A DNA stretch of 33,628 bases from a bacterium (GCA_963663405.2 CAXXSM010000145.1:1-33628), one strand, 5' to 3'. Shown: positions 1 through 33,628, counted from the stretch's first letter. A program made the numbers and translations. Notes: a model not told the origin generated them from the letters alone.

Positions 1-399
1 GGGTTGTTTTTTAAGAAATTTTTCATCAATAAGTGTCTCAAATTGACATCAATCCGTTCAAAAAAAGGGAAAATCAGTCCACTATCGTTCTTAACTCATT
101 TTTTCGTCTATCCATTGAATCTTTTTCTTTTTTCTGACTGGTTCTGTATTTTGTGATATCGTTACGGCTAAGAATGCGCTTCGTTTATACGAAGACAAAC
201 ATTCTATTTTTATAATGCGTATCAATCCGGATGATTCCGGTCCGATATTAATCGTATAGAGAAAGTGAGAATCGAATAAACAGGAATAGGAATTGCTTCG
301 TTATATCTGTATTAAGAATTGGTGATTGTTGTAAGGAATTTTACTTTTTTTTATTTATTGATTTGCATTTTCGTAAAACATTTGTACGGGATTTGAGCC

Positions 400-1247
400 A
401 TGAGCGCTTATGGACAACATATGATAAACGAAACGTTACATCAACCATCACTCTTCCGGCGATGGCAATGGGTGCGGATACCTGCGTTTCTTCTGGTTCT
501 GGCGTTCCTCACGACGGCGGCCTATACCGCCGGATCGCTCTATTGGATTGTGAAAAAGGATAATGATATAGAGAAATTCCGGCGCCGTGAGATTGAATTG
601 CAGAATCGAATCAAAGAACGTGATCTGACGATCCAACAGAATCGCCCAGCAAATCGAACAACTCGAGCGGCGGGTTGAAATCTTGAACGCCGTCAAACAA
701 TTAAGCAGCGCCGATCTCCCCGAACGGGACCAGCGGATCATCGCCAAAGCAGTCGATGAAGAAAGCCGCAAATATGGGCCACGATCCTTTTCTGATTTTA
801 TCCCTGATCTCGGCGGAATCTTCGTTGAAACCTACCGCCAAATCGAAAGTCGGCGCGCGCGGCCTGATGCAGATCATGCCCAGCACGTTTCAAGCCTTAG
901 CGGACCGGGTTGAGAAGGATCCGATGTTGGGCCGAACAAACGATGGGGAACCCACCTCGCGGCCCGCAATCCATAACATTGAAGATAATATCTGTCTTGG
1001 CACGATGTATTTCACCAACTTGGCGCTTCGCTTTCAAAACTTCGAAGACGCGATCTGCGCGTATAATTTAGGACCTACTCTTTTTGAAAAGCGCAAAGCG
1101 AATGGTGGACCGATGCCAAAAAAATACCTCGCCAAAATACTGGCGCGGTATAGAGAATTGGTACAAGCCAGGGAAAGCAGAAACGATCCCATGCCAACTC
1201 TCTTTGAAATGTATGACCATCGAATCATGGTCGCCAAAGCGGATTGA
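400..1247 (+). CDS. Membrane-anchored lytic transglycosylase (SLT domain), split by two single-base insertions
   Basis: ORFs 400..678, 683..913 and 756..1247 join into one ~281 aa frame if one A (~640) and one G (~776-778) are removed. The result is an N-terminal TM helix, a coiled coil, then the SLT motifs AESS (catalytic Glu), GARGLMQIMP and AYNLGP. Confidence 0.85.
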
Positions 1248-1398
1248 TCAATTTCCTTCCTACCTTATACTCTCGATTTAAACCTCCTTTGTTGTCTCGA
1301 TTGTCTCATTAGAGACATCCCTTTTTCTGTCTAATCGGTACAAAAAAATGAACTTAACTCGTTTCTTTTTCGTATAATGAGAAAAAGGGGGCAGGCTT

Positions 1399-1701
1399 AT
1401 GGAATATGTCTATGCGTTTCTTCTTATTCTCATGATTGGGATTGTGATTTTTCTTCTCGATCGTCTTGGTCTATGGCTGGAGGATCGTGGCTGGATTTAC
1501 TATCGCAGGAAACAGGGAAATGTGTCATCGGGCATCGGCAACGCGCTGCATGAATTAAACACATTTTTCGAGCCGGAGAGAGAAAGCCGGATCGAAATCC
1601 AGAAAGATATCAAAGAATTGAAAGCCGAATCAGGGGATTTACCCTTCGATGTGGATTCTTTCGAGCAAGAAAATGATGTGGATAATGATAACCGTGAATA
1701 A
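1399..1701 (+). CDS. Small hypothetical membrane protein (100 aa)
   Basis: Clean ORF with a purine-rich RBS, an N-terminal hydrophobic helix, a WLEDRGWIYY motif and an acidic tail. Confidence 0.75.
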   Translation: MEYVYAFLLILMIGIVIFLLDRLGLWLEDRGWIYYRRKQGNVSSGIGNALHELNTFFEPERESRIEIQKDIKELKAESGDLPFDVDSFEQENDVDNDNRE

Positions 1702-1871
1702 ATTCACTATCTGAAAACCACTTTTTTAAACTCCATCCATACTGTAATTTCTCCTTTCTTTCTATTCAACCTTATCTTATTATTCCTCTTGGATTTATTT
1801 CCTGATGAATGAATTCTGCTATGATGATAGAGGATGAATCCTGACTTGATAAGCATTGTTTTTTATATATT

Positions 1872-3581
1872 ATGCTGGTTTCTCTTCGTATTTCTAATTT
1901 TATCTTGATCGATGACTGCTCGATTGTTTTTCATCCTGGATTGAACGTGTTGACGGGAGAGACGGGGGCGGGGAAGTCGATTGTGGTGGACGCGTTGAGT
2001 CTTCTTGTGGGGGAGCGGAGTACCGCGGAGGCGATCCGTGACACAAAACGGGATGCGGTTGTGGAGGCGGAGTTTGAATTAAAACAGGAAGCGTCTCAAA
2101 CACCGGGTATTCTTCGATTGTTGGACCAATTCGGCATTCCAATGGAAGAGAATGTCCTTCTCATCAAACGGACGCTCTCTTCCGGCGGGCGGAACCGCTT
2201 TTTTCTCAATAATACGCAATGTCTGCTAAAACAACTGCGGGAGTTGGGGGTATTGTTACTCGATCTGCATGGGCAGCACGAACACCAATCTCTTCTTCAT
2301 AAAGATGGCTATTTACCACTTTTGGATGGTTTCGGTTCGTATACGAAAACGCTGGTGAATTATAAAGAAATGTACGCGAATTGGACGGCTCTCCGCAAGA
2401 AACTCGCGGCGCTCGAAGAGGGAGAGAGAGAACGCGTCCGGCGAATCGAGACGTTGCAGCGTCAGTTGGATGAAATTACCTCGGCGGAACTGAAACCCGG
2501 TGAAGAAGACACTATCGAAGAACGTTTCCACATCATACGCCATGCGGAACGATTGAATGAATCCTGTCAGACGGTGTTGTCCGCTTTATCCGAAGAGAAC
2601 AAAGATTGCGCGGCGATCTTGGATCAACTGGATCAACTCGAATCGGTTCTCGTTGAGATGGCGCAATGGGATCCATCGTTGGAAACGGCGGTGGAATCGT
2701 GGCGGTCCGCGTCGATCGCGCTGCATGAAATTTCCAGGGATCTGCAAGGGTATTCGCAGAATTTGGAATTCGATCCAGCGGAATTGGAGCGTTTTCAGCA
2801 ACGGCGCTTTCTTCTGCGGGAATTATTCAGTAAATACGGTGAAACCATCCCGGAGATTTTGGAGTATCAGACGGCCATTCAAGCGGAATTGGATCAATTG
2901 CAGGACACGGATCAGTCTCGTGAGCGGCTTCGTGAAGAAGAGAACGAAATCCATAAAAGCTTGACCGCGCAGGCGAAAACATTGCATAACCAGCGGGTAA
3001 AGAACGCAAAGAAAATCGCATCGCAGGTGACATCGGAATTGGCTTCATTAGGAATGAAGAAGGCGAAATTTGAAATCTTTGTCTCTTACCGGGGATCGAG
3101 CGATTCTCCCCAACCTTCTATTTTTGGCCCTATGGGTTCGGATGAAGTGGAATTTCTGATTACCACAATTCCAGATAAACCGCCCCGTCCCTTGCGCGAG
3201 GTCGCGTCAGGGGGCGAGATCTCGCGGATTATGTTGGCGTTGAAATGCGTATTCGGGCAGGCTGATCCTGTTCCGACGATGATCTTTGATGAGATCGATA
3301 CCGGTGTAGGGGGAAAAACCGCCGATGTGGTCGCCGAACGATTAACACAGCTTGCCGTGGATAAACAAGTGTTGTGTGTGACCCATCTTCCCCATATCGC
3401 ATCGCGCGCGGATCGTAACCTGCGTGTTGATAAACGGGAAGAGAAGGGCGTATTGATCAGCCATGTCGCTGTATTAAATGAAAAAGAGAAGGAAGAGGAA
3501 CTTGTCCGGATGTTGGGGGGAGAGAATTCGGCCGCTTCAAAACGGTACGCGCGTGAGTTGATTGAAGCGTCAAAAGGTTGA
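1872..3581 (+). CDS. recN: DNA repair protein RecN
   Basis: 569 aa SMC-like ATPase: Walker A GETGAGKS, HGQHEHQ, long coiled coil, signature SGGE, Walker B IFDEID, VTHLP. Confidence 0.97.
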   Translation: MLVSLRISNFILIDDCSIVFHPGLNVLTGETGAGKSIVVDALSLLVGERSTAEAIRDTKRDAVVEAEFELKQEASQTPGILRLLDQFGIPMEENVLLIKRTLSSGGRNRFFLNNTQCLLKQLRELGVLLLDLHGQHEHQSLLHKDGYLPLLDGFGSYTKTLVNYKEMYANWTALRKKLAALEEGERERVRRIETLQRQLDEITSAELKPGEEDTIEERFHIIRHAERLNESCQTVLSALSEENKDCAAILDQLDQLESVLVEMAQWDPSLETAVESWRSASIALHEISRDLQGYSQNLEFDPAELERFQQRRFLLRELFSKYGETIPEILEYQTAIQAELDQLQDTDQSRERLREEENEIHKSLTAQAKTLHNQRVKNAKKIASQVTSELASLGMKKAKFEIFVSYRGSSDSPQPSIFGPMGSDEVEFLITTIPDKPPRPLREVASGGEISRIMLALKCVFGQADPVPTMIFDEIDTGVGGKTADVVAERLTQLAVDKQVLCVTHLPHIASRADRNLRVDKREEKGVLISHVAVLNEKEKEEELVRMLGGENSAASKRYARELIEASKG

Positions 3582-3587
3582 GTGGTA

Positions 3588-4259
3588 TTATTCTGATGAA
3601 TCGGATGTGGAAAGCGAGAGGATAAACGCGCCCGTTTTTTCATTTAGGAAGTTATAGGCGTCTTTTAGATGCTTGTGAATATCACTGAAATTGACGACTG
3701 GATCGAAAAATTGAGCGCTGTTTTCCACGAAAAACATTTTTAAATCCCGGTAATATGGTTCAATCCGAAGATGAAAGGTGGAATGCTGTTCCTGTGTGGG
3801 GGGAAAAACGAGCCGGAATCCGACTCCGGATAAAGGTCGTCCAAATTGATCTAAATACGGCTGCGCCTGTTGGATCAGCGTATTGTTGATAAATTCGACC
3901 GAGTTCCGTTGTCCCGGCGCCGGCATTAGAAAACGGATCAAAACTTTGCTGTGGATCAACACGGGGATGTGAAATACATCGCGTGTCACTGAGAGGATTT
4001 GATCGACATCCTCTTCAAATGTGGGGTAGGCCGCCTGTGTGAAATCATCGCGGTAGATCAATCGATCCGGTCCAATGGTGAAATGGCGGTTTTTATTTTC
4101 AGCCAGACGCGCGCCTTGACCTTCTCCTAATTGCTTGTATTCAGGAAACCGGCATGGATCGGCCAACCGGTTGTATAACTCGCGCAGTTGGTTCGCGGTT
4201 AGCGCCATCGGTGGGAAAAACGCTTCCAATCCAAAGGCGAGTGGGACATATTCTGGCAT
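3588..4259 (-). CDS. Hypothetical protein (223 aa)
   Basis: Intact ORF with globular alpha/beta composition, convergent with recN (6 bp gap). Family not confidently recognised. Confidence 0.75.
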   Translation of the reverse strand: MPEYVPLAFGLEAFFPPMALTANQLRELYNRLADPCRFPEYKQLGEGQGARLAENKNRHFTIGPDRLIYRDDFTQAAYPTFEEDVDQILSVTRDVFHIPVLIHSKVLIRFLMPAPGQRNSVEFINNTLIQQAQPYLDQFGRPLSGVGFRLVFPPTQEQHSTFHLRIEPYYRDLKMFFVENSAQFFDPVVNFSDIHKHLKDAYNFLNEKTGAFILSLSTSDSSE

Positions 4260-4437
4260 GGTTTGAGTCTCCGGGATCGAGTTGTTTTAATCCGATATTT
4301 CTGCAGTCCAAGACATGGAGTATACAATAAGGGTATAAGGTTTAAGGACTTAAAATAAGGGCTGCGGAGGGATCGTTGGTCTAATGAAATTCTCTTTTTC
4401 ACTGCTAACGGCTCGCTTCGTTTTTTTGTCTGAATCT

Positions 4438-4469
4438 GGATAGCCGGGATTAACAGGATTATCAGGATT
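4438..4469. repeat. Short 9 bp tandem repeat (GGATnnnnn x3.5)
   Basis: ggatagccg ggattaaca ggattatca ggatt, preceded by ttgtctgaatct, in an intergenic region. Confidence 0.55.
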
Positions 4470-4514
4470 CTTATATTACTTATTATTGGTTAGTTAATTG
4501 AAGTAGTAGATTCT

Positions 4515-4599
4515 TCTCCCAAACTTTGGGGAGGTAAGGAGGGGATTGTCTCATTGATCCTCAACCCCCCTCTAACTCCCCCCAGGCTTGGTGGGGTGA
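4515..4599. repeat. REP-like inverted pair of imperfect GC-rich palindromes
   Basis: tctcccaaactttggggaggtaaggagggg followed, after a ~20 bp spacer, by its approximate reverse complement ccccctctaactcccccaggcttggtggggtga. Each half has its own small hairpin. Confidence 0.6.
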
Positions 4600-4727
4600 A
4601 TAACTCTCATCATGCTTTACAATATGATTATCCGAAAACCTTTTCCGTTCTATTGTGAATTATGAAATGAACATCTATTCATCTAAAAATGTCTGTAGAT
4701 TTTGCGTTCTATTGATTATTCAATTGA

Positions 4728-5543
4728 TTATGTCTTGAATAGTGTCTCATTCATGCTGCCGGTTCGATAACCTAATAGATCCATTGTAACGTAGGTATAG
4801 CCACAATTTTTTATCATTCGTGTAAGGTTTTCACGAATGCTCATTAATCGAAGCATTTCTTCAGGTAATACTTCGATCCGGGCTAGATCGTTGTGATGGC
4901 GGACTCGAAACTGCCGGAATCCGAGTTCTCGGAGCGCATTCTCCGCTTTTTCCACCATCGCCAGTTTTTCCCGCGTAATCTCGTCACCATAGGGCAGGCG
5001 GGAAGCGAGACAGGCGAAGGAAGGTTTATTCCATGTGGGGATGTTGAGTTCTTTTGAAAGCGCGCGGATATCCTCTTTGCTGAATCCCGCTTCGACAAGG
5101 GGGGAACGCACACCATTCTCTTGCGCCGCCTGCTGGCCGGGGCGATGATCGCCCAGATCGTCGGTATTTGTTCCAATGATTATGTGTTTTATCTTTCGTT
5201 CCTTCGCGATGCGTTTTAAGTGGGTGATCATATCGTGTTTGCAGTGGTAGCATCGATTCGCGTCGTTTTTTCTGTATTCAGGATTATCGATTTCAGACGT
5301 TTCGACGGTTATGAAATTCAATCCCAGTTGTTTCGCGTATTCTTCCGCTTCTTTTCGTTCGTGGATGGGATAGCTCTCACTAATCGCCGCTACAGCGAGC
5401 GCGTTGGCGCCCAGTATATCCGCCGCCGCCTTGGCAAGAAACGTGCTGTCCACCCCTCCGGAATACCCTACAATCACGCTTTCCATTTCACGGAGAATCG
5501 TCTTAAGATGTTCGAATTTATTCTGTATCTCATTCATATTCAA
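4728..5543 (-). CDS. larE: ATP-dependent sulfur transferase, LarE family (PP-loop)
   Basis: PP-loop YSGGVDS, RCYHCK, DDLGDHRPG, CLASRLPYG, GFRQFRVRHH and C-terminal GYRTGSMN. Confidence 0.92.
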   Translation of the reverse strand: MNMNEIQNKFEHLKTILREMESVIVGYSGGVDSTFLAKAAADILGANALAVAAISESYPIHERKEAEEYAKQLGLNFITVETSEIDNPEYRKNDANRCYHCKHDMITHLKRIAKERKIKHIIIGTNTDDLGDHRPGQQAAQENGVRSPLVEAGFSKEDIRALSKELNIPTWNKPSFACLASRLPYGDEITREKLAMVEKAENALRELGFRQFRVRHHNDLARIEVLPEEMLRLMSIRENLTRMIKNCGYTYVTMDLLGYRTGSMNETLFKT

Positions 5544-5657
5544 TTGATCCTAACTGTTTAGACAATCCGGAGTATGAATTTCTCTATCTTAAGAAGTCTA
5601 GAATCCACTACGGCGCCGTCAAGTAAAATTTTTTAGATGGGGAAGAGAGGGGAAGAA

Positions 5658-6533
5658 TTAGATCGATTGTTTCCATTCCTGGGCTTGACGCAGGAATTGG
5701 AGGATCGATTCTTCATGGCCTTTTTGAATGGATTGTTTGATATTATCTAAAGACGTTTGCAGTGATTCCAGCGCGGCGAGGATTTCATTGGGATTTTCCA
5801 TGCAGATATCGAGCCACATGCCGGGATCTCCCGCCGCGATGCGGGTTGTGTCACGGAAACCGCTTCCCAGAACGGGTTTAATATCCTCTCCCAGATCCCG
5901 CGCTACGTTGCATAACGCTGCGGCGAGGAGGTGGGGGAGGTGGCTGGACCGAGCGGTCATGCGGTCGTGGATTTCCGGCGTCATTCGGATGACACGCATG
6001 CCTAGCGTTGACCAGAATCCCTCGATTGTCTCCAGAACGCCGTTATCAACATGCGGGGTTTCAGTCACAACGCAGATTTTGTCTTCCAGTAATTCAGGCG
6101 CTGAGTAATCCACGCTGGTATGATGGGAGCCAGCCATTGGATGCGAGCCGACAAAAACCGCTTTTTGGTTCATCACCGCTTCGCAGCGCCGGACGACATT
6201 GGCTTTTGTGCTGCCTACATCTGTTACTATTGCGCCGGGTTTCAGGGAGGAGAGTGTCTGCTGAACGTGCTGGGGAACCATGCGGACGGGGGTGCAGACG
6301 ATCAGGAGATCCAGAGGGGGATCAATCTTTCCTGGCTCTACCGTCACAGAATCCACCGCTCCGCAGTCGATTCCTTTTTGCAGGCGTTCCAGAGACCGTC
6401 CTATGCCGATGATTTCCGTTTCAGGGCGCCGGATTTTCAACGCCAAACCGATGGAGCCGCCGAGGAGTCCGACACCATAGATTCCCACCCGTTGAAATCG
6501 ATTGTCGAGAGAGATGTTATTCTTATTCCGCAT
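5658..6533 (-). CDS. tyrA: Prephenate/arogenate dehydrogenase
   Basis: Rossmann GVGLLGGS, DVGSTK, HPMAG, SHLPHL and GFRDTTRIA. Overlaps the pheA stop by 11 bp. Confidence 0.95.
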   Translation of the reverse strand: MRNKNNISLDNRFQRVGIYGVGLLGGSIGLALKIRRPETEIIGIGRSLERLQKGIDCGAVDSVTVEPGKIDPPLDLLIVCTPVRMVPQHVQQTLSSLKPGAIVTDVGSTKANVVRRCEAVMNQKAVFVGSHPMAGSHHTSVDYSAPELLEDKICVVTETPHVDNGVLETIEGFWSTLGMRVIRMTPEIHDRMTARSSHLPHLLAAALCNVARDLGEDIKPVLGSGFRDTTRIAAGDPGMWLDICMENPNEILAALESLQTSLDNIKQSIQKGHEESILQFLRQAQEWKQSI

Positions 6534-7671
6534 TCGGTAAAACCGCTTTCGACTGCATGGCCCCGCGTGGATACGATCCTAGAATTTTAATGTAATGACT
6601 GGTGTCATCCAATTCACTCAATAATTCTTTTACCTTCGTCTCATCCCGGTGCCCCTGAAACTCGATAAAGAACATGTATTGCCAGGCTTCCTGTTTTGTG
6701 GGGCGGGAAACAATGTTTGTCAGATTGATTTTATACCGTTTGAAGGGTTCCAGCATGGTATATAAAGCGCCGACTTTATCACGCAGAAACAGCATGATCG
6801 TTGTTTTATCGTCCCCGCTGGGATCGGTTTTATTATTACCAATAATGAAAAACCGGGTTGTGTTGCCCGCGATATCTTGGATGCCATGCACTTGAATGGG
6901 GACTTCCATTAATTCGGCGGAGAGGGAACTGGCGATCGCCGCCGCGCGTTTTTCCTTTTTACAGATGTGAACGCCTTGCGTTGTACTCGGCGCGTCGATC
7001 AGCGCCGCGTCTGGGAGATTCGATTCCAGCCACCGTCGACATTGGGGGAACGCCTGAGGATGGGAATAGATCTTTTTGATATCATGGAGTTCCGAAAAGC
7101 TGATTAGATTATGGGAGATTGGGAGATAGACTTCGCCCACGATCCCAACATTGGTATTCGCTAAGCGATCGAGGGTTTCCCCGACGCTTCCTTCAATCGA
7201 GTTTTCGATTGCGGCGATGCCGAAATCCACCCGATTGCGTTCAACTTCATCAAAAATCCCACTGATCGTTTTGGCGGGGACGTATTGCGCCATACGGCCG
7301 AATTGAGCCTGCCCCGCGCAGTGGTGGTAAGATGCTTCCGGACCGAGAAACGCGACCGTCAGACGGGTTTCCAACGACCGGCAGACGCTGATGATTTCGC
7401 GGAAAATGGATCGAACCGCTTCACTCGAGATTTTTCCCTTATCCCCGTTTAAATCCGTGAGACGCTTGAGGATGGCTTTTTCCCGTGTGGGAATGTAAAA
7501 ATCCGTGTCGTTGTGAGATTTGAGTTCACCGACTTTCAGGGCGATTTTGGCGCGTTCGTTGACAAGGCGTAAGATCTCATCATCAATGGAATTGATCGAT
7601 TTTCTCAATTCCAACAGACCGTCATTCACCTCAGTGGGGAGAGACGTATTCATTTTTTCGTTCTCTGGCAC
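6523..7671 (-). CDS. pheA: Bifunctional chorismate mutase/prephenate dehydratase (P-protein)
   Basis: N-terminal CM (LRKSINSIDDEIL...RE), FLGPEAS, ENSIEG, SHPQA, NTTRF and a C-terminal ACT domain (INLTNIVSRP, LGSYP). GTG start with GAGGAGG RBS. Confidence 0.96.
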   Translation of the reverse strand: MPENEKMNTSLPTEVNDGLLELRKSINSIDDEILRLVNERAKIALKVGELKSHNDTDFYIPTREKAILKRLTDLNGDKGKISSEAVRSIFREIISVCRSLETRLTVAFLGPEASYHHCAGQAQFGRMAQYVPAKTISGIFDEVERNRVDFGIAAIENSIEGSVGETLDRLANTNVGIVGEVYLPISHNLISFSELHDIKKIYSHPQAFPQCRRWLESNLPDAALIDAPSTTQGVHICKKEKRAAAIASSLSAELMEVPIQVHGIQDIAGNTTRFFIIGNNKTDPSGDDKTTIMLFLRDKVGALYTMLEPFKRYKINLTNIVSRPTKQEAWQYMFFIEFQGHRDETKVKELLSELDDTSHYIKILGSYPRGAMQSKAVLPNAE

Positions 7672-7795
7672 AAAAAATCCTCCTCTGCGAAGAGACGTTT
7701 ACCCGCAAAAGAAAAACAAAAGGCGGGGAGTCTAAACGCCCGATTGATTAAAGTATCCATATTTCATTGGAGGAAATAATGACGAAAGCCGAGGA

Positions 7796-8251
7796 TTAGT
7801 GCAAGGCGTATGACATGGATGGTGAATCTTCTCCCGGCCAGTTTTCTCCACCAAACACTTGATTAATCAAAAATTCCACTTCATGGACGCCGACTTCATT
7901 CACATCCAGGAAAAAGGCCCGTTCAACCACTTCTTCCCGTTGTTCGGGGGTGATGGTTCCCACGTTCATAAGCGTCAGCAAATAACCTCGAGCGGCTTTG
8001 GTTAATTTCAATTCTTCAAGGAATTGATAAATCTTGTTTGTTTTCAGGGGAAAGGCGATCGAGGAGCCTTCATCAATTCGAGACCGGATTTTATTCGCGA
8101 CCTCGAACGCGATATCAATTTCCTGTCCATTAAAGCCCTGGCTTTGCAGCTGTTCCGTCAATTCCGGACGCAACAAAACCCACTCGTCCTCTTCGGTTTC
8201 AAGAGACCGGGCCAGTATAATACTCACCATCTCAATTAAGCGTGAAAGCAT
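7796..8251 (-). CDS. Smg/DUF494-like protein
   Basis: 151 aa with LQSQGF..QEIDIAF and ARGYLLTL...G.ITPEQREEVVERA patterns typical of Smg/DUF494. Confidence 0.7.
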   Translation of the reverse strand: MLSRLIEMVSIILARSLETEEDEWVLLRPELTEQLQSQGFNGQEIDIAFEVANKIRSRIDEGSSIAFPLKTNKIYQFLEELKLTKAARGYLLTLMNVGTITPEQREEVVERAFFLDVNEVGVHEVEFLINQVFGGENWPGEDSPSMSYALH

Positions 8252-8429
8252 CGTTGTCTATGGGACGCTCCCTTCCTTCCACTCTGCCCGCGGAAAACTG
8301 GGAACAGAGTAGACGTTTGAAAGCAATATAGCACAAAAATATTTTTTTGCACTCCTTCCTCGTATCATTATACAAGCAAGGCCCGTTCCAGGCTATGGGA
8401 CAAATCCCTTCTGGAATGATTCCGGCACC

Positions 8430-8457
8430 TTGATTTTTTATCCGGTTAAAATATAAT
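8430..8457 (+). promoter_or_regulatory. Sigma70-type promoter of rplU
   Basis: TTGATT (8430-8435), 16 bp spacer, TATAAT (8452-8457), ~45 bp upstream of the ATG. Confidence 0.6.
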
Positions 8458-8502
8458 TTTTTTTCTATGTCTTTTTCAACTGAGGATCAATGGAGGAAAT
8501 TC

Positions 8503-8865
8503 ATGTACGCCATCGTTCGGACCGGCGGCAAGCAGGTCAAAGTCGCTCCTGGAGATATTGTCGAAATCGAAAAGCTGAACGCTGATGAAGGGGCAGAAGT
8601 CACTCTTGATGAAGTGCTCATGATGAAAGACGAAGAGACGCTCCATGTTGGAACGCCTCTGGTCGCCAACACATCTGTTAAAGCGAAAGTGCTCGCTCAT
8701 GGCCGCGGCAAAAAAGTCACTATTTTTAAACTGAAAAGACGAAAGGGCTACCGTCTTAAAAATGGACATCGCCAATCGTTTACCCGTGTGAAGATTGGGG
8801 ATATCGTCGTTGATTCGGGTGAAGCTGTCGCCGCTAACGAAACCGTTGAATCGAACGAAGAATAA
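8503..8865 (+). CDS. rplU: 50S ribosomal protein L21
   Basis: MYAIVRTGGKQVKV...GHRQSFTRVKI. ATG at 8503 with GGAGG RBS, preferred over the 8467 start in the ORF track. Confidence 0.97.
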   Translation: MYAIVRTGGKQVKVAPGDIVEIEKLNADEGAEVTLDEVLMMKDEETLHVGTPLVANTSVKAKVLAHGRGKKVTIFKLKRRKGYRLKNGHRQSFTRVKIGDIVVDSGEAVAANETVESNEE

Positions 8866-8901
8866 TCCGCGATCGATCTTGCCCTAAAAAAAGAAAATTA
8901 G

Positions 8902-8931
8902 AAACCGGTTCTATCCGAGCCGGTTTTTTTT
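8902..8931 (+). terminator. Rho-independent terminator after rplU
   Basis: Stem aaaccggttc / gagccggttt with a tatcc loop, followed by a T-run. Confidence 0.8.
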
Positions 8932-9051
8932 GGGGTCAATAGGCTTCGTAAATGGACAGATAGAAGGAGTTTGCATTAAAAATTTGAGATGATTTGGATT
9001 CGAAGGGAATGGCGGTTTTATGATGGAATTTGTGTCTCGTTCAAAAGGGGG

Positions 9052-10650
9052 TTAGGGTTCGATTATTAAATCGGATGTAAATTCAAGTGGTTTTGTGTCA
9101 ATGATTAGAGTTCCGCCTTCGAAGGTCGACCAGCTTGGTGGGCTGATAATCTGCCGATTGCCGGGTGTCGTGAGTAAATCGCCTAATTGGAGCACAGATT
9201 CCTTTCCATCGAAAATTCCGTGAATTTCCATGTTGTACCCGAATTCAGACAGTTCTGTTTTTACTTCCATCGCGGATTGATTTTTTACAACGCCGAATTC
9301 CACTTCTTCCCCTTCCGGAATGGCCAGATCGGTTAATTGGAACATCCGTTTTCCGGATTTGACATTTTGCACAAAAGTGACCGCGTACTTTTCCGCATTG
9401 ACAGCGTTTTGCAGTTTTAAAACGGGAGAGGTTGAGCCTGGATCTTTGATTTTCAGGATATCCGTCCCGAATCCATCCAGCGTTTGAATGCGCATATGGC
9501 TGTGAGGGCCAAAGACGTCCAATCGGTATCCACTATCGCCGCTTTTTACCTTGATTTCTAACTCTCCACCTGGGTTGCCAAGTAGATAATAGCTGGAGAA
9601 TCCCAACGGAGTATCTTCCGCATGGTTCGGGAACCAGGGAACGATGTTCAACATCCCGGTTGAGGGATCCATATCGACTTCCATCGTTCCTGGCTTAAAG
9701 AAGCGTTTGCCTTTTGAGTTGGTGATTTGTTCGAGTTCCGCGCCGTCTCCGGTGATGAAGAATTCATTAAGGAAATCAAGCGCGTTCAAGCCTAATGTGC
9801 TGGGGGAACGGGATCTGGGTCCGGCGATGGAAATGGGTTCAATTATGAGATTGCCACCGCTGGAAGGGCTGCCGGACCATGTTTCGGTTGTGCTGAATGG
9901 ATAGGACCAGCTTCCGTCGTCTTTAATGGTAACGTAATTCGATCCACTCGCGTAAAAGGACTGGGTGGAGTGATACCAGGAGCGGTTAGGATCGTAGACG
10001 TAAATCCGTTTGTCATTCGCGCCGTAGTCACCATAGTCATACGCCGCCAGCGAGTGTCCGCCATCGGCGGGATTGAGGGAGCGAGTGATGCTGACCACGC
10101 ATGGATCGTCCCGCATACCATAGTATTCGACTTGGGAGTAGGCGTATTGTCCATCGCGGGTTTTTCCTCGCGCCAGCAAGTCGAGATACAGCTCCAACGA
10201 AGGTTTGTGCACCTGATGGCCATGTAGCTGGTTAATCACCCGGTAGAGCCGAGCGCTGGAGGGACCGGCGTAGGAGCCATCGGGATTGATGCCGACCAGA
10301 TCGCCGGAATATTGAGAGACCGGCGCGCAAATGCCCATGTGACCGCCTTTTTGCACGATCAGGAGGGACAAGAGTGACATCCCATAGCAGTTCCCCGGCC
10401 CGGCGAGTTGATCTTTGTAGACGTAATCATAAAAGAGCACGTCAAACGCGGAGGAGGCGGGATCGCGTGTCGGCGGGATGCCGATGAACGTGTCCCGGTA
10501 GAGCTCCCAGTCTAGTACGTCGGTGCCGAAGTTGATAAATTTCCAACCATTGTCGACAGTGTAGTGCTGCGCCGCCGGCTCCGTTGGCGCCAGGAGAGAG
10601 ACTAACGCGAGCGTTAAAGAAAACGATATAAGTGTGTGCCGTGTTTTCAT
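9052..10650 (-). CDS. Secreted protein with a putative papain/transglutaminase-like Cys-His-Asp catalytic domain (532 aa)
   Basis: Signal peptide (MKTRHTLISFSLTLALVSLLA), motifs GNC88YGMS, GGH199SLAAY and IYVYD220PN, and a beta-rich C-terminal region. Intact ORF with GAGG RBS. Confidence 0.7.
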   Translation of the reverse strand: MKTRHTLISFSLTLALVSLLAPTEPAAQHYTVDNGWKFINFGTDVLDWELYRDTFIGIPPTRDPASSAFDVLFYDYVYKDQLAGPGNCYGMSLLSLLIVQKGGHMGICAPVSQYSGDLVGINPDGSYAGPSSARLYRVINQLHGHQVHKPSLELYLDLLARGKTRDGQYAYSQVEYYGMRDDPCVVSITRSLNPADGGHSLAAYDYGDYGANDKRIYVYDPNRSWYHSTQSFYASGSNYVTIKDDGSWSYPFSTTETWSGSPSSGGNLIIEPISIAGPRSRSPSTLGLNALDFLNEFFITGDGAELEQITNSKGKRFFKPGTMEVDMDPSTGMLNIVPWFPNHAEDTPLGFSSYYLLGNPGGELEIKVKSGDSGYRLDVFGPHSHMRIQTLDGFGTDILKIKDPGSTSPVLKLQNAVNAEKYAVTFVQNVKSGKRMFQLTDLAIPEGEEVEFGVVKNQSAMEVKTELSEFGYNMEIHGIFDGKESVLQLGDLLTTPGNRQIISPPSWSTFEGGTLIIDTKPLEFTSDLIIEP

Positions 10651-10717
10651 GACTTTCCTCGCAAACTTAAAAAACTCATATTCGAGATCAGAATGACTTA
10701 CGATTCAATTGGCCGCG

Positions 10718-13148
10718 TTAATTGGGAACGCTTCCGCTTTGGGACGCTGAGAGGGGCGAAAGTACCCCTTTTTTGTTAATCCGCAATACTTTATACCAAT
10801 AGCTCACACCCCGGACCACATTCATATCCAGGTATTCATTCGCTGCGAGAATCGAACTGGTCTGTAAAAACGGCCCTGTCGAGTTCTCACTGCGGTAGAC
10901 GACAAATCCAAGATATTCTGATGAGTCGAACGCAGGCGACCATTCCACGAGCAGACCGCATTCGGGGGAATGCGCGCTCACAGATGTGATCGTGGGATAA
11001 TTGGGCTGTTCTGTGGAATACGTGAACGTGCTGACTGGAATGGCTTCGTCGAGAACGCTTTCATTTCCAACCTGGTCGATCCCTAAGACTTTATACCAAT
11101 AGATGATTTTAGGATCGGCGCTTTTATCGTAGACAGAGCCCTCGCTCATATCGTCTCTTATATCCAGCGGGATTTCGTCGCATCCCGCCGTTGGAGACGG
11201 CGTAAAGGGCGATGTTAATTCGACCGGTACCTTAGGTGGAGTTTCGACAGTCATTCCGCCAACCCATGAATAAGGCCCTGCCAATTTTTCCGCCCGGTAG
11301 ACATGATAGGCGGCGATGTCCTGAATCGGCGCGCCGATCCATTCGATCAAGATCATATCGTCACGCGCGAACAGAGCGGATATGATCGCGGGAGGCGGCG
11401 GTGTCCGATCCCGCAGCCGCTGACAGACGATTTCTTCGATCGTTAGATTGGGCGGAAGAGAACCGCTTTGGTTTTTGGGCTTTGTCGATGGCCTTCACTA
11501 AATAGGCGTAACAGAGGGGGGATCCTTCCGGAACCGTGGTGTCGTCGAAATATGGATTGACGCCTTCATCCGCCATAATCGTTTTGGCTTCATCAACGCT
11601 GAGATAGCCGATTAACTTGAACATATCGGGACAATCTTTATCTCGATTCCCGAAGTATTCCTGATAGTCGGGATCCCGGTTGGGATCGCAGACCCATTGT
11701 CCAAAATCACAGAGGCTGCGATAGATCATGTAGCCATCCAAGTCGGGTTCGGTGTTAGGATCCCAGGAGATACGAATGAATTCTTCGTAACCTTCCGCTT
11801 TGACATTCTTCGGTGGGACAGGCGCTGAAACATCGTTTAAATACCCCGCGACGGCGGCGGATTTGCTGCCCACATTGCCTTCTGAATCAATACATTCCAC
11901 ACGATACCAGAATGTTTTTTCGCCAAATTCGGGGCGCAAGATTGGATCGTTATCAAACGCCGTCGCGTAAATGATTCCACCCGCTGGGTGTGAGATAAGC
12001 CCATTCACTTGGACCGCGTCCGTGCTGTCGGGGATTTCGTAGCGGTATACGCGGTAGCCTTGAATTGACGGCTCATCGTGACCATCGGTGTCGTAGCTGA
12101 CTTTCGCCCAGCGGACTTCCAATTGATTTTCCGCATCGTTGGCGGACACTGTAACTTCACCAGGGGCCATCGGGGGTGTTTGGTCTGTAGGAGTCGCGGA
12201 GACGATTTCGGCGCTTAGGATTCCTTCCTGGCCAAATAGATCGACTCCGACAACCTGATAGAAATATTCTTCACCGTCTTCCGGTCCGGTGATCGCCTTT
12301 CCGTTGACGTCATGGCTTTCGGGATTGCCATAGCTGTCCCAGCGCTGGAAATCGACGAATCCTGGTTTGGCGGGAGAGATGTCATTCCCATCGAAATCGA
12401 AGGCGACCTCCGCCATGAATGAGGTATCGTTTACGCGTTGGTAGGTCCCCGCCGATGTCGCGCGATAGACATTGTATCCAGCGGCGCCCTCGACTTCATC
12501 CCACAAGACTAAAACCTTGCTGTCACCAGCGATCGCTTCCAGACCCGTTGGGGCCGCCGTAGGGATGGGGACGCCAGCGGTGATGGTGATATCCGTCGCT
12601 AGAACCTCTTCTTGTTTGCCTATGATGCCGCGAAGTTCGTAATAGTACGTGGTTCCGTTGGTCACTTTCTCATCGCTGTAACCCTGCCCCGCGACAATGG
12701 CAATTTTCCAAACACCCCGCACGAGGATCTGCAACCGTTCAAAGTCGGTGGAATCCCGTGGAATTTCACTGATGGCGCAGGGATCAAAATCCGCGGCTTC
12801 GGTTCCAAGACCCGTCGCCAATATTTCCCACTCGTAGCTGCCCGGGTACATTACGGCTTTGATATCGTCGCAGTCCGTCATAATGGAGATGGGGGTGTCT
12901 CCATTCAACGGTTCGTCTGGATACTCTCCAAGAGGACTCGTTTTCCGGTATAAATTATATTGCGTTACCTCGTCCAACGCCGGCCATGTCAGGACGATAC
13001 GAGGGGGCGAACGGAAAAAACCCGGCGCGTTCGTCACGATGGTAACGTCCTGTTCTTTCACAATCAGCTCAGCCGAAGCCGCGTCTTGTGCAACCAGCAA
13101 TGAAGACATCAACAAACCTGTTATGATAAGAGTGTTGAACGCTCGCAT
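10718..13148 (-). CDS. Secreted multi-fibronectin type III domain protein (~809 aa, one frameshift)
   Basis: ORFs 11361..13148 and 10718..11356 join by removing one T from the 11472-11476 run (...AQNQSGSLPPNL...RDRTPPPPAIISALFARDDMILIEW). Signal peptide and repeated FN3 motifs (L.W, YNLYR/YRVYR, YYY.V.GVD..G.E, D.TPP..P). Confidence 0.85.
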
Positions 13149-13228
13149 TTGAATATGCTCCCATTCTTAGTGCGTATCTCGAAAGATTCGTTTCTAGCGT
13201 TTACCGCGATCTTTCCATTTTTCGAAAA

Positions 13229-13252
13229 CGAAACAGGCGGAAGCCGTTTCGG
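13229..13252 (-). terminator. Intergenic hairpin immediately after the giant gene (possible terminator or processing site)
   Basis: Minus strand CGAAACGGC-TTCC-GCCTGTTTCG (one bulge) followed by TTTT. Confidence 0.45.
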
Positions 13253-16200
13253 TTAATACACATAAAATCCATCCGACGTATTCAACCCACAGGTGACGTC
13301 GACGCTTCCGCAGAAGACCCACAGCACACAGGCTTCCAGCCCCGATTGTGCCCTGGAAGGAATATGGAGGTCCAATAATGATCTGGGAGATTGCCCCAGG
13401 CGCCAGCCGAGACAAGGCCGCCTAGAATCTTACCCCAGATATGAACGCCGACATTTCCGACGACGTATGGCAGGCCGGTCAAGCCCGATCCGGGATCGGA
13501 GGGATTGCCGGTATTGACGAACGCGCCAAGTCCCGCATAGACTTCCACACCGCCTGAGACCACATATAGATTGACACTGCTGTTGACTCTGACGTATCCG
13601 TAGACTCCCGTCAGATTGTCGGGCATCGCGCTCATGTTGAGAGAGAAACGGCCGCCCGCGTCGGCGAGAATCCAGGCGTTGGATTTCGGCGCGTTGATAC
13701 CGATATAAAATCCACCTTCCACGCCGTTGTCGCTGATGGGGCCTACCACTTCTACACCTAAACGTCCTTGGAGGGATTGATAGGCTTCGTCGCCGGTTCC
13801 GGCGCCGAGATGCCATTCCAATGAGCCATCCGCCGAAAGGCCGGAGAACATAGCGGATGTGCTGAATTGGCCGTTGATTTCACCCTCGACGAAGTTCTGC
13901 GCGCGGTCGATGGTGAATCGGGCGCTTCCGGACATTTCCATATCCGCGCCGGCCACGAGAGAGAGATACATAACGCCATCGATTCCCAGTTCGGTCGTCT
14001 CCGGTGTTATGATGAATTCCATACTGCAATATTGGGCGGAACGCAGGAGGATGTTGACGTTTTGGGCCGTCTCCAATTCCGCGTAAATCTGAACGAGTTC
14101 CAGCTGGCCGTTTTCGATACAGGCGCAGCCCGCCGTGCGGACCATCTGTCCGAAATGAGCGACAGGGCCGACGGTAAAGTCGTGGCGTTCGTCTTCGCTG
14201 GAGGAATAGACACTCAAGCAGATCCGGGTGCTGGAGATGACGGGCGGATGAACTAAGGGCGTCATCGATCATGGAGGCGAATTCCATTGTTCCATCACCA
14301 ATGAATCCATCCTGGTCGTCGTCGTCGTATGCGATTGTGTAATCAAATTCACCGAATAAACCACTGCCCCAGCTGCGATAGATTTCCCTGTCTGTCGGCT
14401 GTGTGCCGAAATCGGTGTTGTCCGCCAGTTCGATGCGGCGTCCGCTGTATGGATACGCGAGATTTGCTTGGTAATTGTAATCCTGGACATTAATGTAGTC
14501 CGCGCCGAAGAAATCGAAATGCGCTGTGCCGCCCGCCTGAATGTAGGCTTTTTCTTTTGTTGTATCGGCGGGATCGTAGCCGGAGAGGCCGATCGCTTCG
14601 GGGACGAACATGAATCCATCGAACTCCTGACCGGAGGAATCGAAATCAAAGGTAATGCTGTCCATGTCGAATTCGCCGCTGGAGAAGATAATGCCCCAGG
14701 TCAAGTAGAACGGTTCGGGCGAAGTGACGTGGTTCATACAATCCAGCGCCCGTCAGGAAAATTTGTCCACTCTTAACGCACATGACTCCACCGTTGGACA
14801 TTTCCGGATTTTGAACGAGCTGCAGACCCCAGTAATCGAGCGTGATGGGGCTGGAGAGATCGAGTTTCGCGCCGGCGATGTGTGCTGTGGAAGTGAATTG
14901 CAATTCTTTAAACGGGATTTTCGCTTGCGTCGGTCCCGCTAAATCCACCAAGCCTTCAGTGTAGTTATAGTACAAGGCGCTGTCGACGAATTGGAAATAA
15001 ACGAGCGCTTGTTTATCCGAAAGCCTGCTGAGTTCGGTTCTGAAGGGAACCTTATTTCCATTGTAGTCCACTCCTACATAATATGACTCATGGGTGGGGA
15101 CCCAGTTCGAGCGCGCCGCTGTAATCTTCTACTTGAAATACACCGTGCGCTCCCCGGCTGACGACATTCATCCAAGACGCCAGTCCCGTGCTGAATTTAA
15201 TCTCTTTTGCGTTGGGCGTATCCGGTGTCAATACGGTGAATTCCCGGAAGTCGGTTTAGTGTCACGCCCTTGGATTCCCTGCGTTTCCAGCTGGGTTGTC
15301 TATCGCGCCATAGAAGCTGGGATTCTGGAAATCTCCTGTTCCAGTAAGTGGGAAATATGGATTTTTATATTGACTTGAGAAATACATATAAGCTTGGGTT
15401 GGATCGTACGCGATGTACGCCGCATAACCGGGAGATGTCTGACTCCATTCTCCCAGCACAAAATCTTGCGTGAAGGTGAGTCCCATGGAGTAGAGATCCA
15501 GGTCGCTTTGAACGGTCAGTGTTGTATATTTGCCCACAATCTGCGCCTGGCTCGAATCGACGATCGCTTCTTTGGGGAGATACACAGATCCATTGGTGAA
15601 ACTGCCGCCGGCGATATGGCTGTCAACCATGCTCAACTGGCCGTTTTCCAGGAGGAGGATAAATCCAAGAGGCTGCAGCGTCTCAAAGGAGAAATCAGAC
15701 GTAAGTACAAAATCGGCGCTGAGCCCACTGGAGATTACTGTGCCGTAATCAAAGGGAATATGGGGCTTGTAAGTAGCCGATGTTGGAGATCACCGAACCG
15801 GATACGGCGGGCACAGTATCTCCGCCAAGGAGAATCGCTCCCCGCCAATCGTTTGTGAAGGTTGGGGGCGCTGGGATCGGAACTCGACCAGGCTTGACTC
15901 GTTGAGAAATCGGCGATCACACCGGTTCCTTGGATGATCATTCCTGTATTGTCAATGGTCCATGGACCGTACGCTTCATCCGGCAGTTCTTTATAATACT
16001 GGCAATTGGATGTGATCGTGATCTCGCCGAGATCGATGTGACCGGCGCGGCAGTCGGTCGCGCTGATGATCGAACTCGGGAATTCCAACTCCGCCGCAGC
16101 GGTCGCGGAGAGCGGCGTGATGTGGAGAGTGTCCCAAATAGGTGGTGAAACCAGCTGTGTTCAAGGAAATACGTTCCGGATCGGGGCTTTCCGTCGGGTA

Positions 16201-19200
16201 GTTGGCTTCCCCCGTCCGAGACGGTTCCTTTAGATCCATCGGTCGCGTTAACCGCGATCGTCAGGTTCGTAAACTTCACTTTGATATCCCCTTGATGGAC
16301 AAGCAAGTCAGCGATGGAGCCACGATCGATAAGAAGATCGTCAGCTAGTTTTAAGGCGGTAAGCGGGGTATCCAGCGCGTAGTCTTCCGGCAAAGCGATA
16401 TTAATCATCTGTCCAATCCCCAATGATGAATCAAATAACAGGGCTTCCGCGACGCTGATTTCCGTCTCCGGATCTTCCACGGTTTCAACGATTCTGAATT
16501 GGGTTGCGAACAGCACGAAATCAGCCCAATCGGGAAAGATAGGAATGATGCTATATCCGCTGCAATTGAATTCGGTCCAAGCGATCCCGGAGGCTTCGGT
16601 GATCGTTGTGCGGCCGACATTCCATTTATACGGAATCGTAGTCATCGACGTAAAGTGTGAAGCCATCCATCGTGAGAGTCGTAGGTGGTGTGGGTGTGGG
16701 AATGGGGATATAGCGTTCGAGCACACCGACGACAACCGCGCCGCTGCTTGGATCTTTATCCCCAACATAGGCGGCGAATCCATCGCGCTTGCCCAGGAAA
16801 TTTGTGGTTCCCTGGACGGTGTCTCCATCAAATTCCACTTTCATTGAACCGGTAGCGTGATTCCGGCGCGGGAAGGTATTCTGAAAAGGATTTTCCTTCC
16901 GCGTTGAGAGAATTGCCGTCTCCGAAGAGCATGAGATTTCCCGTTCCAAAGACCAGTTCATCGCCATTGTCCGGAGGTCCCGTCAAATTCACCCGCTCCG
17001 AACACTCGAATGATGGCGCCGGATGGATTGATTGCATCTGTAAATACATTCAGAACACCTCTTCCGGCGCGCTGGAAACCAACGATGACACCGTCTTCGA
17101 CGATGGGGATAATCACTCCAATCAAATTCAGAGGCGCGCTGTCCCGCTCATCCCCGAAATTCTTGGTATTTCCCATGCTGGCGACGATCAGTTCTAATTT
17201 TCCGTCGCCATTGAGGTCCCGCCGGCGCGAAACTCACACCGCCGTTACCCCCGGTATTTAGAAATAAATCCAGCGTAGGGATGTCTTGCTCCAATGCCTC
17301 CCTCGTTGTTTATGTCGAGTACATGGAAGCTCGTTTGAGAGGTTGGCCCATTGCTTTGACCGACGATTAATTCATCTCTCCCATCCCCGTCCATATCACC
17401 GGCGGCGATCGATAAGCCGATGGTGGTTTTATCGCCTTCCGCTTGCAGGGATACAGATGTGTTTCCGGGGCTATATGTCTTCATGCCAAAGATAGGAATG
17501 AGTAAATCAACGGGCATGATCTGTTCGACCAAATTGCTTGGCAACCCATAGAACTGGCCGACCACTTTCCACGCGTTCGGTTTTGATAGACCGGTATATT
17601 GGAAGAGGCGGATGACGCCGGAGCCGCCGATTCCTTGGGCGGCGGCGATTTGAGGTGTGCCGGAGCCGATGAAATCACCGACGGCGGTACGAATTTCACC
17701 ACCGTTGTAATTCACGGATGAACCTTCTCCAGAGGGGAACGCTTCAAACGAATGGCCCAGCACTTCGCCTGTGTCCGCGTTGCGGGCCACGATGATGTTG
17801 GGATAAACCGCATCGGTCTGAGATGGGGGCCGAAAGACAGAACGATTTCCGGAGAGCCATCGTTGTTGAGATCGCCTGTTGAAACGTAGGTCTGCCGCCC
17901 TTCCCCACCCCCTACGGCGGAGCGGAAAGCGCCGCCTACACCCCGGAACGATCGGAGGATCGATGTGACAGAATCTTTTTCGGGATCGAGGTTACGAATA
18001 TTAACTAATGTGTCGCCTCCAAGTCCCTGCGCGACGACAAGATCGTCGTATAAATAATCCGTGTGTTTGGGTGTGGCTGTGACCCGGATCGGTTCATACG
18101 GCGTATTTGTTGGCGTGACTTTGGGCATTGGGGTATCTGTGGGTTCGAGCGTTGGTGTTGGTGTTAATGTGGGTCTCGGCGTATTGGTGTCTTCGGGAAT
18201 AAGTGTTGGAAACGGAATTAAGTCATTATAATTCGGAAAAAGATCGATTCCGTCGAGTCCGAACGACCGTTCACTGCGCGTGAGTTGAAAATTCGTCAAC
18301 GCCACGGCCACGCTGGGAATGGTGATATCATGAACGAGCAGATCCCCCTCGCCAAATTCGTAGGGATCAATATTGTTGTCCAATTCGGTGGAGAAAAAGA
18401 GCCAATCTTCCATATTCCAAACGTGTTCTTCTTCAATCAAAGAACCGCAGACGGCGTCCAATCCTACATTCCCCTTTACTTCCACGCCCTCAAAAAAGGA
18501 CGGCGCATAGCCGGGGATGAGATCGGCGCCGCTTCGGACGACTTCCGCGAAAAGCCCCTTCCGGTGAGAATGTCAATCGGATCAGATCATCCGCGCTAAC
18601 GGGGCTTCCTTCCGGCAGAAGGCTGCCCGGCCCGGCGATGTATTCTTCGTTGATTTCTTCAAATGAGAAGAGAATCGTGATGGGTTGACCGAATTCCTTG
18701 GCCACTTCGAGGAAAAACCGGTAATCTTCGACGACAAGATTTTCCATTAGATTAAAAATAGGAAGAAAGCCGGCTACTTCAACCCGCGTCGATTCCGAGA
18801 TAACTAATTTCTACTTGTTGTTCTTTCGAGATTAGTTTTAATGGGCGCGATGATCGTTTGATTGAGAATCACCCCGCCGTTCGTCAAGAGCAGATCCCCA
18901 TCGTTGATCGCTTGTTTCACCAGTGGATGATCGGGATTGGAGACCAGAAGCCGGTCTTCGATCGTAAAAATTATTTTATGGTTGGGGAAAGCCCATGGAT
19001 CGTCTTGGGATTTTTCGAAATATGGTGTTTCTGGATCTAATTCCAGCACATCGAATCCATCGAGGCCAACGTCTTGATGCTCGAGAAATTGATCGGTATC
19101 CAAAAAGCGGCTTGCCAATTGCCGGTTAAAACCACCTGGCAAAACGAAAGGAAGACCGTCTGGATTGTATACTAGAATGTCTCCGTGGTTCCCCTCCGTG

Positions 19201-19451
19201 GGGAGAGAGTACGGTTCTTCGATACTGAATAGGACGTAATTGGGGGAGAGTTTCTCGAGAAGGTAGTCTGAAGGCAATGTCTCCACTTGACTGGGGAGAA
19301 GGAGCCCCTGTAACGAGAGCGACAGGCTCGCCCCTCTGGCTGTTTGTTGAGCGCCACAGATGGAAAGAAGAAGACCGGCGGCGATGAACCAAAAAACGGG
19401 TTTATGAAATGAGAAAAGATTGATGCGCGTCCTCATCATGATAACTCCCAT
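13253..19451 (-). CDS. Giant secreted multidomain protein (~2,060 aa after reconstruction; heavily frameshifted)
   Basis: Successive minus-strand ORF fragments (18804-19451, 18490-18747, 17712-18485, 17245-17790, 16958-17176, 16626-16967, 15938-16831, 15735-16088, 15262-15636, 14646-15071, 13880-14737, 13282-14265) abut in different frames with continuous protein sense. Order: signal peptide, repeats with FS.E/GDLL/GLDG motifs, PT linker, FG-GAP-like repeats (GDLNNDG, GDMDGDGRDEL), PT linker, long beta-rich region. Reconstructed end ...GTIGLEACVLWVFCGSVDVTCGLNTSDGFYVY* (TAA 13253-13255). Confidence 0.7.
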
Positions 19452-20161
19452 GCAGGAAAAGGCTTTATCCCTTTGGATTTACTTGACACATTATATACAT
19501 ACAAATCAACCAGCGCTTTTAAGACGCAGCCGTGTTGATTAATACGATTTCGCGTTCCACACACAAAAAAGGATTGGTATGACCTTGAAACACTTCCCAA
19601 ACGAATGCAAATAAGGTATCAACTGGATATTTTCAATCTTGCGTCAATCACGATATCATAAGAATTAAAAAGAATCAACATAAAATTTCATTTTTTTTCA
19701 ATCCAGAGTGGATATGTAAAAATTCATTTTAAGATTTTCTAATATTTTGTAAAATTCAAATAACTGACATTTGGTTGAGTTTTCTAACTGTCTGATTTGT
19801 AATAATTTATGTTTTATTTGTGATCTATCGGTGTGTATTACTAGTAGATATATAGTGTTTTTATTTTTTACAAAATTGACCATCCTTTTCAATATTCAAT
19901 TCATATTGATAAATTATCAGTTTTTATTTGGATTTCACATAATACATGTAATTCTGAATTTTAGCGCGTAAACATGAAAAGGGATTGATATAAGCCACTG
20001 GGATTAAAGGTTACAATGTGTAAAGGAAAAGAGTTGCGGGAGACATAATAAACTTGAAAGGCCCTGAAATTTTTTTTAGATAAAATGGATTCATATTCAG
20101 TTTTCGATTTTATCCTGCTTTGTTTTAATTGATAAAAACTTCATCCGTATACGATAGTCGA

Positions 20162-21391
20162 TTATGTGCGTACCCGGTCCGCGTCTTCGTTCAGATACGC
20201 GCGGCGTTTTTTGTGAAAGGCGGCGTTGGCCAAGTGAGGGCCGCATACGGCGGTATGACCGACTTCGACCGGCGCGTTCGGCGTCTCGCGGGATTTCACG
20301 CAATCGAGGAAATTCTGAACGTGTGGATCGGTGGGAACACTTCCATGAAAATCAACGACTGGAGGTTCGTCCGATTTCCATGGTTCTTCATACACTTTAA
20401 ATCCGTTTCCATCTAATACCATGGTTCCTTCATCGCCTTGGAAGAGAATCGACCAGCCGTTTTGGTAACTATTCGTGTACGTCAACGTCCAAGTGGCCAT
20501 GTATTCTTCATATTCGAAAACGGCGGAAAAGACATCCGGTGTTTCCGCGCCGATCATTTTGTAAACATCCCCAAAGCATTCAGCCGCTTTTGGGGTGCGG
20601 GTCGCAATTTTCGATTCTCCTCGATCCATGAACCATTGAACGACATCCATTAGATGAGTGCCTTGGTCCGTGAGATTGCCACCGGAAAAATCCCAGAAAT
20701 AGCGCCAATAGCGGAAGAGTTTCGGTTCAAAGGGCCGCGTGCGTTTTGGATAGCAGAACGCTTTCCAATCCAGTTCACCTGGAATCGGACTGTTGTTCAA
20801 CGGCCTGGACGCGTTCCAATGCCATTGGGCGCGGACAAGATTGATGGTTCCCAGCATTCCATCGCCGATCACCTGTTTTGCTTTGAGAACGGTCTTTGAA
20901 CTGCGCCGCTGCATACCAATTTGAACAACGCGATCTGTGTCATTGACCGCTTTAATCATCTTGACGCCTTCTTCGATCGAGTTGGACATCGGCTTTTCGC
21001 AGTAGGCGTCTTTTCCGGCTTCAACCGCGTCGATTAATTGGACGCCGTGTTGATGCTCCGGTGTGGCGATGAGCACAGCGTCAATGTCGGAGCGGTCTAA
21101 TAAATCCCGGTAGTCATCGTAGGATTTCGCATGCTCACCAGCGATGTCGAGCCCTCGTTCCGCGTTGGGTTTATACGCGTCGCATACGGCGGCGAATTCA
21201 GCGCCAAGCCGGAGAAAAATTTTCATCATACCGCGCCCCCGGCCTCCCGGTCCGATGATTCCCATCACGATCCGGTCGTTCGCGCCGAAGACGGATGGCG
21301 CAATGAAATAAGGCGCGGCGGCGAGGCCCACCCCCAATCCGGTTGTTTTACCAATGAATTCCCGTCGATTTCTCTGTTTTTTTGTATCCAT
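20162..21391 (-). CDS. Tat-exported Gfo/Idh/MocA family oxidoreductase
   Basis: Twin-arginine NRREFIGK, GIIGPGGRG, IATPEHQH, CEKPM, QIGMQRRS and DQGTHLMD. ATG 21391 has an AAGGAG RBS; the ORF track start at 21409 is 6 codons longer. Confidence 0.93.
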   Translation of the reverse strand: MDTKKQRNRREFIGKTTGLGVGLAAAPYFIAPSVFGANDRIVMGIIGPGGRGRGMMKIFLRLGAEFAAVCDAYKPNAERGLDIAGEHAKSYDDYRDLLDRSDIDAVLIATPEHQHGVQLIDAVEAGKDAYCEKPMSNSIEEGVKMIKAVNDTDRVVQIGMQRRSSKTVLKAKQVIGDGMLGTINLVRAQWHWNASRPLNNSPIPGELDWKAFCYPKRTRPFEPKLFRYWRYFWDFSGGNLTDQGTHLMDVVQWFMDRGESKIATRTPKAAECFGDVYKMIGAETPDVFSAVFEYEEYMATWTLTYTNSYQNGWSILFQGDEGTMVLDGNGFKVYEEPWKSDEPPVVDFHGSVPTDPHVQNFLDCVKSRETPNAPVEVGHTAVCGPHLANAAFHKKRRAYLNEDADRVRT

Positions 21392-21602
21392 CTGAATCTC
21401 CTTGGTCATTCATTCACACTGTTATAATGAATCGGCTGTGATTGTTTGTCTGAACGTATCCGCCAATCCCCCATCTACAACTGTTTTGTGTTTGCCATTT
21501 CTCCTGTTATGTAAGATTCAATATTTAATTGTAAACCATTCCCCCACTGAAATCCAAGAGTAGTTTAAGCGTATCTGTGGAGAGGTTGGTATCAGTGGAT
21601 TT

Positions 21603-21772
21603 CTATTTGTTATATTGTGAATCATTGAGATAAATGATGAGCCGAGCCAACCGGCGGTCTGTTAGAATGACATCGGGATAGCGATCGTCATTGACCCATT
21701 CGGAAATCACGGTGAGGTGTTGATCGAGGGAATAGGGGATTGAGAGGGGGACGGTGGCGAGGCCGGTGTAGG
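21603..21772 (-). pseudogene. Orphan 3' fragment of the FG-GAP surface-protein gene (alternative C-terminus)
   Basis: Translates as [55 protein letters not shown], versus ...[25 protein letters not shown] in the full gene. It has no start of its own. Confidence 0.85.
21616..21772. repeat. 157 bp direct repeat, copy 1
   Basis: Aligns without gaps to 25681..25837 with 11 mismatches. 21703-21772 is identical to 25768-25837 (70 bp). Confidence 0.97.
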
Positions 21773-21792
21773 TAGATATTTGTTTAAAATAA

Positions 21793-22536
21793 TCATATTT
21801 CGATCGATTTAATTACCAGTTTGTCCATCAGATACTGCCAGCGAGCCGCAAATCTGTCCCGGTTATTTTGTAAAAATGTCCATATCTCTTTTGTTCCATC
21901 CATAATGAATTCATCATTTATACCTGTATCAATTAGTCTACGCTCTACTTTTCCTAACATATCAATGAAGAGTCCACAATCTTGATCTCTTATGGCGATT
22001 TCTGTAATCGTGATAGACGAGCAGTCGCGATTGATCTCAGTCAGTACATCTCTCATTTCCACAAGGAAATCATTACGTTTTCCTTTATCATTACACATAA
22101 AAACGTTACTACAGATTTCATGAAGCAATCCCAGAGAGTACTGAAATCGGGATCCGAAATGAAAGTTGTCATGAAAAGCGCAATAGTTCCTCCGAAGATT
22201 GAGTAATTCGATTTGCGCTTTCCTCTCACTACTCTTAATGGTCGATAGGATATATCCGCCAATAGTAACGATTATAATCATGAATAGATTATAGAAGAAA
22301 GAAATGGTATTGGTATCAAAGAGATTTTTCTGTATATTCTTCAGACGCTCGATTCGTGATTCAACAGCTTCTACATCATTTTCTGTGACCTTGTTCAATA
22401 TGCTAATTGATTTGTTTCCAATTTTATTGAGTGTTACGTAGTGATTGTAGTACGCGCCCCAGAAGAATATTCCACACATCATGAGCATGAGAATCAACAA
22501 AACATATATAATTCCCTGAAATATTTTTTCATTCAT
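21793..22536 (-). CDS. Hypothetical 2-TM membrane protein with cytoplasmic helical C-terminal domain (247 aa)
   Basis: Two hydrophobic segments (~aa 8-29 and ~78-98) around a short charged loop. AAGGAG RBS; starts 19 bp after the receiver gene. Confidence 0.8.
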   Translation of the reverse strand: MNEKIFQGIIYVLLILMLMMCGIFFWGAYYNHYVTLNKIGNKSISILNKVTENDVEAVESRIERLKNIQKNLFDTNTISFFYNLFMIIIVTIGGYILSTIKSSERKAQIELLNLRRNYCAFHDNFHFGSRFQYSLGLLHEICSNVFMCNDKGKRNDFLVEMRDVLTEINRDCSSITITEIAIRDQDCGLFIDMLGKVERRLIDTGINDEFIMDGTKEIWTFLQNNRDRFAARWQYLMDKLVIKSIEI

Positions 22537-22555
22537 ATCTAATGCTCCTTTATTC

Positions 22556-22993
22556 TCATATTCTTTGCAAGAATTTGATTATCTCCTCACCTGGACTTGT
22601 ATTACCTTCTCTCTTCTTAATCTGCTTCATTTGATTAAGAAGATTCTTATCTTTCGTTGTGGCATTCATTTTCAACACATCAAGGTATGCAGAATAGATA
22701 ATCGTTCGCTCAAGCATCTCAGGATATGAAGGTAACACATGCTTTTTAAACCAAATCCAACCACTAAATAGCCCATCTTTGGTTCCATTAATTTCTTTTG
22801 GCTTGAGACCGTCAGTCGGAAGATTCAGATCCAGTATAATCGCATGTATTTCAACTTCCTCTTCTCCACTCATATAGCTGTTTGCATCAGACGGATTAAA
22901 TGCCTCATATACTTTAAATCCCTTATATTCAAGTAAATCTGTTAGGGTAGCTGTGATTGAACCTCGATCTTCGAGTAATAACACATTCAACAT
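22556..22993 (-). CDS. Single-domain response regulator (REC only)
   Basis: VLLLED acidic pair, IILD55LNLP phosphoacceptor, IIYS101A switch residue, Lys near 126-127. No output domain. Starts 2 bp after the kinase stop. Confidence 0.9.
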   Translation of the reverse strand: MLNVLLLEDRGSITATLTDLLEYKGFKVYEAFNPSDANSYMSGEEEVEIHAIILDLNLPTDGLKPKEINGTKDGLFSGWIWFKKHVLPSYPEMLERTIIYSAYLDVLKMNATTKDKNLLNQMKQIKKREGNTSPGEEIIKFLQRI

Positions 22994-22995
22994 GA

Positions 22996-25479
22996 TTATC
23001 CATTCTCCTTTCGTGGAAACCGAGCAACAAAAGTTACTTTATATGTAGGCTTATCTATTTCGTCTCTTATGGCCTGTTTGGAAGGAGGATATCTTAGGAT
23101 TTTTATAGGCTCGTTGGTCATAAGATTAAGTTTCGGTCTTCCATTTGTATCCAATTCATATTCTTTTGCGACAACTTGATCATAGATTTTAGATTTCTTT
23201 AAACGTTCCAATTCTGCAGTTAATATATCAAGTTTTTCTTTATCTTTTAAGACTTTTTTCTGTCTAATACATGGTTCAAGCAAAGGAATATTGTATTTTG
23301 ATATTTCTTCATTTTCTTCGACCGTGATTGTTCCACCATGGGCTTCCGTTATTTTACGCGCAAGATAGAGACCAATCCCGAGACCGGATTCGGCATTATC
23401 TGATTTATTAAAGGCTCCAAATATGTTATGGTTTACATCGGCTCGAATACCATAATCAGTGATACTAAGGATGTACATAGCATTTTGTTTTGGATTCCTT
23501 CCATCATTCGATTCAAGTTTAAAATCCATATGAATGCAAGTACCACGATAGCCATACTTTTCTGCGTTGTTTAAAATATTATAAATTAGCATTTCCAAGA
23601 GGTTTATATCCGCTGTAATTTCTGGTCGCAGATGATCATTAAATTTCTTAGGTACCTGATAACGTAAAATCATCTTTTTTCTCTCTCTTTCCATATAAAA
23701 AGAATCCCACCATTTACCAAGGAGTTCTCTATATGGTGAGAAAGTATCTAGTTGAACATTGAGTGCTTCGTTATAAGCAATCTTTCTGGCAAATTCCGTG
23801 ATGCTCCTTAACTGTTTGAGATAAGCTCTAATATTACGGGATAAATCCTCGGCCTTTTTGTCAGTAATTCCTCTCATCTCATCCGGTGTTTCCATGTAGC
23901 GCAAACGAATGAAATCGAGCCCATCACACTGTTGAGATAACTCGTGTGATAGATACAAAAGTTCACGCTGTTCGATCATAGCAGTATGATAAGCAGTAAA
24001 CGAAGCCATAATGCTTCCAATGAGAGTGAATAGCGGACGAAGTGTTCCATAAAAATCGTTATCTCGAATGAATCCGTTCTGTGGTTTATGTTCTGGAGCA
24101 GAGAGAGGACACACGTCTGACATGCCAAAGAGAAAAAACGGAGGCGTGATAATTCCAAAATGCAATGGCACAGAAATTAATGCAAACTCTCCCAACAATT
24201 CACAATCTTCACATTGGAGTCTTGAAAGAAGTGGAGAGTCGGGGGAATTAGAGAGAACTACATCATACTCTGTGCGAATAGGAGGGTTGTCCATGCTTAT
24301 ACGAAGCGTTTTTAAAATTCTCTCATCGACAGAAGAACCATCTGGTGGGATAGCAATGGCAATTGGACTTAGGTTTTTGGACAAGGTTAGATGTTCTAAA
24401 GAGGCGAACATTACTACATATTGAAGTGAGAACTCTTCTCTTATTTTTTCCATAATCTCAGACATAATGATCTGAAAATACTCGCTCATTTCGGAATACT
24501 CACCGGGAGTGATAAATGAGAGTTCGTCGTCGATTTTCCTTGATGCGCTCGTTACACGGGTTCGAACATAAAAACGCCGCTGGCTTTCCAGTTCTCTTTG
24601 TAGAACATCCCTCTCCAGTGTGCATAGAGATTTATCGACCATCTCAATCAGGTTTTCATAATCATCATTTGAAAGTACACGACTTCTCTCGTGTCGCTCA
24701 TTCAAAATATGTGGCGTGTTCTCTTCATTTGGTGAGATTGCATCGTCCAATTCACTTATCAATTCATCATGCAATGTATTTAAGAGGTATTTTTCGTCTA
24801 ATCCATATTTGGCGCAGTAATTTTCGAAACAGTTGGGGAAACGATGAAGCAATTCAACAGGGCGGTTTTTAATAAATTGCTTCTTCTTATCAAGTATTAT
24901 TTGTTCTTCAAAAAAAGTGGCTACTAAACGATCTTCAAGAAGGATAGGGAAAATAGTCACGCGAAAACCCAAAAAAGGGCAATCATATTCGATATAATTG
25001 CGTCTTCCAACTTTATTTATTTTGATGTTACTATAAGAGATATTCTTGTATAATTCCTTCGTTGAAGGAGTTTCTTCGATATTTTTGTAATAGCGATCTA
25101 TCTCAACATCGTTCCAACCATTATTCGCAAGATGATGCACTAGCAATGCATAAAAATCATCACAACGTTTACAGAGAATAGAATCTTCACCATCATCAGA
25201 AAGAGTAATTTTACGGAAGAATTCACATGATCGGCACATCTTGTAGGGCAACAACGATGAATCTGTTCTTCGGCACTCAGAATTTACTATCTCAATTATC
25301 GTAGAGGGGTAACCAGCCTGATCAGATATGGAGAATTGAATTCCTTGCATATAAATATTAGGAATAAGGCCGAATATGTCCTTACGATCATCCTTTGAAC
25401 CATCAGGCAATATCCAATAGTCACTAGTAATGCAGTCAGGTCTAAGCGGCCATTTACTATTACTACAACGTTCTGGCAT
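22996..25479 (-). CDS. Soluble sensor histidine kinase with PocR-like and GAF-like input domains
   Basis: PocR-like pattern (CEFFRK...LCKRCD...YDCPFLGF...FPILLEDRLVATFF.EQ), H-box LSHELSQ, N-box NILNNAEKYG, ITDYG, GLGIGLYLARKITEAHGG. No obvious TM segment. ATG 25479 has a GGAG RBS; the ORF track TTG start at 25527 is an alternative. Confidence 0.88.
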   Translation of the reverse strand: MPERCSNSKWPLRPDCITSDYWILPDGSKDDRKDIFGLIPNIYMQGIQFSISDQAGYPSTIIEIVNSECRRTDSSLLPYKMCRSCEFFRKITLSDDGEDSILCKRCDDFYALLVHHLANNGWNDVEIDRYYKNIEETPSTKELYKNISYSNIKINKVGRRNYIEYDCPFLGFRVTIFPILLEDRLVATFFEEQIILDKKKQFIKNRPVELLHRFPNCFENYCAKYGLDEKYLLNTLHDELISELDDAISPNEENTPHILNERHERSRVLSNDDYENLIEMVDKSLCTLERDVLQRELESQRRFYVRTRVTSASRKIDDELSFITPGEYSEMSEYFQIIMSEIMEKIREEFSLQYVVMFASLEHLTLSKNLSPIAIAIPPDGSSVDERILKTLRISMDNPPIRTEYDVVLSNSPDSPLLSRLQCEDCELLGEFALISVPLHFGIITPPFFLFGMSDVCPLSAPEHKPQNGFIRDNDFYGTLRPLFTLIGSIMASFTAYHTAMIEQRELLYLSHELSQQCDGLDFIRLRYMETPDEMRGITDKKAEDLSRNIRAYLKQLRSITEFARKIAYNEALNVQLDTFSPYRELLGKWWDSFYMERERKKMILRYQVPKKFNDHLRPEITADINLLEMLIYNILNNAEKYGYRGTCIHMDFKLESNDGRNPKQNAMYILSITDYGIRADVNHNIFGAFNKSDNAESGLGIGLYLARKITEAHGGTITVEENEEISKYNIPLLEPCIRQKKVLKDKEKLDILTAELERLKKSKIYDQVVAKEYELDTNGRPKLNLMTNEPIKILRYPPSKQAIRDEIDKPTYKVTFVARFPRKENG

Positions 25480-25548
25480 CAGTTTCTCCAAACAAAGTGA
25501 TCCTGTGGAAATCCAATCGCTTTTCAATTTAATTTAACAGCATAATGT

Positions 25549-25578
25549 ACTATATATTCTATAATTATTGGACGTCAA
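25549..25578 (-). promoter_or_regulatory. Putative sigma70 promoter of the islet operon
   Basis: Minus strand TTGACG, 18 bp spacer, TATAGT, in the AT-rich spacer inside the repeat-bounded unit. Confidence 0.45.
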
Positions 25579-25676
25579 GTTCAGAAATCTCTTTATTGCT
25601 GATTTTTATATAATATGCTTATCACATTAAAGAAGATCGAAAAGATTCCAATGATATTGGAATCGATTATATTTTT

Positions 25677-28600
25677 TTACTGTGATTCATTGAGATATAC
25701 AATGAGCCGGTCCAACCGGCGGTCTGTTAGAATGACATCCGGATACTGATCGTCATTAACCCATTCAGAAATCACGGTGAGGTGTTGATCGAGGGAATAG
25801 GGGATTGAGAGGGGGACGGTGGCGAGGCCGGTGTAGGCGCCAGGGCTGTTTCCGCAGTAGAGGGCTAAGATGGAATATCCCGCGTTGATATCCAAGCCGG
25901 TCAGCATGATTTCGGTGTTTCCATTTTGATTGAAATCGCCCGCTGTGATTCCTGTGACGGTCATGGGCAATCGATTTTGCAGGATTTGAGACTGAATCCG
26001 GTCCGTCGCGCCGAAAAAAGTACGAACCGTTCCATCAAATGACGGGACGATAATGTCCGTGATGGTATCCGCGTTCAGATCCATTAGAGATAATCCCAAT
26101 GGCGTGTTGCCCGCGATGATATCGTCTAGGTTCATCGTATACAAGCGATGCAATTGGCGATTTTGAAGCGCAAAGATAGAAACGCCGTTCGGCGCGGCGT
26201 GTGTCACGATGAGTTCATCGATACCATCCGCGTTTACATCCGCGGCTCCCAATCGCAGGGGCGTAAAGTCAACAAGCCATTCATAGAGAAGGCGGCTCCG
26301 GCCCGATTCGTAGAAGTGATAGAATAGGATTCGATCGTAGCCGCTTACGGCAAGCAACTGATTGAGCCCCGTTAGCAACCTTCCCGCCGCGATTAGTTTT
26401 AATGGCGCGTGATAGCCTTGGATTCCGGGGAGCGGCGCCTCAATGGGGAGAGAGATCTGGTGGGTTTGTGTGAAATTCCCCTGTCCGGCTCCTTGGTGAA
26501 TCGTGAGGACGGAATCGATCGCGCCAAGGAGGATTAGATCATCCTTGGCGTCTCCCGTCAGGTCTTTCATAATCACATTCAGACATCCTTCCCCCCCGAT
26601 CCAATCCGACCGCGTATATTCTCCATTTGCGCCGCTCATTAATAACGTCGCTGAATTGCTGTCATAATTCGCTGTCAGAAAATCCGGTTGGCCATCCTGA
26701 TTGATATCCGAAGAGACAACATCCAATGGGCCCGGTCCGACAGATTCTATCCGGTAGGGAGAGAAGGCGATCTGTTCTCCGCAGGGAGACAACACGATAG
26801 TTGGAACGGGCAGCGGTGTTGGTGTGGGTGTCTTTGTCGGAGTCGGAGTAGCTCTATTAAACGCCGCTGTGGGAGTGGGAGAACGATAGACTGCGATTAT
26901 AGGAAGTTGAATAGGGTGGAGAGGTGGATTCTCAGTGGAGTGTATTTCTATCTGACCACCGGGCATGACGCGCATAGCGGCGATTCCCTTTGGTAGGGGT
27001 GTGGGAACGATCCATGCGATCTGCTCGCGTGGAAATGTATTGGGGATGATGAAGTCATACAGTGAATTTTGGCTTTGGTATTGTTCCGAGGAATTGAGAA
27101 TCACTGGCGGGGATAGATAGAAGGATCGAAAAATAAAGTGAGAGACTTTGATCAGCGCTTGCTGCGATCGCGCGCGTTTTCCATCGGACACGTGTATTGT
27201 AATGGGAAACGATCCCACCCGCTTCGGTTCCTGCGCCCATAATATGCGAGAGGAATCGATGGTTAAAACCGGCCCGTCCGAATGGGTTTCCACTTCCCAG
27301 GATAGAAGGTCTTTCTGTGTATAATCGCTGTGAACGTATTCATCCAAGTTCAGTAAAACTGTAGACGGCTGATCAAGGAGGATTCGTAGATCGGGAATTT
27401 TTCTTAATACAAGTAAATTCTCCAACATGATGGTTGGAGTACAAGAGGGTGATTTTGTTGGCGTCCGTGTCGAAGTGGGGATGCGCGTAGGCGTTACCGT
27501 TGAAACCGGTGTTGGGGTGAATGTTTGTGTGGCGGTGGAAGATGGGGCGCTGGCGGGCGTCAACGTACGCGTTTGTGTAATCGTGAGAGTTGGCGTTGGT
27601 GTTAATGTTGCTGTAGATGCAGCCGTTGTTGTATATGTTAAGGTTGGACTCATTGTAAACGAGGGCGTAACCGTTGGCGCCCACGTTGGGATTTGTGTTG
27701 GGAAGGCGAATGTTGGAACAGAAATAGTCCTTGTAGGTGTTGGTGATGTTGTTGGAACGAGTGTCCATGCGGGTGTGTTGGAAGGTGTTGGAGTAAAGGA
27801 CGCGGCAAGAGTCCTCGTTGGAGCGGCGGTTATAGTTGGATGAATCATGGGCGTCCAGGTGAGTGAAGGCGCCGGTGTGACTGTGGGCGTGTTCGTTGAC
27901 GTGGGGGATAGAGTACGTGTTGGTGTTGCTGTTGGGATATGCGTAGGACTTGCTTGAGGTGTCCACGTTTTTGTCCTAGATGGAGATGGAGCCGGCGCTG
28001 GAGGCGCTTGAGTTGGAGATACAAAAATGAAATAGGAGATCTCTTTTTGACTGCGCTCGTTTCCATCATCGGCGTACATAGTAAAACGGCGCGTTCCAAG
28101 CCGGTCTGTATCCAGTTCTAAGTCCATGAAGGCGAAGGAAGGAATGTAGGCCGATCCAAGAATTTCAACAGGCGCGTTTTGTGAAAAAGAAATTGTAAGC
28201 GAATCCCCGTCTTCATCCGTAACGGCGGCAGACAGATACACCAACATTCCTTGTTTCCACATGTAAGGTTCTTCCGGATACACCATAATAACCGGTGGAT
28301 GATTCTTGGGTGGTTTCGTAGGAATTATGATGATCGTGGGTGTTGTGGAGGCTGTTGGAGTCGATGTTGGGGAAGCTGTCTGTGTGGGCGTGGTTGTTGG
28401 AATGGGAGTAGGCGCCGCTGTCTGAGTCTCTGTCTGTGTCGGAATTGAAGTAAATGTTGGGGTTGATGAAGGTGTCCAGGTGGCGGTTGATGTGGGGATT
28501 GGGGTGAAAGTAGATGTGTGTGTTGGGCTAGGAGGGATCACACCCCATTCATCCACAATCATGTAGGTGATCTCTTTATCACTCGTCTCTTTTCCATCAT

Positions 28601-30772
28601 TGGCGGAGACAAGAACGTGATACAGACCATACCGGTCTGTGTTCAATGCGGCGTCGAAATACGCGTAATAGGGAATGTGCGCTTCATTCTTAATTGCGGC
28701 AAGTGTGGAGGGGGCCATAGAGATAGTAAGGGGATCGCCGTCTTCATCGAACACAGCGATGGATATAAAAGCCTGCGAACCACGCGCCCATCGATAAGGG
28801 CCGTCTGGATTGATTGTGATCAGAGGAGGATGGTTTCTGGGCGGTTGCGTGGGTGTTGATGTGTTCGTTCGTGTTGGAATTGTCGTATGGGTCAAAGTCA
28901 TGGAAGGCGCCGGAGTCGATGTGAAGGTCCATGTTGGCGTAAGCGTAGGTGTATAAGTATGTGTAGCGGTCCATGTTGGCGCCGGGGTATTAGTAAAAGT
29001 GGGGGATGGCGCGCAGGTTGGGGTATACGTAGGTTCGAATGTGGGAGAGGGGGAGGGAGTCGCTGTTGGAGGGATCCAACCGCTTTCATCAAAAACGAAA
29101 AAAGAGATATCCCGCCATGTAGATTCTCTTCCATCATCCGCGTGGATAGTGAAACCAAAACTCCCTAATCGCTCTGTCTTCAATTCTAAATCCATATAGG
29201 CGTAACAAGGGATAAAGGCCATGCCCTTGATCTTCACATACTCATCTGAAGATATGGAAACCGTAATAGGATCCCCGTCTTCATCGAAAACGATGCTGGA
29301 GATCACGATCTGTTCGTTCTGCTGGAACCGATACGGCTCTTCGGGATGGACTTGAATCTGAGGAGGATGGTTCCAGGGCCTGATTGTGCGCGTTGCTGTG
29401 ACAGTTGGAGATGGGGTAGCGGATGGAGCCGGTGTTGGGGATGGGGTAGGCGTGCATGTGTGTGTCAACGTAGGTTCGGGAGTGAAGGTAGGCGCCACCG
29501 TCGGTGTTACCGTTTTTGTGGGAATAACTGTTGCAGTTGATGTCGGTTCCGGCGTAGGCGTCCGAGATGGCGCCGGTGTATTTGTAGGCGCGGCGGTTGG
29601 TGTTTGAGTTTGAGTGGCAGCAGGTGTTTCGGTGTAATTGGCGGAAGGCGTTTGAGTGACTGTAGGAGTTTCGGTATGAGTGGCTGTAGGAACTTGAGTG
29701 ACTGTAGAAGTTTCGGTATGAGTGGCGGTAGGAATATGAGTGACTGTAGAAGTTTCGGTATGAGTGGCTGTTGGAGTCTGTGTGACAGTGGGCGTTTCAG
29801 TATGTGTAGGCGTTGGAGTCTGGGTGACAGTGGGCGTTTCGGTATGTGTAGGCGTTGGAGTCTGGGTGACAGTGGGCGTTTCAGTATGTGTAGGCGTTGG
29901 AGTCTGTGTGACAGTGGGCGTTTCAGTATGTGTAGGCGTTGGAGTCTGTGTGACAGTGGGCGTTTCGGTATGAGTAGCAGTTGGAGTCTGGGTGACAGTG
30001 GGCGTTTCAGTATGAGTAGGCGTTGGAGTCTGTGTGACAGTGGGCGTTTCAGTATGTGTAGGCGTTGGAGTCTGTGTGACAAGTGGGCGTTTCAGTATGA
30101 GTAGCAGTTGGAGTCTGGGTGACAGTGGGCGTTTCAGTATGTGTAGGCGTTGGAGTCTGTGTGACAGTGGGCGTTTCGGTATGAGTAGCAGTTGGAGTCT
30201 GTGTGACAGTGGGCGTTTCGGTATGAGTAGCAGTTGGAGTCTGGGTGACAGTGGGCGTTTCAGTATGAGTAGCTGTTGGAGTTTGGGTGGCAGTGGGCGT
30301 TTCGGTATGTGTAGGCGTTGGAGTCTGGGTGACAGTGGGCGTTTCGGTATGTGTAGGCGTTGGAGTCTGGGTGACAGTGGGCGTTTCGGTATGAAGTAGC
30401 AGTTGGAGTCTGGGTGACAGTGGGCGTTTCAGTATGAGTAGGAGTTGGAGTCTGTGTGACAGTGGGCGTTTCTGTATGGGTGGCAGACGGAGTGTGAGTA
30501 ACTGTGGGTGTCTTTGTTTGTGTGGCTGTATTGGTTGTTGTTTGTGTAACTGTTCGAGTTGGTGTTGGTGAATGATATTTTGTAGGGGTTGGGGAACGGG
30601 TTTTGGTTGGTGTTGGGAGAGCGGGGTTCTCTGTTGGAGTCGGCGTATCCGTTACTGTTGGTGTGTATTGCTGCGCGTTGGTATGGTTCACCAAAATTAG
30701 AGAGAGGGCTACAATGCATAAACAGAGAATCCTCAGGGAATTCTGACTTTTGCGATTCATGTTACTAAACAT
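25677..30772 (-). CDS. Giant Pro/Thr-rich surface protein with Ig/cadherin-like repeats and C-terminal FG-GAP/VCBS repeats (~1,697 aa; two frameshifts)
   Basis: The signal-peptide ORF 30260..30772 joins 25677..29498 exactly if two extra A's (at ~30394 and ~30081, both breaking the 42 bp repeat unit) are removed. Three NHPP...DEDGD...ADDG domains, PT linkers, and FG-GAP motifs [33 protein letters not shown]. Confidence 0.88.
25681..25837. repeat. 157 bp direct repeat, copy 2 (the 3' end of the surface-protein gene)
   Basis: Matches 21616..21772 at a constant offset of 4,065 bp. Confidence 0.97.
29650..30510. repeat. Intragenic 42 bp tandem repeat, ~20 copies ([11 protein letters not shown][P/A]TH)
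   Basis: Unit gttggagtctg[tg]gtgacagtgggcgtttc[ag]gtatg[ta]gtag[gc/ca], near-identical in the centre and degenerate at both ends. Confidence 0.95.
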
Positions 30773-30899
30773 AATAATTTTATTCGTTGTGTGCCAGTAT
30801 TTGAGTATGTAAATGTTTGAGTGAACGCCGAAACTGCTTATTTTGCAATATTAACATCCAAAGGATGGAATCTCTAGGTCTATTTATAAGAAAAACGTC

Positions 30900-31932
30900 A
30901 TGAGACAGATTTTGATACATAGAACGATAATTACATTCTCTATAATATTCGTTTTTACGTCTACTAAAGGTTTTGGGACCGGCGATGGCAACTATAATGA
31001 GCATGATTTTTCCGGCCCTGTTCAATGTGCGCATTCCTATTCCATTGCGTTTCCTGGTAAGTTGGGGCATTGGGTAGTGGGTTCTCTGGCTCAGGTTGAG
31101 ATTATTCCCATTGTTTCGCGATGGAATCCAAATCCGGTTCCTTTTCTTACGGATGGGATCTGTTACGAAGAATGGATTCAGGATTTCAATAGAATGGGCC
31201 AGCGGATACGCTTGGCGTTATATAGTGGAGAGGGGGAGCTCAAGGAAACCATTGGTTACGTCTACGATGAAAATAATCGTTGTGACGCTCGATTCTCATG
31301 TGATTCCAAGGGGATCCTTACGGATTATTTATCACATCAATATGATCCGTCAGGGGCGCCTTCTCGAAACAGTTCAATACGCGTCCGGTGGACATGTGAT
31401 TGAAACGTCAGTCTTCGACTACGGTGAAGGCAGTGATCCAGTTCAAGTCATTACGACTGACGCGAAGGGATGCGTGGAAAACACAATTCATCAATACGAT
31501 GAAAAAGGCTCCCGGATTGAGACAACCATATTTGATCAAAACGATGAAATAAAAACGGTCGAAAAATTTCAATATTATGAAGATCGACAGTTAATTTCTA
31601 GATGGCTGTATAACACGAAAGGTGAATTATACAGCTATTGGATTTATGGTTATGACGCGATTGGACGCCGGATTGAAGAGAACCTGTATACAGCTCAAAA
31701 AGGCCTTGAAATGAAGTGGCTATATCAATACAACGAACGGGGAGACGTTGTTGAGGAGACCATTCATGGAGCGAAAAAGGCACGAATCAGTAAAGAGATC
31801 TATATATATAAATATGATGATTGTGGAAACTGGACAGTAAAAGTTACATATTCATTTCTCTTGCGGAAAGGGCAATATACCCCAATTCCTATTAAAGGTG
31901 AATATCGGATCATTCGCTATTATGATGAGTAG
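30900..31932 (+). CDS. Secreted YD/RHS-repeat-like protein (~343 aa, one frameshift)
   Basis: ORFs 30900..31403 and 31096..31932 join by removing one G at ~31353-31356 (YDPSGRLLETVQY). N-terminal hydrophobic leader, ~24 aa repeats YVYDENN, YDEKGSRIE, YGYDAIGRRIEE, YQYNERGD, YKYDDCGNW, ending RIIRYYDE. Confidence 0.8.
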
Positions 31933-31959
31933 GGGATGAATGATGCCACGGGATTGATT

Positions 31960-32796
31960 TCATCGATTTACCCGCTTTGGGAAAGACGGGTTTCGCGTAA
32001 CAATAGACGCATCATGCGGGCATGACATCTGATAGCCGCCGATATCCGCGCTTTTGGTGCAGCCGCATGTCCGCCGCTGACTTGTATCCGCGCCAAGGAA
32101 CATCGCTCCCCCGCCAGTTTCAGACAGAATCGCTCCATTCACGCAGCTCCCGCGTATAATTCCTTCCACCTTCAGAAGGGCGTCATCGCAACAGGATTCC
32201 ATCTGGATTTCCCGCTCCATCGCCATACGGGATAGTGGTTCCAGAATCGCTAATTTCTCCTGCAGGGGAGGATCGTAAAAATTCATATGGCGTTCCACAA
32301 TCCGTTTCTTCACTTTGTTGTACCACGTCACAAAAGAGAATGTGCAGCGGGTTATCCCCCGTCCAGCCATGAAATCAGCGATCCGCTCGAAGGTTCCGAG
32401 ATTGTTTTGTTTTCCCCCATCCCAGAAGACGATTGGATCGAACCGCCAATTGATCTGTTGGGGCTGCCAGCGCTCGCAGATCTCTTCGACTTGCTTGAGA
32501 CGGTCTTCTAAAGGGGGAACGCCCGGTTCCCATTCCGGACAATCGACTAGACTGAAATTGAAATACCACCGGTACTCTTTAGAATGAGAAAGATCTGAAT
32601 CGAGGAAGGGGCGATAATTCTTTGACCACAGTACAATTGTATGCGTGTCTTCCGGACGCAGACTGACGCGATAAAAGCGTTCTCTCACAACGGGATTGCG
32701 CACGTCAACGTATCCTTCGCGGACCCGATTTTCGAACCAGCGCATGTAAAATGCGGGGATATCCGTGCGGCGGGAAGCGGAGATTACGGTACGCAT
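31960..32796 (-). CDS. DUF1848 domain protein (radical-SAM-like); C-terminus probably frameshifted
   Basis: ISASRRTDIPAFY, VLWSKN, WRFDPI, CC..C and QR..CGC..S.DIG. One missing base near 32010 would restore the expected CPHGCVYCYA motif. Confidence 0.9.
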   Translation of the reverse strand: MRTVISASRRTDIPAFYMRWFENRVREGYVDVRNPVVRERFYRVSLRPEDTHTIVLWSKNYRPFLDSDLSHSKEYRWYFNFSLVDCPEWEPGVPPLEDRLKQVEEICERWQPQQINWRFDPIVFWDGGKQNNLGTFERIADFMAGRGITRCTFSFVTWYNKVKKRIVERHMNFYDPPLQEKLAILEPLSRMAMEREIQMESCCDDALLKVEGIIRGSCVNGAILSETGGGAMFLGADTSQRRTCGCTKSADIGGYQMSCPHDASIVTRNPSFPKRVNR

Positions 32797-32816
32797 GGGC
32801 GCCTTGTTATACGTTT

Positions 32817-33628
32817 CTATTGTGGATTTTTATAAAGTAAAAACAGCGGAACGCGGTCGATTTCAATAGATGCGATGGGTTTCAATTGTTTATAGAGAAT
32901 CCATTCCGCTTGTCGCCGAAACATGCCTTGACGGCATTGTAACAGGAAATAATCCGCAGTCAAATCTCCTGTTGGACGCAGATCGGATCGCAGCCAACCA
33001 CGTTCCTGGTCATATTGAATCGGTTCCACGGGCATGCTCAGAGGTTGAAGCGTGTTCCCTTCGGGAATGGTTTCGTTGATGACGGTCAGGAAATCTTTCG
33101 TCAGCGCATCGCACCAGTATGTGGTTTCCATACCTAATTCTTTGGAACCGCGAATCCCCCCGGCGAGTTGGTTGTAGTAACTTAAGTAGAAGGGATGGTG
33201 TTGAACGTAGAAAACGGAGGAAGGCAGAATCAAAATAAAAAGCAATATTGAATGTGAGGGAACATCGCGCAGCGAGCGCTTCAGAATTGTCCAAACGGCG
33301 TGATAGCCGAATCCCGCTAAGCAGGCGGCGAAGGGGAAGCATGGCAGGAACAGACGGCATCCATCGTACGCCTGCGCCAAGGGAAGAAGAACGATCGCCA
33401 GCGGTGTGAGGAACAGCAGCGAGAGAAGCAGGCGCACACCTCCATTCTCAAGAATGATGACGCGGTTTTGCTCCATCTTGTATCGAAGCGTAGAACACAA
33501 TGGGCTGATGAATCCCCAAAGGAAGAAGAATAAAATGGAGAGTGGAACCGTGAACGCGAACATCACAAGGGGATAATGCCACGGCGTGTTCTTTCCATAC
33601 TGGTTTCCAAAATAGTATAAAGGAATGG
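32817..33628 (-). CDS. Polytopic membrane glycosyltransferase (GT-C, ArnT/PMT-like), 5' part outside the window
   Basis: The frame stays open to the window edge. PWHYPLVM, multiple TM helices, YDG.RLFLP.FPF, LSYYNQLAGG..G and METTYW. Confidence 0.7.
   Translation of the reverse strand, partial: IPLYYFGNQYGKNTPWHYPLVMFAFTVPLSILFFFLWGFISPLCSTLRYKMEQNRVIILENGGVRLLLSLLFLTPLAIVLLPLAQAYDGCRLFLPCFPFAACLAGFGYHAVWTILKRSLRDVPSHSILLFILILPSSVFYVQHHPFYLSYYNQLAGGIRGSKELGMETTYWCDALTKDFLTVINETIPEGNTLQPLSMPVEPIQYDQERGWLRSDLRPTGDLTADYFLLQCRQGMFRRQAEWILYKQLKPIASIEIDRVPLFLLYKNPQ

Follow-up and report, generated by a model that had tools for sequence, protein, structure and literature searches.

A rare three-gene cassette of a soluble sensor kinase, a free receiver and a two-helix membrane protein, proposed as a phosphorelay that acts at the membrane

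To our knowledge, the receiver of nearly every two-component system is fused to a DNA-binding or enzymatic domain that provides the output. Single-domain response regulators that act by protein contact include CheY (on FliM), DivK and CpdR, and accessory membrane proteins that control kinases include LiaF with LiaS and YycH/YycI with WalK. In Detocs, a soluble kinase (DtcA), a lone receiver (DtcB) and a receiver-effector fusion (DtcC) together provide defence, some of the effectors being transmembrane (Rousset et al. 2023, bioRxiv 10.1101/2023.01.24.525353).

The locus described here resembles Detocs in its three-gene operon, which encodes a soluble sensor histidine kinase and a receiver standing alone, in a non-transcriptional output (transmembrane in some Detocs operons) and in a patchy distribution. 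It shares with LiaF/LiaS and YycH/YycI/WalK a small membrane protein that is co-encoded with a histidine kinase, but LiaS and WalK are membrane kinases with DNA-binding regulators, whereas the kinase of this locus is soluble and no DNA-binding regulator accompanies it. The receiver lacks an output domain, as do CheY, DivK and CpdR, which bind their target proteins in the phosphorylated form; unlike those regulators, it represents a distinct subfamily on sequence grounds, and its presumed target is a dedicated protein with two transmembrane (TM) segments, encoded within the same mobile cassette.

The window analysed is a stretch of 33,628 nt from a bacterium (GCA_963663405.2 CAXXSM010000145.1:1-33628), and its relevant features are the following.

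21607..21772, minus strand: left copy of a direct repeat, a displaced alternative 3' end of the FG-GAP gene that still reads as coding
21793..22536, minus strand: gene for the 2-TM protein, 247 aa
22556..22993, minus strand: receiver gene, 145 aa, a stand-alone divergent receiver
22996..25527, minus strand: kinase gene, 843 aa from a TTG start at 25527
25549..25578, minus strand: promoter-like site TTGACG-18-TATAGT, 10/12 consensus matches, upstream of the kinase gene
25644..25664, minus strand: terminator-like hairpin with a 9-pair stem, a 3-nt loop and a T-rich tail, a consensus match only
25672..25837, minus strand: right copy of the direct repeat, the present 3' end of the FG-GAP gene 25677..29498 (its last 52 codons and stop)

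The three genes are read in the order kinase, receiver, 2-TM protein, and the tight coupling claimed for them in the preliminary description was reproduced from the open reading frames, with gaps of 2 and 19 nt. The promoter-like site mentioned there is present, but the region shows no enrichment in sites of this kind (10 observed versus 15.8 +/- 4.4 expected). The hairpin lies immediately past the end of the FG-GAP gene, on the upstream border of the insert; an Rfam search of the window gave no match, and no tRNA genes were found. The genes had also been described as an islet, which is borne out more strongly than was then known: the cassette has a GC content of 0.37 between flanks of 0.476 and 0.505, a 37% islet in DNA of about 50% GC, and it is bracketed by a 166-nt direct repeat whose copies (21607-21772 and 25672-25837) are 92% identical.

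The kinase more likely starts at the ATG at 25479 than at the TTG, giving 827 aa, since a GGAG lies six bases upstream of this ATG and the 827-aa form is found in the protein database; the histidine first numbered His528 from the TTG is therefore His512. The domain order is a Cys-rich PocR-like domain, a coiled-coil linker, a second alpha/beta domain (GAF-like), a DHp domain with His512 and a catalytic ATPase domain, after which comes a C-terminal extension of about 100 aa that is also conserved. The protein has a complete class-I (HisKA-type) histidine-kinase core: HATPase_c is matched at 44.8 bits against a Pfam cut-off of 26.4, His512 lies within a long helix (474-528) of the structural model, Foldseek aligns this model with CpxA, HK853 and WalK (E from 1e-8 down to about 1e-11, the best being 6.5e-11), and His512-Glu513, Asn634, Asn638 and Gly699/701/703 are invariant in seven of seven kinases. 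The most hydrophobic 19-residue window (1.69) contains prolines and is modelled as a beta strand, and a TM helix is therefore not expected, in agreement with the earlier view of the kinase as soluble.

The earlier label of a PocR/GAF kinase is tentative. The PocR match (PF10114) reaches 18.6 bits and stays under the gathering cut-off of 23.9. Among the homologues it scores 23.2 (locus L017), 20.5 (L022) and 24.7 bits (L024), with no match at E <= 1e-3 in the kinases of L010 and L011, so that four of the six kinases scanned have a match at the same place and one passes the cut-off. The GAF label is a lead, provided by the second alpha/beta domain in a medium-confidence model and by the language-model neighbours of the kinase, which are PocR+GAF clusters (score 0.93). 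No paralogues of the sensor region were found in the host genome.

No second domain was found in the 145-aa receiver, which upholds its description as a regulator without an output domain. The Pfam Response_reg match is confined to residues 4-60 and, at 21.3 bits, does not reach the cut-off of 30.2. Over its N-terminal half, the receiver profile can be aligned to OmpR-type receivers so that the phospho-acceptor Asp55 and the acidic pair (Glu8-Asp9) fall in register; an insert follows the Asp55 loop. All 13 of the 13 receivers compared have Asp55, and conservation at both Glu8 and Asp9 is at least 90%. The C-terminal half is recognised by neither Pfam nor PDB profiles, the PDB profile matches spanning positions 1-71 only. 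Ser101 and Lys127 would, by inference, be the usual Thr/Ser and Lys, and the alpha4-beta5-alpha5 face is assumed to be intact. Judged from its insert and its divergent C-terminal half, the receiver appears to form a subfamily of its own. A link to Shedu through the PADLOC model SduA was considered and rejected: four of ten receivers match it, and only through the generic N-terminal receiver half (profile positions 8-73 of 323).

The third protein was said to combine two TM segments with a cytoplasmic helical domain, and the predictions agree with this. After TM1 (residues 8-26) come a helical hairpin of about 50 aa on the outside, TM2 (78-96) and a cytoplasmic helical bundle (about 100-240), the structural model being all-helical with a mean pLDDT of 90.3. 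The family has 34 representatives among 1.84 billion clusters, and carries the motif D-x-N-T-x-S-F-L-F-Q just before TM2. Its conservation peaks at the outer face of TM2 and the TM hairpin, with Asp74, Asn76, Thr77, Ser79, Phe80, Gly93, Tyr95 and Leu97 each common to 22-33 of 34 rows. There is no entry for the family in Pfam, NCBIfam or PADLOC, no paralogue was found in the host genome, and no published account of it was found in the literature on PDC-M43/PDC-M60, on PocR kinases and receivers or on histidine-kinase conflict systems with transmembrane effectors.

As modelled, the fold of the 2-TM protein is uninformative on its activity. Foldseek searches against PDB and BFVD gave no match at E <= 1e-3, a wide search with VIA gave a best Z of 10.5 to generic helical hairpins and bundles, within the noise that the tool quotes for helical bundles, and language-model atlas scores do not exceed 0.82. 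A phosphotransfer bundle of the Hpt type was rejected, the best cytoplasmic column having His in 10 of 34 rows. A likeness to the 2-TM effectors of CBASS, Pycsar and retron systems had been suggested, and no consistent match to known effectors of this kind was obtained: PADLOC gave nothing consistent for the 34 family members, one of which matched the model 'Effector 2TM' (E 0.0038), and Pfam scans of the cassette and of 33 neighbours showed neither a cyclase nor a reverse transcriptase.

The three genes had been proposed as a unit, and their homologues do stay together. A kinase homologue, either full-length or cut by the contig end, lies directly upstream of the receiver at 11 of the 12 family loci from the collection scans, and at the twelfth the contig begins at the receiver; two further genomes (G184 and G470), found from the membrane-protein side, also have the kinase upstream of the receiver. 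The homologues in L010, L016/L017 and L019 are 27-29% identical over about residues 24-842, while those in L011, L015, L018, L020, L021, L022 and L024 are contig-cut or more divergent. A homologous membrane protein follows the receiver or receivers at all ten other loci with enough downstream sequence. In L010, L011, L018, L021, L022, L023 and L024 it is a 2-TM protein of 210-352 aa, and in L017 the gene is a split variant in two pieces. A 2-TM profile built from database representatives only, with neither window nor locus rows, matched seven of eight third-gene products (E 1.6e-62 to 2e-5), missing that of L024. In L107, and at the kinase/receiver junction of L010, L017 and L019, the stop codon of one gene and the start codon of the next overlap by 4 nt, and the receiver/2-TM junction of L010 has a 1-nt overlap. 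Four loci have tandem receivers, near-identical and recent duplicates, next to a single membrane gene, and the receiver of L024 is interrupted by a stop.

The hosts include Acidobacteriota and Bacteroidales metagenome-assembled genomes. Among 35 genomes of the host phylum, a member of the 2-TM family was found in the host alone; the family was also found in 2 of 401 genomes in the phylum of genome G035 and in 2 of 301 genomes in the order of genome G036. Kinase, receiver(s) and membrane protein are thus a conserved, rare cassette with a fixed gene order across distant lineages. Four marginal matches to the 2-TM profile, with E 2e-5 to 8e-5 and all in the order of G036, were left out of the family count; two of them lie in long open reading frames (936 and 875 aa) in which the ATPase domain of the kinase is matched as well.

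We propose, with moderate confidence, that these genes are a horizontally acquired, self-contained phosphorelay cassette in which the free receiver acts on the membrane protein. The cytoplasmic kinase would use its two sensor domains, the Cys-rich PocR-like one and the second, to detect a ligand or redox cue inside the cell, then autophosphorylate on His512 and transfer the phosphate to Asp55 of the receiver. As the receiver lacks an output domain, action by protein contact on the 2-TM protein is proposed: the phosphorylated receiver would bind the cytoplasmic helical bundle of this co-expressed protein and change its state in the membrane, that is, its oligomeric state, permeability or envelope signalling. 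Because the three genes have stayed linked in widely differing bacteria, the signal probably has the membrane protein as its target.

The relationship could also be reversed, with the 2-TM protein serving as an input or anchoring partner of the soluble kinase (for an envelope signal or as a tether) and the free receiver acting in the manner of CheY on a target encoded elsewhere. The conservation peak at the outer face of TM2 and the TM hairpin would suit sensing or packing, and the conserved C-terminal extension of the kinase could dock a partner. However, the kinase is already equipped with two sensor domains, both cytoplasmic, and lacks a membrane segment for TM-to-TM control, no conserved fourth gene offers an alternative target, and the receiver is tandem-duplicated at four loci where the membrane gene stays single. 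Because the cassette crosses phyla as a unit, each host would also have to supply an unlinked target. We consider this arrangement unlikely.

The closest parallel for a relay of this kind is Detocs, to which the cassette is similar in logic without being a member. The 145-aa receiver-only gene is, as a stand-alone receiver, the counterpart of DtcB. The sensor of DtcA consists of TPRs, whereas that of the cassette kinase is PocR-like/GAF-like, and Pfam found no TPR family in this kinase or in five homologues. DtcC carries a fused receiver; the cassette membrane protein has none, its TM1 beginning at residue 8, and no fusion of receiver and 2-TM protein was seen among the 34 representatives, which lack an N-terminal extension (matches begin at or before residue 37; longest protein 353 aa). 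The signal would therefore pass in trans. Detocs also has two receivers, where the cassette usually has one and its paired receivers are the recent duplicates noted above. The cassette proteins matched no PADLOC model named for Detocs, in a library that may not hold Detocs models.

The Detocs precedent bears on a further reading, in which the cassette is an anti-phage abortive-infection system: infection would activate the kinase, and the phosphorylated receiver would cause the 2-TM protein to depolarise or permeabilise the membrane. The rarity, patchiness, low GC and self-contained nature of the cassette agree with such a role, as do a Schlafen/AlbA_2 gene that follows it at one locus and an AAA_16-TPR protein, an IS200-type transposase and an HNH-AP2 gene beside it at another. 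Proximity to defence islands, suggested earlier as a check, was not seen, however. At the six loci scanned, no recognisable defence island or adjacent known defence system was found, and 4 of 46 neighbouring open reading frames matched PADLOC at E <= 1e-5; three of these are generic domains (a Der-type GTPase, a TPR protein and FtsK) and the fourth is a lone DUF1848 gene in the window, 9 kb from the islet. The trio itself gave weak and partial matches, the kinase to PDC-M43B through its ATPase part only (E 6e-6) and the receiver to PDC-M60B (E 3.6e-3). The neighbours are mostly housekeeping genes, unrelated and different at every locus, with no conserved fourth gene among them; this also means that the homologues do not sit in metabolic or chemotaxis loci, a placement that would have pointed away from the preliminary interpretation.

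An anti-phage function of this form is thus doubtful, although a defence role is possible, and the patchy, mobile distribution fits an accessory role in stress or conflict. The 2-TM protein may be a phosphorelay-gated effector or part of a defence system. Speculatively, and with little confidence in the whole, the cassette could represent a new class of two-component output, in which a PocR/GAF kinase and a free receiver switch on a 2-TM protein in trans that collapses or remodels the membrane, as an abortive-infection or conflict system distinct from Detocs. A mobile cassette that stays intact across phyla, and in which a receiver lacking any output domain is coupled to a membrane protein of its own, would offer a small and testable instance of membrane function controlled by phosphorylation. 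Should it prove defensive, the idea behind Detocs, two-component signalling as direct immunity, would be extended to a separate family with its effector in trans.

The repeat around the islet looks like an integration scar. The integrative elements e14 and phage 21 enter the 3' end of icd in E. coli and bring a replacement end; here, likewise, about 166 nt of the target gene's 3' end are duplicated on both sides. The copies agree at every position of the 72 nt on the gene-internal side (25766-25837); compared with the right copy, the left one has five synonymous and four conservative codon changes, its stop lying three codons later. Direct repeats thus duplicate the target at both ends, as in a site-specific integrative element, but the insert consists of the three genes only, none with a recombinase domain, and unlike e14 and phage 21 it has no integrase, excisionase or phage genes. 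Neither an empty site nor an excised form was seen: relatives are at family level only (<=68% nucleotide identity in the neighbouring gene) and the repeat matched the host contig only. The stretch is held by only two contig-level runs of one sample, which may be the source, at a depth of about 2; contigs from these runs span both islet junctions, no joints were found, and no RNA holder is listed. The receiver family was not found in IMG/VR, nor by tblastn at 1e-8 in the phage and plasmid collections.

The lack of an integrase, the divergence of the repeat copies to 92%, the depth of about 2x in the only holder runs and the lack of a listed RNA holder could also be read as signs of inert cargo in a decayed integrative element, or of an ordinary two-component regulator whose DNA-binding partner is elsewhere or lost. 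We regard this as very improbable, given that all three frames are intact, that the catalytic residues are invariant across distant homologues and that the three-gene unit recurs without a DNA-binding regulator at ten other loci. The low GC content that accompanies the proposed phosphorelay cassette in the window is seen elsewhere as well: in G470 the cassette has a GC content of about 0.50 in surroundings of 0.63-0.64, and it lies below both flanks at four of six long loci, one flank being lower than the cassette in L017 and L022.

By sequence comparison we show the cassette at positions 21793-25527 of the window to be a conserved, mobile three-gene unit whose kinase is catalytically complete and whose receiver is phosphorylatable. 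This segment is filled by three minus-strand open reading frames, encoding the kinase, the receiver and a protein with two transmembrane helices (2-TM protein). Their tight coupling, claimed in a preliminary description made from the sequence alone, is borne out: the intergenic gaps in the ORF calls are 2 and 19 nt. The cassette has 37% GC, its 5-kb flanks 48% and 51%. The window is one entire contig of an 8.4-Mb, 82%-complete MAG. The features of the region are as follows.

22996..25527, minus strand: kinase gene, 843 aa from the TTG start
22556..22993, minus strand: receiver gene, 145 aa
21793..22536, minus strand: 2-TM protein gene, 247 aa
25578..25549, minus strand: promoter-like site TTGACG-18-TATAGT, a consensus match of a kind not enriched in the region
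25664..25644: terminator-like hairpin downstream of the upstream (FG-GAP) gene, also a consensus match of a kind not enriched in the region

For the kinase, ATG 25479 is a more probable start than TTG 25527, because a GGAG lies six bases 5' of this ATG and the 827-aa form in the protein database matches it. The histidine previously numbered His528 from the TTG is His512 in the 827-aa numbering used here.

We used the receiver alignment to search collections of genomes and of metagenomes. The genome collection returned 5 loci, of which 2 match the full-length receiver family, and the metagenome collection returned 77, of which 10 match beyond residue 100 with family-level scores; loci matching only the generic N-terminal half of the receiver were left out of the counts. 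Co-occurrence of kinase and receiver is clear, as a kinase homologue lies directly upstream in 11 of the 12 loci (tblastn) and the contig of the remaining one, L023, starts at the receiver. Four loci (L019-L022) carry a second, near-identical receiver gene in tandem. Three (L015, L019 and L020) lack downstream sequence, and in each of the others the receiver is followed by a membrane protein belonging to the family of the window's 2-TM protein. This is a 2-TM protein of 185-352 aa in L010, L011, L018, L021, L022, L023 and L024. In L016 and L017, which look like one and the same element, the membrane gene is split (L017, 8623-9593) into two ORFs, one of 140 aa with some four hydrophobic segments and one of 183 aa with a single transmembrane helix, the latter carrying the cytoplasmic domain of the 2-TM family. 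A 2-TM profile built without rows from the window or the loci matches 7 of 8 third-gene products, L024 being the miss. Two further genomes, G184 and G470, were found from the membrane-protein side and encode kinase, receiver and 2-TM protein in identical order, the genes overlapping by 4 nt in G470. The receiver gene of L024 (8001-8441) is broken by a stop, its intact ORF covering the C-terminal half only, and a gene for a ClpP/NfeD-like protease follows its 2-TM gene.

The islet is bracketed by a 166-nt direct repeat of 92% identity (21607-21772 and 25672-25837), which the preliminary description had not seen. The FG-GAP gene (25677..29498, 1273 aa, Pfam FG-GAP_3) now has its 3' end in the right copy, while the left copy represents an alternative end of that gene, displaced from it. 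Both copies look like coding sequence, since of the same 52 codons 5 differ synonymously and 4 conservatively, with the stop shifted; the 72 nt at the gene-internal side are identical. The pattern looks like integration into the end of a protein gene by an element that brings a replacement end, of which e14 and phage 21 in icd of E. coli are the classic case. ORF calls and domain scans of the three gene products revealed no integrase in the insert, and no empty site turned up, the relatives being related at family level only and the repeat having no match outside the host contig. Contigs of two sequencing runs that hold the stretch, and that may derive from the source sample, bridge both junctions, with no joint seen. 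Among six long loci, the GC content of the cassette is below that of both flanks in four and below that of one flank in two. In the high-GC genome G470 the cassette (L107, 5468-9014) forms a trough of about 0.50 vs 0.63-0.64 in the flanks, and long flanking repeats are absent there. Viral contigs, phage records and plasmids in the collections searched gave no member of the receiver family.

Elsewhere in the window, an intergenic stretch of about 700 nt (19452-20161; 37-38% GC) between two genes of about 50% GC contains short ORFs only and an imperfect inverted repeat (19674-19701 / 20054-20081), has no Rfam match, and may be another small insert or remnant. In the 1273-aa FG-GAP product the linkers are long and rich in Pro and Thr, a module of about 110 aa occurs three times and the FG-GAP repeats are C-terminal; GC skew is very strong, up to 0.56, across 25677-29498 (minus strand) and 29500-30800.

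The HATPase_c match of the kinase exceeds the Pfam cut-off, while its PocR match is weak. Across 7 kinase homologues His512-Glu513, the N and G boxes, and Cys85 and Cys167 of a Cys-rich N-terminal region are invariant, and the homologues share a conserved C-terminal extension of about 100 aa. The structural model (mean pLDDT 70.4) runs from a PAS-like domain through a long coiled coil, a second alpha/beta domain and the DHp helices to the catalytic domain, and matches CpxA, HK853, WalK and bacteriophytochrome kinases. The kinase had been described as soluble, and hydrophobicity and the model agree in predicting no transmembrane helix. PocR, described in PMC13725321 as a PAS-like ligand-binding domain, matches at one and the same position in 4 of the 6 scanned kinases, once above the cut-off; as a lead only, residues 1-460 have PocR+GAF clusters as their language-model neighbours.

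The receiver is a member of a small, distinct subfamily, with 9 relatives at 39-53% identity recovered by word-indexed search. Pfam and profiles of solved receivers recognise its N-terminal half only. In the 10-sequence alignment E-D-R-G (residues 8-11), Asp55 and an S-G-W motif after an insert in the receiver sequence are all invariant, and Asp55 is retained in all 13 receivers compared, among them the second copies of tandem pairs. We consider it highly improbable that the cassette is inert or ordinary.

The 2-TM protein belongs to no Pfam, NCBIfam or PADLOC family; word-indexed search gave 1 relative and profile search 34 among 1.84 billion cluster representatives. Its model is confident (pLDDT 90.3), with the helices of the transmembrane hairpin reaching about 20 residues outside the membrane, followed by a cytoplasmic helical bundle; fold searches with it returned generic helical matches and nothing more specific. 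The best-conserved columns are the outer end of TM2 (D-x-N-T-x-S-F-L-F-Q motif), the hairpin and an R-D pair in the bundle. Because no histidine of the bundle is conserved, we rejected an Hpt-like relay running through it.

The absence of DNA-binding or enzymatic output, noted earlier, holds, and the cassette is two-component signalling with a non-transcriptional, membrane-bound putative partner. The kinase carries sensor domains itself and lacks a membrane segment, so it would read a cytoplasmic signal; it would then phosphorylate Asp55 of the receiver. That the membrane protein is instead an input or anchor for the kinase, with the receiver working elsewhere, seems unlikely. Since the receiver has no output domain, no fourth gene is conserved and the unit has been transplanted between phyla, the receiver would act on the one conserved partner that is left, the 2-TM protein, through its cytoplasmic bundle; the output of this protein could be a pore, depolarisation or envelope signalling. 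We give this flow, from cytoplasmic signal through kinase and Asp55 to the bundle, an even chance of being correct.

The nearest described system is Detocs, in which a soluble TPR kinase is combined with a lone 'buffer' receiver and with an effector, sometimes transmembrane, that has a receiver fused to it, and in which defence depends on the His and Asp residues (bioRxiv 10.1101/2023.01.24.525353). The overall plan is similar, but the cassette kinase has no TPR sensor and the cassette has no receiver-effector fusion. Because these two defining features fail and PADLOC matches of the cassette proteins are weak and partial, we do not class it as Detocs. We found no description of the trio in the literature searched, the supplementary effector tables of Detocs, which might hold related operons, being outside our scope.

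The cassette is rare and scattered. The 2-TM profile matches 1 of 35 genomes in the host phylum, the host itself, 2 of 301 in the order of a Bacteroidales MAG (plus 4 marginal matches, uncounted) and 2 of 401 in the phylum of an Acidobacteriota MAG. Each locus has a different set of neighbours around the cassette, for the most part housekeeping genes (Der GTPase, PheT, LeuA, FtsK, formate-tetrahydrofolate ligase, rhomboids). The preliminary description had proposed that this may be a phosphorelay-gated membrane effector, for example in abortive infection or stress. This interpretation is supported in part: the trio does co-occur, and a defence-island setting was not found, PADLOC matching 4 of 46 neighbouring ORFs at 6 loci, namely three generic domains and a lone DUF1848 gene. 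As a statement about role, an anti-phage function following Detocs-like logic is a tentative possibility. The DUF1848 gene (31960-32796, minus strand; Pfam E 2e-67) lies 9 kb from the islet and matches PADLOC RTasDUF1848, a DRT-associated protein (E 7.6e-45); no reverse transcriptase was recognised beside it, the adjacent 32817-33566 having no Pfam match and the contig ending there. A mobile or conflict context is hinted at in two loci only: L017 has an AAA_16-TPR protein, an IS200-type transposase and an HNH-AP2 gene as neighbours, and in L022 a gene combining Schlafen/AlbA_2 and HATPase_c_4 (10159-11928) directly follows the cassette.
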